A DNA stretch of 64,000 bases from an uncultured Chthonomonadaceae bacterium (GTDB taxonomy: Bacteria > Armatimonadota > Chthonomonadetes > Chthonomonadales > Chthonomonadaceae): NCBI GenBank assembly GCA_963817895.1, contig CAWFQB010000005.1, positions 352,001-416,000 of the forward strand, read 5' to 3'. Each line of letters opens with the position of its first letter. Positions within the stretch are counted from its first letter, which is position 1. Made by a program: the position numbers and the translations under genes. Positions 1-64,000 of the stretch are shown in pieces. The notes under the pieces are model-generated. The model had not been told where the DNA came from and searched no databases. It saw nothing but the letters and a program-made list of their open reading frames with translations.

Positions 1-919
1 TTTTGCCCAGGTAAATCACAGCCAGGCAAACCGCGCTCTGCTCGCTGACCTGATCCGTAATCCCGCGCCGGGAATGGCCCTGGCCCTGACACCCTGGCGG
101 CTAGATGCGCAACTACAGGCAAAATACAGCCAATCCGCCAGGGATTGGGATTTGCCCAACATTCGGCAGCGCGTTCAACGCCAACCGGTGGATGTGTTCG
201 GAAACGAACCCTTTGCCGCGCTGCTGAACAACCTGAACTATCGTCCGCGTCCCGTGTTTCAAAGCTACGCCTGCTATACGCCGTATTTGCAGGCTCTGAA
301 CAGCGCGTATTACAGCGGCGCGCAGGCTCCGGCTTTTGTGCTGTTCACGCTTGCCACCATAGACGATCACATGCCCGCGATGGAAGATGGAGCGACTCTC
401 CTGGAACTGTTGCGCCATTATCATCCTGTGATGGCAGAAAAAGGGTTCTTGCTGCTGGCGCGAAATTTTCCTGATTCCACCGAGTCGGACCTGCGCGAAC
501 CATCCGGTAGTCCGATTGGTTCGCGGCAGACGATTATGGCGGGGCAGGAGGTTCCCCTGCCTGATGAAGCGAACTGGCATCTGCTTTCCCTGCGTATCAA
601 GCCGACATGGCGAGAGATACTACGCGGAGTGGTTCTGCGTCCCACCCCGGTTACTCTGGTCTTGAACATGAAAAATGGTTCGTCCCGACGCTATCGGATC
701 ATTCCTGAAGTGTCACAAGACGCGTTTTTGCTGGACCCGCTTGTGGAAAATGAACAGGATATGCTGGCGTTGTATGGACGTTCGCAGGACAAGCGCATAC
801 GCAGTTTTCATGTAGAAGTCATGGGGCAGCCCGGACAATGGAAACAAGCGCAGGTTGAAGCGATTATCACGCCCCGTTCGCCGCCCGCAACGCCATTGAC
901 GGCGACTATAAAGTTCTAA
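1..919 (+). CDS. C-terminal part of a membrane protein (5' end outside window); paralog of 3514..5573
   Basis: Shares NYxPRPVxQSY, IDxxxPxxxD and EKGFLLLxRN motifs with the 3514..5573 product; the frame is open to the window edge. Confidence 0.7.
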   Translation, partial: FAQVNHSQANRALLADLIRNPAPGMALALTPWRLDAQLQAKYSQSARDWDLPNIRQRVQRQPVDVFGNEPFAALLNNLNYRPRPVFQSYACYTPYLQALNSAYYSGAQAPAFVLFTLATIDDHMPAMEDGATLLELLRHYHPVMAEKGFLLLARNFPDSTESDLREPSGSPIGSRQTIMAGQEVPLPDEANWHLLSLRIKPTWREILRGVVLRPTPVTLVLNMKNGSSRRYRIIPEVSQDAFLLDPLVENEQDMLALYGRSQDKRIRSFHVEVMGQPGQWKQAQVEAIITPRSPPATPLTATIKF

Positions 920-980
920 TACTTTTGCTCATCTCGCAGACATTTTATCGCGCTTCGTTCCCGGCTCCTGGAGGCAACGC

Positions 981-1805
981 ATGTCAATCGAAAACCAGAC
1001 ACCCTATTTTTCTATGGTCATCCCGGCGCACAACGAAGAGGGGTGCATCGAGCGCACCTGCGTGAGCATCATTGAGGAGTTTGAACGCCAGGGCATTGCC
1101 GATATAGAGCTTCTGGTGGTCAATGACAACAGTTCCGACGGCACGGAAGCGATTTTGCAGGACTTGTCGCGCCGCTACCCAACCATTTTGCGCTATCTGA
1201 ACAACACGCCGCCGCATGGCTTCGGGTTTGCCGTGCGCCGGGGACTTGAGAATTACCGGGGCGAGTGCGTGTGCATCGTGATGGCCGATTTGTCCGACAG
1301 CCCGCAAGATGTCGCCGTGTACTACGCCAAAATGCGCGAGGGTTACGAGTGCGTGTTCGGATCGCGATTTATCAAGGGCAGCAAAATCATTGATTATCCG
1401 CAGTTCAAGTTATATGTGAACCGTTGCGCTAACTGGTTCATCAAGCGGCTGTTCAGACTGCCCTACAACGACATCACCAACGCCTTCAAATGCTACCGGC
1501 GCGACGTGATGGACGGTCTACAGCCCCTGATCTCGTACCACTTCAACCTGACCGTAGAGTTGCCGCTGAAAGCTATCGTGCGCGGTTACAACTACGCTGT
1601 CGTGCCAATCTCCTGGACAAATCGCGATGTGGGCGTGTCCAAATTGAAAATCAAAGAGATGGGCAGCCGCTATCTGTTCATCGTTTTGTACGTGTATCTG
1701 GAGAAGAAGCTTTCCAAGCGGGACTACCATCGAACCACGTTGGAAAAGCACACGATGTCCGCCAAAGATACTGAAACTTCCGCATCGCCGTCCGTATCTT
1801 CGTAA
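981..1805 (+). CDS. Glycosyltransferase family 2 (DPM1-like polyprenol-phosphate glycosyltransferase)
   Basis: SMVIPAHNEE, VVNDNSSDGT, MADLSD, GSRF and DITNAFK motifs; GGAGG RBS. Confidence 0.9.
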   Translation: MSIENQTPYFSMVIPAHNEEGCIERTCVSIIEEFERQGIADIELLVVNDNSSDGTEAILQDLSRRYPTILRYLNNTPPHGFGFAVRRGLENYRGECVCIVMADLSDSPQDVAVYYAKMREGYECVFGSRFIKGSKIIDYPQFKLYVNRCANWFIKRLFRLPYNDITNAFKCYRRDVMDGLQPLISYHFNLTVELPLKAIVRGYNYAVVPISWTNRDVGVSKLKIKEMGSRYLFIVLYVYLEKKLSKRDYHRTTLEKHTMSAKDTETSASPSVSS

Positions 1806-1843
1806 CCTGCCTGCGCGGCAGAAGCAGGCCGTTCCTGACGACA

Positions 1844-3385
1844 ATGGAGGACTCCATGCCTCCATTTGCCTGTGAAAAGGAAACCTTGATGACAGACAAG
1901 AACGAGAGGCAGTCACCCGGGCTAAACCATAGTCGGAAATACTGGATGTTGGCCTGGGGAGTACCCTGCCTGATCTTCGCGTTCTTGATGTACATGGTGT
2001 TTCATTACGCGGTGGACGCGCCCTACTACGATCAGTGGCTCGGCATATCCCTGTTTGTCAAAGCGCAGCGCCATGAACTGACCTGGATGGACGTTTGGGC
2101 GCAGCATAATGAGCATCGCATACTGCTGCCGAACCTGATTATACTGGGATTAGCGCGCTGGAGTGGTTGGAACATTCGGTGGGAGCTTGCCACCAGTCTT
2201 ATTCTGGGAATTGGCATCTATGCTGTTTACGCCTGGCAGATCGAGCGTACCGCCACCAGGATGCGGGACGCTGCCATGCTGTGGCTGCTGCCCGTGATTG
2301 CTGTGGCCGTGTTTTCGCTGCGGCAATACGAGAATTGGCTGTGGGGCTTTCAGCTGTGCATGTTCCTCAACGTCCTGATGGTGACAATGGGCTTTGCTCT
2401 TCTGACGCGCCGCGCTCTGACCTGGACCACGCTGCTGGCGGCGCTGGCCTGCGGCCTGGGCGCGACATTCTCTTTCGGAAATGGCTTGCTCTACTGGCCC
2501 CTGGGCCTGGCCCTGCTGTTTATGCTTGCGCCGAAATTACAACGGCGACAGTTCCTTATCGCCTGGATAGTAACCGCATTGCTCACCGTTATTGTCTACT
2601 TTCACGGCTATTCCACGCCCCCCAACGCTCCGCCCCTTCAATTTTTGCGCCATCTCCTGAAGTCCGTAGTGTTTTTTGTCGCTTATTTAGGATCATTCAG
2701 CGGCGGCGTGTTCGGAATGTACGCAGCCCTGGCGGCAGGCAGCATCGGCCTCGCGTTGTTCAGCATGGCAACCTGGCGGTTGCTTCGCAACAGGCAAGTG
2801 GACTGGAAACTCCTGATGCCCTATTGGGCATCAGGCTCTTACGCGCTTGCAAGCGGGCTTCTTACCATCCTGGGCCGCTCACAATCCAGTGTCCTCTTCT
2901 CACTCACCTCGCGTTACACGACAATTTCCGAACTGTTTTGGATTTCCACGCTGATTCTGACATACCTGTGGCTACGGCAAAGCGCCCGCCAACCGGAGCC
3001 TGACGAATCCGTAAACACGCCATCCGGCAACACCGGGGACACGCGGCCCGCTTACGGCAACGAGGAACGCGCGGCGAGTGATAGCGGCAAGGTCGTCGGC
3101 AGAAGGGGTCGGATTCCGGGCAGGGAGATGGGCGCATTGGCCGCGTTTGGTGTCGTATTCGTCTGCGCCTCCCTGTTGAGCCGACAAAATTTTCAGCAGT
3201 GGCACGACACGAAGATCGAGGCGCAGCAGCGACTGCTTACGGAACCTCTGCAGCCCGACCGCCAGGAACTCTATTCGAGCCTGCTGCCGTCGCCGTGGAC
3301 CTACGTTATTTTTGAGGAAGTTCCCGTGATGAAGCAGTATCATCTGGGTATCTTCCGTAATGCTGACGCGACACAGAAACGCTGA
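1844..3385 (+). CDS. Polytopic membrane protein, probable GT-C-fold glycosyltransferase
   Basis: About 12 hydrophobic segments; first loop carries YDQW...WAQHNEHR; ENWLWGFQ and SRY motifs; start codon uncertain. Confidence 0.65.
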   Translation: MEDSMPPFACEKETLMTDKNERQSPGLNHSRKYWMLAWGVPCLIFAFLMYMVFHYAVDAPYYDQWLGISLFVKAQRHELTWMDVWAQHNEHRILLPNLIILGLARWSGWNIRWELATSLILGIGIYAVYAWQIERTATRMRDAAMLWLLPVIAVAVFSLRQYENWLWGFQLCMFLNVLMVTMGFALLTRRALTWTTLLAALACGLGATFSFGNGLLYWPLGLALLFMLAPKLQRRQFLIAWIVTALLTVIVYFHGYSTPPNAPPLQFLRHLLKSVVFFVAYLGSFSGGVFGMYAALAAGSIGLALFSMATWRLLRNRQVDWKLLMPYWASGSYALASGLLTILGRSQSSVLFSLTSRYTTISELFWISTLILTYLWLRQSARQPEPDESVNTPSGNTGDTRPAYGNEERAASDSGKVVGRRGRIPGREMGALAAFGVVFVCASLLSRQNFQQWHDTKIEAQQRLLTEPLQPDRQELYSSLLPSPWTYVIFEEVPVMKQYHLGIFRNADATQKR

Positions 3386-3513
3386 CAGCGATTGCGCGTC
3401 TTACACTTCCGCGCGTATTCGCTTCAGATTTTTGGTTGACTAAATCGTAAACTGCCGACTGTCGGAGCAGAACTACATGCGCATCCCCGCGCCTACATCA
3501 CGGAATTAAGGAT

Positions 3514-5573
3514 ATGACAACGCTCAATAAGGCCCAGACAGACGAACAGGCAAACAACCGCGACGATAGATCATTTCCCACTATCGCGTTCGCCTGGCGG
3601 CGCTATGCTCGTGACCCGAAGCAGTTGCTGTTTGGCGCGACTATTGTGTTCCTGTGGCTCCAACTGATTAACTATGCCACTGTACCCGTATTTTCCGAAG
3701 GCTATCTGGACGTCTCCTGGCAGTATTGCAACGCTTTCTTTCTTGAACATTCCCTGCGAGCCGGTATTGATTACGTGTTTCCCTCCGGCCTGCTGGGGTT
3801 TTTCTACGGAAACGTTTACGATAGCCGACTCTTCTGGTTTCAATGGGCGTGGGAACTTATCTTCGCAGGCTTCGCGACGGCAAAGATAGCGCAGGTTTGT
3901 CGGCGCTATCCCTCCCTGTCAGCGCGTATCGGCATCCTGTTGACAACCGCGATTGTACTGTCGTATGTTACGGATGTTATCTATTATATCGTCCTGCTGA
4001 TCATTGCCACAAATCTGATGGATCGCGAGCCGCGCAAGCCGCTGTCCCTTGTCCCGGATGCCCTGGCTCTGATCGCGCTATCGCTTCTGAAATTCAATTT
4101 TCTTGTCATGGCGGCGCAAATCCTCCTGATTGTCCTTGTCGCCGGCGGCGCGGAGCGCCGCCGTTCCTCCCTGATATTGCTGACGGCCCATGTTGTCGGC
4201 TATTTGTTGTTCTGGCTCCTGTTGAAACAGCGCCTTTCCGATCTGCCTGTTTACCTCAAGAATATGGTAATTCTCAGCGGGGGATACATGCAGGCGATGG
4301 GCTGGACGGTAGGGGACATTCTGCCTTTTACAGGCGTTCTTCTGATGGCGGCCTTCCTCTATATTCTGGCGCAGGCCAACAAAGACAAGACCACTCGCTC
4401 TCTTCCCTTAGCCATCCTGTTTGTAGTGATCCTGCTGCAGATATTCAAGCATGGCTTCGTGCGCAACGATCACGCCGGAGTGTTTTTCGGCAGCATGATG
4501 TTTGCTTTATTCCTTGTGCCGGTCGCATCTGGAACCTACCGCCCGCTTTCGCGCAAAAGCAGGGCGCTTTTAGCCTTCAGTCTTGTTGCCTGCTGGCTTG
4601 GCAACAACGTTGCCCTGGAATGGAACAGCAGAGTGAACGGGGGCTTCTGGCGGCATACCGTTGCAAGCGCGATGTACGTGTTCGCGCCCACTTTAACTCA
4701 GCGCCAGCTCAACGCGTTATGCTGAACAGGCGCAGATATGGAACCTGCCCCGTATCAACGCCATTGTCGGCAATTCTACCGTAGATGTCATGGGCTACAG
4801 CCAGTTCATCGCCTTCCTGCACGACTGGAACTACGATCCGCGCCCTGTTTACCAGAGTTACTGCGCCTTCACCCCCGCGCTGTTGAAACTGAATGGCGAT
4901 TTTTATCGCGGCGCCCGCGCCCCCCGCTATGTTCTGATGCGCCTTGAAAGCATTGACGAACGCATACCCACGCTGGATGACGCGGATGTCCTGTCCGTAC
5001 TCTGGCAGCAGTACCATCCGGTAGCGGTAGAAAAAGGGTTTCTGCTTCTGAGCCGGAACGCGCCGTCGGCTGTAAACCATGCTGTCGCTCCGTCGTTCCC
5101 TGCAAAAACATCGTTCGTGAAGTCATCGCGTAGTCCACTTCTGGGAGGCGGTTCCACTTCCTGACGACGCGCAATGGCATTTGATCTCGCTGCGCGTGAA
5201 ACCATCGCTGTCGGGCCAGTTACTCGGCGCGGCCCTGCGTCCCAAACCCGTTCTCGCGCGTATCGAAATGAACGATGGCGCGTCGGTCCGCTATCGTTTG
5301 ATCCCGGCGATGGGGCAGAAATTTTTTCTGATAGACCCCGTTTTGAAAACTACCAGAGATGTGGTCGCCCTGTACGGGGGCGTGGCAAACCGGCGCGTTC
5401 GCAGTTTCGCCGTGGAACAAGAGGCGCGCAAAGGAGTGTGGTCGGTGGATCGTATCGAAATAGACATTCTCTCCTGTCCTTCTCAAATACGACAGCCGCT
5501 CTCCCCTGCGGAAACGCGCGCTCTGCTGTTGCCGGATGGCTGGCAGGCGCCGGATGCATCTGCCCTGAAATGA
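3514..5573 (+). CDS. Polytopic membrane protein with C-terminal extracytoplasmic domain (two apparent frameshifts near 4720 and 5150)
   Basis: ORFs 3514..4725, 4790..5164 and 5181..5573 join into one protein colinear with the 1..919 paralog; LDVSW, FKHGFVRxD and PRPVYQSY motifs. Confidence 0.65.
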
Positions 5574-5639
5574 TCGCGGATGCCCCTGTTAGTAACGCGA
5601 CAGAAAATTATTCATTAAAATTGAGGGAAATATACGTCT

Positions 5640-6425
5640 ATGCTAAAACAATCTACTGACAATGCGCCCGCTTCAAGCCGGTCAGACGACAACGCGATTT
5701 CTGCCGTTGCCAGCTCCGAGAGCGCTTATTTCGATAAGCTGGTGAGCGGCGAAGGCGACTTCAATCCGTTCAAAGAGCGCGGCTGGCAAACTCTTGCCCA
5801 ACGCTTTGCCGCCTGGGTTCCCACGCGGACACCCCTGGATATTCTGGACGTGGGCTGCGGAACCGGGCAGTCGCGTCAGCTTTATATTGCGCATGCCCGC
5901 TCGTATATGGGCATTGACCTTTCCGAGGAAGCGCTGGCGATTGCGCGACGCAATTACCCGGATGATGAGTGGCAGCGCGCCAATGCCTGTGAACTGCCCT
6001 TCGAGGCCAACCGCTTCGATGTCGTGGCATTCAGCAGTGTCCTGCATCATATTCCCGACTACGGGCAGGCCGTTCGCGAAGCGCAGCGCGTACTCAAACC
6101 GGGCGGCTTCGCGTTCGCCTTCGATCCCAACGCGCTGCATCCGGCTATGGCGCTGTTTCGACATCCCAAAAGCCCCCTGTATCTGCGGCAGGGCGTCAGC
6201 CCGAATGAGCGTCCCTTGCTGCCGCGCAGTCTGCATCGAGCATTCGAAACCGCCGGCTTGCGGCACATTCAGCAGCGCGGCCAATCCGATCTTCCCTACC
6301 GCGCCGTCGCGCCCAAACTGATCAACACGTTTCTGTCGGCTTACAACGCGGGCGACTGGGTCTGGGAGCGTGTCGGATTGGGACGCTGGTTCGGGACGTT
6401 CGTCATTACCTGCGGGCAAAAGTAG
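5640..6425 (+). CDS. Class I SAM-dependent methyltransferase
   Basis: ILDVGCGTG motif I; LPF..FDVV..VLHHI; VLKPGG. Confidence 0.9.
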   Translation: MLKQSTDNAPASSRSDDNAISAVASSESAYFDKLVSGEGDFNPFKERGWQTLAQRFAAWVPTRTPLDILDVGCGTGQSRQLYIAHARSYMGIDLSEEALAIARRNYPDDEWQRANACELPFEANRFDVVAFSSVLHHIPDYGQAVREAQRVLKPGGFAFAFDPNALHPAMALFRHPKSPLYLRQGVSPNERPLLPRSLHRAFETAGLRHIQQRGQSDLPYRAVAPKLINTFLSAYNAGDWVWERVGLGRWFGTFVITCGQK

Positions 6426-6445
6426 ACGCTTACGAATACCACTCC

Positions 6446-7801
6446 ATGAACAAACGCAGCGCGCCATCCAAAACTCTCCTGATGTTCGTTATTCCCTGCC
6501 TGTGCTTTACCCTGCTGGCCTTTTTGACGCTGCATTATGTGATTGCCGTGCCGATACTTGACCAGTGGGAGCTGGTCCCGCTCCTGCAAAAGTCGTATCA
6601 GGGGCAACTGGCGTTCGGCGATTTATGGGCGCAGCACAACGAGCATCGGCTGCTGTTTCCACGCCTGATTATGCTTGGTCTGGCGCGTTTGAGCCACTGG
6701 GATTTGCGATGGGAACTGGTCACGAGTCTGTTGCTTGCGGTGGGAATTTTGAGCGTAGTGGGCATTCAACTGCGGCAAACCGCGAAAATCGTGAAAGACG
6801 ATACGCTCCTCCGCCTGCTTCCGGTCGCTTCCATTGTAGTGTTTTCCCTGCGTCAGAGTGAAAACTGGATGTGGGGCTGGCAACTGGCGATTTTCCTGAA
6901 CATTCTGGCGGTCGTGGCCGGCATCGCTTTGCTGACGCATCCCGCGCCGACATGGGGAAAGTGGATTGGAGCGGTGTGTTGCGGCGTGGTTGCCACCTAC
7001 TCCTTTGCCAACGGCCTGCTCTTCTGGCCCCTGGGCGCGTTTGCGCTATGGGCGAATACGCGCGACAGCACATTCAGGGCGCGTATGGCGGGCTGGTGTG
7101 TGTGCGCCGTGTTGACGGCAGCCTCCTACTTTTATCAGTACGCCAAGCCGCCCGACAGTCCGCCCCTGCTGTACACGCTGTCCCACCCGTTCACGTTCGC
7201 GGCCTACTTTTTGAGCTACATCGGCGCGTTTATCAGCATCAAGGATACGCCTGTAATTGGCGTGTGCATGGGCCTTGTGGGACTGGCGCTGCTGATACTG
7301 GCCTGGCGCAGCCTGCGGCAAAACGGCAAAATTCCCCCTGAAGCCCTGACGCCCTACCTCGCGTATGCCCTGTACGTCCTTCTCAGCGCGTTGGTCAGCA
7401 CGGTAGGACGCGCGGGCTTTGGAGCCAAACAGGCGATGGCGTCACGGTATCTGACGATTTCAGAATTGTTCTGGATTGCGATTCTGGTGATGGGATACCT
7501 GACGGCGCGGCAGCGCGAAGCAACGCAGACTTCGGCACAGACGGAACGGTGGGCCAGGCGCGTCCTTGTCGTGGCAGGACTGGTGTTCGCGGTCAACTCG
7601 CTGAAAAACATTCGCGCTTTCCCGCAGCAATATGCTTTCGCGCAACCGGTTGAGCGGCAGATGCTGTTGCTCAACTACAAAGCCAGCGCAAAACTATCGC
7701 TTACGCCCAATGTTGTCGAGGAACGCGCCCCGTTTTTGCGGCAGCATCGTCTTGCTTTGTACCGGGGAGATAGGAGATACGAGATACGAGATAGGAGATA
7801 G
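6446..7801 (+). CDS. Polytopic membrane protein, probable GT-C-fold glycosyltransferase; paralog of 1844..3385
   Basis: LDQW...WAQHNEHRLLFP, ENWMWGWQ, SFANGLLFWP and SRYLTISELFWI shared with 1844..3385. Confidence 0.65.
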   Translation: MNKRSAPSKTLLMFVIPCLCFTLLAFLTLHYVIAVPILDQWELVPLLQKSYQGQLAFGDLWAQHNEHRLLFPRLIMLGLARLSHWDLRWELVTSLLLAVGILSVVGIQLRQTAKIVKDDTLLRLLPVASIVVFSLRQSENWMWGWQLAIFLNILAVVAGIALLTHPAPTWGKWIGAVCCGVVATYSFANGLLFWPLGAFALWANTRDSTFRARMAGWCVCAVLTAASYFYQYAKPPDSPPLLYTLSHPFTFAAYFLSYIGAFISIKDTPVIGVCMGLVGLALLILAWRSLRQNGKIPPEALTPYLAYALYVLLSALVSTVGRAGFGAKQAMASRYLTISELFWIAILVMGYLTARQREATQTSAQTERWARRVLVVAGLVFAVNSLKNIRAFPQQYAFAQPVERQMLLLNYKASAKLSLTPNVVEERAPFLRQHRLALYRGDRRYEIRDRR

Positions 7802-7843
7802 GAGAAGTATTAACTCGTATCTCGTATCTCCTATCTCCTATCT
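7766..7843. repeat. Inverted pair of heptamer arrays (SGAGATA)n / (TATCTCS)n between convergent genes
   Basis: About 5.5 copies then about 4.5 reverse-complement copies; both genes' stop codons lie inside the arrays. Confidence 0.9.
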
Positions 7844-8632
7844 TCTTTCCACATCGCCGTTATTGGCCGCGTCGTAGGCGGTTCGCAGGTGGGTGAGCGC
7901 GTAGGTGACTTCGCCGCCAAAATCCGCGCCGAAACCGCACTCGATGGATACCCGAGCATCGTACCCGGCGTCGCGTAAAACTCCGAAGAGGGATACGTAA
8001 TCGTAAGAACCCGTGCCGGGAGCGAGCCGCCCATCGTCCGCCACATGTACGTGCGCCAGAACGTCGCGGGCTTCGATCAGGGCTGTTAGCGGTTCCCCCT
8101 CCTGCTCTATATGGTACGTGTCGCCTAAATCGCGGATGCCGGGACGCGCGATCTGCCGCGCCCATTCCGCCCCTTCGCTTACCAGATTGATGATGTTGGA
8201 TTCCGCTTTCCGCAAAGGTTCAATGGCAACTACAATTCCGGTTTGATCCGACACGTCCGCGCACAGATTCAGAAAATGGCGCAATTGGCGATGCGCGGTT
8301 TCGAGGTCAAAACCCTCCGGCACATTCCGCGCCCCGCCGCTGCCGAACACGATGATTTTGCCGCCGATTTCCGCCGCGCGCGTCAGAGCCGTTTGCACAT
8401 AGCGGGTCAGGACTGGAAAATCCACGTCCGGGCCGACGATCTTCCCCGTCCGCACAAACGAGTTGAATGTTTCCGGCGGCAGGGGCAGTTCCCGCAAGCG
8501 GCGGCGCGTTTCCGGCCATCCGCTTTCGTCCACCGCCATTACATCTTCAGCAATAGACAACTCGATAAAGTCATAGCCCGCTTCCGCCAGAACGTCGGCC
8601 TTTTCCGGCCCCGCGCATACTCCGAACCGCAT
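7838..8632 (-). CDS. Sugar phosphate isomerase/epimerase (xylose isomerase-like TIM barrel)
   Basis: GYDFIEL, VFGSGGAR, IEPL, DTYH, HVHVAD and SIEC metal-ligand pattern. Confidence 0.85.
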   Translation of the reverse strand: MRFGVCAGPEKADVLAEAGYDFIELSIAEDVMAVDESGWPETRRRLRELPLPPETFNSFVRTGKIVGPDVDFPVLTRYVQTALTRAAEIGGKIIVFGSGGARNVPEGFDLETAHRQLRHFLNLCADVSDQTGIVVAIEPLRKAESNIINLVSEGAEWARQIARPGIRDLGDTYHIEQEGEPLTALIEARDVLAHVHVADDGRLAPGTGSYDYVSLFGVLRDAGYDARVSIECGFGADFGGEVTYALTHLRTAYDAANNGDVERR

Positions 8633-8649
8633 AATAAACCTCCAATTCA

Positions 8650-8781
8650 AGAAAAGGAGAAAAGGAGAAGAGGAGAAGAGGAGAAAAATACACGATTGAC
8701 AATAATTTTACGTGACAAACAAGGCTCTTTATTCTTGCGCAAGTCAGTATTCATTCTCCTCTTCTCCTTTTCTTCTCTTCT
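8650..8781. repeat. Inverted pair of octamer arrays (AGGAGAAR)n / (YTTCTCCT)n
   Basis: Purine arm 8650-8687, pyrimidine arm 8754-8781. Confidence 0.85.
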
Positions 8782-9770
8782 ACGCCGTGTGCGCCAATGT
8801 GTCCGCTGTGACGACGCACAGGGGCGCGTTGCCGGACAGGTACGCGGCGATGTCGTTGACGGCCTGCCGTCCGATAAGGGTAGCGGGCGGGCCGGCAATG
8901 TGGGATGTGTACACGACGTTGGGCAGGGTTCGCAACGGGCTGTCTGTGGCGGCAGGTTCGGGCGCGGACACGTCTAGAAACGCGAAAAGCCGTCCCTGTT
9001 GTAGTTCGGCAGTAAGGGCCGGTTCGTCAATACACGCGCCCCGCGAGGTGTTGATGAAAATCGTATCGTCGGGCATGGCGGCAAAGTGAGGCGCGGCAAG
9101 GGCGGGGCGGCAGGCGGGAACGTCCGGCGTGTGCAGCGTCACCACATCGCTGCGTCGGCACAGGTAAAGCAGGTCGTCCACCAGTGTTACGCCCATGTCT
9201 CGCGCCTGCGCGTCGGAAACGTAGGGGTCGTACAGCAGTATCGTCGGCTCGAAGGGGCGCAACAGTTTTATCACGCGCCTGCCCACTTCCGACGCGCCGA
9301 TAACGCCCACAGTGGCCCCGAAAATCACGCGACAACGGGCGGGTTTGGGCGCGATTCCCTGCCGATTGGCAGAGGCGTTGGGAAACACGCCCCGCAGTCC
9401 CAAAATGATTTCGGGCCAGCGTCATTTCGGCAACGCAGTCTGCAATGGCCGTTTTGCACGAGGCGATAGTCAGACTGCGCCCGTCAAGATGCGGCCCGAA
9501 GAAATGCTTCACGGTTCCCGCCGCGTGTTCCCAAAGCTTCAGGTTGGGACAGGCGGACAATAATTGCGCGTTCGGCCAGGGCGTCTGCCACGAGCCAATG
9601 CCAATCTCACAACCCGCAAGTAAATCGCAGGCGGCGTCAACAGTAATCGGTGTGGGCGAGTCCGTCGCCGTAACCTCGCCCAATGTTTGCAGCCGCTCCC
9701 AATCTTCCGGGCGAAACAGTTGATGGCGCAAATCCGTGTCGATAACAACGCCGATTTTGGTGTGCGCCAT
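8780..9770 (-). CDS. D-isomer-specific 2-hydroxyacid dehydrogenase (frameshift near 9410)
   Basis: HAAGTVK in the first frame; VGVIGASEVG, YDPY, INTSRG, AFLDV..PEP and TSHIAG in the second frame. Confidence 0.85.
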
Positions 9771-9784
9771 GCGCTTTTATCCTT

Positions 9785-10663
9785 TCAGACAAAAGAATCT
9801 GCCGATGAAGAGAGTTCGCCGCGCAGTATCGTGACAGCCTGCCCGCCGAGTTTGACGCGCTCACCCTCTACGCGAACCTGAATGACGCCGCCACGCCGTG
9901 ACGCCTGATAGCCAATGAGATCGTTTTTACCCAATCGCTCGGCCCAGTACGGGCCGAGGCAGCAGTGCGCCGAGCCGGTCACGGGGTCTTCGTCCACGCC
10001 CACAGCCGGGGCGAAAAAGCGCGACAGGAAATCGTATTTTTGGTTGGGAGTGTCGCTGTTGGAAACTTTGCTGTCAAGGGTTTCTGCGCGGGCGGTGACA
10101 ATGATACCGCGACAGGGAATTCGGCTTAACAGGCCCATATCGGGGCGCAACTCGCGCAGTACCGTTGTATCTGAGACTTCCACGAGGTAGTCCATGCGGT
10201 TGCGTCCGATCCAGACGGGAGAAACATTTAAGGCTGCCAGAAGTTCGGGCGGCGCGGGAGCGGGCAGGGCGGGTTCGGCGGGGAAATCCAGCGTAATAAG
10301 GGAGTTGGAACGAGAAGCCGTCAGGACGCCGCTGCGGGTATGGAAGCGGAGTGGGGTGTCAGGAGAAGCGTAGCCCTCTTCCCAGAGTACGTGCGCGCTT
10401 GCCAGCGTGGCATGTCCGCACAGGTCAACCTCCACAAGCGGCGTGAACCAGCGCAGGGAATACTCGCCTGCCGGACTGTTCGCGCCCCCAATCTCCTCTT
10501 TCTCCAGGGGAAGCAAAAAAGCGGTTTCGGCCAAATTCATCTCCATAGCCACCGCCTGCATCCACGCCTCACCGCGCTCCTGTTCCACAACGCAAACGGC
10601 GGCGGGATTTCCCCCGAACGGCCTGTCCGTAAACGCATCCACCTGAACGATCCGCTGTGCCAT
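9785..10663 (-). CDS. PhzF family isomerase
   Basis: QVDAFT..FGGNPAAV, NLAETAF, EVDLCGHATLA and EDPVTGSAHC. Confidence 0.93.
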   Translation of the reverse strand: MAQRIVQVDAFTDRPFGGNPAAVCVVEQERGEAWMQAVAMEMNLAETAFLLPLEKEEIGGANSPAGEYSLRWFTPLVEVDLCGHATLASAHVLWEEGYASPDTPLRFHTRSGVLTASRSNSLITLDFPAEPALPAPAPPELLAALNVSPVWIGRNRMDYLVEVSDTTVLRELRPDMGLLSRIPCRGIIVTARAETLDSKVSNSDTPNQKYDFLSRFFAPAVGVDEDPVTGSAHCCLGPYWAERLGKNDLIGYQASRRGGVIQVRVEGERVKLGGQAVTILRGELSSSADSFV

Positions 10664-10770
10664 ACGCGCGTCCTCTCCTCCGTGACAACAGCCCAATACG
10701 GAACAATGCTGTCCTTGCCGGTATATTTCGTTTTCGGGGGAGTATTTCCTTCTCTTTTCTGTGTTCTTGT

Positions 10771-11865
10771 TCAGGCAATATCGGCAAAGTGGGTGACGCG
10801 GTTACGGCCCCGGCGTTTGGAGTGGTACAGGGCGCGGTCTGCCTGCGCGATCAGGTCTGCCGCATCCGCAGTGGTGGCGACGCCGGTAGAAACGCCGAAA
10901 CTGGCCGTGACGGGATGCTCCTGCCAGGGGAAGGTTTCCAGAGCCACGCGGATACGTTCCGCCGCCGTCATCGCGCCGTCGTGATCCGTGTCGGGCAGAA
11001 CATACACAAACTCTTCGCCGCCAAACCGGGCCGCCATGTCCGTTTGTCGCGTATGGCTTTGCAGCAGTTCTCCCATGCGGCGCAGGACGGCATCGCCGGC
11101 AGGGTGTCCGCACCGGTCATTAATCTGCTTGAACCGATCCGCATCCAGCAAAATCACGGATAAAGGACGGTCATAACGCGCTGCCGCCTGATACTCCCGC
11201 TCTAAAAACGCCAGAAACGCTCGCTTGTTTTTCAGCAGGGTCAGGTCGTCCGTTGTCGCCAGTTCATGCAATTGGGCGTTTGCCAGCGCAAGTTGGGCGT
11301 TGATTGTCTCCAGATGGCGGCGGTTCGCTTCGAGTTCGTCGTATGCGGCCTGCGCCTGCGCCATTTGCGCTTCCATTTGCAGCCACAGTTCGGGGCGCTC
11401 GGCAGCGGTCATCAGGACGCCCGCCGCATGGGTCGCGTTGCCTGCCGCATCGTGAAAAAACCTGCCGCGCGCTGCTGCGCGGTGAAGGGTTCCGTCCGGC
11501 CAGACAACTCGATATTCGTGCCGGTACTCCTCGCCCGTATCGCGGGCGTGTTGTACCGCCTGCCGCGCGCCTGTCCGGTCTTCCGTATGAATATGCGCTT
11601 CAAAATCGTGGTATTCGCTCGTCGCCTGTTTACTGTCCATGCCAAAAAGCGCATAACATCCGTCCGACCACGACCTTTCCCCCGTGATGATATTCCAGTA
11701 CCAGACGCCGATACCGGCAGCATCTAGCGCAAGGCGCAGACGCGCCTCGTTTGTACGCGCCTGCTCTTCACGCAAATGATTTTCTGTACTGTCTTCAGCA
11801 GCGCCGTCCTCTGCTTTTACGCTGTCCGGCATCGCTGCCTGAAACGGCCTCGGACTGTTCCACAT
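10771..11865 (-). CDS. PAS-domain diguanylate cyclase
   Basis: PAS_3-like domain (HTEDR..EYRVVWPDG), coiled coil, TDDLT, D.DRFK.IND..GH..GD and RFGGEEF with an RxxD I-site; start set at an ATG with an AGGGG RBS. Confidence 0.9.
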   Translation of the reverse strand: MWNSPRPFQAAMPDSVKAEDGAAEDSTENHLREEQARTNEARLRLALDAAGIGVWYWNIITGERSWSDGCYALFGMDSKQATSEYHDFEAHIHTEDRTGARQAVQHARDTGEEYRHEYRVVWPDGTLHRAAARGRFFHDAAGNATHAAGVLMTAAERPELWLQMEAQMAQAQAAYDELEANRRHLETINAQLALANAQLHELATTDDLTLLKNKRAFLAFLEREYQAAARYDRPLSVILLDADRFKQINDRCGHPAGDAVLRRMGELLQSHTRQTDMAARFGGEEFVYVLPDTDHDGAMTAAERIRVALETFPWQEHPVTASFGVSTGVATTADAADLIAQADRALYHSKRRGRNRVTHFADIA

Positions 11866-12060
11866 CGTCGCGTGTCCCCTGAAATTATCTTTTATGACGT
11901 TCACATTATCGGCCTGCTCAACATCTTTCTTAGCCGGAATTGTTGACAGCAAGTATTGTAGCACCACGCTAAGAAACATGTATATGCAGGACGTTATATC
12001 TTCTGTATGCAATACATCACACCGCGTCACTTGCTCCCTCGAAAATGAACTGGAAAAATG

Positions 12061-12112
12061 TTGCGCTTCCCCGGCGGTAATGCTATAATCCTGAGTAAAT
12101 CGGTCTATTTTG
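12061..12112 (+). promoter_or_regulatory. Sigma70-type promoter of the cys operon with a possible Rrf2 (IscR/CymR)-type operator
   Basis: TTGCGC-N17-TATAAT with extended TG; immediately followed by GAGT-AAATC-GGTC, resembling GACT-N5-AGTC. Confidence 0.5.
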
Positions 12113-12178
12113 TCAATGATATTCTGCAATGCTATTCTTCCGAGGAACGGGCTTCCCACGGCAACCGTAAAAACAATC

Positions 12179-13205
12179 ATGAACACGACTTCAGAACATC
12201 CGCTGCATACGCTGGAGGGACGCAAGGGCGAGGCGGCTGTGACAGCGCCCCCTGCGCCGACAGAACATTGCCTGCTGGAAGGCAGCGTGAACCTTACCGA
12301 CCTGGTGGGCTGTACGCCACTGGTCTGCCTGAATCACTTGAAGCCGCGCAATCCTCGCGTGGAGGTGTATGCCAAAGCCGAATGGACCAATCCCGGCGGT
12401 TCGGTGAAAGACCGGGCGGCGCGAAACATGATTCTGGAGGGCGAACGAACGGGCAAATTGAGGCCGGGTAAAATCATTCTGGACGCAACCAGCGGCAATA
12501 CGGGAATCGCGTATGCCATGATCGGCGCGGCCAAAGGCTATGAGGTGCATTTGTGCCTGCCGACCAATGCCAACGATGAGCGCAAGCAACTGCTGCGGGC
12601 ATACGGCGCGCATCTGATTTTGACCGACCCGCGCCTGTCCTCTGACGGCGCGATTCTGAAAGCCCGCGAAATATACGCGCAGGAGCCGGACAAGTATTTT
12701 TATCCCGACCAGTACAACAACCCGGCCAACTGGCAGGCGCACTATACGGGTACGGGGCCGGAAATCTGGCAGCAGACGCAGGGGCGCATAACGCATTTCG
12801 TGGCGGGGTTAGGCACAAGCGGCACGTTCATGGGAACCGGTCGCTACCTGCGCGAAGTCAATCCCGACTATTCGCCTGATCTCGTTTCAGCCCGACTCGC
12901 CGTTTCACGGTCTGGAGGGCATGAAGTACATGCCCACTTCGATTGTGCCGGGTATCTACGACCCGCGCCTTGCGGACGAGAACCGCGAAGTGGAAACCGA
13001 AGAGGCCCACGCGATGGTAAAGCGGCTGGCGCGGGAAGAGGGGATTCTGGTGGGGATTTCCGCCGCCGCCGCGCTCGTCTGTTCCCTGCGCCTTGCCGAA
13101 GAGATTGAAGAGGGCGTGATCGTCACCATCTTCTGCGACAGCGGCACGCGCTATTTATCGGAGCGTTTCTGGCGGGCGGAAGACGCGGGCGATCCAGTTA
13201 TTTAG
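12179..13205 (+). CDS. cysM: PLP-dependent cysteine synthase (CysM type; frameshift near 12870)
   Basis: VGxTPLV, NPGGSVKDR, ATSGNTG and GLGTSGT; second frame continues LAREEGILVGIS...CDSGTRYLS. Confidence 0.88.
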
Positions 13206-13322
13206 AATTGCCCTCACCGGGCGTCCACTTGTGGACACGCCCCTCTCCACAAAACGTATTTTCAAAGCGAAGCCGAAATACGGAACATGGGGGAAGGGAG
13301 ACTGTTGATTTAGGTAGGCGCT

Positions 13323-13820
13323 ATGATACAGATAACTAACGAGCAATTGAAAGCGATACGGCGGCATGGCGTGGCGGCGTTTCCGCGCGAGTGCGTAGGC
13401 GTTTTGCTCGGCGATGTGAGTGGGGATACTAAAATTGTGCGGGAAACGCGGTCGCTGGACAACACCTTTGCCCCAAGCGAAGACTTTGAGCGCAGTGTGC
13501 TTGCGGACGGCGAAGCGCGGGAAGTGGAAACTGTTGGGCAAGAGAAGCGGTATCTGATTTCGCCGGACACGATGTTCCAGTTGATGCGCGAAGAGCGGCA
13601 GACGAAGCGCAAAGTATTGGGCTTTTACCACTCGCATCCCAACCATCCCGCCCGCCCCAGCGTGTATGACCGCGAATGGGCCTCCCCATGGTATACGTAC
13701 ATCATCGTCTCCATTCTGGACGGAAAACCGGACGCCCTGACTGCGTGGCAGTTGACCGATGACCGCGCCGCCTTCAACCCGGAAGAGATCGAAGGGATTG
13801 CGGAAAATAGACAGGATTAA
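13323..13820 (+). CDS. mec: M67/JAMM (Mec-like) metallopeptidase
   Basis: FPRECVGVLLG...GFYHSHPNHPARPS..D JAMM motif; context next to cysM and a sulfur carrier. Confidence 0.88.
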   Translation: MIQITNEQLKAIRRHGVAAFPRECVGVLLGDVSGDTKIVRETRSLDNTFAPSEDFERSVLADGEAREVETVGQEKRYLISPDTMFQLMREERQTKRKVLGFYHSHPNHPARPSVYDREWASPWYTYIIVSILDGKPDALTAWQLTDDRAAFNPEEIEGIAENRQD

Positions 13821-13846
13821 CAGGATTTTTCAGGATGGACAGGATT
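13810..13846 (+). repeat. Short tandem array (ACAGGATTA-like, 4 copies)
   Basis: acaggatta acaggattt ttcaggatg gacaggatt; supplies the mec stop codon. Confidence 0.8.
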
Positions 13847-13867
13847 ATGCCGGAGGTAAGCAACAGC

Positions 13868-15068
13868 ATGAATCCTTTGCAGCAAGCGTTTGTGGAAGCG
13901 TTCAAGGCCTGGGATAGCAAAGCAATGGCGCTGGTGCTGATTGCCATACTGGAAGCATTCGGCGGGCAAGCGTTGGGCGAGGAAACACGGCAGGAGATCG
14001 CTTGGCAGTGCCGTGAATTGCTGGCGAACATGCTGATACACCCGATTAATAGCGGCGACCTGATGGTTCCCGAAGTTCCGGCGCAGTTTATGTTGGGAAC
14101 CGGTATTCAACCGGCAAAACAGCCGGACACCGGCAGGTATATCAATCTCACGCTGCATGTGGATTTAATGGCGCAAGCAGCGCCGGATTTGCAAACGCGC
14201 TGGCGCGACATGGGCTTTGTGAAAGGCGCGATTGTCGTGGAGCGCGACACGGCGCAAACGCCTTCACCCCTGAAAGGCGAACCCGGTTATGCCGGTTACG
14301 ATCCTGAACAGCCGAGTATTCACCGTCCCAAAGGCGAGTTGCCGCCGCCGCTAACACATACCTATGCGTATGCGCTTTCCATCAAGGCGAACGACGACAG
14401 CCCGCTGTTGCAGCGTTACCGGGCGGGGGAGCGAAGACAGGTTTGGGAGGAATTAACAGCGTTGGGGGATGCTGTGCGCAACGCCAATGTACTGCCCCAC
14501 GCTGTTGCGGTTGCGCGGGAAACCATGCGCCGTTGCCGTGTCAATACGGAACGGCTTCACGCCCGCCTGACACGAGAAGAGTACCATTTCCGTGAACCGG
14601 ACGAGGCATTTGCGCCGCCAGAAGATGATATTTTAGAGCGCATTGCCAAATTGGAACAGCGCGTCGGTCCGTTGCCGCTTTTCGCTGTGCGCGTGGTATG
14701 AACTTGTCGGCGCAGTGGATTTCTGCGTGGACGTGGAAGACCCCGGCGCTTACGTGCGATACTCCGATCCGCTTGTTATCGGTCCGGCGACCTACGTTCT
14801 GGATTACGAAGAAGATAACTGGTATCGGGAGCAGTATAAACTCGACCTTGCGCCGGATGTTTACCACAAGGATGATGTGAGCGGCGGGCCGGCATATTGC
14901 GTGTTTGCCCCGGACGCCGGTATAGATGCCTTTTTCAGCAATGAAGCCCACAACACAACCTTTGTAGACTATCTGCGTATCGCGTTCGGGCATGAGGGCT
15001 TTCCCGGCGATCCGACGCGCAATTCCGCTGCTCTTCCTGAATCCCCTGACGAGTTACTTCCAATTTAA
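13868..15068 (+). CDS. Hypothetical protein with possible SMI1/KNR4-like C-terminal half (frameshift near 14680)
   Basis: ORFs 13835..14701 and 14643..15068 join as 'IAKLEQRVGPLP/xSLCAWYELVGAVDF'; ends FVDYLRIAF..GFPG. Confidence 0.55.
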
Positions 15069-15163
15069 CAACCTTCCGCCTGTTTGAAACGTAAGTAATT
15101 GCACGAGGGCCGCTGCAAAGACGGAGGCGGCGCGACAGCAATTGACAAAGGAACCTGACGATT

Positions 15164-16724
15164 ATGGCAAAAGTGCTTATTCCGACCGCCCTGCAGCAGT
15201 TTGCAGGCGGCACGGACGAACTTGATGTACCCGGCGCGACGGTTCAGGAAGTGCTGGACGGCTTGGGCGAACAGTACCCCAACCTGAAAAAGCAACTGTT
15301 CAACGACAAGGGCGAACTGCGCCACTTTGTCAATGTGTACAAGGGCGCGGAAGACACCCGAACACTGCAAGGGATGGACACGCCCGTCAGCGACGCGGAC
15401 GAACTCAGCATCGTGCCGAGCATCGCGGGCGGCACGGCAGTGGAAGGGAAGAGGGAAGAGGGAAAAGGGAAGAGTGAGGATTCACTTCGCAACCTTCAAC
15501 CCTCAATCTTGCCCAATACCCAACGCCTCATACCTAATACTCGCGCCGTCATTTCCGAAGACCGGGCGGAAGACGCGCAACTGACGCAATGAAGAGATTT
15601 TGCGGTACAGCCGTCACCTGATTTTGCCGGAAGTGAATATGGAGGGGCAGAAGAAACTCAAGGCGGCAAAAGTGCTGCTGATCGGCACGGGCGGGCTGGG
15701 ATCGCCGCTTGCGCTGTATCTGGCCGCTGCGGGCGTGGGGACGCTTGGGCTGGTGGATTTCGATGTGGTGGACGTGACCAATTTGCAGCGGCAGATCATT
15801 CACGGCACGAACGATGTGGGGCGACCGAAAGCGGTATCGGCTACGGAAACCATTAAAGACATCAACCCCAACGTGAATGTGATTAGATACGAGGAGCAGT
15901 TCACGTCCGAAAACGCGATGCGGATCGCGAAAGATTTCGACATCATCATTGATGGAACCGACAACTTTCCCACCCGCTACCTGACCAATGACGTGAGCGT
16001 TCTGCTCGGCAAGCCGAACGTCTACGGCTCTATTTTCCGATTTGAGGGGCAGGCGTCCGTTTTCTGGGCCGAGCAGGGGCCGTGCTACCGCTGCCTGTAT
16101 CCGGAACCGCCGCCCCCCGGACTGGTTCCCTCGTGCGCGGAAGGCGGCGTTTTGGGCGTTCTGCCGGGTATTGTGGGCTGTATTCAGGCCAATGAAGCCA
16201 TCAAACTGATTTTGGGCATCGGCCAGCCGCTTATCGGACGCTTGCTGCTGTTCAACGCGCTGAAAATGAAGTTCCGCGAATTGAAACTGAAAAAAGACCC
16301 GAACTGCCCGATTTGCGGCGCCAATGCCACCATTCACGAACTGATAGATTACGAGGAGTTTTGCGGTATTCGGGGCGAGGAAGCGCCGGCGCAGGAGATT
16401 CAGCAATCGGAAGAGATTACCGTGCAGGAACTCAAAGCCCGCATGGATCGGGGCGAAAAGCTGACCGTCATAGATGTGCGCGAACCCTACGAGTTCAGCA
16501 TCGCCCGCATTCCCGGCACAACCCTGATTCCGCTCGGCCAGATTGCGGAGCGTAGCGGGGAACTGGACCCGAACGAAGAGATCATTCTGCACTGCCGCAG
16601 CGGCAAGCGCAGCGCGGACGCCCTGAACCAACTGAAAGCCAAAGGCTTTACCAAACTGAAAAACCTGACCGGCGGCATCCTCGCGTGGAGCGATGACATA
16701 GACCCGACGGTAGCGAAATATTAG
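15164..16724 (+). CDS. moeB: ThiS/MoaD sulfur carrier probably fused to MoeB/ThiF adenylyltransferase plus rhodanese (MoeZ-like; 1-nt frameshift near 15588)
   Basis: Ubiquitin-like domain ends IVPSIAGG at 15433 with no stop; then LT/NEEILRYSRHL, GTGGLGSP, CYRC, SCAEGG, CPIC and rhodanese HCRSGKRS. Confidence 0.85.
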
Positions 16725-16784
16725 ACAGGGAGAACGCGGTTCCCAATCTCCTTTTCTCCTTTTCTCCCTGTCTCCTCTTCTTCC

Positions 16785-16823
16785 CCCCGTTTCTGCCGAT
16801 AATTTCAGTCGGCAGAAACGGGG
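16785..16823. terminator. 15-bp perfect hairpin after moeB
   Basis: CCCCGTTTCTGCCGA / TCGGCAGAAACGGGG; no U-tract, so its role is uncertain. Confidence 0.45.
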
Positions 16824-16839
16824 CAGGAGGAGAAACATC

Positions 16840-17391
16840 GTGAGCGCAGAGTTTGTATCGGAACGGAATACGGGGAAGAGAAGCGCATTGCCGCCCAACA
16901 GCGAACGGGTGCGCGAATGTGTGGCGGGGCGCGAGTTTACGCGGAAGTTTCGCAATCTGCTGTGCGAACTGCGGATGCAGCCGGGAATCCATCAGCGGGC
17001 GGAAACCCTGCTTACGGAGTTTGCCGAAGCGCATCCTAATCTACGCGCCTCCTACCTGTCGCGGGATGTGGACGAGTCGTATTTCAGTGATGGAAGCTGC
17101 GGATGGGAAGCGAACGCGCGCCCCCGCTTGCAGGGCATTGCCATCGAGGGCGAAAGCCTGTTCGAGTTTCTTGCCTTTGCCAACGGCCTGCGGATGCATG
17201 CCACGCCGCTCAACACTATTATGAATGTTGAAGAGTTGTGGCTGGAACCCGCGCCGGATCAGCCGTTCGTGTTCCGCGCCTGCCTGTTTCACAGTTTTCC
17301 CGCCACGACGATTCTATACGCGCTGCACCCGGACTCGCAGGAGTCCGCCGTCGCCTTTTTGCAGCGTCTGAAATACCTGCGGGGGTTTTAA
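16840..17391 (+). CDS. Hypothetical protein
   Basis: 183-aa ORF with AGGAGG RBS and GTG start; no family recognised. Confidence 0.55.
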   Translation: MSAEFVSERNTGKRSALPPNSERVRECVAGREFTRKFRNLLCELRMQPGIHQRAETLLTEFAEAHPNLRASYLSRDVDESYFSDGSCGWEANARPRLQGIAIEGESLFEFLAFANGLRMHATPLNTIMNVEELWLEPAPDQPFVFRACLFHSFPATTILYALHPDSQESAVAFLQRLKYLRGF

Positions 17392-18050
17392 CGCGCCATG
17401 CCCCGACCCCACTATCCCACCACCGGCGGACCGCATCTGCCGTCCTGGAACACGAGCGAAGCGCGTCAGCGCCACCGCCCGCAAACGGCCATGACCGGGA
17501 TTATCAGGGATACGAAAGCGGCCACGTGCCTATCTTCCACGCCAACGCGCCATACTTCTGCAACTGTCGCGCCGTCCGGTTGCGTGTCCCCTGACCGCGC
17601 CAGTATTGCGGCTGCGAAACATCCGCGCGCCTCAAGTTCCCTGCCTGATTCCCCGAAGCCGTCAAATCCATCCGTCGCGTCGCCTGCTATGATCCGGGTC
17701 GCCGCGTTGCTCAGTCTCCTCGCGCTGCTGTTTACCGTTTTGGTTCTCCTCCATCACGGCTAAAGAGTTGATAGTTGATAGGAACTACACGCCTGCCGCG
17801 CTCATTCCTCCCATTCTGCATTGGTCTTCGGATTTTGCCGAACATTCGCTTTCTCCCTCGTAATTCTATTTGCGTTCATTCGCGTGTCTTCGCGGCTCAC
17901 ACCTCTTTCCTGTTCCGGCAATAAGTCAGAAAGCCGGCAGGAGACGGGGGCAGGGTTAGCGAACAAGATGGCAACTCTATGGCGGCGTCATACGGAGAGC
18001 AGTACCCCACGCGCCGCAACTCACCGATTTCTTACGAGGCGAAGACCACC

Positions 18051-18269
18051 ATGCAGATGGAAAAGAAAATTACCACCAAAGAAGACGGACGTTTCCTCGT
18101 CTACTACCACTTCCCCGACACCGCGACCGAAGAAGAGACGCAGGTGTTTGAAGGGATAGAGGAAGAAAAGGAGAAAAGGAGAAAAGGAGAAAAGGAGACA
18201 GAAGAGGATTCATCCTTCATCCTTCATCCTTCATCCTTGCCTGAGACCGGAGGTGTTCCTCATGTCTGA
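18051..18269 (+). CDS. Small protein overlapping the galT start
   Basis: MQMEKKITTKEDGRFLVYYHF; stop overlaps the galT start; contains an in-frame repeat insert. Confidence 0.55.
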   Translation: MQMEKKITTKEDGRFLVYYHFPDTATEEETQVFEGIEEEKEKRRKGEKETEEDSSFILHPSSLPETGGVPHV

Positions 18270-19247
18270 AATGCGCTGGAATCCTGACCACTGAAGAGTG
18301 GATTATTACCGCAACCCACCGGCAGGATCGGACGTTCTTCCCGCCGCCGGACTACGATCCGCTCGCGCCCACGAAACCGGGCGGATTTCCGACCGAAGTG
18401 CCGACGCCGACGTATGAGATCGTGGTCTTTGAAAACAAATTCCCATCCCTGCGCCGCGACCCGCCCGCGCCCGCCATTGAAGGCACGGATTTCGAGCCGG
18501 TTCGTCCTGCGCAGGGCGTGTGCGAAGTGGTCTGCTACACGCCGCAGGCCGATACCGAACTTGCCAATCTGCCCGTAACCAAAATCGAGCAGTTGATACA
18601 TGTATGGGCCGACCGCTTTGAAACCCTGAGCGCGTATCCGTTCGTCCATTATGTGTACATCTTCGAGAACAAGGGCAAGGAGATCGGCGTCACCCTCGCG
18701 CATCCGCACGGGCAGATTTACGCTTATCCGTTCATCCCGCCCATTCCCGCTACGGAACTGAACGCCGCGCGCAATTACAAGGCAAAGACGGGGCAGAATC
18801 TGTACGCCACGATTGTAGCCGGGGAGATGCAGGACGGCAGGCGCATTGTCACGCAGAACGACCATTTTCTGGCCGTCGTGCCGTTTTACGCCGCGCTATC
18901 CCTACGAGGTTCATATCCTGGCAAAAGGAGATAAACCGGCGATTGCAGACTTCGACGACGCGGAAAAGCACAGCCTTGCCCTGATCCTGAAAACCGTGAT
19001 GGCAAAGTACAACGCCCTGTTCAACCGCTCGATGCCCTATATCATGCTGATGCACCAGCGACCGAGCGACGGCGACAGTTCGCAGTACGATTATTACCGC
19101 TTCCACATCGAATTTTACCCGCCGTATCGCACAGCCGACAAACTGAAATATCTGGCCGGTTCCGAAGCGGGCGCGAACGTGTTCATCAACGACACCCTGC
19201 CCGAAGTCACCGCCAAAACCCTGCGCGACCTGGAACCGCAAAGTTGA
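18262..19247 (+). CDS. galT: Galactose-1-phosphate uridylyltransferase (frameshifts near 18285 and 18890)
   Basis: MSEMRWNP..EW...HRQDRTF, FENKFPSL, FENKG.EIGVTLAHPHGQIY (HPH active site) and KYLAGSE. Confidence 0.92.
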
Positions 19248-19265
19248 GCGAAACAGTGAAGCGGT

Positions 19266-20243
19266 ATGAAAGACATGAACATTATCAAACAGTGGAACGC
19301 CTTTAGAAAAAGCGTGTTGAGCCGCATCCGAAACATGAGGAGAGGGTCCGTCCGCGCCCCCGAAGGCAGAGCCGCGCTGATTCTCGGAGTCAACTCCGTC
19401 AATGCCCCACAGGGCGAGGAGATTGTCGGCACAGTGCTGCTGAAAGGTGGCGCTGTGCCGCAGCAGAAAAGGCTGCTAGTGATTCGGCTGAAGGAATTGC
19501 ATCAAAACGGCGATTCCTCCGAATGGAAAACCATCAGCGAGGTGGTTACCGCCTATTTTGACCTTGCGCCGGGGCAAACGCGGGAGGTTCCGTTTCGCCT
19601 GTCGATTCCCTTCAAAGCCCGATTGTCGTCCACGAGCAACGGTACGCGGGTCACTGCCGACACGAACCTTCGACTGGTTGCCAAAACAGGCGTAAGCGTA
19701 AACGTTAAAGTCACGCCCCCCTTGGAGATCATGGCGCTGGACACGGCCTTGCAGCAGTTGGGGTTTGTGTCCCGACAATACAATTTTGTCCCGGTAATCC
19801 CGTTCCTTCCTTCCCTCGCATCGCGCAAACGATTGGTGACGAAGTTCTATCACGCGCCTTCTGCCCTGGCCGAGCAAACCACCGGCGTTACGCTGCAATT
19901 GGCGCTCGATGCCAGCCATGTCGCCGGACAGCTGATACTGAACCACCCCAAATCCAACTTGCCGAGCGTTTTGCGGGCTGCAATGGGCGAAAACAAGCAG
20001 ATATTTCCGATTGAGATGCCCCGCAACCTTCTGTCCGGGGGAAACAGCGTTAAGGAAGCCCGAACCAGTTTAAGGAGTCTGCTCAATCAGGCGCTGATTA
20101 TGCCGGATAATCAGGCGAACTGGATGCTGCGCGCTTCAGCCCCGCCGCCCGATGCCGGAAACACCCTCCTCCGCGCCGCCGACTCCACACTGGAAACAAA
20201 CCCCGAACAGCTTCTTCATGCCAGTGAGCAAATCAAAATTTAG
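19266..20243 (+). CDS. SpoOM-like (arrestin-fold) protein with C-terminal triple LLRAS tail
   Basis: GEEIVGTVLLKGGAVPQ and FDLAPGQTREVPFRLSIP resemble the SpoOM N-terminus; the tail matches 61225..63018. Confidence 0.6.
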   Translation: MKDMNIIKQWNAFRKSVLSRIRNMRRGSVRAPEGRAALILGVNSVNAPQGEEIVGTVLLKGGAVPQQKRLLVIRLKELHQNGDSSEWKTISEVVTAYFDLAPGQTREVPFRLSIPFKARLSSTSNGTRVTADTNLRLVAKTGVSVNVKVTPPLEIMALDTALQQLGFVSRQYNFVPVIPFLPSLASRKRLVTKFYHAPSALAEQTTGVTLQLALDASHVAGQLILNHPKSNLPSVLRAAMGENKQIFPIEMPRNLLSGGNSVKEARTSLRSLLNQALIMPDNQANWMLRASAPPPDAGNTLLRAADSTLETNPEQLLHASEQIKI

Positions 20244-20311
20244 AACACATCGGGCAGCAGCGCTATACTGTAAGCGCGACACAGCCATTATGAAGAAAGG
20301 AGCCAGAACGT

Positions 20312-20551
20312 ATGACAGTGACATTGGAAGAAGCCAATACGCAATTTGCCGCATTGGTAGCGCGCGCAGTTTCGGGGGAAGAAGTCATTATCTCCGACGG
20401 ACAGAACGCTCTTGTTCGCATGGTGTCTGTCGGCATCAATAGCGAAAGCAGGCCTCGCCGCGTTCCGGGCAGCGCGAAAGGCAAAGTTATAATTGCGGAG
20501 GATTTCAATGCGCCTCTGCCGGAGGATATTTTGGAGGGATTCGCGGGATGA
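20312..20551 (+). CDS. Phd/YefM-type antitoxin
   Basis: VTLEEA.TQF..LV.RA..GEEVII and R.PGSAKG....EDFNAPLP; overlaps the toxin start (ATGA). Confidence 0.9.
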   Translation: MTVTLEEANTQFAALVARAVSGEEVIISDGQNALVRMVSVGINSESRPRRVPGSAKGKVIIAEDFNAPLPEDILEGFAG

Positions 20552-20934
20552 ACACTCTTCTCGACACGCATAGCTTTCTCTGGTGGGTTACAGATGACCC
20601 GCAACTCTCTCCTCGCGTTCGCAACATTTTGGAAGACGGCGCGAACACGATCTACTTCAGTTCCGCCATTGCGTGGGAAATCGCCATCAAAACGCAAATC
20701 GGCAAGTTGTCCCTGCCTGATTTGCCCGCGCGTTTTATCTCGGAGCAAATTGCCCTGCACGGCTTTGAGGAACTGCCGATAACAACCGCTCACGCGTTGC
20801 AAATTTATACCCTGCCGCTATTACACCGTGATCCCTTTGACCGCGTTCTGGTTACGCAGTGTCAGGTGGAGGGATTCTCTATTCTCACAACAGATAGCCT
20901 GATTGCCCAATATGGCGTATCAACTATCTGGTAA
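20548..20934 (+). CDS. vapC: VapC/PIN-domain toxin
   Basis: LLDTHSFLW, S...WEIAIK..GKL and HRDPFDR. Confidence 0.93.
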   Translation: MNTLLDTHSFLWWVTDDPQLSPRVRNILEDGANTIYFSSAIAWEIAIKTQIGKLSLPDLPARFISEQIALHGFEELPITTAHALQIYTLPLLHRDPFDRVLVTQCQVEGFSILTTDSLIAQYGVSTIW

Positions 20935-21140
20935 TCCTCAAAGAAGAGATAGAGGAGCAGTGCCGCGTAAGCGCGCCTGCGCCTTCCTCGCGCAGTTTGC
21001 CGCCGTTATACCGCCACTTTGGAATTGAAGCATCATCACGCATACGTTCTTATTCCATTTGCCCCAATGAGAATCCTGCAAATACGAGTTTTCGAGTTTT
21101 CGCCGCCGTCGCCTCCCCGTAAAATTCCCGTCACGCGCCC

Positions 21141-21168
21141 TAAATTATACCGGCAGTGCCTCCGACAA
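21141..21168 (+). promoter_or_regulatory. Putative sigma28 (FliA/SigD) promoter of fliC
   Basis: TAAA-N16-TCCGACAA, compared with consensus TAAA-N15/16-GCCGATAA. Confidence 0.55.
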
Positions 21169-21269
21169 TTGTTTGCGAGGGAAAAAGCAACGGGCAGGCA
21201 AAAATGTCCTGTTCCCGGCAGCCGATTTACTCCCTTACGCGCTCTTTGTCTTTCGCAGACAGCCCGATC

Positions 21270-21282
21270 CGGCAGGAAGCCG
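21270..21282 (+). promoter_or_regulatory. Putative CsrA-binding hairpin in the fliC leader
   Basis: CGGC-AGGAA-GCCG with GGA in the loop; a second ATGGA overlaps the RBS at about 21426. Confidence 0.55.
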
Positions 21283-21286
21283 ATGT

Positions 21287-21412
21287 GGGTAGAGAGTAGG
21301 GAGTAGAGAGTAGGGAGTAGGCGCTGACGACAAGTTCGTTTGAATAAGTCGCTGATTGCACTCAGTAAAAGTGTAAGCCTACTCCCTACTCTCTACTCCC
21401 TACTCTCTACCC
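21287..21412. repeat. Perfect 36-bp inverted repeat built from (GTAGRGA)n heptamers
   Basis: Arms 21287-21322 and 21377-21412 are exact reverse complements; 54-nt loop. Confidence 0.95.
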
Positions 21413-21441
21413 TGCGGGCAAATTCATGGAGGAATACACCA

Positions 21442-22953
21442 GTGTCATTGCAGATCAATACCAACGTGACCGCGCTCAACGCGCTCGACAACCTCAACAA
21501 AGTTTCCGGCAGTGTCGCCAGCAGCATCGAAAAACTGTCTTCCGGCCTGCGCATCAACCGCGCTGCCGATGATCCCTCCGGGCTGATCATCTCCGAGTCG
21601 CTGCGCGCCCAGATTGACGGCCTCAACCAGGCCGTCAGCAACAGCCAGGACGCCACCAACCTGATCAAAACTTCCGAAGGCGCCCTTACCGAAGTGAACA
21701 GCCTGCTGCGCAACGTGCGCCAGCTTGCCGTTCACGCCGCCAACACCGGCGTCAACGACCAGGTAGCGGTACAGGCCGACCAGACGCAGATCAGTTCGGC
21801 CATTGCCAGCATCCAACGCATCGCCGAGCAGACGCAGTTCGGAACCAAGCGCCTGCTCGACGGCTCTTCGGGCATCTCCGCAGCGGTTGTGGATACCAGG
21901 AACGTGGCGGGCATCAGCATCGGCGGCGTGTTCAACAACCTCACCACGCAAAGCGGAACCGTCAACGTGGTTGTCAATTCCGTTGCCACTCGCGCTCAGG
22001 TATCGGGCACGGCTCTGGCGACGTATGCCAGCGTCAACGCCAGCATCAGCACGGTCAACGGCCTGAAAACCGGTAACGGCGGCTCGGTTGTTCTCAACGG
22101 ACAGACCATCAGCATCAGCGGTTCCGATACCGTGCAGACGCTCATCAACAAGATCAACAACCTGGCAAGCACAACCGGCGTATCCGCCGACTTCACCAGC
22201 GGCAACGGTTCGGGCGCTATCGTGCTGACGCAGCAGAACTATGGCGCCAACTTCGCCATCAACGAGAGCGAGTCTTCGCCCCTGCTGACGGGTACGGGTT
22301 CGCCCACGCTGGTCAAGGGGAGCAATGCCACTGTCACCGTTATCGCTTCCGCTCTGGTTAATGGCGTCGTCACCAGCGTCGTCGCCACCTTCACCGGGGG
22401 ACGTTCCGCCACCGACAGCGGGCTGAAAGTGACGGATACCTACGGTAACAGCATCCTGTTGCAGGAAGCGTTCCAGTCTACCTACGTCAGCCCGACAGGT
22501 TCGCCGCAGCTCACGGTTGCGACGGTTTCGGCAGGCAACTTGCAGTTCCAGATCGGCGCCAACGCCGGGCAGACGGTAACTGCGAGCCTGGGCAATGTGC
22601 GCGCCACCAACCTGGGCAATACCAGCGTGGCCGGCTCGAACCTGTCCCTGATTGATGTGACGACCGCAACGGGAGCCACCAACGCGATCACCATCACGGA
22701 TGAAGCGATTGGGCAGGTGACGCAGTTACGCGCCAATCTCGGCGCCTTCCAGAAGAACACGCTCGACTCGACCATCAACTACCTGACGGTGGGCGTGGAG
22801 AACCTGTCCGCGTCGGAAAGCCAGATACGCGACACGAACGTGGCCTCGGAAGTCGTCAACCTGACCAAGAACCAGATCATTCAGCAGGCAGGCACCTCGG
22901 TGTTGGCGCAGGCGAATCAGGCTCCGCAGTCCGTGCTTTCCCTGCTCAAGTAG
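21442..22953 (+). CDS. fliC: Flagellin
   Basis: SLQINTNV.AL, LSSGLRINRAADD and C-terminal S.IRD...A.E...I.QQAG.SVLAQAN; GTG start after GGAGG. Confidence 0.97.
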   Translation: MSLQINTNVTALNALDNLNKVSGSVASSIEKLSSGLRINRAADDPSGLIISESLRAQIDGLNQAVSNSQDATNLIKTSEGALTEVNSLLRNVRQLAVHAANTGVNDQVAVQADQTQISSAIASIQRIAEQTQFGTKRLLDGSSGISAAVVDTRNVAGISIGGVFNNLTTQSGTVNVVVNSVATRAQVSGTALATYASVNASISTVNGLKTGNGGSVVLNGQTISISGSDTVQTLINKINNLASTTGVSADFTSGNGSGAIVLTQQNYGANFAINESESSPLLTGTGSPTLVKGSNATVTVIASALVNGVVTSVVATFTGGRSATDSGLKVTDTYGNSILLQEAFQSTYVSPTGSPQLTVATVSAGNLQFQIGANAGQTVTASLGNVRATNLGNTSVAGSNLSLIDVTTATGATNAITITDEAIGQVTQLRANLGAFQKNTLDSTINYLTVGVENLSASESQIRDTNVASEVVNLTKNQIIQQAGTSVLAQANQAPQSVLSLLK

Positions 22954-23082
22954 ATAGGTAGGCAGGTAGATGAGTAGATAGGTAGATAGGTAGATAGTAA
23001 ACGATAAACTGGTGGGTTTGTTGGTAAACGTTGCACACGCGATAGCCACAATCTACCTATCTACCTATCTACTTATCTACCT
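22950..23082. repeat. Inverted pair of octamer arrays (GTAGATAG)n / (CTATCTAC)n
   Basis: Left arm begins at the fliC stop codon; right arm ends just before the fliD RBS. Confidence 0.9.
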
Positions 23083-23095
23083 TCAAGGAGTTTCC

Positions 23096-25417
23096 ATGAG
23101 CGGCAGCATCAACTTTTCAGGTCTCTCTTCCGGCATTGACAGCGCCAGTATCATTCAGCAGTTGATCGCCGTAGACAAGGCGCCGGAAAACTCCATCAAA
23201 ATTCAGCAGCAGTATCTACAGCAGCGACAAACGGCGTACACCACCATCAGCGCCAAACTGCTCGGTTTGCAGGCGGCCACGTACAGCCTGGACGCCCTGC
23301 GCGCCTTCAATCTTGTGACCGCAACGAGCAGCAGCGCGACGGTTGCGACCGTGAGCGCGCAAACCGGGGCGCAAACCGGGACGCACTCGATCAGTGTGAC
23401 CAATCTGGCGCAGGCGCAGTTGATTGGCACGGGCGCGCAAACCAGCCAGACGAACCCGCTCAACCGGCACGGACAAATCATTATCAATGGCAAGGCCATC
23501 AATTACCAGGATTCCGACAGTCTGCAAACCCTTGCCGCCAACATCAATGCGGCCCAACCGGGCGTCACGGCGTCCATCATTACGCCGACCACCGGCCAGT
23601 ACTATCTCACGCTGGGCAGCACAAATTCCGGCATTCAGGGCAAAATCAACATCAGCGACGCGGGAACGGGAACCCTGCTGGGCGGCACGCTCGGACTGTT
23701 TGCCAATACGTCGAGTTTCGCCCATCCGCTGGCAGGCGGCGTGAACGGCTCCGGCCTGTTTACCGACAGCGCGACCAGCGTAGGCACGCTGGAGGGGCAG
23801 ACATCTCCGGCTGTGGGTAATGTGCAGCTGACAATCGGCGGCGCGATACAGAACGTTTCCATTGACCTGAGCCACTCCCTGAGCCAGATTGCCAGGGACA
23901 TCAATGCTGTGGCGGCGGGAACGGCGCAGGTCGTCACCGTTACTGATCCCATTTCCAACACCAACAAGCAGCAGTTACAACTGAGCAACGTAACGGCGTT
24001 TACGGACAGCAACAACGTTCTTGCCAATCTGGGTATCGCGCAAAACAATCTGGCAACCGGCAATGAACTGACGCTGGCGCAGGATGCGGCTTTTACCATT
24101 GACAACATCAGCGCCAGCCGGGCCACCAACTCCTTTACGGACGCGATTTCGGGCGTGACCATCAATCTGCTGGCTGCCGGCAGCGCCAACCTGACTATAT
24201 CCAGCGACACAGCCACAATCAAAAGCAACATCCAGGATTTCGTCAAGGCCTATAACGACTCGCTCGACAGCATTGACAGTTACTCGCAATACGATTCTTC
24301 CAGCGGCAAAACCGGCCCGCTCTTCGGCGACAGCACCACGCAGAGCATTTACGACAGCCTTGTATCCCTGACCAATGGCACTGTCAGCGGCCTGCCCCTG
24401 AACCTGAGCCTGCTGTCTCAAATCGGCATTACACTGGGGCAGGATGACCGTCTCTCGGTGGATGACGCGACACTCTCTTCGCAATTAAGCGCGAACCTGA
24501 ACGGCGTCGCCAAACTATTTCAATCTTATGGAGTGCCGACGAACCCGACTGTGCAGTTCGTTTCGGGAACCAAAGATACCGTGCCGAGTTCCTCCAACGG
24601 GTATGCCGTGCAGGTATTTACGCCGGCAAGCCAGGCGACGTATACCACAGCGAGCGTACAAACGCAGCCGTTGTCGGCGGATGAAACGCTGACTTTCGCC
24701 GGCCCGCTGTTCGGCACGTCCACAACGGCTACTCCCTTGCAGGGGCGCAGCATTCAGCTTCTCGCGGGCGCGTCCGCGTCCGATATCGTGTCGCAAATCA
24801 ACGCGGACCCAGTTATCGGCGCGCAAATTTCCGCAACCCTGGCTCCGGGCGGGCAGCTGCGCTTTACCAGCAAGCAGTACGGCTCCGCAGCGGATTTCGC
24901 GGTCGTTTCCAGCGCCAGCATCGGGCCGGACACCAGCGGCATGGGAACCACCTCGCATGAGTTTCAGGGCGCGGATGTTGTGGGAACCATCAATGGCGAA
25001 TCGGCGACGGGGATAGGGCAGTTTTTAACGGGTTCGCAGATTGGCGGCAGTTACGGCGCAAACGGGCAAACGTTGGGCCTGCAATTGCGCGTGACGGCTA
25101 CCACGCCCGGCAGTTACGGCAATGTGGTTTACACCGCCGGTGTCGCGAATGTGGTGAAAAACTACATTACCACACAGACGGATGCCTACACGGGCGCGCT
25201 GACAACGGCGGCCAGCGGGCTTCAAACCAACATTGACAATTTTCAGAGCAACATTGACGAGATCGAGGCGAACCTTGCCAACGAACAGCAGCGTTTGAAA
25301 GATCAGTTTACGGCAATGGAAGTGGCGATTGCGCAGATCAAATCGGCCAGCGCGGGACTTGCCTCCCTGTCAACCACCAGTCTGTTGAGCAGTTCCAGCA
25401 GTTCCAGTGGCGGCTAA
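23096..25417 (+). CDS. fliD: Flagellar filament cap protein (long form)
   Basis: INFSGLSSGIDS..II.QL, AQDA.FTIDN, FVKAYN and L..QFTAME.AI. Confidence 0.93.
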   Translation: MSGSINFSGLSSGIDSASIIQQLIAVDKAPENSIKIQQQYLQQRQTAYTTISAKLLGLQAATYSLDALRAFNLVTATSSSATVATVSAQTGAQTGTHSISVTNLAQAQLIGTGAQTSQTNPLNRHGQIIINGKAINYQDSDSLQTLAANINAAQPGVTASIITPTTGQYYLTLGSTNSGIQGKINISDAGTGTLLGGTLGLFANTSSFAHPLAGGVNGSGLFTDSATSVGTLEGQTSPAVGNVQLTIGGAIQNVSIDLSHSLSQIARDINAVAAGTAQVVTVTDPISNTNKQQLQLSNVTAFTDSNNVLANLGIAQNNLATGNELTLAQDAAFTIDNISASRATNSFTDAISGVTINLLAAGSANLTISSDTATIKSNIQDFVKAYNDSLDSIDSYSQYDSSSGKTGPLFGDSTTQSIYDSLVSLTNGTVSGLPLNLSLLSQIGITLGQDDRLSVDDATLSSQLSANLNGVAKLFQSYGVPTNPTVQFVSGTKDTVPSSSNGYAVQVFTPASQATYTTASVQTQPLSADETLTFAGPLFGTSTTATPLQGRSIQLLAGASASDIVSQINADPVIGAQISATLAPGGQLRFTSKQYGSAADFAVVSSASIGPDTSGMGTTSHEFQGADVVGTINGESATGIGQFLTGSQIGGSYGANGQTLGLQLRVTATTPGSYGNVVYTAGVANVVKNYITTQTDAYTGALTTAASGLQTNIDNFQSNIDEIEANLANEQQRLKDQFTAMEVAIAQIKSASAGLASLSTTSLLSSSSSSSGG

Positions 25418-25467
25418 CATATATCCTTGCAACCTGACATCCCCGAACATTCGGAGTAATACAACCC

Positions 25468-26061
25468 ATGGCTCTTGCCGATTCGTATCTCAAATCTCAT
25501 GCCGCAACAAATATCTCCGCGCCGCTGTCCAGAGTAGTGGTAAAGTCCCGAACAGGCAGCGCTTCGCAGCAGTACCAGAAGTCGCAGGTGGAAACCGCTT
25601 CCCCGACCCGGCTGGTCATCATGCTGTATGAGGGCGCGATTCGTTTTTGCCAGATTGCCCTGGATGCAATGGCCGCCCATGACCTGCCCGTTCAGCATGA
25701 GAACCTGCTCAAAGCGCAGCGCATCGTGGCGGAACTGCTCGGATCGCTGAACCGGGAAAAGGGCGGCGAAGTTGCGGACAATCTGGCGCGGCTGTACACC
25801 CATATGCTGGAACAACTGGTCGTGGCAAATCTCCACGATGAGCCGGAAGCCGTAAAACTGGTGCAATCCATGCTGCGCGATTTATGGGCCTCCTGGGTCG
25901 AAGTGGAACGGCTCGCTTCAGAGGGGGCAGGGGAAGAAAAGGAGAAGAGGAGAAAAGGAGAAGAGGAGAACAAGTTCCCGATCCCCAATGTCCAATCTTC
26001 AATCGAAAATCGCCAATCGGCAATTGGCAATCCGTCGCGTTTGGGGAGAGTCAATGCCTGA
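25468..26061 (+). CDS. fliS: Flagellin chaperone
   Basis: Y...QVETASP.RLVIMLYEGAIRF, KAQ.I..EL..SL and A.NL..LY; C-terminus extended by repeat-derived sequence. Confidence 0.93.
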   Translation: MALADSYLKSHAATNISAPLSRVVVKSRTGSASQQYQKSQVETASPTRLVIMLYEGAIRFCQIALDAMAAHDLPVQHENLLKAQRIVAELLGSLNREKGGEVADNLARLYTHMLEQLVVANLHDEPEAVKLVQSMLRDLWASWVEVERLASEGAGEEKEKRRKGEEENKFPIPNVQSSIENRQSAIGNPSRLGRVNA

Positions 26062-26464
26062 AACAATGCAAGGGTGTGTACAAACCAACTCCGGTATGGA
26101 AGCGGAGCAAATGCGGCTGCGTTCGCTGCGCCGATTGGGGCAACTGGCCGGGGAGATACAAAACGCGCTGGCGCGCGGGAATATGGAACTGGTGGGGCAG
26201 GCGTCCCGGCTGCTCGCGCCCGCCCTGGCGCAGTGGGCCGAAGCGCGGTTGCCGCAGGATGAACACAATGCCGAAATCGCGCGTCTCATGCAGGAAGCGC
26301 GGGGAGCATTGGCGGCCTGTGAAACGTCCCTGTCCCGCGCCATGCGGGACGTTCGAGAACAGCAGGGACAGGCGCGCCAACGCCAGAAGCGCGTCAAACA
26401 CGCCCGTTCCCACAAAATCGCGCTGTCGCGTTCGGCAGGCAGAACCCTTAACCTGTGTAAGTAG
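26054..26464 (+). CDS. Helical flagellar chaperone-like protein (FliT/FlgN-like by position)
   Basis: Overlaps the fliS end; all-helical 136 aa. Confidence 0.5.
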   Translation: MPETMQGCVQTNSGMEAEQMRLRSLRRLGQLAGEIQNALARGNMELVGQASRLLAPALAQWAEARLPQDEHNAEIARLMQEARGALAACETSLSRAMRDVREQQGQARQRQKRVKHARSHKIALSRSAGRTLNLCK

Positions 26465-26492
26465 TCCTGCCCCGAAGAAGCCATTTGTAAAC

Positions 26493-26522
26493 AGCCCCGC
26501 TTCCAGAATTGGAAGCGGGGCT
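26493..26522. terminator. Hairpin between convergent genes
   Basis: AGCCCCGCTTCCA-GAAT-TGGAAGCGGGGCT. Confidence 0.7.
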
Positions 26523-26605
26523 AATTTATGTCGTGTTGTATCGGCTCGGACAAACGCGATGAACGGCAATTCGCAACGTTTGCGGTCTGTATCGGTTTAC
26601 GCTGT

Positions 26606-27265
26606 CTACTTGCGGCCAAGTCGCTTGCGAAGGAAACCTGCTCCCGTAACGCTCAGGCCGACGAGAAGCGCTACGCTGCTCGGTTCCGGCACGGCAGTGG
26701 CATTCACCGTTCCAAAGAACAGCGTGTAGCCTTCAGGGTTGGTGGAGTTGATGGTAAAGGAGGTGATCGTGTTGGCCGAGGTGCTGCCAATCATGAAACT
26801 CTGATCTGCTGCTGTCGCGCCAAACGCGCCCGTCGCGCCATTATAAGAGCCGGCCCCGGTCGGCCCGGTCAACGCTTGCAGCCCATCGCCAAGATTGAAA
26901 TCGGCAGTGGTGGCCGTGCCGCCGGCAACACTCAGAACGATACTGGCGCTGGGATAGTAGCTGTTGGCTCCTAAGACGATCTGGCTGATGCTGATTGGCG
27001 CGCTGAAGTTGACGGTCAGAGTTTCCGCGCCGCTGGTGGATACGAACTCCTCGAAGTTGTTTGTCCATCGGAAGACGTTGTTATCCGAGGAACCCGGAGG
27101 GAAAATCGCCCTGGCGGTTCCGGTATCGGTGATAGTGTAACTGATGCTGGAATTGGGAACGATGCCGTTCGCGTTGTGCAGCGAAATCAGTTCCTGAGCG
27201 TGGGCCTGAACGCCGCAAAAACACAAAGCTGCGGGTAAAATCGCGGTGAGAAGTGAACGTTTCAA
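26606..27265 (-). CDS. PEP-CTERM surface protein
   Basis: Signal peptide ending AHA; C-terminal VPEPSSVALL, TM helix and RKRLGRK. Confidence 0.92.
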   Translation of the reverse strand: MKRSLLTAILPAALCFCGVQAHAQELISLHNANGIVPNSSISYTITDTGTARAIFPPGSSDNNVFRWTNNFEEFVSTSGAETLTVNFSAPISISQIVLGANSYYPSASIVLSVAGGTATTADFNLGDGLQALTGPTGAGSYNGATGAFGATAADQSFMIGSTSANTITSFTINSTNPEGYTLFFGTVNATAVPEPSSVALLVGLSVTGAGFLRKRLGRK

Positions 27266-27660
27266 ATGAGACTCCTTAATAAATGCGGGCGTTGGTGAAT
27301 GGCCGTTGCGCGACCGTTTCCACGCTATAGGTGTCGTTGAACGTGTTCTACGCCCATAAGGGAGCGGACACGAGCAGGGCTAGAAACGCAAGCGCGATTG
27401 TCAGGAGAGCGGCAAAGCGGAACGGAGTTGTCAATCTGTTTTCCTTTTCTGCGTGAAACTACGTACAATCGCCTTACCTGACCATAATACCTGTGTTTTC
27501 TATGCCAAAAGGGGTATAAACCATCAGGCTGCACAGGATTTGCACAACCTGCGCGATATTTGCACATTTCTATAATCCGGTCGTGAACTTTCCCATTCGC
27601 GCAAAAGTCGTATAATGTAAAGAAGCCTGTGGAGAATGGTCAACTATGGGGGTGTAAAGG

Positions 27661-28956
27661 TTGGAAGTAAAATTTGGCAGCCAGTTGCGGGCGTACCGGA
27701 AGATGCGGGGATTGACGCAAGCGCAGTTGGCAATCCGCAGTGGCGTGGTTCTGCGGAGTGTCGCGTATTGGGAGCAGGACGCCCATGTACCCGGTATCGG
27801 AGAATTGGAGAGCCTTGCCAGCGCGTTGAGCCTGACCCGCGAGGAGCGGCAAACGCTTCTTTCGTTTTTGCCGACAGGCAAAGTGAGCAAAATCGTTCGG
27901 GGCGCAACGGTTTGGACCGACATCGCTCCCCCCGGCGCAGGCGATTTGATCCGGGCTATGCGCTGGCGGAAGCGGCTGTCGCGGGATCAGGTCGCTCAGG
28001 CGCTTGGCGTTCATCCCACGACTATAATGCGTTGGGAGGCGGCGCAGAGTGTTCCCGATGAAGAAGTGCGGCTTCGGCTGGGCAATGCGCTAGGCGCGTT
28101 GCCGGAAGAACGCGCCGCTCTGCTGGCGCCGCCCCGTGCCATACCCCTGTGGACCGGAATTGCGCCGACGCTGGACGCCTACAGGGAAGAAGCGGCGCGT
28201 CTGGAGCGCGGCAGCGGCAGGGAGGCTGATCCCCTGTTCGATCTGCGCGCCTACCTGCTCACGGGAACGCTGTGGAACCTGGCGGCGCGAGAACCGCTAG
28301 CGCGCTTGATTCTGGCGCAGACGTATGCCGCCCGCGCCGTGTACTCCTGCGTCAGGGGCAATGATGACGCAGCGTTGAATTACTCGGGGCGCTCGCTGGA
28401 TCTTCTTTTCGGGGAAAAGTCGCCGCCGAAAGGGACTCTGTATCTGGCGCTGTGGGCCGAAGGCCATGCTCTGGCGCATCGTTCGCCGCAGTTTGGCCCG
28501 GAGCAGAGTCTTCGGCAGGAAAAGCGCTGGCTTCTTAAATTGGGAACGGACAAAGCGCCCGCTTTTCTGCTGATGAACGCGGCGTGGTGGGCCCTGGAGT
28601 CTGGTTCGCTGCGGGAAGCGCGGAACTACTGGCAGGCGGCAAACGCCCGCGCGGAGAGCGGCGAAACGATTTCCGTTTACGTTCGCGAGGGGATTCAAAC
28701 GACGCATGCCAATCTTCTGGTTGAGGAGGGGCGCTACGAGGAAGCCTTAGCGGTCGGCCTGCAAATTCCGGGCGAGGCGTATCACCGTCCCATTATGCGT
28801 CAACTCTTCCAAACATCTGTTTTCCTGAAAATGGGTGAGCGCAACGACGCGGACAGCCATTTGCGGCAGGCTTACTCTTTAATTGCAGAGAGGCAGGCGG
28901 ATTTCTTTACAAAAGAGGCCGATGCGCTTGCAAAGCAACTGGAACGCAACGCCTGA
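27661..28956 (+). CDS. Regulator with two XRE-type HTH domains and a TPR-like C-terminus
   Basis: FGSQLRAYR..RGLTQAQLA...WE and LIRAMRWRKRLSRDQVA..LGV...TI.RWE. Confidence 0.82.
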   Translation: MEVKFGSQLRAYRKMRGLTQAQLAIRSGVVLRSVAYWEQDAHVPGIGELESLASALSLTREERQTLLSFLPTGKVSKIVRGATVWTDIAPPGAGDLIRAMRWRKRLSRDQVAQALGVHPTTIMRWEAAQSVPDEEVRLRLGNALGALPEERAALLAPPRAIPLWTGIAPTLDAYREEAARLERGSGREADPLFDLRAYLLTGTLWNLAAREPLARLILAQTYAARAVYSCVRGNDDAALNYSGRSLDLLFGEKSPPKGTLYLALWAEGHALAHRSPQFGPEQSLRQEKRWLLKLGTDKAPAFLLMNAAWWALESGSLREARNYWQAANARAESGETISVYVREGIQTTHANLLVEEGRYEEALAVGLQIPGEAYHRPIMRQLFQTSVFLKMGERNDADSHLRQAYSLIAERQADFFTKEADALAKQLERNA

Positions 28957-28967
28957 CAACGCTATTA

Positions 28968-29336
28968 TTGGAAAAAAGCATAGAAGAAAATAAGGGCCAA
29001 TCGTATGCTGTCGAAGATTTACGGGGCGCGATTTCCAGGGTATTTCGCTCGTGGGAGGAGTTCTCAGGGGCGATTTCCAGGTTTTGCATCACTGGCGTCA
29101 TGGATGTGGCGCAGGATCGCTATACCCTCACGCGCGTTGACTTTGAAAACGGATACTACAAATCGCACCTGCTGGCGCATCTGGAAATCCGCGACGGCAA
29201 AATCTGGATTCTGACCGACAACACAGAAGAGGGCATTGCCACGGAACTGGTGGAGGCAGGTATAGCAAAGGCGGATATTGTTCTTGGTTATTATCCGCCG
29301 AGCCTGCGCGAAATGGGAGAGTTTTCCGTCGCCTGA
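28968..29336 (+). CDS. XisI family protein
   Basis: HLEIRDGKIWI..DNTEEGIATELVEAGI.K.DIVLG signature. Confidence 0.88.
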   Translation: MEKSIEENKGQSYAVEDLRGAISRVFRSWEEFSGAISRFCITGVMDVAQDRYTLTRVDFENGYYKSHLLAHLEIRDGKIWILTDNTEEGIATELVEAGIAKADIVLGYYPPSLREMGEFSVA

Positions 29337-29362
29337 AACCACTTTTTAATCAAGGTTAACAT

Positions 29363-32300
29363 TTAGCGCGGGCGAGTTCCAGTTGCTTGCGCTTTTCTCG
29401 GCGCGGTTCCTGCGGGACGCGGCGAAGCACCGTTGCCGTTGCTGCCATTGCCATTGCTGCCGTTACTTGCTTTGGGCTTTTTGCCGTGTTCGAGGGCTTT
29501 TTCCAGCACGACAAGCATCTCCTCTACCTGCGGCATCACTTTGGGGCCGTTCAGCGGAACGACCACGCCATCGGGGGTGAAGCGGTAGTTGCGGAACGCG
29601 GCGGTGAGCAGTTTTACGGCGTCGGGCGTCAGGCGGATGTTGGACGCGAAGCGGATTTGCACATCGGTTTGCTCGGTCTTGATGCTCGTGATGCCCATGT
29701 TTTTACATCGTAACCGGAGGCGCAGAACCGCCAGCGCGTCCCACACGGGGCGGGGCGGATCGCCGAAACGGTCTTCCAGTTCCGCCTGCAAGTTCTCAAT
29801 GTCCGCAACTGAACGGACGCCGCTCATGCGCTTGTAAAAGTAGATGCGCTCGGCCTCGCCCGGAATGTAATCGCCGGGAATGTGGGCGGTCACGGGCAGG
29901 TCTACCGAGGGCAGAATGTCTTCCGTCACCTCCTCGCCCTTCAACTCCTGCACGGCCTGCGACAGCAGTTGCGTGTACAGATCGAAACCCACGCTCATCA
30001 TCGCGCCCGACTGCTGCGCCCCCAGCAGATTGCCCGCGCCCCGAATTTCCAGATCGCGCATCGCCACCTTGTAGCCGCTGCCCAACGCGGAAAACTCTTT
30101 AATCGCCGCCAATCGCCGTTCGCTGACTTCCGAAAGTTGCTTGTTGCGGCGGTACAGGAAATACGAGTATGCCTGCCGGCTGCTCCGCCCCACGCGCCCG
30201 CGCAACTGATACAATTGCGACAATCCCATGTGGTCGGCGTTGTCAATGATAATCGTGTTCGCGTTGGATACGTCCAGCCCGTTTTCGATGATCGTGGTAC
30301 ACAGCAGCACGTCCGCCTCGTGGTGGTAAAAGTCGTACATCACCCGTTCCAGCTCGTCCTCCGACATTTGCCCATGTCCGATTTGTATGCGCAGTTCGGG
30401 AATGAGTTTCTTGAGATGTTCGGCGACATGCGTGATGCTTTCGATCTTGTTGTGAACGAAAATAGATTTGCCCGTCGCGTTCCAACTCGCGCAGAATGGC
30501 GTCGCGTATCATGTCGTCGTCGTATTCGCGCACATACGTTAAAACCGGAATACGGCCTTCGGGCGGGTCTTCGATCACGCTCATGTCGCGCAAACCGGAC
30601 AGCGCCATGCTCATCGTGCGCGGGTATGGGCGTGGCGGAAAGGGTGAGAACATCTACCTGCGTCCGCATCTGTTTCAGGCGTTCTTTATGCCCTACGCCG
30701 AACCGCTGCTCCTCGTCCACGATAATCATGCCGAGATTCTTGAAACACAATATCCTTGCTCAACAGCCGGTGTGTGCCGATAACAATGTCAACGGTTCCG
30801 TCCTTCAAGCCCTGCAAGGTTTTTTGTTGCTCCTGCCGCGACCGGAACCGACTGAGCAAATCCACTTTAATCGGGTATGCGGCCAATCGCTCGGTAAACG
30901 TCTGATGGTGCTGCGCGGCCAGAACCGTTGTCGGGCATAAGACGGCGACCTGCTTGCCCGCCGTAATTACTTTGAACGCGCCCCGGAGGGCCACTTCCGT
31001 TTTGCCAAAGCCCACGTCGCCGCAAATCAGTCGATCCATGGGTTTGTCTTCTTCCAGATCGCGCTTCATGTCGTTGATGGCGCGGAGTTGGTCGGGCGTC
31101 TCGTTGTAGGGGAACGCCTCCTCCATCTCTACCTGCCAACTGGCGTCCGGGCCGAAGGATGGGCGCTGCGCGGCGGAACGGGCGGCATATAACTGTATCA
31201 GTTCGCCCGCCATTTCCCGCGCCTGATCTCGTACCCGTTTGGTCGCGCGCTGCCATTCCGTTCCGCCGAGTTTGTTTATTTGCGGCGGCGCGTTTTCCGC
31301 GCCCACATACCGCTGCAATCGGTCAATCTGGTCAGCGGGAACAAACAGGCGGTCACTTCCCTGATACTCGACAATCAGGTAGTCGCGCTCCCCACCGCCC
31401 TCCACTTTGCGCTTGACAAGCCCGCGATACACGCCGATGCCGTGATGGATATGGACAACGTGATCCAGTACGCGCAAATCCAGCACGGACGAGATCGCCA
31501 CGCCGCCCGCAACCCGCCGCCGCGTGACAACGGGACGGGCGGCTCCGAACAGTTCCGCGTCCGTCAGCACGTACAGTCGTATATCCGCGATTTTGAAGCC
31601 CGCCCGAAGCCGTCCGTCCATGACAAACAGCCCCGCGCCCGCCCCGATTTTCTGCTCTTTCGGGCGAACGGGCAGGTCCATTTCGGCGCAGATTTCCCTT
31701 ACGCGCTGCGGCTGATCCGTAACCAGCAGAACGCGGCAGTCGTTGGCGAGCCATGTGCCGACCTCATCGGCAAGGGTGGGGAAGCGGCCCCGGTACGAGT
31801 CAATGGGCGCGCTATTAACGGACACGCGCTGCCCGATTTTCACGCCCTCGATATTGCGCCCAAGCAGGGATAAAATTAGCGTGGGATGGCGTGTCAAATG
31901 CGCGAACGTGCCTTCATACGGACACGAATTCAGTTCCACATCCAGCGCCTCGCCCCGCTCCCAACGCCGTTCGCGGCTCAGGGCAATGTCGCCGCTCAAC
32001 CGCTCCCAGTGATCCTTGACCTGATTGGGTTCATCTAAAATCACCACGCCCTCTTCGGCAAGGTAGTTGCAGGCGCACGTTCCCTGCGGAACCAGATAGG
32101 GGAAATACTGCTCCAACCCGTCGAAATACGCGGATTGCTGCAAGGCGGCAACATCTTTCTCAATCCGGTCGGACAGCCGTTCAATGGCTTCCCGCGCTTC
32201 CCGCGTTCCCTCCTTGATGAACACCGCCCGCCGCGCTTCAAACAGGGCGTGGATTTCGGCAAGGGCAGGCGCGAGACGCTCTTTATTCAGGCGGATTTCG

Positions 32301-33058
32301 CGGGCGGGGGCGAGTTCCACGCTGGCCCGCTTTGTGATGCTGCGCTGCGTCGCCACATCGAACACGCGCAGGCTCTCGATCTCATCCCCGAACAGTTCGA
32401 TGCGAACGGGCGCGTCACTTGTGGAGGAAAACACATCTAAAATGCCGCCGCGCCGTGAAAATTCGCCTGGTCGCGTCACCGTGTTGGCAGGCTCGTACCC
32501 CATTTCCACCAGACGATGCAGCACATCGTCCATGTCCATCGAGTCGCCCGCGTTCAACTCAAAAATATGCGGTATCAAATCTTCCGGCGGGCTTGTACGC
32601 TGCAAAACCGCCTCGACCGTTCCAATGATGATGCACGGCTCCCGCTTCGCCAGCAACGCCAACGCCCCGATACGCTCGCCAATCACGCGAAAATCCGTAA
32701 TATCGCCTTCCAAAAACTGGCTTTGCGAGGATGGCAGCACGGCAAGTTGTTCGCTCGGAACGCCAAACCGCGCCAGATCATCCCACAACCGCTGCGCCTG
32801 CTCCTGCTGATAGGTAATGACAAGAATAGGTCGTTCCAGCCGAGTAAACAACCGCGCCAGCGCATACCCCTTCGCCGGCCCCGCCAGTCCCTCAATTTCA
32901 ACGGCGGGGGTTGGTGGGTGGGGCAGGGATGAGGGATGAGGGATGAGGGATAAATCTTCTTTTCCCTCTTCCCTTTTCCCTTTTCCCTGCAACTTCGTTA
33001 CAATATCGCCAAAACCGGGAAGCGCGTCTGCTAATCGGGGCAAGTCATTGAGTGTCAT
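29363..33058 (-). CDS. mfd: Transcription-repair coupling factor (frameshifts near 30745, 30635 and 30455)
   Basis: RRGGILDVF, Car[56 protein letters not shown] and TRCF domain. Confidence 0.96.
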
Positions 33059-33238
33059 ACAAATGTGCCTTTAGGTTCGTTTTTCTTAATTCTACATATT
33101 TCAGGCGCAAATGGTTCGCGTGAGTCGGGGAACCATCCCGGAACAGTGAAGAAAAGCCAGCCCGAAATTTTATTCTCCAATGGTAAGCCGCGAAGTAGTT
33201 CCTCATCCTACAAATATGTGACACCAACAAATACGCTG

Positions 33239-34006
33239 ATGTCCCAACACACTCCATCGCAATCGGATGCGAAAGTATCCACCAGGAACCCCGCAAGGGC
33301 AGAAGGGCAGGCTAAGTTGAACAAGAATGACAGCAGTAACACGGCGGTACTCAATGCCGCTCCCGTGACCGCAAGATCGGTTGATCCCGTCACCTGTACC
33401 ATTGGGCTTGACTCGTTCTTCATCAAGACCACGCGCTCACTTCATAAGGACACTGACTTCGTTACCGTCAGCCTGGCGATTGCCAATCGTCCAACCTTAT
33501 CGCAGACACGCGCTGTGGGCGACGTGGGCGACGGGAACCACGCGCTCAACATGTCCTTTCCCCACGTTTCCATTGCGCCGCATGAGACGGCGGTGTTGAC
33601 GTATGCGATAGTCAACAGCGGACACCAGGACTCGGGCAAGGTGATACAGACCCTTGAACAAGCAATCAAAGATATTGCCACTCTGGGGGCTAAGTTCGCT
33701 GCGTCTGAAGCGGGCGCAGCCCTCGGCGCTACATTGGGCGCTTCCATCGGCACAGCAGCCGTTCCCTTCATCGGCACGGCGGTAGGAGCGGTGGCTGGCT
33801 ACCTGTTAAGCAAGGGCTTCAATCTCCTATTCGCCAACTGCGATGGACCAGTCGCCGCCGCCGTTCGCGCGCTGACATACGATCAGATCAAAGCGGTGGT
33901 CGCAAGTGGCAAGCCGCAGCCCCATACCGACGATCATCCCGGCGTCAACTCGCCTCACGGCTGTGGCGCAAACTCTCACTATACGGTTACATGGTCGGTG
34001 AAATAG
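33239..34006 (+). CDS. Hypothetical beta-rich protein with a central glycine-zipper segment
   Basis: TRSLHKDTD, NCDGPVAA and GCGANSHY.V.W; Gly/Ala-rich hydrophobic stretch; start uncertain. Confidence 0.7.
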   Translation: MSQHTPSQSDAKVSTRNPARAEGQAKLNKNDSSNTAVLNAAPVTARSVDPVTCTIGLDSFFIKTTRSLHKDTDFVTVSLAIANRPTLSQTRAVGDVGDGNHALNMSFPHVSIAPHETAVLTYAIVNSGHQDSGKVIQTLEQAIKDIATLGAKFAASEAGAALGATLGASIGTAAVPFIGTAVGAVAGYLLSKGFNLLFANCDGPVAAAVRALTYDQIKAVVASGKPQPHTDDHPGVNSPHGCGANSHYTVTWSVK

Positions 34007-34268
34007 CGGCTCCGCCGCCTGCACTTTGCAGGAGAACACCTCACAGTGCCGTTCTGTCTCTCCCCTCGCCAACTGCACTGTCGAGGGGAGGAATACGATC
34101 TATGAATTCTTATAATGAAGCTGCGGCTAACGTCTCGGTTTTTCAACAGGTGCCTGGCCGAGCGCATGTCAAATTTTATAATGAGTAAAGAGCTAAGAGG
34201 AATCTTCAAGAATAAAGATGAATAAGCTTCTGTCTTTTAGATTATGGCAGCTTGCGTAGGAGGGTACT

Positions 34269-35570
34269 TTGATGAAGTGGAGTAAGTCGGGTAGGTGCGA
34301 CGTAAGCAAGGCGCGGCGACTACATCGCGGTTTTGCGTGTGTGGCAGGAATGGGCCTTGCCTTATTTTTAATTGCGCCTGCTCCCGCGTATCCGTCCGGG
34401 CAATTGTCACCGGCCTTCCGCTTGCTGCCTGCCGTCAAAGTGGCGCGGCGCGCTCCTCTGCCTGATGCCTTGCGCAACAGCGCCAAAGAGATGGCGCGCT
34501 TACTTTATCTCCATGCTGTGGGCGTTACTCCTGCGGGTGGCACACCCACCAACAGCGAATTAACCGGCAATGTGAACCGGGCCGCCAAGGAACTGGCGAA
34601 ACAGCTTGCCCCCGGTGTTCCGACTGACGATGCCCTGTATTATGATATTTTTGGCGACCTGGGAATGTTCACGCATCTGGTGGAACAAACGGCGCTGCTG
34701 ACAGCCCTGCAGCATCACCAACTCATCAGCGCCAACAACCTGACGACTAGCCTTAAAGAACTGCTCGGCAGTTCGGCGGGAGTGGCGAATTATAACAAGG
34801 TGGCAATCCTGACTGGCAGGCCCCTCCTGTCGAACAATTCCACTCCGGGACGCACTCCGCCCCGCAATCCACAATTTCCCCATGGCCCGCTCGATCCCAA
34901 TCAGATGGGAGGCCCAATCGCTTTTTCGGACAAGGTACCTGATATGGGGCATCCCTTGTTGGTTTCCCGTACTGCCCCTGCCGCCGCTTTATATACGCAA
35001 CCATTCACCTACACCATTCGCTTTGCCAACTTGAAGGCGGCAAGTGTCGGAAACGCCACAACCATTACCATCACGGATACTCTCGACCCCTCCAAACTGG
35101 ACCTCAATACCCTGCGCCTGGGATTAATCACTCTGGAGAATAGCCCCACTGGCGGAATGTCGGTTCTGGGCCAACTAACCCCGCCACCTGCCGCCATCAG
35201 TGACGGCTCGGTGAAAAACTTTGCGTTCTCGGGGGGCAAGGTGATGTTCACGCGCTCAGGTTCGCAAATTACATGGAAACTTATATGTAACCCAAGTTGC
35301 TACCCTGATTTCTCAATCTCGAAGGTTTGGCGCAAAATGCCACTTTCAGAACGCTGCTATCTCAAAAACGGTTTAAGGTAGCAACTTGGGTTATGTACTC
35401 TGGCTCCAGGTTCGGAAGGCAGCGTTTCGTTTCTCGTTACCCCGAGAGATACGCGGCAGCCAGTGACTGAAGACACCATTCATAATGGGGGAGCCGATAT
35501 TCTTTTTGAAGGAAATGGTTTAAGCGACCGCAAACCTACCAAGCCCTGGCTTGCTGTTCCCACACAGTGA
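34269..35570 (+). pseudogene. Secreted protein with a DUF11/DUF7619-like C-terminal domain, interrupted by a MITE
   Basis: Signal-like N-terminus; DPN..YTIRF.N..ITITDTLD; the same frame resumes after the MITE-borne TAG as LAPGSEGSVSF...TIHN..DILFEGN to TGA at 35570. Confidence 0.7.
35290..35391. mobile_element. 102-bp MITE with 15-bp perfect TIRs and a 6-bp TSD
   Basis: ACCCAAGTTGCTACC...GGTAGCAACTTGGGT flanked by TATGTA at 35284-35289 and 35392-35397. Confidence 0.88.
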
Positions 35571-35593
35571 AAACAATAGGGTTCCAGCACAGT

Positions 35594-38500
35594 TCACCTT
35601 ACGCTTTCAAAGGCAGAGAAAAACGTTTCTATATTGTCTGTATCATCGTTGCGCAGGGATGTTAATAGCTGCTCCATCGGCATTATGCGGCCATTCTGCC
35701 AAGCTGCCTCGAACAGATCGGGCGGCAGCAGAGCGCGCGCTGCCGCCTGGGAGTGTTCCCAATCCCGTTGATCGCCGGGAGGCAACAGGATGCGCGCTTC
35801 TTCACGCATTCGCTGAACCATGCCCAGTAGCCGCGCCGAAGCCGCGCCCTGCCCCTGTCCCGCCGCCACGTCTGCCAGCCCCGCCAGCGCATAGGCCAGT
35901 CCGGCGCGTTCCTGACGCTGTTGATACAGGAACGCGCTTTCCAGAAAACATTCCCGCGCTGCTTGCCACTCATGCAGCAGGCACAGGGTCAGTCCCAGCG
36001 TGTTAAGCGTAAAGGGAATGTTGGATGTATCTTCCAGCGCTCTGCGAATAGCTAAACTCTCCATCAGCAATGCGCGCGCCGTTTCACCGTTTCCCTCCTC
36101 GCGCAGCACATTGCCCATATTGTTCAGCGCCATCGCGATGCCGGATTTATCCTCCATCTGACGGTAAAGTTCCAGGCATTGTCGGTACAACCTGCGGGCG
36201 CGCGCATACTGTTGTTCCTCATGCGCCAGAATCGCCAGGTTGTTGAGGACGTATGCGCGGCGCGGCGTATTGCCCTGCTGCTGGTACAGCGTCTGGCTTT
36301 CCGAAAACAGTGTTCGCGCTTGCTGCGTCTCTCCTGCTTGATACGCAAGCGTCCCCATCCACACCAGCGTATCCGCTACACCGATGACATTTGTGCATTG
36401 CCTGTTCAATTGCAGACTGGCTTGGAAAGCAGAACGCGCCTGATCCGCCTCATCCGTTTGCGCCGCCACAATGCCCAGATTTGTCAGCGTGTCCGCGCGA
36501 CCCGCCGTATCTTCTGCAGACCGCAGGCCCAACGCGGACTCCAGAAGTCGTTTGGCTTCCGCGTAGTCGCCCTGTTTCAAGGCCAGCGCTCCCGCGCCAT
36601 GCAGCGCATGAGCGCGAACAGATGGCGCGGCGTTCCGGTTCTGCTCCAGCGCTTTGGCAAGCCATATACGCCCTTCCCTGCCGTAGCCCCGCGCGTTCCA
36701 GAAAGACCACAGCGCGGCTGCCAGCCTCAACCCTTTTTCGTTTTGCTGTTGGCTCTCCTCCTCTCCATTTTGCGCGCGCAGGCTCCAGGCGAGGGCTTCG
36801 CGCAGGTTGTCGTGTTCGGTATCCAGGCGGTCATGCCAGGCCGTCTGCTCCCGGCTTTTATGATAGTGTTCCGCCTGCTCGGCGAGGGTAAGGCAGAAGT
36901 CCAGATGGCGTTCGCGCAACCGATCCGCTTCGCCGCTCTGCTCCAATTTCTCCCGGCCATACTGCCGCAGGATTTCCAGCAGGTGAAAGCGCTCCTGATT
37001 GTGGCGCGTGTCGAGCGCGTGATTTAACAATGATTTGTCAAGCAGGCGCGTCAGCGCGTCCAGAACCGTTTCCCGGGCAATGGCTTCACCCTGACACACG
37101 GCTTCCGCTCCGTCAAGGGTAAAACCGCCGACAAACACGCACAGCCGAGCAAACAGTGTTTGCTCGTCCGGCGGCAGTAGGGCGTAGCTCCAATCAATCG
37201 CCGCGCGCAAGGTCTGCTGACGAGGCGGAGCCGTCCGACTGCCGCCCGTCAGCAGACTGAATACGGCGTCCATTCGCGCCGCAATCTGCTCCGGGGACAG
37301 CGCCCGGATGCGGGCCGCCGCCAGTTCAATTGCTAGCGGCAGGCCATCCAGACAGCAGCAGATATTCGCAACCGCAGGGGCATTGTCGGGCGTAAGGGTG
37401 AAATTCGGCGTGACCAGACGCGCCCGCTCGACAAACAGGCGAACCGCTTCGGACTGCGCGGCTCTGTCAAAGAACGCCGTTTCGACAGAGGCAATGGAGG
37501 AGGCGATGGGAAGGGAAAGCGCAGGCACAGGGTACAGCCATTCTCCCTCGACGCCAAGCGCCTGCCGACTTGTCGCCAGAATTTTCACGCGCTCACACGC
37601 GCCAAGCAGCGCGTCCGCCAGACGCGCGCACGCTTCCACAAGATGTTCGCAGTTGTCCAGTATCAGCAGGAGGGCGCGGGGTTTGAGAAACGCGACAAGG
37701 GCTTCCTGCATGGAAACGCCCGCCGTCGGTTCGCCCACGCCCAACGTGAGAGCCACCGTTTGCGGCAGCAGGGCGAGTTCCGACAATGCGGCCAATTCCA
37801 CCAACCACGCGCCATCAGGGTAGTCGTCCGCGTCGTCTTGCAGAGCGGCAGCCGCAACTCGCTGCGCCAGTCGGGTTTTGCCCGCGCCGCCCGGTCCGGT
37901 CAGCGTCAGCAGCGCTGTCTGTCGCAATCGTTCGCCCGCGATGACACTCTCCTGCTCGCGCCCCACGAAACTGGTGCGCGCGCGCGGCAGGTTGTGGCGC
38001 GGCGTGGCATTCGCAGCCGGGGGCGCGGTGATTTTTGGCGTGAATACGGGGCGCAGGGAGGATGCGGATGCCTGTGCCTTCCGCCGCGCTTCCCTGCGAA
38101 TTTCCCGGTAACATTCCTGAGTCTGCGGTTCGGGAGAAGCGGGTTTGGCGAGTAACGGAAACAGATCGCGCAGCAGCCTGCGATAATCGTGGTATACCTG
38201 AATGGCCGCTGTGTAAGCCCCGCATTTTGCCAGCGCCCTCATCAGCGAGCGATGCGCCGACTCGCGGATGTCATCCAGAGCCATCGCGCGCCGCAAGTAA
38301 GGAATGGCTCCGGCCCAATCTTCGCGCGCGATGGCATCCCCGGCAAGATTCTCCAGAACGGCGAGAAACTTTTCCTGCCGAAAGGCGCGTTCCTCCGTAA
38401 TCCATTCCTCGGAACACTCCTCAAGCAACGGGCCGCGATACAGCGCCGCCGCCTGCTCCCATGCCGCCTGCCCGCCCTGCTTCACCAGCTGATCAAACGC

Positions 38501-38908
38501 GGCCACATCTACGTCGGCATCGTTCAGGTTCATCTGCAGCGTGTGAAAGGTGGGGCCGGTAAGACGATATTTCTGACTACCAAGCGCCTGTCGCAGGTCG
38601 TTGAGGCTGCGCCGCAGGTTATTCGCGGCTCTTTTTTGCGGGTCATTCTTCGAGGCGCGCTGATTCCTGTCGCTTTCTTCCGAGTCCGCGCCGGGCCAGA
38701 GCCTGTCCTGTAGCCATTGGCGCGATACGGGGCGATCATGGTTCAGCGTCAGCAATACCAGCAGCCATAGTGTCGCGCGCGAACGCAGGCGGCGCATTTC
38801 CACGCCATCTACCCACACCTCACAATGCCCCAATAACCGTATCTTCAGCGGCGCGTCGGAGTTTTCCTGAATGTGTTGCTGCGCTTCCTGCATGTGTGCT
38901 CCCACCAC
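35594..38908 (-). CDS. AfsR/SARP-like regulator: wHTH-BTAD-STAND NTPase-TPR
   Basis: IRLLG..LWP, VDVAAF, LYRGPLL, SFVGRE, GPGGAGKTRLA, LILDNCEH, LDGLPLAIELAAAR and C-terminal TPRs. Confidence 0.92.
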   Translation of the reverse strand: MVGAHMQEAQQHIQENSDAPLKIRLLGHCEVWVDGVEMRRLRSRATLWLLVLLTLNHDRPVSRQWLQDRLWPGADSEESDRNQRASKNDPQKRAANNLRRSLNDLRQALGSQKYRLTGPTFHTLQMNLNDADVDVAAFDQLVKQGGQAAWEQAAALYRGPLLEECSEEWITEERAFRQEKFLAVLENLAGDAIAREDWAGAIPYLRRAMALDDIRESAHRSLMRALAKCGAYTAAIQVYHDYRRLLRDLFPLLAKPASPEPQTQECYREIRREARRKAQASASSLRPVFTPKITAPPAANATPRHNLPRARTSFVGREQESVIAGERLRQTALLTLTGPGGAGKTRLAQRVAAAALQDDADDYPDGAWLVELAALSELALLPQTVALTLGVGEPTAGVSMQEALVAFLKPRALLLILDNCEHLVEACARLADALLGACERVKILATSRQALGVEGEWLYPVPALSLPIASSIASVETAFFDRAAQSEAVRLFVERARLVTPNFTLTPDNAPAVANICCCLDGLPLAIELAAARIRALSPEQIAARMDAVFSLLTGGSRTAPPRQQTLRAAIDWSYALLPPDEQTLFARLCVFVGGFTLDGAEAVCQGEAIARETVLDALTRLLDKSLLNHALDTRHNQERFHLLEILRQYGREKLEQSGEADRLRERHLDFCLTLAEQAEHYHKSREQTAWHDRLDTEHDNLREALAWSLRAQNGEEESQQQNEKGLRLAAALWSFWNARGYGREGRIWLAKALEQNRNAAPSVRAHALHGAGALALKQGDYAEAKRLLESALGLRSAEDTAGRADTLTNLGIVAAQTDEADQARSAFQASLQLNRQCTNVIGVADTLVWMGTLAYQAGETQQARTLFSESQTLYQQQGNTPRRAYVLNNLAILAHEEQQYARARRLYRQCLELYRQMEDKSGIAMALNNMGNVLREEGNGETARALLMESLAIRRALEDTSNIPFTLNTLGLTLCLLHEWQAARECFLESAFLYQQRQERAGLAYALAGLADVAAGQGQGAASARLLGMVQRMREEARILLPPGDQRDWEHSQAAARALLPPDLFEAAWQNGRIMPMEQLLTSLRNDDTDNIETFFSAFESVR

Positions 38909-39148
38909 GTCAACAGAAACCAGATTCTTTTAACAAAAGCCAGTTCTGCTATACGCCAGGCTGAAAAGTCAGTCGGCGCAAAAAAATAAGGGTTCGCGGC
39001 TCCGTTTCTCGCTTTGTCCACGAGTTTCCTGCTGTTTCGACTACGACCTGGCGCATAAGCCCCGCGCATACTGCTGTCAACTCATTCGCCTTCTCCTGAA
39101 AGTGGGAGAGGAACCGGGAATGAGGTCTTCAAACGAAAGGTGATAGCG

Positions 39149-40426
39149 ATGTCGATTCAATTTGCCGACCATTCCGATTTTACGCTTCCCGCTCTGCTGC
39201 CGCGTCTGTCCGCGCCCGCTTCCGGCGCGATACAGGCGCGCGAGGCCGTTGCATCTCCTTTGCGCAGAGAAATCGAGCCGTCCACAGCCGAGTCTCTGTT
39301 CTTCCCCGCTCGAACACAGGCCGACACCCTCCTGCGACCGTTTCTGGAAGCCGAAAGCGAATCCGAGGCGCAAAAACACCTGGAAATTCTAATACAAAGC
39401 AAGGCCGCGCCTATCATTGCTCGCGTTGTCCGGCAGAAATGGCAGGTCATTCCTAACCGCGCTTACGGCTCGGTGCAGAAGTATGAGGAACGGGAAGCCG
39501 AAGACCTGTATTCGGACGCGTTGACTCTGCTGCTGGCGCGCCTGCGCGTTTGTCGGGAAGATCGCGCGAAACCCGTGATTACCCATTTTGCCGCTTATGT
39601 CGCTATGACCGCGTCGCGCGTCTGCGCGGAACGGCTGCGCCGTGTCTGCCCGGAGCGCGAGAGCTGCCGACAACGGCTGCGCTATCTCTTGAAAACACAC
39701 ACCGAATTGGCTTTGTGGCGTGATGACTGGGATCGGCCGACATGCGGCGTAAAGGCAGACCAGGGGCGCAATCCCTCGCAAGCGGCTTTACTGCGGCTAC
39801 AGGCATGGGAAACGCGGCGCGGCTCCGCGAATGTTTCCGGCGGGATGCTCACAGGCCTGGAACTTACAAGCCTTTTGGCCTGGTTAGGTGGCCCGGTTTT
39901 GCAGGAAAAGTTGGTTGGAACCCTGTCCACCGTTTTACGGATTGCGGAGCCGACGGATCGCAGGCCGAGTATTGCCAGGCAGGGATTGGCAGACGATGAT
40001 ACCCTGGACCCGCTGGCAGATCTGAAAGAAGCGCGAGTTGAGGTTGCAGGCGAGGTCGAGCAACGCTTGTGCCTGCGCTGGCTGTGGACGGAAATCCTGC
40101 AATTGCGCCCGCGTCAGCGCGCCGCTCTGCTGCTGAATTTGCGGGACGGACAAAACCGGGGCGTTCTCGCACTGCTGGCGCATGCCCACATCGCCACCCT
40201 GACGGAGATAGCGCAGGCCATTGGTCTTTCGGCTGCGGAATTTGGAACATACTGGCGCGCCCTGCCCCTGGAAGATACGGGCGTCGCGGAACTGCTGGCC
40301 TGTACGCCGCAGCAGGTCAGCAACCTGCGCAAAGCCGCCCGCGCCCGCCTGTCGCGTCGCCTCTGTTGCTACGAGCAGGGACTACACTCCACCTGCGGGA
40401 CGACGCCTGAAAGGAGAACCCGATGA
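39149..40426 (+). CDS. Atypical large ECF-like sigma factor
   Basis: Region-2-like AEDLYSDAL..LL.RL...F.AYV; region-4-like EILQL.PRQRAALLL...QQVSNLRKAARARL; large inserts in both regions. Confidence 0.65.
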   Translation: MSIQFADHSDFTLPALLPRLSAPASGAIQAREAVASPLRREIEPSTAESLFFPARTQADTLLRPFLEAESESEAQKHLEILIQSKAAPIIARVVRQKWQVIPNRAYGSVQKYEEREAEDLYSDALTLLLARLRVCREDRAKPVITHFAAYVAMTASRVCAERLRRVCPERESCRQRLRYLLKTHTELALWRDDWDRPTCGVKADQGRNPSQAALLRLQAWETRRGSANVSGGMLTGLELTSLLAWLGGPVLQEKLVGTLSTVLRIAEPTDRRPSIARQGLADDDTLDPLADLKEARVEVAGEVEQRLCLRWLWTEILQLRPRQRAALLLNLRDGQNRGVLALLAHAHIATLTEIAQAIGLSAAEFGTYWRALPLEDTGVAELLACTPQQVSNLRKAARARLSRRLCCYEQGLHSTCGTTPERRTR

Positions 40427-40773
40427 CACTACAATTTACCCTTGAGGACGAGGGCCTCAGCAACGACGACGATGCGGCGGGTCGCTGGCAGTATGAAGGC
40501 GGCAGAGTGTTCGACGCCAATAAACATCAGGTCGCCAACTATGCCGTTACCCGGCGCGTCACGTTCAGCGGCACGAGCGCCCAGAACACGGCCATGCTGA
40601 CCATGACGCTGTTCTTCCTGGGCAAAGCGCCCCCGGAGAACATCACCATGCAGGGTTCACGCGACTTTTCTTCCGGCGGCGAGATTGGCAGCGTAAGCGC
40701 GGCTTCCGCCGCGTTCGCCACCCACATCGGTAAGCAGTTCACCCGCGTCGGCAACATCGTCACCATCGCGTAG
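40423..40773 (+). CDS. Small beta-strand-rich hypothetical protein coupled to the sigma factor
   Basis: ATGA overlap; AGGAG RBS; strong GC3 codon bias. Confidence 0.75.
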   Translation: MTLQFTLEDEGLSNDDDAAGRWQYEGGRVFDANKHQVANYAVTRRVTFSGTSAQNTAMLTMTLFFLGKAPPENITMQGSRDFSSGGEIGSVSAASAAFATHIGKQFTRVGNIVTIA

Positions 40774-40795
40774 CCAACGGATTACTGTTAACATG

Positions 40796-40830
40796 CAACC
40801 GCCCGCTGCTATGAGTGCAGCAGGCGGTTG
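40796..40830. terminator. Hairpin between convergent genes
   Basis: CAACCGCCCGCTGC...GCAGCAGGCGGTTG. Confidence 0.6.
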
Positions 40831-40839
40831 TTATTATGT

Positions 40840-40864
40840 AGGGCGCGGCAAGCAACACCCCTAC
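40840..40864 (-). repeat. GTAG-family REP-like element
   Basis: Reverse complement GTAGGGGTGTTGCTTGCCGCGCCCT matches the copies at 56549 and 56604. Confidence 0.7.
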
Positions 40865-40884
40865 GAGTTGTCATGGGAACGGTA

Positions 40885-41139
40885 TTACGGTTGCTCGCGC
40901 GCTTCTTGCGCCTGAATCTGAATGTGCGCCAGTTTGCGGAGAATGTGTTCCAGATGCAGGTCGGCGTTTGCCTCCATGCCCATCTCTTCCGCGAGTTCCA
41001 TGCGGCAGATATGGTGTTCCACTTCAATCCAGAGGGCGTTTATCCGCTCCGTCAGCGTTCGGATGTTGCGCTCGCGCATGGCATACCACACTTCACAATC
41101 CGCGATGGCCGCGCGGACTCTGGCTGTTTTCGTCTGCAT
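40885..41139 (-). CDS. Small helical hypothetical protein
   Basis: 84 aa; AAGGAG RBS. Confidence 0.6.
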   Translation of the reverse strand: MQTKTARVRAAIADCEVWYAMRERNIRTLTERINALWIEVEHHICRMELAEEMGMEANADLHLEHILRKLAHIQIQAQEAREQP

Positions 41140-41511
41140 GACTGTCTCCTTGATAATCGGCGTGAACTTACGTTGATCCCATGAAAATCTTGATGGAGCG
41201 GTTTCCGACCAGGTGGAAACCTGTTAATGCTATCAGTATACGCCCTCTCGACTGATTAAAAATATGAGATACGATACCCTCTGTCTGTGACTTTTGTAAC
41301 AGCCCGACCGCCTTCCGGTCGAGCCGCGCTTGCCTCCTGAAAATAATTGCAGATGGCGACGGGCATTACCAATAATTGCTCCTGTCAGGGATAAGGAATA
41401 AGAAGCAAGAAGTACGGGAAAAGAGAGAAAACCGAAGACGATTCCCGCCGCCTGAACCTTATAACACTAAACGGTTAAAACCCCGCTTATCTTACACGGG
41501 AGCATACATTT

Positions 41512-42264
41512 ATGGAGCGCGGACTCTACGCCGCCGCGTCGGCGATGCTGGCGCAGCAGACCATTCAGGAAGCCTTAGCGCAGAATATCGCTAACTCTAC
41601 CACGGTCGGCTACAAGCAGGACAATCCCACCTTTAAGGCGCTGCATGGCATGGCTATACAGCGAACGCTCAACAGTTCCGGGAGTGGGCAGTCCATCGGC
41701 GAACTGGGCATCGGCGTGGAAACCGACCAGCCGTACACGGACTGGCAAAAGGGCGCGATGGCGCAGACGAACAATCCGCTGGATGTCAGTCTCGACCCGA
41801 ACCAGTTTTTCGCGGTTCGCGCCCCGCAGGGCGAACGCTACACGCGGGCGGGAAATTTCCAGTTGGATGGGCAGGGCAATCTGCTCACCGCCAATGGCGA
41901 ACCCGTGCTTGGCGTCAATAATCAGCCCATCGTGGCGCGTGGAAACGGCAGCGTTATCATTGAAAGAACGGGCAGCGTAAAAGTAAACGGCGCTGAAGTG
42001 GGCAAACTGAAAGTCGCGCAATCCGACACGGCCCAGATGCGCAAGGACGGCAACAGCCTGTTCGCCGCCATTAACCCCGCCGCCATGCGCCCCGTCGCCA
42101 ACCCGGATGTGCATCCCGGCATGCTGGAACAATCCAATGTGGATGGCGTTCACGCGCTTGTGGAAATGATGACCGTTTCGCGCGGCTTCGACATGGCGCA
42201 GCGCGCACTTCTCACCCAGGACGAACTGCTGAAACACGCCAGCAGCGAGTTAGGGAAATTGTAG
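41512..42264 (+). CDS. flgF: Flagellar basal-body rod protein
   Basis: M.RGLY.AAS.M, NIAN..TVGYK, TNNPLDV, YTRAGNF and LEQSNVD. Confidence 0.9.
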   Translation: MERGLYAAASAMLAQQTIQEALAQNIANSTTVGYKQDNPTFKALHGMAIQRTLNSSGSGQSIGELGIGVETDQPYTDWQKGAMAQTNNPLDVSLDPNQFFAVRAPQGERYTRAGNFQLDGQGNLLTANGEPVLGVNNQPIVARGNGSVIIERTGSVKVNGAEVGKLKVAQSDTAQMRKDGNSLFAAINPAAMRPVANPDVHPGMLEQSNVDGVHALVEMMTVSRGFDMAQRALLTQDELLKHASSELGKL

Positions 42265-42268
42265 AAAT

Positions 42269-42385
42269 GGGAGTAGGGAGTAGGTTGCAGGGAGTAGATA
42301 AACGCGCTCCTGTCAACCCCTTTTAAACAGGCAAAACGGTAAATTACAGGCTTTGCCTAGTCCCTACAACCTACTCCCTACTTCC
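42269..42385. repeat. Inverted pair of (GGGAGTA)n-type arrays
   Basis: Arms at about 42269-42297 and 42357-42385. Confidence 0.85.
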
Positions 42386-42634
42386 TGATTTCAACGGCTG
42401 GTCCGCCCCGCCCTTACCCGGCGAGCGGAGGCCGTCCCGATCCCCGACTGATTGACGGGATCATTGTAACCGAAATTCATTTTTGTGAAGCGCAAGTTGC
42501 TATTTTGCAAGTCGGCGTAACCCTGCGCCCGCGCTTCCACTCCCATGCTGCGCCTGCCCGGTCCTATATTACTACTGGTGTAATCAGGCTGTGTTAAGGC
42601 GAGATGCGGAGGCTCTTTTCGGAGGACTGTCCTT

Positions 42635-43423
42635 ATGAGTTGCGCTCTGTTTACCGCCGCTACGGGGCTTGCCGCACAGCAGCTCAACCTCGACGTTATC
42701 GCCAACAACCTTGCCAACGCCAACACGGTCGGGTTCAAAAAAGCCCGCGCCGATTTCCACGACCTTGTGTACCAGATCAACCGCGAACCTGGCGCACAGA
42801 CCGGCGCGAACTCCTCCCTGCCCACCGGGATGCAAATCGGGCTTGGCGTCAGCGCAGGCACGACTGCCGCTTCGTTTTTGCAGGGAACGCCGCAGAGTAC
42901 GGGCGGCGATTACGACCTTGCCATTCAGGGGCAGGGCTTTTTCAAAGTGCTGCTTCCCGATGGAACCAGCGCGTACACCCGCGCCGGAAACTTCGCCATT
43001 GACAGCGCGGGCAAGCTCGTCACCTCTGAAGGCTACGCCGTCCAGCCCGAAATCATCGTTCCCCCGAACAAAAGCAACGTCAGCATCAGCATGGATGGTC
43101 AGGTTCAGGTGTCGGTTCCCGGCCAGGCCGCATCGCAGCAGGTTGGGCAGATACAACTCACTACCTTCCCCAACCCCGCCGGCCTGCGCAACCTCGGCGG
43201 CAACCTGTTTCAGGCGACCAGCGCTTCCGGGCAGGCGGCGGATGGCAATCCCGGCGCAAACGGCGCGGGTACACTGCAGCACCATGCCATCGAAGCCTCC
43301 AACGTGGACATTGTGGATGAAATGGTACGCATGATCGTGCTGCAACGCGCCTACGACACCAACTCCAAAGTGGTGCAAACGGCGGACGAGATGCTCAGTA
43401 CCACCAACAACCTCAAGCGGTAG
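42635..43423 (+). CDS. flgG: Flagellar distal rod protein
   Basis: AATGL.AQQ.NLDVIANNLANANTVGFK..RA.F.DL.YQ, P.G.QIGLGV and EASNVD.V.EM. Confidence 0.95.
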   Translation: MSCALFTAATGLAAQQLNLDVIANNLANANTVGFKKARADFHDLVYQINREPGAQTGANSSLPTGMQIGLGVSAGTTAASFLQGTPQSTGGDYDLAIQGQGFFKVLLPDGTSAYTRAGNFAIDSAGKLVTSEGYAVQPEIIVPPNKSNVSISMDGQVQVSVPGQAASQQVGQIQLTTFPNPAGLRNLGGNLFQATSASGQAADGNPGANGAGTLQHHAIEASNVDIVDEMVRMIVLQRAYDTNSKVVQTADEMLSTTNNLKR

Positions 43424-43562
43424 TGGTTGGTGGTTGGTGGTTGGTGATTGGTTGAAGCGCGACGGCGGATTATGGTATGGGCGTCGCGTTTCAACAAAAT
43501 CAGCCCCGGCAGAACGTGAGCATCGAAACTTTTCTCCTGTGCGCATTCGTGAAACCAAACCC

Positions 43563-44612
43563 ATGATTTTCTTTTACGCTCCGCCGCCAACCAGTACCGC
43601 TCAATTATCGTCAAGCGGCAATCGCCACTCGATAATTAGCAATCGAAAATCGGCAACCGATAATCAGCAATCGAAAATCGAAAATCGGCAATCGGCAATC
43701 ACGACGATTACGGCGAAGGCTGTTATCGAAGTGAAGGATACGCGCTTCACGCTGGGCGAGATCGCCGATCTGGACGGCAAGGATAAGGAATTGCTGGCGC
43801 GGCTGGCCCGCGTGGAGATTGGCGCGTCCCCTTTGCCCGGCCTGTCGCGCCCGCTGTATCCGGGCAACATCGCGGTACATCTGCGCGCCGCGCAACTGGG
43901 CAGCCTGCTGGACAGCAAAAAGCTGGAAATCGTCGCGCCAAGCGAGATGCGCGTGACGCGGGGCGGGCAGGATGTGAGCGCGGACGAGATCACGCGGGTC
44001 GCGCTCGCGGCAGGGCAGGCGGCTGTCAAAGACATTCCCAACGCCACTCTTGAAGTCGAGCCGGTGAACGGCAAAGCCACCCTGCCTTCGGGCAAACTCC
44101 GGGTGATCGCGGGCGCGTTTCACATTCTGCCCGAAGGCGGCGCGTTTACAGTTCCCGTGACCCTGATGGCGGATGGCAAAATCGAGCGGGTTGTCAATGT
44201 TACGCTGCGGATGCAGCGCAGGCTCATGGCGCTTGTCGCCACACATCCTCTGGAACCGCATGACATACTGGCAGCCGAAGATGTGCAGCTTACGCTCGTG
44301 ACCCTGCCGCCCGGTTTTATAAAGCCTGTAATCCGGCTGGAAGACGCTATCGGCAAGCGCGTGACCCGGCGAATTTTGCCCGACGGCCTGCTGTCGGCAA
44401 CGATGCTGGAAGTTCCGCCGGACATGGCGGCCAACGCCCGACTGACCATTGAATACATTTATGGCAGCATCCACATTACGGCCCCCGGATTGGCGCGGCA
44501 GGCGGGCAAAATCGGAGATACCATTCGCGTGTACGCCCTCGATACGCATCGGGAACTGGAAGCCGTCATCGTGGACGAGCATACGGTTCAACTGCGGGAA
44601 GCGGGAGAATAG
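43563..44612 (+). CDS. flgA: Flagellar P-ring assembly chaperone
   Basis: TLGEIA N-domain; SAF-like GKR..R; C-terminal G.A.Q.G.IGDTIRV; position between flgG and flgH; start uncertain. Confidence 0.8.
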   Translation: MIFFYAPPPTSTAQLSSSGNRHSIISNRKSATDNQQSKIENRQSAITTITAKAVIEVKDTRFTLGEIADLDGKDKELLARLARVEIGASPLPGLSRPLYPGNIAVHLRAAQLGSLLDSKKLEIVAPSEMRVTRGGQDVSADEITRVALAAGQAAVKDIPNATLEVEPVNGKATLPSGKLRVIAGAFHILPEGGAFTVPVTLMADGKIERVVNVTLRMQRRLMALVATHPLEPHDILAAEDVQLTLVTLPPGFIKPVIRLEDAIGKRVTRRILPDGLLSATMLEVPPDMAANARLTIEYIYGSIHITAPGLARQAGKIGDTIRVYALDTHRELEAVIVDEHTVQLREAGE

Positions 44613-44621
44613 GAAACCATC

Positions 44622-45311
44622 ATGGTCAACAACAGCGTCAGCCTCATTATTTTTTCTCCTAACATATCAGGAGTGGGGAAAGTTCGCAAATTAGCCGGTT
44701 TCAGTCTTTTTTGCGCGATAAATTTTTGCGCGGTTCCGGTCAGCGCCCGCGCCGACTCGCTGTTCCCCACAGAGCAGGCGACCAAAGCCCTGCGCGGCAG
44801 CAGCAGCGCGAGCGCGGCGTCGCTGTTCACCGACACCCGCGCCCACAGCGCAGGCGACATTCTGACCATCACGGTTGCGGAAAGCACCAGCGCGCAATCT
44901 ACGGCAACCACCAAAACCGCGCACGATGATTCGGTCAGCACGTTCGGCGGCACGGGATTGGTGCAGCGGTTCTTCCGTGACCTTGCCCTGACCGCCAACA
45001 ATTCCCGCTCCGGCAACGGAACCGGCTCCACCACGCGCTCCGGTTCGCTGACGACAACGCTTTCCGTGATTGTCAAGGAGGTTCTGCCCAACAACACGCT
45101 CCGCATCGAGGGGACGCGACTTGTGGGCATCAACCGTGAAACGCAGCGCGTCACGTTCAGCGGCATTGTGCGCCCCGAAGACATCGGCCCGGACAATACG
45201 GTTCCCTCCAACCTGATCGCGGGCGTGGAAGTGCGCTACGACGGCAAGGGAATCGTCGGCGACACGCAAAAACCGGGCATCCTGTCGCGCATCTTCCGCT
45301 TCCTGTTCTAA
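44622..45311 (+). CDS. flgH: Flagellar L-ring protein
   Basis: LFTD.RA...GDILTI.V.E, V.EVLPN..L.IEG and SGIVRPEDI..DNTV.S; true start probably downstream. Confidence 0.92.
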   Translation: MVNNSVSLIIFSPNISGVGKVRKLAGFSLFCAINFCAVPVSARADSLFPTEQATKALRGSSSASAASLFTDTRAHSAGDILTITVAESTSAQSTATTKTAHDDSVSTFGGTGLVQRFFRDLALTANNSRSGNGTGSTTRSGSLTTTLSVIVKEVLPNNTLRIEGTRLVGINRETQRVTFSGIVRPEDIGPDNTVPSNLIAGVEVRYDGKGIVGDTQKPGILSRIFRFLF

Positions 45312-45352
45312 AGCCGTGAATTCCCAATAAACAGGATAGTCTGCATAAATAG

Positions 45353-45411
45353 CCCCTCTCCTAGCGACGCAGGAGCGGCCAGGAGAGGGGTTGGGGTGAG
45401 GTAGTTTTAAG
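45353..45411. repeat. CCCCTCTCC...GGAGAGGGG-TTGGGGTGAGG palindromic element
   Basis: Hairpin with the characteristic GGGGTGAGG tail; a degenerate relative lies near 39089-39125. Confidence 0.6.
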
Positions 45412-45421
45412 GGGTAACAAA

Positions 45422-46699
45422 TTGATGAGAGTGTCACGCGCTGCGATTGCATTTTTGGTGTCAGGATGGCTTGCCGTTGGGAACGGCGTTTGTCGGGCGG
45501 AAGAGACGCCGGTTGAAGTTCCGGGTGGGGCAGAATTGTCCGCGCCGCCGAAAACCCGCGTTCCGCCCAAACAGCCGACCGGCAAAATAAGCATGAGCGG
45601 CAGTTCGCGCCGCGCCACAGGCGGGCAGGCGGACGCGGACAGCGCAGGCGGAATCGGGCAGGCGCGTATCAAGGACATTGCCACCGTGCAGGGCGTTCGC
45701 AGCAACCAACTCTTCGGATACGGGCTGGTTGTGGGATTGGAAGGAACAGGGGACGGTTCCTCGTCCCTGTTCACCGTGTCCAGCATCGTCAACATGCTGC
45801 GCCGACAGGGAATCAACGTTCCCATTGACCAGACGCGGGTGAAGAACGTGGCCGCCGTCATGGTCACAGCCGACCTGCCCGCGTTTGCCAAGAAGGGCAG
45901 CCCGATAGACGTTACCGTGTCCTCCATGGGGGATGCCAAATCTTTGCAGGGCGGCACGCTGCTGCAAACGCCGCTCATGGCCGCAAACGGCGAAGTGTAC
46001 GCGGCGGCGCAGGGCGCATTATCTATCGGCGGCTTCAATTTTGAGGCGGGCGGCTCGAAAGTGCAGAAGAACCACGTCAACGTGGGGCGTATCCCGCATG
46101 GGGCGATTGTGGAACAAGAGGTTCCCACGACGCTGACGGACGGTTCCACCATTCAAATCACGCTGCGCGAACCGGATTTCACGACTGCAAGCCGCATGGC
46201 CGCCGCCATTCGACGCCAGATGCCCGGAACCAGCGCGCTGGCAATGGACGCGGCAACCGTGTCCGTAGGCCTTCCGGCGGGACGGGCGGAAGACACCATC
46301 AGTTTTCTCGCGCAGGTGGAAACAGTTCGCCTGACTCCGGACGTGCAGGCCAAAATTGTGGTCAATGAGCGCACGGGAACGGTTGTCATGGGCGGCAACG
46401 TGCGGCTCGCGCCCGGTTCCATCGCGCACGGGGCCATCAACATCCGGGTCATCAACACGCCCATTGTGATTCCCGCGCCGCCCAATTCCATCAATGCGCC
46501 GCCGCCCGTCGTCGTGCCGCAAAAAGAGGTGCAGGTGAAGGAAAGCACGGCGCAGTTCGCGCCCATCACCGCGACCACAACGGTGACGCAGCTTGTCGGC
46601 GCGCTCAACGGGCTGGGCGTCACGCCCCGCGACCTGATCTCCATTTTGCAGGCCATGCACGCGGCAGGCATGATTTCGGCAGAAATCGAGGTGCAGTAG
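45422..46699 (+). CDS. flgI: Flagellar P-ring protein
   Basis: RIKDI..VQGVR.NQL.GYGLVVGL.GTGD, KNVAAVMVTA and GVTPRDLISILQA. Confidence 0.96.
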   Translation: MMRVSRAAIAFLVSGWLAVGNGVCRAEETPVEVPGGAELSAPPKTRVPPKQPTGKISMSGSSRRATGGQADADSAGGIGQARIKDIATVQGVRSNQLFGYGLVVGLEGTGDGSSSLFTVSSIVNMLRRQGINVPIDQTRVKNVAAVMVTADLPAFAKKGSPIDVTVSSMGDAKSLQGGTLLQTPLMAANGEVYAAAQGALSIGGFNFEAGGSKVQKNHVNVGRIPHGAIVEQEVPTTLTDGSTIQITLREPDFTTASRMAAAIRRQMPGTSALAMDAATVSVGLPAGRAEDTISFLAQVETVRLTPDVQAKIVVNERTGTVVMGGNVRLAPGSIAHGAINIRVINTPIVIPAPPNSINAPPPVVVPQKEVQVKESTAQFAPITATTTVTQLVGALNGLGVTPRDLISILQAMHAAGMISAEIEVQ

Positions 46700-47032
46700 T
46701 GAACGTTCAGGATTTCAGGGGTCAGGATTCAGGGGTCGGCGAGTTCGGCCAAACCGAGTACAACAGAAAAAAGGACAAGCTGAAGCAGACCACGCAGGAC
46801 TTCGAGGCTATCTTTCTCGGCATGATGCTCAAGCAGATGCGCAAATCCGTTGCGGGGCAGGACGCTCTTTTCGGCAAAAGCCACGAAGTCCAAAATGTTT
46901 CAGGACATGATGGACGACACAACCGCCAAAAATCTCAGCAAAGCCGGCTCCTTCGGCCTGGCGAAACTGCTGTACAAAACGATGGAACACACTTTGCCGC
47001 CGAAGCCGGACAAAGTAGGGAGTGGGGAGTAG
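46699..47032 (+). CDS. flgJ: Single-domain FlgJ-like rod-binding protein (frameshift near 46885)
   Basis: L....DFEAIFL.MMLKQMRKSV, then MFQDMMD...GLAKLLY in the next frame. Confidence 0.8.
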
Positions 47033-47142
47033 AAAGTAGGGAATGGGAAAAGTTTTCATGCCATTCGTTTTACCTGTTAGCACGAGCGGTATAAGCGCAA
47101 GCGAAGTTTTCCTACTCACCTACTTCCTACTCCCCACTCCCT
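47014..47142. repeat. Inverted pair of (AGTAGGG)n-type arrays
   Basis: Arms at about 47014-47048 and 47111-47142. Confidence 0.85.
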
Positions 47143-47155
47143 GTATGGAGATGCC

Positions 47156-47656
47156 ATGCCTCGCGCCAACACCACGCCTGCCACGTTGCGCCGCATTTTG
47201 AAGCAGGAATTGATTCTCGGTCAGAAGCTGCTGACGCTGACGCAGGAAGAAAGCGACGTTATCGTCCGCAACGACGTGGAACGCCTGACCGCGCTGCAAG
47301 CGGAACTGCAGCAATGTTTGCGGGAGCAGCAGGAACTGGAGCGGGCCCGCGCCGTCGCTACCCGCGACCTGGCCTGGAACCTGGGATTGGAGCATGCGCC
47401 GCCCCTGTCCGGCCTGATTGCCGCGCTGCCCGTTCGGGAACAGGAGGGCCTGCGCGCGCTTCGCGCCGACCTGCTCCGGATGCATCAGCAGTTGGAAATC
47501 GTACAGGCGCGTAATCGCCGTCTGCTCGACAACGCTCTGGAGTACGTCCGTTTCAGCCTGGACGCGCTCACTTCCGCCGCGCTCCAGCCCGCCCGCTACG
47601 GAGCCAACCTGAAGCGCCTCACCGCGCCGACGTTTTATATTGATAGCAAAGCGTAG
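47156..47656 (+). CDS. flgN: Flagellar export chaperone
   Basis: Helical, N..LL...L.Y; directly upstream of flgK. Confidence 0.85.
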   Translation: MPRANTTPATLRRILKQELILGQKLLTLTQEESDVIVRNDVERLTALQAELQQCLREQQELERARAVATRDLAWNLGLEHAPPLSGLIAALPVREQEGLRALRADLLRMHQQLEIVQARNRRLLDNALEYVRFSLDALTSAALQPARYGANLKRLTAPTFYIDSKA

Positions 47657-47723
47657 GTGTGGTAGTGAGAGTATGATACGCATTAATGCAAGCTATCGCG
47701 GCACCACACCCCCACAGAAACCC

Positions 47724-49172
47724 ATGCCTTCCACATTTTTCGGATTGGAAATCGGAACCCGCGCGCTGTACGTCCAGCCAGATCGCGCTCAATGTTGTCA
47801 GCAACAACACATCCAACATCAACACGCCCGGTTACTCGCGGCAGAACGTGGATTTTCAGGAAACCGACCCCTACACGCTGCCGGACTCCGCGCCCACCAG
47901 CCGGGGGAGTTGGGAACCGGCGTCAGCGTGGCAAGCGTGAACCGCGTCCGCGATCAGTTTGTAGATAAGCGCGTGTGGGCGGCAAACTCGCAGTCGGGAG
48001 CCGATCACCAATCTGCGCGACACTCTGACGCAGGTGGAAAACGCCTATAACGAACCGAGCGATACGGGATTGGGGCAGCAGATCACCGACCTGTACAACA
48101 GCTTTTCCGATCTGGCTTCCAACCCGGAAAGCAGCGCGGTTCGCTCCACGGTCATCAACAAGGCGCAAACTCTGGTCAGTTCGTTCCACGCCGTCAGCGT
48201 GTCGCTGAACGAAATCACGCCGCAGATCAACGCCAAAATCAGCGCCACCGTAGACACCGTGAACCACATCGCCGGACAGATTGCCACTCTCAACAAAGCC
48301 ATCGGCCTGAGCGTGGCGTCGGGCGACACTCCCAACGACCTGCTGGATAAGCGTGGGCAACTGCTCTCGCAACTCAGCGGCTATGTTGACGTGCAGGTGA
48401 TAGATCAGAAAAACGCGCAGACGGGCCAACCGAACGGCAAAGTCAGCGTCAACGTGGGCGGCTATTCGCTGGTGCAGGACGACAGCGCGAACCTGCTGCC
48501 AAAAACCATAACAACGACCAACAACACTCTGGGACTGACGACGGACACGGGCGATACCATTCCCCTGCGGAGCGGCGAATTGTACGGCCTCGTGAAAGCC
48601 ACCACACTGGTCAAGGGGTATCAGGCCGACCTGGACACGCTGGCCTACAACGTTGTCAGCGCCACCAATCTGCGGCATCAGTCCGGATACGGGCTGGACG
48701 GCACGACCAACAACGCTTTTTTCGGCGCGCTGACGACATCGCAGGGCGCGGCGGCGGCTATCACTATAGATCCGGCGTGGAGGGAGATTTGAACAAGATC
48801 GCCGCTGCCGCCGCGCCCACGCCGCCCAATACCTTCGCGCCCGGCAACGGCGACAACGCCCGCGCGCTGGCAAATCTGGCTTCCGATCAGGTTATCGGCA
48901 ATTTCAGCCTGAACAGCTACTACAATTCCAGAGTCGCTTCTGTGGGCGCGGACTCGCAGACATTTCAGCAGGAAGCGGACAATCAGGCCAAAGTGCTGTC
49001 GCAACTGCAAAATCAGCAGTCGTCGGTATCCGGCGTGAACCTGGACGAAGAACTGACCAAGCTGCTCCAGTATCAGCGCGCGTACCAGGCCGCCGCCCGC
49101 GTCATCAACACGGCAGACGCTTTTCTGAATACCATCATCAATGGTTTAGGAGCTGCTACCGCAACGGGATAA
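47724..49172 (+). CDS. flgK: Hook-associated protein 1 (several frameshifts)
   Basis: STFFGLEIG.RAL, N.SN.NTPGYSRQ, PNDLLDKR and SVSGVNLDEE...YQRAY.AAAR, split over frames. Confidence 0.92.
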
Positions 49173-49240
49173 CTTTATGAGAGTGAGAGTGAGAGGAGAG
49201 AAGTATCTCGTTCGCTCTCACTCTTCACCTGGAGGCGACC

Positions 49241-50138
49241 ATGTTTACACGACTCAGCAGCACCCAAATAGCCGACAGTTCCGTGTTCGGCATTCAGCAG
49301 GCGTACAACCGGTTTGACATTGCGCAGCGCAAGGTCAATACGGGCAAACAACTGCAAACGCCCTCCGACAACCCGACCGGCACGGCGCAAACGCTGGAAT
49401 TTCGCGAGCGCGTGTCGGAACTGGATCAGTTCGGGCGCCCGATCAGCCAGGCGCAAGAACTTTATTTCCACGAGCGAGGCCGCTCTGGCAGCGTGACCTC
49501 GCTGACGCGGCAGGCGCGCACCATCGGCGTACAGGCGGCCAGCGACAACCTGACTGTGGAACCCGCGCCGCCCTGGGCGACCAGCTTCAAAACATCATCA
49601 GCCAGGTCGCCAACATCGGCAACACCACTTATGGCACACAGTACATATTCGGGGGACAGCGCACGGACACGGCCCCGCTTCTGGGAACGCCGCCGGATAC
49701 AAATATGTCGGCGGCACGGCAGATACGGGCGATGCGGATTTGACCCTCACTATCGGGCGCAATGAAACCATCAAGATCAACGTGACGGGCGATCAGGTGT
49801 TCATCCCCCTGCTGAACGCGTTGGGCAAACTGCGCGACGATGTGAGTACCGGCGCGACCAGCGTGATCTCCAACACCGATTTGACGCAGGTGGACGCGCA
49901 ATTGAACAACGTGCTGGCCGTTCGGGCCGATCTGGGTTCCAAAGTGCAGCGGCTGCAATTGACCACGCAGCGCAACGAGGTGACAAAAGAGAACTACACC
50001 AAATTCATCTCCAATATCGAGGACGCGGACATTCCCAGTTCCATCGTGGAACTGCAAACCGCGCAAACCGCGTATCAGGCCGCGCTGCAATCTACATCGC
50101 GCACGTTCCAGAACAGCCTGCTGGATTTTATCAAGTAG
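49241..50138 (+). CDS. flgL: Hook-associated protein 3 (several frameshifts)
   Basis: TGK....PSDNP, YIFGG, RADLG, S.IEDAD and AYQAALQ...SLLDFIK. Confidence 0.9.
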
Positions 50139-50139
50139 G

Positions 50140-50238
50140 GATTAGATATTAGATATTAGATATTAGCGAAGACCCACCTGGAAGCAAGCCCTTGAATGTT
50201 AAAACGCGCCTATTTTGTCTAATATCTAATATCTAATC
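50140..50238. repeat. Inverted pair of (ATTAGAT)n arrays
   Basis: Arms at about 50140-50166 and 50218-50238. Confidence 0.9.
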
Positions 50239-50267
50239 GCCTCCTCATCGGACAAAGCGAGAACTGC

Positions 50268-50850
50268 ATGGTAATGATACTGGACAAGACGAGGCTGGAT
50301 GTATCGCTGGATGTGCGCCGCAATCGCGCGGCGGAAGCGGACAAAAGCGCAAAGGGCGGAACCCACAGGCCCATGTGTGAGCAGGGAGCCGAAACCGGTT
50401 GTTGAAACTACCCGCTTCGGCCTGCTGGAAGTGGACCCGGACCTGGTGCTGACGTTTGCGGACGGCCTTGATCGGGTTCGAGCGCTGCTGCCGCTACATT
50501 GTGGTGCGGCATCAGGACAACAGCGCGTTTCGCTGGCTGCAATCTCTGGAGGAAGCCCGCATGTCGCGTTCCCCATTATGGAGCCGGGAGAGTTTTGCGC
50601 CGATTACGCGCCCACCATTTCCGATGCGGACGCGCGCGGTTTGAACCTGACGGGGGAAACGCCAACACTGCTGTTTACCATCGTCACCATTCCGCCGAGC
50701 AGCCCGCGCGACATGACGGCCAACCTGCTGGCTCCCCTGGTCATCAACGGCCTGACGCGCCGGGGCAAACAGGTCATCGTGCAGGATGAGGGCTTGACCA
50801 CGCGCCACAAAATCATGGATGAGATCGCGGCCCGGCCCAAAAAGGACTGA
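50268..50850 (+). CDS. fliW: Flagellar assembly factor, CsrA antagonist (frameshifts; start uncertain)
   Basis: TTRFG, F..GLIGFE, F.WLQSL and MTANL.APLVIN...GKQVI. Confidence 0.88.
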
Positions 50851-50889
50851 GGAAACCGCTTCCAACTGCCGAAGATAGAACATACCGGA

Positions 50890-50928
50890 GAAAAGCCACG
50901 CGAAGCGATGGGCTTCGCGTGGCTTTTC
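50890..50928 (+). terminator. 17-bp hairpin between fliW and csrA
   Basis: GAAAAGCCACGCGAAGC / GCTTCGCGTGGCTTTTC. Confidence 0.65.
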
Positions 50929-51048
50929 AAAACTGTGTGGTTCCACGCTGAAGCGCGTCTAAACGCATTTCCTAACAACCTGACAACTTAACAACTAACA
51001 ACCTATTCCCCTACTTGTTCGCATTTCACGCCATGGAGGGCCACGTAA

Positions 51049-51291
51049 ATGCTCGTATTGACTCGTAAGCCCGATCAAAGTATCATGGTCGGCGCGGAAA
51101 TCGAAATCACCGTTCTGGAAGTGCGCGGCGAACAGGTGCGCCTGGGCATCCGCGCTCCCCGCGCCGTGACCGTGCATCGCAAAGAGGTTTTCGAGCAGAT
51201 ACGCCTGGAAAACCAGAACGCGAGCGCGACTGCCCTCGACATTCTCCCCGACTTTTCCGAACTCATCGTCCATCTTACCAATCCTCAATAG
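51049..51291 (+). CDS. csrA: Carbon storage regulator
   Basis: MLVLTRK..QSIM.G..IEITVL.V.GEQVRLGI.AP..V.VHRKE. Confidence 0.97.
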   Translation: MLVLTRKPDQSIMVGAEIEITVLEVRGEQVRLGIRAPRAVTVHRKEVFEQIRLENQNASATALDILPDFSELIVHLTNPQ

Positions 51292-51445
51292 CGTTCCGCG
51301 TATTTGCAATATCCGCCGTTTTCATCTGCGCGGGCAGGAAAACGGGGGATACGCAGGCAATATGTGTCCGTGAACACTCGCCGCGAACAGGGGTTCGGAA
51401 TGAATCCTGTTTTGAGTGAGACAGCCGTTCAGGAGCGGAAAGCCT

Positions 51446-54400
51446 ATGCTGCAGCAGACATGGCGCATTGAAATGTTTGCGGGGTTGAAAGCGCGACAGG
51501 GCGAGCATCTCGTGTCGCGCTTCCGCACACAGAAGACCGGCGAATTGCTGGGGTATCTGGCCTGCTTTCCTGAACGCGCCCATCCACGCGAGGAACTGAT
51601 CGAACGTTTGTGGCCGGACGATGAGACGGACAGCGCCCGTACAAAACTCCGCATGGCACTGAGTTCCCTGCGCCGCCAACTGGAAGCGCAAAAATCCTCC
51701 GGTTGCGTATTGTTCGCCGAGCGCGACAGTATCCGCCTGAACCCCGACGCCTTCACCAGTGATGTGGCCGATTTCGAGAGGGCTTTGCAGTCGGCGGCGC
51801 AGGCGATGCCGGGGGAAGCGCAGGCGCGGTTTCTGGCGCAGGCATGCGCGGAGTATCGGGGCGAATTCCTGCCCGGATGCTATGAAGAGTGGGCGCAAAC
51901 AGAACGCGGACGCCTGGCCGGACTGCATCTTCGCGCGCTGACAAATCTGGCCGACCTGCTGGAACAACTCGGCGATTTTGATGGCGCGTTTGATTACGCG
52001 CTGCGGGCTATAAGCCTGGACCCTTTACAGGAAGCCTCCCATCTGACTCTGATGCGGCTGTATCTGCGCTGCGGACAGCCCGCCGCCGCCCTGCGGCAGT
52101 ATCAGCAATTGGAACGCGCCCTGCGAGACGCGTTGGGAATGTCGCCTTCGTCAATCGCGCAATCGCTGGCCGCGTCGCCTTTCACGCCGGCCCCCTCTGT
52201 TACGCCCCCCATATTTCCGTCTGAGCCGATTTCTCCGCCTGCAATTCTTTCCATATCCAAACCTGTGCAGCCGGATTCTTCTCCTGCCACGTCCCTCCTG
52301 TCCCGCCTGCCTGTTGTTCTGACGCGCTTTTTCGGGCGCGAAGCGGAGCTGCGAAACATTCTGGAACTGCTGCAATTGCAGGCGGGAGAAGCGGAGGACA
52401 CGCCCCGTCTGGTCACGCTCACCGGCCCCGGCGGAGCGGGCAAGACTCGCCTCGCGGTCGAGATTGGCCGCCGCTTCGTTGCGGCAGGCAAACAGGGCGC
52501 GTGTTTCGTGCCGCTTGCCGAGGTTACGCAGGCCGGTCACATTATGGAGGCCATCGCCCGCTGCATGGAACTGCCCCCACTGCCGCAAAATTTGCAGGGG
52601 GAACCATCCGGGGAAGAACAGAACCGATTGCGGCAAATCGCGGACGCGGCGGGAAATCAGCCACTCCTGCTGATACTGGATAACTTCGAGCAGATTGCGG
52701 GCGAAAGCGCGGAGCGTGTCCTGACGCTTTTGCAGGCCGCGCCGACGCTGCAATGCCTGGTCACATCCCGGCATCATCTGGGGCTGACGGGTGAACGGAT
52801 TTATCCGACGCTCTCCCTGTCATTGGCTGGCAGCCGCCAGTTGTTCGTGGATCGCGCGCAGGCGGTGAAGCCGGATTTTCAAATCACGCCGGGTAATGCC
52901 GCCGCCATCGAAGCCCTGTGCGTCCGTCTGGAGGGTATTCCGCTCGCTCTGGAACTGGCGGCAGGATGGGCGCTGACCCTGACTCCCGCCCGGATGCTGG
53001 CGCGATTGGAAGACCGATTCACGATGTTGGTCAGCCGCAAAAACGATTTGTCGGCGCGGCATCGAACCCTGCGCGCGGCGATTGCGTGGAGTTACGATCT
53101 GCTGCCCCCCGAATTGCAGTGGTTTTTTGCCGCGCTTGCCGTGTTTCGGGGCGGGTGGAGCGTGGAAGCGGCGCAGGCGGTGTGTGGGGGGGAACACGCG
53201 CTGGAATATTTGCAACTGCTGCGGGAACGGTCGCTGATACTGGCGGAGGAGAGCCACGAAACCCTGCGCTTTTCCATGCTGGAGTCGCTGCGGGAATTCG
53301 CGGGAGCAGGTTGGCGCAAGTCGGCAAAACGAACTGGAAGCGCGGCACGGCGCGTTTTTCCTGAAGTGGGCGCAGGATGCCGACGCGAATATTTCCGGCG
53401 CGGGGCAAAGCGACAGTCTGGCGCGTTTGGAGGCCGAGCATGACAACCTGCGTAAAGCGTTGGCGTGGGCCGAAAGCGCGGAGCAGACTGCCGCCTCGCC
53501 CGAAATGGCTTTGCAGTTCACGGCGGCATTATGGTTTTTCTGGAGTGTGCGCGGCCATCTGACGGAGGGGCGCGAACGTCTGGCGCGTGTTTTGGAGCGG
53601 GCTTTACATGACAGGGATACGCCAACGCGCGCGCTGTTCGACAGCCTGAACGGAGCCGGCAATCTGGCGCACATGCAGGGCAACTACAAACAGGCCGAAT
53701 ATTACCGCGACAGGGCTGTTGAAACGGCGGTTCAGTTGGGTGATAAACCCCTTGCGGCGGTGGCGCGGGTCAACAGGGCGTGTGGACTGATGAACGCGGG
53801 CAAACCGGAGGAGGCGCGCGGGCTGTTTATGCAGGTTCTGGCGGATGCGCGGCAAGCGGGGGACGGACGCATTGCCGCTGCCGCCCTGACCAACCTTGCC
53901 AATATTGCTACCGACCGTGCGGACTACGCGGAAGCGCAGGCCTTGCTGGAAGAGAGTCTGGCGCTGCGGCGAATATCGGGCGACAAACGCGCGTTGGGCA
54001 TTACGCTGCTGAATCTGGCGAACGCGTTGCACTATCAGGGCGAACGCGAAGAGGCGCTGGAACTCATCGAGGAGTCGCTTGCGATACGGCGGCAACTGGG
54101 TGACAAACGCGCCATTGCCAACGCGCTGTACAATCTGGGACAAATGGCGCAGGGCAGCGGAGATACCGTTCGCGCCCGTCACTGTCAAATAGAGAGTTTG
54201 CAGTTGCGGCGCGAACTGGGGGATAAGGATGGTATTGCGTGTTCGCTGGATGCGTTCGCGCATTTACTATTGGAAATGCAGCCCCAACGCGCCGCGATGC
54301 TGTACGGAGCGTCTGCCGCTATTCGTCAGGAGATCGGGCGAACGCTTCCCGCCAACGAGCAGGAGGAGCGCGACGCCTGCCGCCATAAACTCGCCGCCCA

Positions 54401-54512
54401 TCTGGGTGAAACGGAACTGGCCCGATTAGAAGCGCGGGGCAGCCGCAAAACTCTGGAACAGGCGTTGGAGTTGGCGCGGATGGAGGAACACGAACAGAAC
54501 GCGGCAAAATAG
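51446..54512 (+). CDS. AfsR/SARP-like regulator: wHTH-BTAD-STAND NTPase-TPR (frameshift near 53310-53335)
   Basis: HPREELIERLWP, SDVADFE, RFFGRE, GPGGAGKTRLA, LILDNFEQ and LEGIPLALELAA; second ORF EHDNLR.AL.W plus TPRs. Confidence 0.9.
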
Positions 54513-54552
54513 GTCGGGAAATGATAGTTCGGAAAATTGTCGCAAAATTTGC

Positions 54553-54611
54553 TGAAACAGACGGTTGAAACGCGGTTCTGAGACGCTGTTGATACGGCGG
54601 GGTTCTAAACT
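54553..54611 (+). promoter_or_regulatory. Putative SARP-dependent promoter
   Basis: TGANAC direct repeats at 54553, 54566, 54579 and 54590; TAAACT -10 box at 54606. Confidence 0.55.
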
Positions 54612-54734
54612 GACGCTGGTTGGGACGAAAGAAGCGTGGGGGCGATGCACCCGGCAGTATGATTGCCGCGCCCCGCGCTTCCCATTTGTCCTGCCGGCGT
54701 CTTTTTCCTGTACTCTCGAAAGGAGTCCCGACCC

Positions 54735-55535
54735 ATGTTTTCACGTTTTCACAACATTGGCTTTGGAATAGCCGCGTTGGGCGCGCTCGCCCTGTCTGTC
54801 CTTCCACAAAATGCCCGCGCGCAGGTGTACTACGATACCGATGGCGACACGATCAACACCAACATCAACACCTTCGCCTATGCCGGAAATACCAACACCA
54901 GCCCCTTCACTATCAACCTTGTCGCGGGCGGGCAGGCTGACAGTATTGCTCTCTTCAACAATGCCTCCCTGAACATGACCGGGGGTGAGACAGGCAGTAT
55001 CTCTGGAGATGGCTTTGCAACCGGCATGGGAAACAAAAACAACATTACCATATCAGACGGCGTGGTGAGCGGCGCGGTCTATGGCGGCAGTTACGGATCG
55101 CATCTCACAATCACGGGCGGCACAGTTCAAGATGTTTATGCAAGTCAATACGTGGGGGGCATCTTCACCATGCGCGGCGGCAGCGTGGGACATTACCTTG
55201 AGTTTAATAATGTCGGAGATGTCGGCAACATCTACGGCGGCACGCCTGGTCCCTATATCATTGTCCTTGACGGCGCCACGCTGAACCTGTACGGCACGAA
55301 TTTGCTGGCGACGCTTCTTCGCGCGGATAACATATCCTCTGACTATCAACTCAGCGGTGAACTGCAAGATGGTACACCTCTTGTTGTCTCCGACCTTGCT
55401 GTATACAATGGCGGCGTCGTCAACCTTATCTCGACCGATACGCCCGCTGTTCCCGAACCCGGCTCTGTCGCGCTGCTTATTGGCATGGCGACAACGGGCG
55501 CGGGCTTCCTTGTCCGTCGCAAATGTCGCGTGTAG
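54735..55535 (+). CDS. PEP-CTERM surface protein with Gly-rich beta-helix-like repeats
   Basis: Signal peptide ending ARA; repeated lxxxGG turns; VPEPGSVALL, TM helix and RRK. Confidence 0.92.
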   Translation: MFSRFHNIGFGIAALGALALSVLPQNARAQVYYDTDGDTINTNINTFAYAGNTNTSPFTINLVAGGQADSIALFNNASLNMTGGETGSISGDGFATGMGNKNNITISDGVVSGAVYGGSYGSHLTITGGTVQDVYASQYVGGIFTMRGGSVGHYLEFNNVGDVGNIYGGTPGPYIIVLDGATLNLYGTNLLATLLRADNISSDYQLSGELQDGTPLVVSDLAVYNGGVVNLISTDTPAVPEPGSVALLIGMATTGAGFLVRRKCRV

Positions 55536-55680
55536 GCGTGTTCTGGTTTACAGACCGGGGACACAGGGACTTGACAGAGGAGAAGAGTAGGGCAAGCATC
55601 CGGCGACACGCTTTGCCGCGCCCTCCTCTTCCCTCTGCTCGACCACCGGCATGTTCGCGTTACGGAAGGGAGGTTTGGAC

Positions 55681-56310
55681 ATGTTGAAGCGTTACAAAGC
55701 AAGTGTCGCGTTTGCCTGCGCTGCAATTGGGGGAGTGTGCTGTCCGGCTCAATCGCAGGTGATTTACCAATCTGCGATTGCAGGACCACTGGCGAATACA
55801 GGCTTGTTCGTGGATAACAGTCAAATTCTCGGTGTCCGTTTTACCACGACGCAGGCGTATCGTGTCACCAACATCCGTTTCAATGTCTCAGGCAACGGCA
55901 CACTGTTCGCTGCCATCAACCCCCTTAACGCTGCCACTCCGTTTCCTGCCAATCGGAACTTGAGCGACGCCGTGTTTGCCACAACCTTTACGCCTGCCGG
56001 TGGCGTCAGTTCTGTTCTCGCCATTCCCGCTCACGCTGTTTTGTTCCCCGGAACGTACTCGCTGCTTATCGGGTCGGGGTTGTTTGGGGCCACCGGGAAT
56101 GGATTGGCTCCCTCCAATGCCACCGACATCGGAACGCCCCGTTACTTTTATTCCAATTTGAACGGATTTATTGACGGCGGGTTTTCGTCCGCGCTGTTTG
56201 AAGTGGAGGGCGTACCCACCGTTCCCGAACCCGGCAGCGTCGCATTGCTCACGGGAATAGCCGTCACGGGCGCGGCCCTCCTTGCCCGCCGCAAACGCGG
56301 GAATAGTTGA
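55681..56310 (+). CDS. PEP-CTERM surface protein
   Basis: GGAGG RBS; signal peptide; VPEPGSVALL, TM helix and RRKR. Confidence 0.92.
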   Translation: MLKRYKASVAFACAAIGGVCCPAQSQVIYQSAIAGPLANTGLFVDNSQILGVRFTTTQAYRVTNIRFNVSGNGTLFAAINPLNAATPFPANRNLSDAVFATTFTPAGGVSSVLAIPAHAVLFPGTYSLLIGSGLFGATGNGLAPSNATDIGTPRYFYSNLNGFIDGGFSSALFEVEGVPTVPEPGSVALLTGIAVTGAALLARRKRGNS

Positions 56311-56548
56311 CTTCTTTATCGCGGGTTTCGCGGTTCCTCTCCTCTTTTCTATTCCTTCTCTGTGAAGCGCGGCAATCTTTTCCATGCCCGACCAGTCGAC
56401 TCGGAAGGAACGGCGTCACGGAAATGCAGCGGCGTTCCCCCGATTTTAGATTATTTGGAACCTTCGCTGATTCAGACGTACTTACTACTATACGGCAGTT
56501 TTGCAAATACGACTATTAGACCGTCAAAGTAGAATGGTAGGGTACGTG

Positions 56549-56628
56549 GTAGGGGTTCTGCTTGCTGAACCCTCCTCGAAACAGGCGCAACTATGTACAA
56601 TGCAGGGCGCAGCAAGCAGCGCCCCTAC
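56549..56628. repeat. Inverted REP doublet (REPIN-like)
   Basis: GTAGGGGTTCTGCTTGCTGAACCCT and reverse-complement GTAGGGGCGCTGCTTGCTGCGCCCT. Confidence 0.78.
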
Positions 56629-56673
56629 CTTACTGTTCTATCTTATATGGTGTACTATCATAGGAGAAACAGC

Positions 56674-57702
56674 ATGGAGTTTCGGCAATTGGGCGCGTCC
56701 GGGTTTCGGGTTCCCGCCCTTAGTCTTGGCACGGGGACGTTTGGCGGGCAGGGCGACTTCTTCAAGGCGTGGGGCGGCAGCGATGTGGACGAAGCGACCC
56801 GGCTCATAGATATTTGTCTGGAAGCCGGACTGTCCATGTTCGACAGCGCGGACATCTATTCGGGCGGATTGGCGGAGGAGATACTGGGCAAGGCCATTGC
56901 CGGACGGCGCGATCAGGTGATTATCTCCACGAAAGCCACGTTTCGTATCGGTTCCGGTCCCAACGACGTGGGTTCCTCGCGCTGGCATCTGATACGGGCG
57001 TGTGAGAGCAGCCTGAAACGGTTGGGAACCGACTACATTGACTTGTTCCAACTGCACGGTTTCGATGCCGTCACGCCGGTTGAAGAGACATTAAGCGCGT
57101 TGGATGATCTGGTGAAGGCCGGGAAGATACGCTACATCGGCTGTTCCAACTTTTCCGGCTGGCATCTGATGAAATCGCTTGCCGTTTCGGAAAAGTACGG
57201 GCAGGCGCGTTACGTGGCGCATCAGGCATACTATTCGCTTATCGGGCGCGAGTACGAATGGGAACTCATGCCTTTGGGAGTTGACCAGAAGGTAGGCGCG
57301 GTGGTGTGGAGTCCGCTGGGTTGGGGACGGCTCACGGGCAAAATACGCCGCAATCAGCCTCTGCCCGAAACAAGCCGTCTGCACACGACAGCCGAGGCCG
57401 GCCCACCCGTTGCTGACGAGTATTTGTATCGCGTGGTGGACGCGCTGGACGCCATTGCCGCAGAAACGGGCAAAACCGTGCCGCAAATCGCCCTCAACTG
57501 GCTGCTGCAACGGCCTACGGTCGCCAACGTCATCATCGGGGCGCGTAACGAAGAACAGTTACGCCAGAATTTGGGCGCGGTCGGCTGGAATTTGACGCCG
57601 GAGCAAGTCGCTCAACTCGACGAGGCCAGCAAGGTCACGCGCATCTATCCCTACTGGCATCAGGCGGGCTTTGCGGAGCGCAATCCCTTCCCCACCGCCT
57701 GA
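56674..57702 (+). CDS. Aldo/keto reductase
   Basis: RQLG.SG..V..L.LGT, FDSADIY, SLKRLGTDYIDL.QLH, GKIRYIGCSN and WSPLG.G.L.GK. Confidence 0.95.
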   Translation: MEFRQLGASGFRVPALSLGTGTFGGQGDFFKAWGGSDVDEATRLIDICLEAGLSMFDSADIYSGGLAEEILGKAIAGRRDQVIISTKATFRIGSGPNDVGSSRWHLIRACESSLKRLGTDYIDLFQLHGFDAVTPVEETLSALDDLVKAGKIRYIGCSNFSGWHLMKSLAVSEKYGQARYVAHQAYYSLIGREYEWELMPLGVDQKVGAVVWSPLGWGRLTGKIRRNQPLPETSRLHTTAEAGPPVADEYLYRVVDALDAIAAETGKTVPQIALNWLLQRPTVANVIIGARNEEQLRQNLGAVGWNLTPEQVAQLDEASKVTRIYPYWHQAGFAERNPFPTA

Positions 57703-57772
57703 ATAAAACGGCAGCCGTGAGGAAACAAAAATTGCGCCGGAACTAAGTGGACGCCCGGTTGAGGACTATTTA

Positions 57773-57892
57773 GAGCTTATCCCAACAGGCGATTGCATTT
57801 GCGTCCGAAGGAGGACATAACATGTTATGTCCCTACGCCGCAGGCCACTCAGACGGGTACGTTCTCTGTACCCGGCCTATTGGGATAGGCTC
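57773..57892. mobile_element. 120-bp MITE with IS5-family-like ends and a 3-bp TTA duplication
   Basis: TTA|GAGCTTATCCCAACAGGC...GCCTATTGGGATAGGCTC|TTA; TIRs match at 16/18. Confidence 0.8.
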
Positions 57893-58633
57893 TTAACCAT
57901 TGCCGCCTGTTCGGAGGTAATCCACGAAGTACGGGGGAAGCCCTGCGGCTACGAGACGAGAGCAGGCCGCTTCGACATCGTAAGCAAGCCGCGCCTGCTC
58001 TACCTGTATGTCCGGGCCGTCAATGGTCAGGATACAGTAACCGGCGCGGCTATCGCCGTCTTTCGGGCGTCCCACGCTGCCAGTATTCACGAAGTCCACG
58101 CCCTCCACAACGCGATGGTAAGGAACATGCGTATGCCCGAAGATGATGATGTCGGCGTGAGCGTCCCGCTTTCCATCCGGCGTAAACTGCTTTAGATAAC
58201 CATCCGAGCGGTTCTCAAAAAGATACTCCGTGTTCGATACAGGGGAGCCGTGACACAGCAGGACTTTCCGACCATCCACCTCCAGCCTGATTTCTCGCGG
58301 CAGTTCACGGAGCCATGCTTTGTTCGCGTCCGTCGTGTGTTCGCGCGTCCACAAAAACGAGAGGTTGCTCATCTCAATGTCGAAAGGCTTCACGTAGTGG
58401 CAGCCGCAGTCATTGAGATTGAAGCCCACGCCCTCATCATAGTTTCCGAGGATTGTGGGGCAGTCCATTGCCTGTATTACGGCCTGCGCTTCGTTTGGCT
58501 GAGAAGCGTAACCGCCCACATCGCCCAGACAGTAGACGCCATCGTAGCCGCCCGCTCTGATATGCGCCGCAACTGTTTCCATCGCGGGCAGGTTGGCGTG
58601 AATGTCGGAAAAAATTGCCAGTCGCGTCGCCAT
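57893..58633 (-). CDS. Metallophosphoesterase (YfcE-like)
   Basis: SDIHAN, CLGDVGGY, GNYD, HGSP, GHTH and NTGSVGRPKDGD; extra DCGCHY motif. Confidence 0.9.
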   Translation of the reverse strand: MATRLAIFSDIHANLPAMETVAAHIRAGGYDGVYCLGDVGGYASQPNEAQAVIQAMDCPTILGNYDEGVGFNLNDCGCHYVKPFDIEMSNLSFLWTREHTTDANKAWLRELPREIRLEVDGRKVLLCHGSPVSNTEYLFENRSDGYLKQFTPDGKRDAHADIIIFGHTHVPYHRVVEGVDFVNTGSVGRPKDGDSRAGYCILTIDGPDIQVEQARLAYDVEAACSRLVAAGLPPYFVDYLRTGGNG

Positions 58634-58657
58634 AAAATCATACTCCTTGACCAGCCT

Positions 58658-59383
58658 TTACCGTGTAGCATGAGCCGTACCCTCAATCGCGTCCAGCGCG
58701 TCGGCTATGTCGTTGGGCGCGCTCTGCGCGTGGTGTTCCCCGCCCCGAATACTCTCATACAGCAGGGAAGCCGCAACCGCGCCAATCACCGGGCCAACCA
58801 CATACACCCAGTAGACGGACAGGGCAGCCATGCCACTGAAAAGCGCGGGGCCGAGCGAACGCGCCGGGTTCATGCTGCCGCCCGTAATCGCGCCGCCGAT
58901 CAGCACGTCAAAGACAACCGTAAGCCCAATCGCCAGACCGGGAACCGCGCCGTTTGCCCGCTTGTCGGTTGCAACCGCAATGATAACGAGCATGAGGAAA
59001 AACGTCAAAATGGCTTCCACGCCCACCGCGCGCAAAATCGGGCCGCTTACGGGAATGTGAACGCCATGCCCACCCCCGAACAGAAGCGCGACAACTCCCG
59101 CCGCCGCAATGCCGCCCGCGAATTCCGCGATCCAGTAGGGCAGGACGTACTTCCACGAAAAACGGCGGGCAACGGCAAAGCCCAGCGTTACGGCGGGGTT
59201 GAAGTGCGCCGAAGAGATGTGGCCGAGCGCGTAGATCATGGCAAGCACAGCCAGCCCGGAAACCCACGCGGCGGCCATCAAACTACTGTCCGCGCCCGGA
59301 AAATACCCCGCTGCCGAAAGCGCGACCGGGGCGAACACGATCCCGAACGTGCCGATGAATTCCGCGACGCAACGTCGCATCAT
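58658..59383 (-). CDS. MIP family channel (aquaporin/aquaglyceroporin)
   Basis: AEFIGTF, HISSAHFNPAVT and GGSMNPARSLGPA. Confidence 0.95.
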   Translation of the reverse strand: MMRRCVAEFIGTFGIVFAPVALSAAGYFPGADSSLMAAAWVSGLAVLAMIYALGHISSAHFNPAVTLGFAVARRFSWKYVLPYWIAEFAGGIAAAGVVALLFGGGHGVHIPVSGPILRAVGVEAILTFFLMLVIIAVATDKRANGAVPGLAIGLTVVFDVLIGGAITGGSMNPARSLGPALFSGMAALSVYWVYVVGPVIGAVAASLLYESIRGGEHHAQSAPNDIADALDAIEGTAHATR

Positions 59384-59412
59384 GCCGTTGTTTATAGTGG
59401 CTCTTGCGCCGG

Positions 59413-59958
59413 TCAGCAACAGCCTGTCCCGCAGCAGCCTGACGTTTCGCCTTGCGCCATCGGAAGAAGCGTGGGAACACACAACTCTTTCGCGAGACAA
59501 TCAGTATGCTTGTAGCCGAGAGTTAGAATGACTGCTTCGGCGGTAACGCTATGGCCTGTCACCGGGTACTGCGAAATGGTCACGTCCTCATACTCAACTT
59601 CTAAGTCAAGGTCTTGATCTTCCGGCAAAACCCTTCTCGCCAGATTCAGCACATCGGCCATTTTGCCCGCGTACAGGCGGTGGTCGGTGTCCGGCCCGAG
59701 CCATACTTGCAGTTGGCAGGTATGCGTGGCGTGAAGTTTCCCGCCGCAATCAATAAATCGCTTCTGCATATACGCGACTTCGGTAATGTGAAAAGCAACG
59801 GGAACCGCTTTCCGGTCGGGCAGGACAAGGCGAAACTGCTTTTCGCGGTGCGCTTCCAGCAGCGCCCTGAACGCGCTGAGTTTCATCACGCCGTTTTCGT
59901 CGGGCGTATCGTTGGTTTCCGGTCGTCGTGCCGTAAGGGGTATTGTTTCCGTCATCAT
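59413..59958 (-). CDS. DUF6428-like protein with a Cys-rich tail
   Basis: FHITEV...FIDCGG, LQVW..D.DHRL, EVEYE, K.TDCLAKE.C; ends GCCGTGCC. Confidence 0.75.
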   Translation of the reverse strand: MMTETIPLTARRPETNDTPDENGVMKLSAFRALLEAHREKQFRLVLPDRKAVPVAFHITEVAYMQKRFIDCGGKLHATHTCQLQVWLGPDTDHRLYAGKMADVLNLARRVLPEDQDLDLEVEYEDVTISQYPVTGHSVTAEAVILTLGYKHTDCLAKELCVPTLLPMAQGETSGCCGTGCC

Positions 59959-60037
59959 TGTGCTTCCTATAGTGGTTGGTTGTTGGGTGTTGATTGCTGC
60001 CGGTATGGATTTTCCGCTCGGAGCTTGTCTTTGTCCG

Positions 60038-60406
60038 TCAGCAGCAGGGACCGCCTGCGTTTTTATCCAAAATTACGCCTGACAGATAGGCCGCAAGCGC
60101 GGCGACGGCTTCCCGGTTCACGCCGCAAATCATGTTCTTGCCCCGGCGCTCGACCGTGATAAGTCTAGCAAGGCGTAGCTCTTTCAGGTGATGCGAAATT
60201 TTTGAGTTGATCTGTTCCGCGCCGGTGACATGGCAGCAGACTTCCCCCACTGTCGGGCCGGAAACGGGGCGCACATCGCCGCTCTCTTCCACCGCTACCG
60301 GTTCGCAGCACGAGCGCAGAAACTCGAAAATATGTAAGCGCGTTGGATCGCCCAACGCTTTGAACATGGCAGCCGCGTCCAGCCCCTCGTTCTCAAGTCG
60401 TATCAT
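60038..60406 (-). CDS. arsR: ArsR/SmtB family metalloregulator
   Basis: FKALGDPTRL.I and ISHHLKELR.A.LI...RRG; Cys pairs SCC, VCC and terminal CC. Confidence 0.9.
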   Translation of the reverse strand: MIRLENEGLDAAAMFKALGDPTRLHIFEFLRSCCEPVAVEESGDVRPVSGPTVGEVCCHVTGAEQINSKISHHLKELRLARLITVERRGKNMICGVNREAVAALAAYLSGVILDKNAGGPCC

Positions 60407-60409
60407 TCG

Positions 60410-60493
60410 TTTTCTCGTTTCGTGAAATGTTGTAATGAATGTACCCTGACGAACCTTTATCTGTCAAGGACATTTCTAAAATTGCAGAAATGT
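60410..60493 (-). promoter_or_regulatory. arsR promoter with candidate operator palindromes
   Basis: Minus-strand TTGACA(60467-60462)-N18-TACATT; palindrome ACATTTCT-N8-AGAAATGT at 60470-60493; degenerate copy just downstream of the -10. Confidence 0.6.
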
Positions 60494-60518
60494 TTTCAAG
60501 AAGAGAAAGGTATAAAAG

Positions 60519-61151
60519 ATGAACTATCTGACATTGGGCGACTCGATCAGCATTGACGAATATACTGAAGTGGAGGGCGGTGGGGCGGTGAAGCAGTTCG
60601 CGCGGCTGATACGCGCGGCTGACGTTCAGGATTTTACGCAGGATGGGCGGACAACAAATGGCGTTCTTGCGGATTTGGAGCGCGTTGGGCTTGCGCCCGA
60701 TATAGTCACGCTGACCATTGGCGGCAACGACTTTTTGCAGGCCGTGTTTCGCCACGCCGAGCCGACCGGATTTGTTCCGCCCGATTACTGGACCGAAATG
60801 GCGCAGCCCATTCTTGCCAACCTGAACCGTATCGCCCTGTTGCTGGCTCAATTTCATTGTCCCGTGATTTTGAACACCGTTTACGACCCGACGGACGGCG
60901 AGGATACGCTTTTCGCGCAGATTGGCGTTCCTCCTCCGGCGCGGCAGGCGTTCGACACGCTGAACGGCGGTATCAAATCGCTGGCGCAAACGCATGGCTT
61001 TCTGCTGTCCGATCTGGAAACGCTGTTTCACGGACACGGCCTGCGGTCGCGCGACAGTTGGTTTGTTATGAACATCGAACCGAATTATGGGGGCGCGACC
61101 GCCATTGCCCGTCACTGGTTTCAACTGTTTCGCGCTTCAGGCAGGATTTAA
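60519..61151 (+). CDS. SGNH/GDSL hydrolase
   Basis: LGDSIS block I; TIGGND block III; block V reads IEPN rather than DxxHPN. Confidence 0.82.
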   Translation: MNYLTLGDSISIDEYTEVEGGGAVKQFARLIRAADVQDFTQDGRTTNGVLADLERVGLAPDIVTLTIGGNDFLQAVFRHAEPTGFVPPDYWTEMAQPILANLNRIALLLAQFHCPVILNTVYDPTDGEDTLFAQIGVPPPARQAFDTLNGGIKSLAQTHGFLLSDLETLFHGHGLRSRDSWFVMNIEPNYGGATAIARHWFQLFRASGRI

Positions 61152-61224
61152 TACGTCTTTGTCGAAAAGTGTAGAGCGTAGCGCAGCAACACTGCTGCGC
61201 GAAATTTCAGAAACAGGAATTCGT

Positions 61225-63018
61225 ATGGACTGGCATGAAACCGACCCGCTGCCGTTGCGCGACCCGCAATCGCCGCTCACGCTGAATACAGAGGAGACTA
61301 CGGAAACGGCGGCAACCCCGACGGTTCCTTTCGCGCCACCTGCGGGAAGCAGTTTCGCGTCTCAACCGGCTGCTCTCTGGCATGACATGGCGCAGGGCGA
61401 AAATCGGGAGGCAGGGTCGGCGCAGGCGTTCCCGTACCCGCATCCGATCTATCAATCACCCGTACCCTCTTTTGGCTTACAGTCCCCCGCCAATTCCCAT
61501 ATTCCCCTTGTTGCGCCGCCCGCTTCCGCGTTCGCGCCCGGAACCGTATCGCAAATGCCCTCCGAAACAATGGCGCAGACCGAAACGGTCAACGCGGTCA
61601 TCTGGCAGAAACTGTCGCATCTGGTGCATACGCCGCCGCGCTATGACGGCTTATGGCCTGTTCTGACGTTTGTGGCGAGCGTCGGCCTGTTCGCGTCCCT
61701 GATTTCCGCGAACGTCTGGATGCTGCTGCCCTGGCTGCTGCTGCTCGGCGCATCCCTGAAAATCAACCGCGTCCATGCCGTCAAGGAGCATACCCGCGAC
61801 GCGATCAACATGGCCCCCTTCGATTTGCGCTGGGTCGGGCCACTGGCGCAGGCCATCAACTCGCCGCACAACCGCGTACAGGGCGTGTCCTCGCAAATTC
61901 TCAGCCACCTGCTGCCGCATCTGCGCCCTACAGACGCAGACCTGCTGAACCCGCAGCAGCGGGCCGCGCTGAACCAGAGATTGATCGAGAACAAGCCGCG
62001 CGACAGCGATCTGAACGTCGCCATTCTGGCCGCTTGGGAGAACATAGGCGATCAGGAATCGGTTGCTTATGTGGATCGGCTGGCGCATGGATGGGCGTGG
62101 CCGGGCGGTCAGAAGCAGGTGCAGGAAGCCGCCCAAAAATGCCTGCTCACATTGGAAAAACGGCTGGAAGCGGAACAGGGGACGCGCGTTTCCCATGTCG
62201 AAGCGATTGCCGAAGAGAAAGCGGAAAACACGGTTCAAACGGCGGGAACGCGGGCGGTCAACAAAAAGGTCAGCGAACAGCTTGAAAAACTGGATGAAGA
62301 GCGCCGCAAGCACAGCAACCCCGGAATGCGAATGGGATTTCTGATCGCGTCGTGGGTGTTCATTGTGCCTTTTACCGCGTGGATGGCCTACACGACCTTC
62401 AATACAAACTGGAAACTGGGCGCTTCATGGGCGGTTTTGAGCCTTATTTCCACCCAACTGCACCGCCTCACCCTGTCCCTGCGCCAGTCCGAAGAGGCCA
62501 AAAAACTGGCGCAAATGAACGACGTGCGGGGCGTGGGAACACTGGCCGAAGCGCTGGAATGGCCCGATGCAAGCACACAGCGCGTGGCGGCGGCGGCTTT
62601 GACGCGCCTGCTTCCCCGCATGACCGCGTCCGATGGCACTCTGCTCAATTCCAGACAACGCGCGATTTTGTACAACATCCTGCGCAAGCGCAACGCGCGC
62701 TCACAGGAACCGCTTATCAAAGCCATTCTGGAGGCGCTGAAGCAGATCGGCGACCATGCCGCCATTCCCGCCGTTGAGCGATTGACAGACCTGCCCGCAA
62801 CCTCGCAGCGCAACATCAGAATACGTGATCTTGCCATTGATACCAGGCAATTTCTGGATACAACCGCGCAGCAGCAGAGCATCAGTTCCACGCTTTTGCG
62901 CGCGTCCTCCGCCCACGAAACCCCCTCCGAACTCCTGCTGCGCGGCGCGATGCTGAACCCCGATGAGGCCCCGCAACAACTCCTTCGCGCCAGCGTTTCG
63001 GAAGAGGGGAAGGGGTAG
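61225..63018 (+). CDS. Membrane protein with two TM-hairpin plus HEAT-like modules and a triple LLRAS tail
   Basis: Duplicated D.R.VG.LA.A...LLP.....D..LLN..QRA.L...AIL.A...IGD module; Pro-rich N-terminus. Confidence 0.75.
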   Translation: MDWHETDPLPLRDPQSPLTLNTEETTETAATPTVPFAPPAGSSFASQPAALWHDMAQGENREAGSAQAFPYPHPIYQSPVPSFGLQSPANSHIPLVAPPASAFAPGTVSQMPSETMAQTETVNAVIWQKLSHLVHTPPRYDGLWPVLTFVASVGLFASLISANVWMLLPWLLLLGASLKINRVHAVKEHTRDAINMAPFDLRWVGPLAQAINSPHNRVQGVSSQILSHLLPHLRPTDADLLNPQQRAALNQRLIENKPRDSDLNVAILAAWENIGDQESVAYVDRLAHGWAWPGGQKQVQEAAQKCLLTLEKRLEAEQGTRVSHVEAIAEEKAENTVQTAGTRAVNKKVSEQLEKLDEERRKHSNPGMRMGFLIASWVFIVPFTAWMAYTTFNTNWKLGASWAVLSLISTQLHRLTLSLRQSEEAKKLAQMNDVRGVGTLAEALEWPDASTQRVAAAALTRLLPRMTASDGTLLNSRQRAILYNILRKRNARSQEPLIKAILEALKQIGDHAAIPAVERLTDLPATSQRNIRIRDLAIDTRQFLDTTAQQQSISSTLLRASSAHETPSELLLRGAMLNPDEAPQQLLRASVSEEGKG

Positions 63019-63051
63019 GTTGTTAGGTCGTTAAGTTGTTAGGTTGTTAGG
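63016..63051 (+). repeat. Octamer array (TAGGTTGT)n; reverse-complement relative at 50971-51004
   Basis: taggttgttaggtcgttaagttgttaggttgttagg. Confidence 0.8.
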
Positions 63052-64000
63052 GTTTCAGGTTTGATGGGGCAAACGCCTGCAATTCGGCGCAGGAGGCGAA
63101 GTTTTGGGCGGGGTTGTCGCCGCAGGCGGGCTTGCCGACAATGCGGACGGCTGTTGCCGAGATGGGCGCAAACGATACGGTAAACGGCTGGCCGCTTTTC
63201 AAGCCTTTGGAGTTTGTCGCGGTTGTGGCGGGATACGTGTCCAGAGTGGCGACGGTTTTCCATTCGCCACCCGGCGCGGTTTGCGCCTGAACTTGCGGCT
63301 TTCCCGCCGAGGTATCGAACCAGCCGCCGTCGTGGAAGGTCTTGCCGTGCATGAACGTGACGCGGCTGACCAGAACCGGCTTGTCGGTTGTAACGGCGAA
63401 CCAGTCTTCCTCGGCTCTGCTATGGTTGTAAGTAACGGCGAACGTGCCGGCATCGTCGTCGGCAATGCTGTCGAACGTATTGCCGGTTCGCGACGCGCTC
63501 ATGGCCGCGCCGCTGAAGGCGGACAATCCGCCAACTGCCGCGTGTCCCGGCAGGGGTATCCACACCTCATAGCGGCTTTTGCCGTCCCCGCCCACGTCCG
63601 CATACGAAGCAAGCAGCAGGGGCGTGATCTCTTTTTGTCCCGCCACATGCCCCTCCACCGTATAAATCGGATAGGGCGAATTGCGGGTTTGGGCTGTGGG
63701 CAGCAGCTTGAAATTGGTCGGGTTGTCGGTTGCCAGTTCCAGCTTTTTCAGGGGCGCGGCATTGAGGGCCAGAATCCAGCGCGAGTACGAGCGGCCCCTT
63801 TGTAATCACGGCCCTGCCCTCGTTCTCGTGATCGCCCAACACCAGTTTTGTCGGAATGGTCAGGTTCAGTTCAATCTTGTCATTCTTTTTCCACGCCTGC
63901 GTGAGCGTGACGTACTGCGCCCCTTTCGCTAACGGTTCCAGCCGAACACTTTTGCCGTTGACGCGCAGCGACTCCACATTCGACCATGCGGGAACGCGCA
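63047..64000 (-). CDS. C-terminal part of a GH127/GH146-like glycoside hydrolase (5' end outside window; frameshift near 63775)
   Basis: RVPAW...VNG...Y......WK.ND.IEL.L and GR.....GPLVLALD, followed by a beta-sandwich extension. Confidence 0.72.

Follow-up and report, generated by a model that had tools for sequence, protein, structure and literature searches.

What does a C-terminal tail of three leucine-arginine boxes do on two proteins with unrelated bodies, and what might read it? The question is raised by a 64,000-nucleotide stretch of DNA (the window, G000:C5:352001-416000) from a 7.48-Mb genome that is 81% complete. The first carrier (19266..20243, plus strand) is a protein of 325 aa with 0 predicted transmembrane (TM) segments, which belongs to the Spo0M family by its match to PF07070 (E 8.6e-9; 35.7 bits against a Pfam cut-off of 23). 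Its triple-LLR tail (20124..20243, plus strand) has boxes at 20124, 20166 and 20211, followed by 5 residues and the stop, and scores 54.9 bits with the tail HMM. The second carrier (61087..63018, plus strand) is a membrane-anchored HEAT protein with a duplicated TM-HEAT module; its tail (62893..63018, plus strand; 42.1 bits) has boxes at 62893, 62935 and 62980, then 7 residues and the stop. The HEAT matches of this protein remain below the Pfam cut-off, which several paralogues exceed (HEAT_2/HEAT_PBS). Its true start is likely 61225 (597 aa), because the upstream ATG overlaps the preceding gene; close homologues are 595-621 aa long. An earlier reading made from the sequence only had described three boxes with 9- and 10-residue linkers at both C-termini, and the sequence matches as written. 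The bodies are unrelated, as that reading also held: one is a Spo0M protein, the other a sub-threshold HEAT protein, and they fall into different body clusters, so that full-length homology, named beforehand as one of the outcomes that would speak against a portable tail, does not apply.

The surroundings of the two genes in the window are mixed. Just 5' of the Spo0M carrier lies a gene that we take to be galT-like from its translation, split over two frames (18398-19247), which fits the frame splits of the assembly. Directly 3' (20263-20934) lie a probable antitoxin and a PIN-type toxin, the pair of a toxin-antitoxin module, followed at 21340-26061 by genes whose translations resemble flagellin, fliD and fliS; positions 57893-60406 hold what appears, likewise from translations, to be a cluster of ArsR-like regulator, aquaporin-like and metallophosphatase genes.

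In the genome as a whole, the tail occurs far beyond chance. Among 83,583 six-frame ORFs, the regular expression of the sequence-only reading matches 17, and in each of these the match lies no more than 60 aa from the stop. An iterated HMM recovers 83 carrier ORFs; the distance from tail to stop is at most 60 aa in all 83 and at most 30 aa in 75. Reversed ORFs, searched with the same tail HMM as control, gave 0 matches. The tail is thus as strictly C-terminal as had been claimed, and it is no private feature of two proteins: the 83 carriers are spread over 56 separate loci on all 14 contigs, and degenerate tails are found on 4 further HEAT paralogues. A database search placed the tail within 30 aa of the end in 118 of the best 120 of 152 proteins. 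Single internal boxes in housekeeping proteins are near the C-terminus in 12 of 43 cases against 21% expected, which is uninformative.

The consensus box reads L-[LV]-R-[AP]-[SA], with the Arg conserved at 97-100%. Ser follows in 73% of first boxes. In second boxes, Pro comes after the Arg in 46%, and Ala occupies the fifth position in 64%. Among the 78 complete triples, the period from box 1 to box 2 is 13-16 residues (mode 14, in 35) and that from box 2 to box 3 is 14-18 residues (mode 15, in 57). The exact 9/10 spacing proposed for the tail therefore holds for both tails in the window but not for the family, where it is replaced by these ranges; similarly, the PxQ before box 3 is a property of the window pair, whereas in the family Q directly precedes the box in 67% and P stands three residues before it in 53%. 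E, Q, A, P and T abound in the linkers. Behind the last box comes a short polar stretch, and a variable extension can reach ~50 aa.

Clustering of the bodies of the 83 carriers yielded 48 TM-HEAT/HEAT proteins, 15 small two-TM proteins, 3 proteins with a TM segment and a small C-terminal domain, and 17 singletons. Among the singletons are the Spo0M protein, a protein resembling DUF1499 below threshold, one that looks beta-rich, and several fragments. The unrelated bodies that bear the tail in this genome number at least six, and most carriers are HEAT proteins anchored in the membrane; at least 35 of the 83 carriers lie outside the TM-HEAT cluster, most of those without HEAT repeats. A hydrophobic segment is predicted in 64 of 83 carriers. 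In 43 of 59, the 15 residues in front of the first such segment have a net positive charge; this points to an N-in orientation and, given a hairpin, to a tail in the cytoplasm. One carrier was modelled as a confident helical solenoid with the tail as coil (pLDDT ~55). Closest to it in a fold search were alphaRep HEAT and designed armadillo proteins (TM ~0.3); no exchange factor was among the matches listed. A second tail-bearing Spo0M protein was found in a genome of family f3 (L057; PF07070 E 4.3e-11).

Identical box residues shared between body clusters use the same codon in 5,722 of 17,574 cases (0.326), which equals the genome background (0.22-0.36) and therefore argues against recent DNA copying; synonymous sites are saturated, and boxes and spacing are retained. 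Selection at the protein level, rather than recent duplication, had been proposed from the two window tails and is corroborated by this comparison.

Known families offer no name for the tail, as the sequence-only reading had supposed: the two window tails match 0 families of NCBIfam, and 46 tails compared with Pfam gave just six single-member matches (E 0.02-0.07). A PDB sequence search with the tail returned chance matches only, and the tail alone had no usable match in the ESM Atlas, which speaks neither for absence nor for novelty. In LPXTG/CTERM-type sorting signals, the motif is followed by a TM helix and basic residues; this class was rejected, given the E/Q/A/P/T-rich linkers and the short polar residues after the boxes. 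An arrest peptide of RAPP/RAGP type is at odds with the box consensus. In a PADLOC scan of 6 proteins, four LLR carriers had no match, and the Hsp70 discussed below (E 1.6e-4) and one LP carrier had weak partial matches. The portions of the literature available to us contain no description of the tail or of an Hsp70-HEAT pairing, nor do the accessible parts of PMC4959169 and PMC7159879 mention either; comparative-genomics supplements may list these genes.

The tail is confined, as far as sampled, to one order. Of 68 Chthonomonadales genomes, 63 are positive with the tail profile and have between 1 and 84 matches: the source genome and all 41 other genomes of family f1, 21 of 24 of f3 and 0 of 2 of f2. 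The 5 tail-negative genomes belong to three genera. In a phylum sample of 180 genomes from other orders of Armatimonadota, with at most 35 candidates scored per genome, none is tail-positive. The Atlas cluster is most frequent in Armatimonadota. In ten low-copy genomes, 45 of 53 ORF matches are HEAT-like (two counted twice); four tail-negative genomes that were tested had no TM-HEAT body and only weak generic HEAT matches. No conserved neighbours of the carriers were found in other genomes.

Phylogenetic profiling, which the sequence-only reading had recommended for finding a partner, points to an Hsp70 without the C-terminal lid. The candidate was picked from a PF00012 search of 5 genomes, being present in 3 tail-positive and neither of 2 tail-negative ones; after this choice, the pattern held in 61 of the other 63. 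Across the 68 genomes of the order, the lid-less Hsp70 is encoded by 61, each of them one of the 63 tail-positive genomes, and by 0 of the 5 that are tail-negative; it is single-copy in nearly all. Among 45 high-quality genomes, 41 have tail and Hsp70 and 4 have neither; the two tail-positive genomes without the Hsp70 are 86% and 67% complete. The Fisher p-values of the association (2e-6 over genomes, 4e-4 over genera) are both overstated, because related genomes are not independent. A one-gene DUF58 tree splits the two tail-negative f3 genera (98/93) without rejecting their monophyly (AU p 0.113), so that as few as two or three separate losses may lie behind the pattern. The co-occurrence seen for the Hsp70 was not shared by three informative control genes; a fourth had no match anywhere and is uninformative. 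Genes co-lost with the tail other than the Hsp70 may exist. Canonical DnaK is present in the tail-negative genomes. Of the earlier proposal, the portable tail with many carriers and unrelated bodies thus stands, while a shell, protease or export machine as its reader gives way to the lid-less Hsp70 as the best-supported partner.

In the Chthonomonadales loci examined, no LLR carrier adjoins the Hsp70 gene (the nearest is 5.3 kb off on the opposite strand), no second conserved neighbour was seen around it, and no J-domain partner of the lid-less Hsp70 was identified.

Two other candidates for an obligate partner were rejected. DUF58 of the MoxR-DUF58-VWA cluster occurs in 3 of 5 tail-negative genomes and was not found in the near-complete tail-positive genomes G013, G014, G030 and G023. 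A second truncated DnaK (~505 aa), encoded upstream of dnaJ-prmA and two carriers, was not found in tail-positive G029. This second DnaK (G000:C14:717393-723012; L013, L087, L107; also G013 L088/L106) is near canonical DnaK, stops before the lid and is followed by dnaJ- and prmA-like genes, after which, in the source genome, come two LLR-tail HEAT genes; Hsp70 ORFs of ~505 aa are also present in G245 and G041. Some f3 genomes have second copies of the lid-less Hsp70 (L143, L144, L145; 44-51% identity), sister to the main clade and with no tail carriers nearby. A Walker-A survey of the genome yielded AAA+ candidates, among them, to judge from their motifs, ClpX, FtsH and a proteasomal ATPase-like ORF; the Walker-A context of an AAA ATPase at G000:C14:118016-119833 presumably resembles that of the proteasomal ARC/Mpa ATPase and suggests a proteasome system.

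The gene of the candidate partner (G000:C5:478287-479934, minus strand) belongs to the same contig as the window, whose end is ~62 kb away. It is in two frames, with one extra base relative to a congener. The split is probably an assembly error, because 13 of 40 conserved genes tested are split and canonical dnaK is also in pieces, and because the gene is intact in both congeners. The protein (~545 aa) exceeds the PF00012 cut-off and has the features that define the superfamily, an actin-like nucleotide-binding domain (NBD) with nucleotide motifs followed by a beta-sandwich domain; residues G10, T11, N13, E190, D212, G214 and G216 of the nucleotide site are invariant. It belongs neither to DnaK (83 bits against equivalog cut-offs of 648 and 823) nor to HscA (103/620 and 96/709 bits, and no lid). 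In the predicted model, the NBD and an all-beta C-terminal domain end in a beta-strand at residue 546 with no helix after it, and align with DnaK residues 1 to ~503 (Z 37-38, ~450 residues). The stop follows directly after the aligned end in 56 of 62 Hsp70 ORF matches at the genome loci; the other 6 are fragments, a second DnaK or short extensions. The beta-domain contains an insertion of ~28 residues, which may take the place of the lid.

In other lineages, genes for relatives of this Hsp70 can neighbour HEAT genes whose products carry different triple tails in an equivalent position. Distant members (35-46% identity) are present in 20 of 180 genomes outside the order. At 5 of 14 distant Armatimonadota Hsp70 loci, 15 neighbouring proteins end in a triple LP[LRIVQ][PA] motif, spaced mostly 14/14 (shuffle control, 4 of 24,040), and two-box variants occur at two more of the 14. 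Among 80 metagenome Hsp70 loci, HEAT neighbours are of LP type at 7 and of GxLSL type at 9. A TM segment is found in 14 of 14 GxLSL carriers; relatives of one GxLSL-clade Hsp70 are mainly Acidobacteriota by database names. For 12 of 14 GxLSL carriers, the HEAT-cap profile of the LLR family stops 3-4 residues short of the first box, and for 11 of 21 LP carriers it ends no more than 6 residues from the tail, with low scores in both. Compared profile to profile, the LLR and LP tails show little similarity (probability 4%, E 0.01). In a FastTree tree of 65 Hsp70 rows, made without partial sequences and without many of the redundant rows of the LLR clade and of tail-less loci, LLR, LP and GxLSL form separate clades (support 1.0, 0.976 and 1.0), so that the tail type follows the Hsp70 clade; the LP and GxLSL clades also include 5 and 3 loci without a visible tail.

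The LP profile is positive in 18 of 201 genomes of the phylum, none of them in Chthonomonadales. Outside the order, the Hsp70 occurs in 14 of 18 LP-tail genomes, 5 of these overlaps by construction because they were used to build the profile, versus 6 of 162 genomes without the tail. This link is strong but not absolute, because 4 genomes have LP tails without a detectable Hsp70 (98, 96, 94 and 86% complete; three rechecked with a positive control) and 6 have the Hsp70 without LP tails; in five of the latter, the GxLSL profile, for which there was no positive control, had no match. A large clade of lid-less Hsp70s (L219-L262, 27-33% identity), with no HEAT-tail neighbours detected, presumably resembles cyanobacterial Hsp70-like proteins. 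At L146 (G093:C502), a HEAT gene directly behind a lid-less Hsp70 carries two L-x-L-x-E-P boxes, possibly a fourth tail type.

The substrate groove may differ between the clades in a corresponding manner. In a low-identity alignment, with E. coli DnaK numbering, E424 is present in 14 of 14 LLR and 13 of 13 LP but 0 of 7 GxLSL Hsp70s; an Arg in the motif is possible in the LLR and LP clades, the two that keep E424. At the position of DnaK V436, the same low-identity alignment has Phe in 14 of 14 LLR-clade Hsp70s, and LP-clade members have Met, Val or Ile there. In DnaK, V436F lowers peptide affinity 40-fold according to the available part of PMC8215388, and because of this the LLR-clade groove may not bind canonically.

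Taken with the co-occurrence and with the gene neighbourhood in the homologous systems, on which the link to the Hsp70 is based, the triple-LLR tail is probably a portable, multivalent docking tag for the dedicated lid-less Hsp70. The predicted-disordered tail would dock into the substrate-binding beta-domain of the Hsp70 encoded elsewhere in the genome, each box presumably entering the groove as a pseudo-substrate, and docking would recruit an ATP-driven chaperone to dozens of unrelated, mostly membrane-anchored proteins. In Chthonomonadales, an ancestral Hsp70-HEAT cluster was apparently broken up and the tag spread to new bodies; such a break-up would imply that the tag works in trans. Removal of the lid speeds the on- and off-rates of DnaK 10-100-fold (accessible text of PMC7083937), which would explain why there are three boxes. 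After docking, the two likeliest uses are disassembly or release, comparable to Hsc70 on the clathrin tail, and delivery of the Hsp70 to targets, which would be held by the variable HEAT surface. A wider scheme is conceivable, although we would sooner bet against it: one lid-less Hsp70 would read a portable tag whose dialects LLR, LPxP and GxLSL co-evolved with the groove in several lineages, tagged membrane HEAT proteins would be interchangeable target-recognition modules directing Hsp70 force at specific membrane or incoming proteins, in a manner comparable to Hsc70 on clathrin tails, and any gene gaining the 45-residue tail would join.

The HEAT body rather than the tail could be what works with the Hsp70, for example as a Fes1/HspBP1-like exchange factor, with a third, co-lost component reading the tail. 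The alphaRep-like HEAT solenoids that make up 48 of the 83 carriers are compatible with this, armadillo-type exchange factors exist (PMC6615629, as far as available), and a genome that has lost the Hsp70 has lost bodies and tails with it, which leaves the three indistinguishable by profiling. Nevertheless, the tail is kept on the carriers outside the TM-HEAT cluster, mostly devoid of repeats, what changes with the Hsp70 clade is tail type and not body type, and no second conserved neighbour was seen around carriers or Hsp70 gene; this explanation is therefore considered unlikely. Self-association, in which the tail binds the HEAT groove or tails of other carriers and builds a membrane network by SHOCT-like oligomerisation, would suit a multivalent tail on tandem-arrayed membrane paralogues, and all strong HEAT-cap homologues in the genome but one keep at least a degenerate in-frame tail. 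It is given a small chance only, as in the monomer model the tail is neither folded with confidence nor packed against the body that bears it, and joint loss with a separate single-copy Hsp70 would go unexplained.

Smaller still is the chance that the boxes are cleavage, phosphorylation or degradation sites for a general protease, a kinase or canonical DnaK. The near-invariant Arg and the Ser that follows in most first boxes could be read in this way, but the Pro after Arg and the fifth-position Ala of second boxes, against the preferences of general proteases and kinases, fit neither cleavage nor a phosphosite. Such boxes, moreover, need not be terminal, and canonical DnaK persists where the tail is missing, although Leu-rich cores are typical of DnaK sites (PMC7083937, in the part available). 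That the tail is a passenger of little function, the end of an expanded HEAT family recombined onto other genes, recalls the short fragments among the carriers (array at C4:40-51 kb) but is scarcely credible and largely refuted by the codon comparison, with boxes and spacing kept at saturated synonymous sites and the tail persisting on Spo0M proteins of two families and across 63 genomes.

C-terminal tags with one dedicated reader are familiar from LPXTG/sortase and PEP-CTERM/exosortase, and the SHOCT domain is a further C-terminal module. Like these, the LLR tail is a portable module at the C-terminus of unrelated proteins, restricted to one lineage and accompanied by a single co-occurring gene; unlike the sortase and exosortase tags, it has no TM helix or basic cluster, is likely cytoplasmic, has three repeats and matches no family, and its candidate reader is a chaperone, whereas a sortase-type reader is a transpeptidase.

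By analogy, docking onto the lid-less Hsp70 would be a pairing of a specialised Hsp70 with its cognate motif that works like HscA-LPPVK or Ssz1-Zuo1 and belongs to neither family. Ssz1, which shares the lack of an SBD-alpha lid with the Hsp70 described here, binds the LP-motif of Zuo1 as a pseudo-substrate (available text of PMC7083937), and their complex (PDB 6sr6) is among the structures listed for the Hsp70 model. Ssz1, of the eukaryotic ribosome-associated complex, lacks ATP hydrolysis and is paired with one J-domain protein, whose motif is single and N-terminal (PMC7083937). Here, the ATPase motifs are conserved, with the residues aligned to catalytic positions pointing away from an Ssz1-like lack of hydrolysis, and the motif is C-terminal, triple and on up to ~85 proteins per genome. 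HscA, which binds only LPPVK of IscU in the portion of PMC8215388 consulted, and the LLR-clade Hsp70 would be alike as specialised bacterial Hsp70s with a narrow motif (a candidate here) and a bulky residue at the V436 position; unlike the latter, HscA keeps its lid and has one known client and a dedicated J-protein (same source, in part).

Hsc70 and the QLMLT site of the clathrin heavy chain share with the proposed docking pair a short site in a flexible C-terminal tail, a helical scaffold and a membrane, and Hsc70 there drives ATP-dependent disassembly; the system differs in being eukaryotic, lidded and auxilin-recruited, with one site per chain (PMC4436892, in part), and coat formation by the carriers is unsupported. 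Fes1/HspBP1 resemble the carriers in joining a helical-repeat body to a disordered segment, which in their case occupies the Hsp70 substrate site (parts of PMC7083937 and PMC6615629); these factors are few and soluble, with the segment at the N-terminus, whereas among the carriers many are membrane proteins and many lack repeats. StkA of Myxococcus xanthus, a 540-residue Hsp70-like protein of a regulatory pathway that is not heat-induced, is similar by description only, and its neighbours described in the available text are not HEAT proteins (PMC4319316).

The bacterial Hsp70 types in the review sections available are DnaK, HscA and HscC, drawn with a lid, HscA having one known client. If the docking reading is true, a lid-less Hsp70 whose portable tag is carried by dozens of membrane proteins would add a fourth, programmable bacterial mode, and a shared partner would be assigned to many hypothetical proteins of a little-studied phylum. 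The natural tag-groove pairs could then serve for testing the evolution of Hsp70 specificity and, possibly, as an orthogonal chaperone-recruiting tag.

Several carriers stand out by their genomic arrangement. Four TM-HEAT carriers are inserted between MoxR and DUF58 of the MoxR-DUF58-VWA cluster (L003, G000:C12:12448-20510), with a fifth, degenerate-tail carrier just upstream. One ORF combines zinc-dehydrogenase domains with a TM-HEAT carrier (L016, G000:C11:92761-95469), either a real fusion or an assembly artefact. A small soluble protein of G014 (L036:1474-1893), without a Pfam match, has a two-box tail on a body unlike that of other carriers. In L002 (G000:C4:38000-54000), small two-TM carriers and fragments alternate with ankyrin-repeat genes, an array that looks like a fast-turnover cassette region or an immunity-type array.
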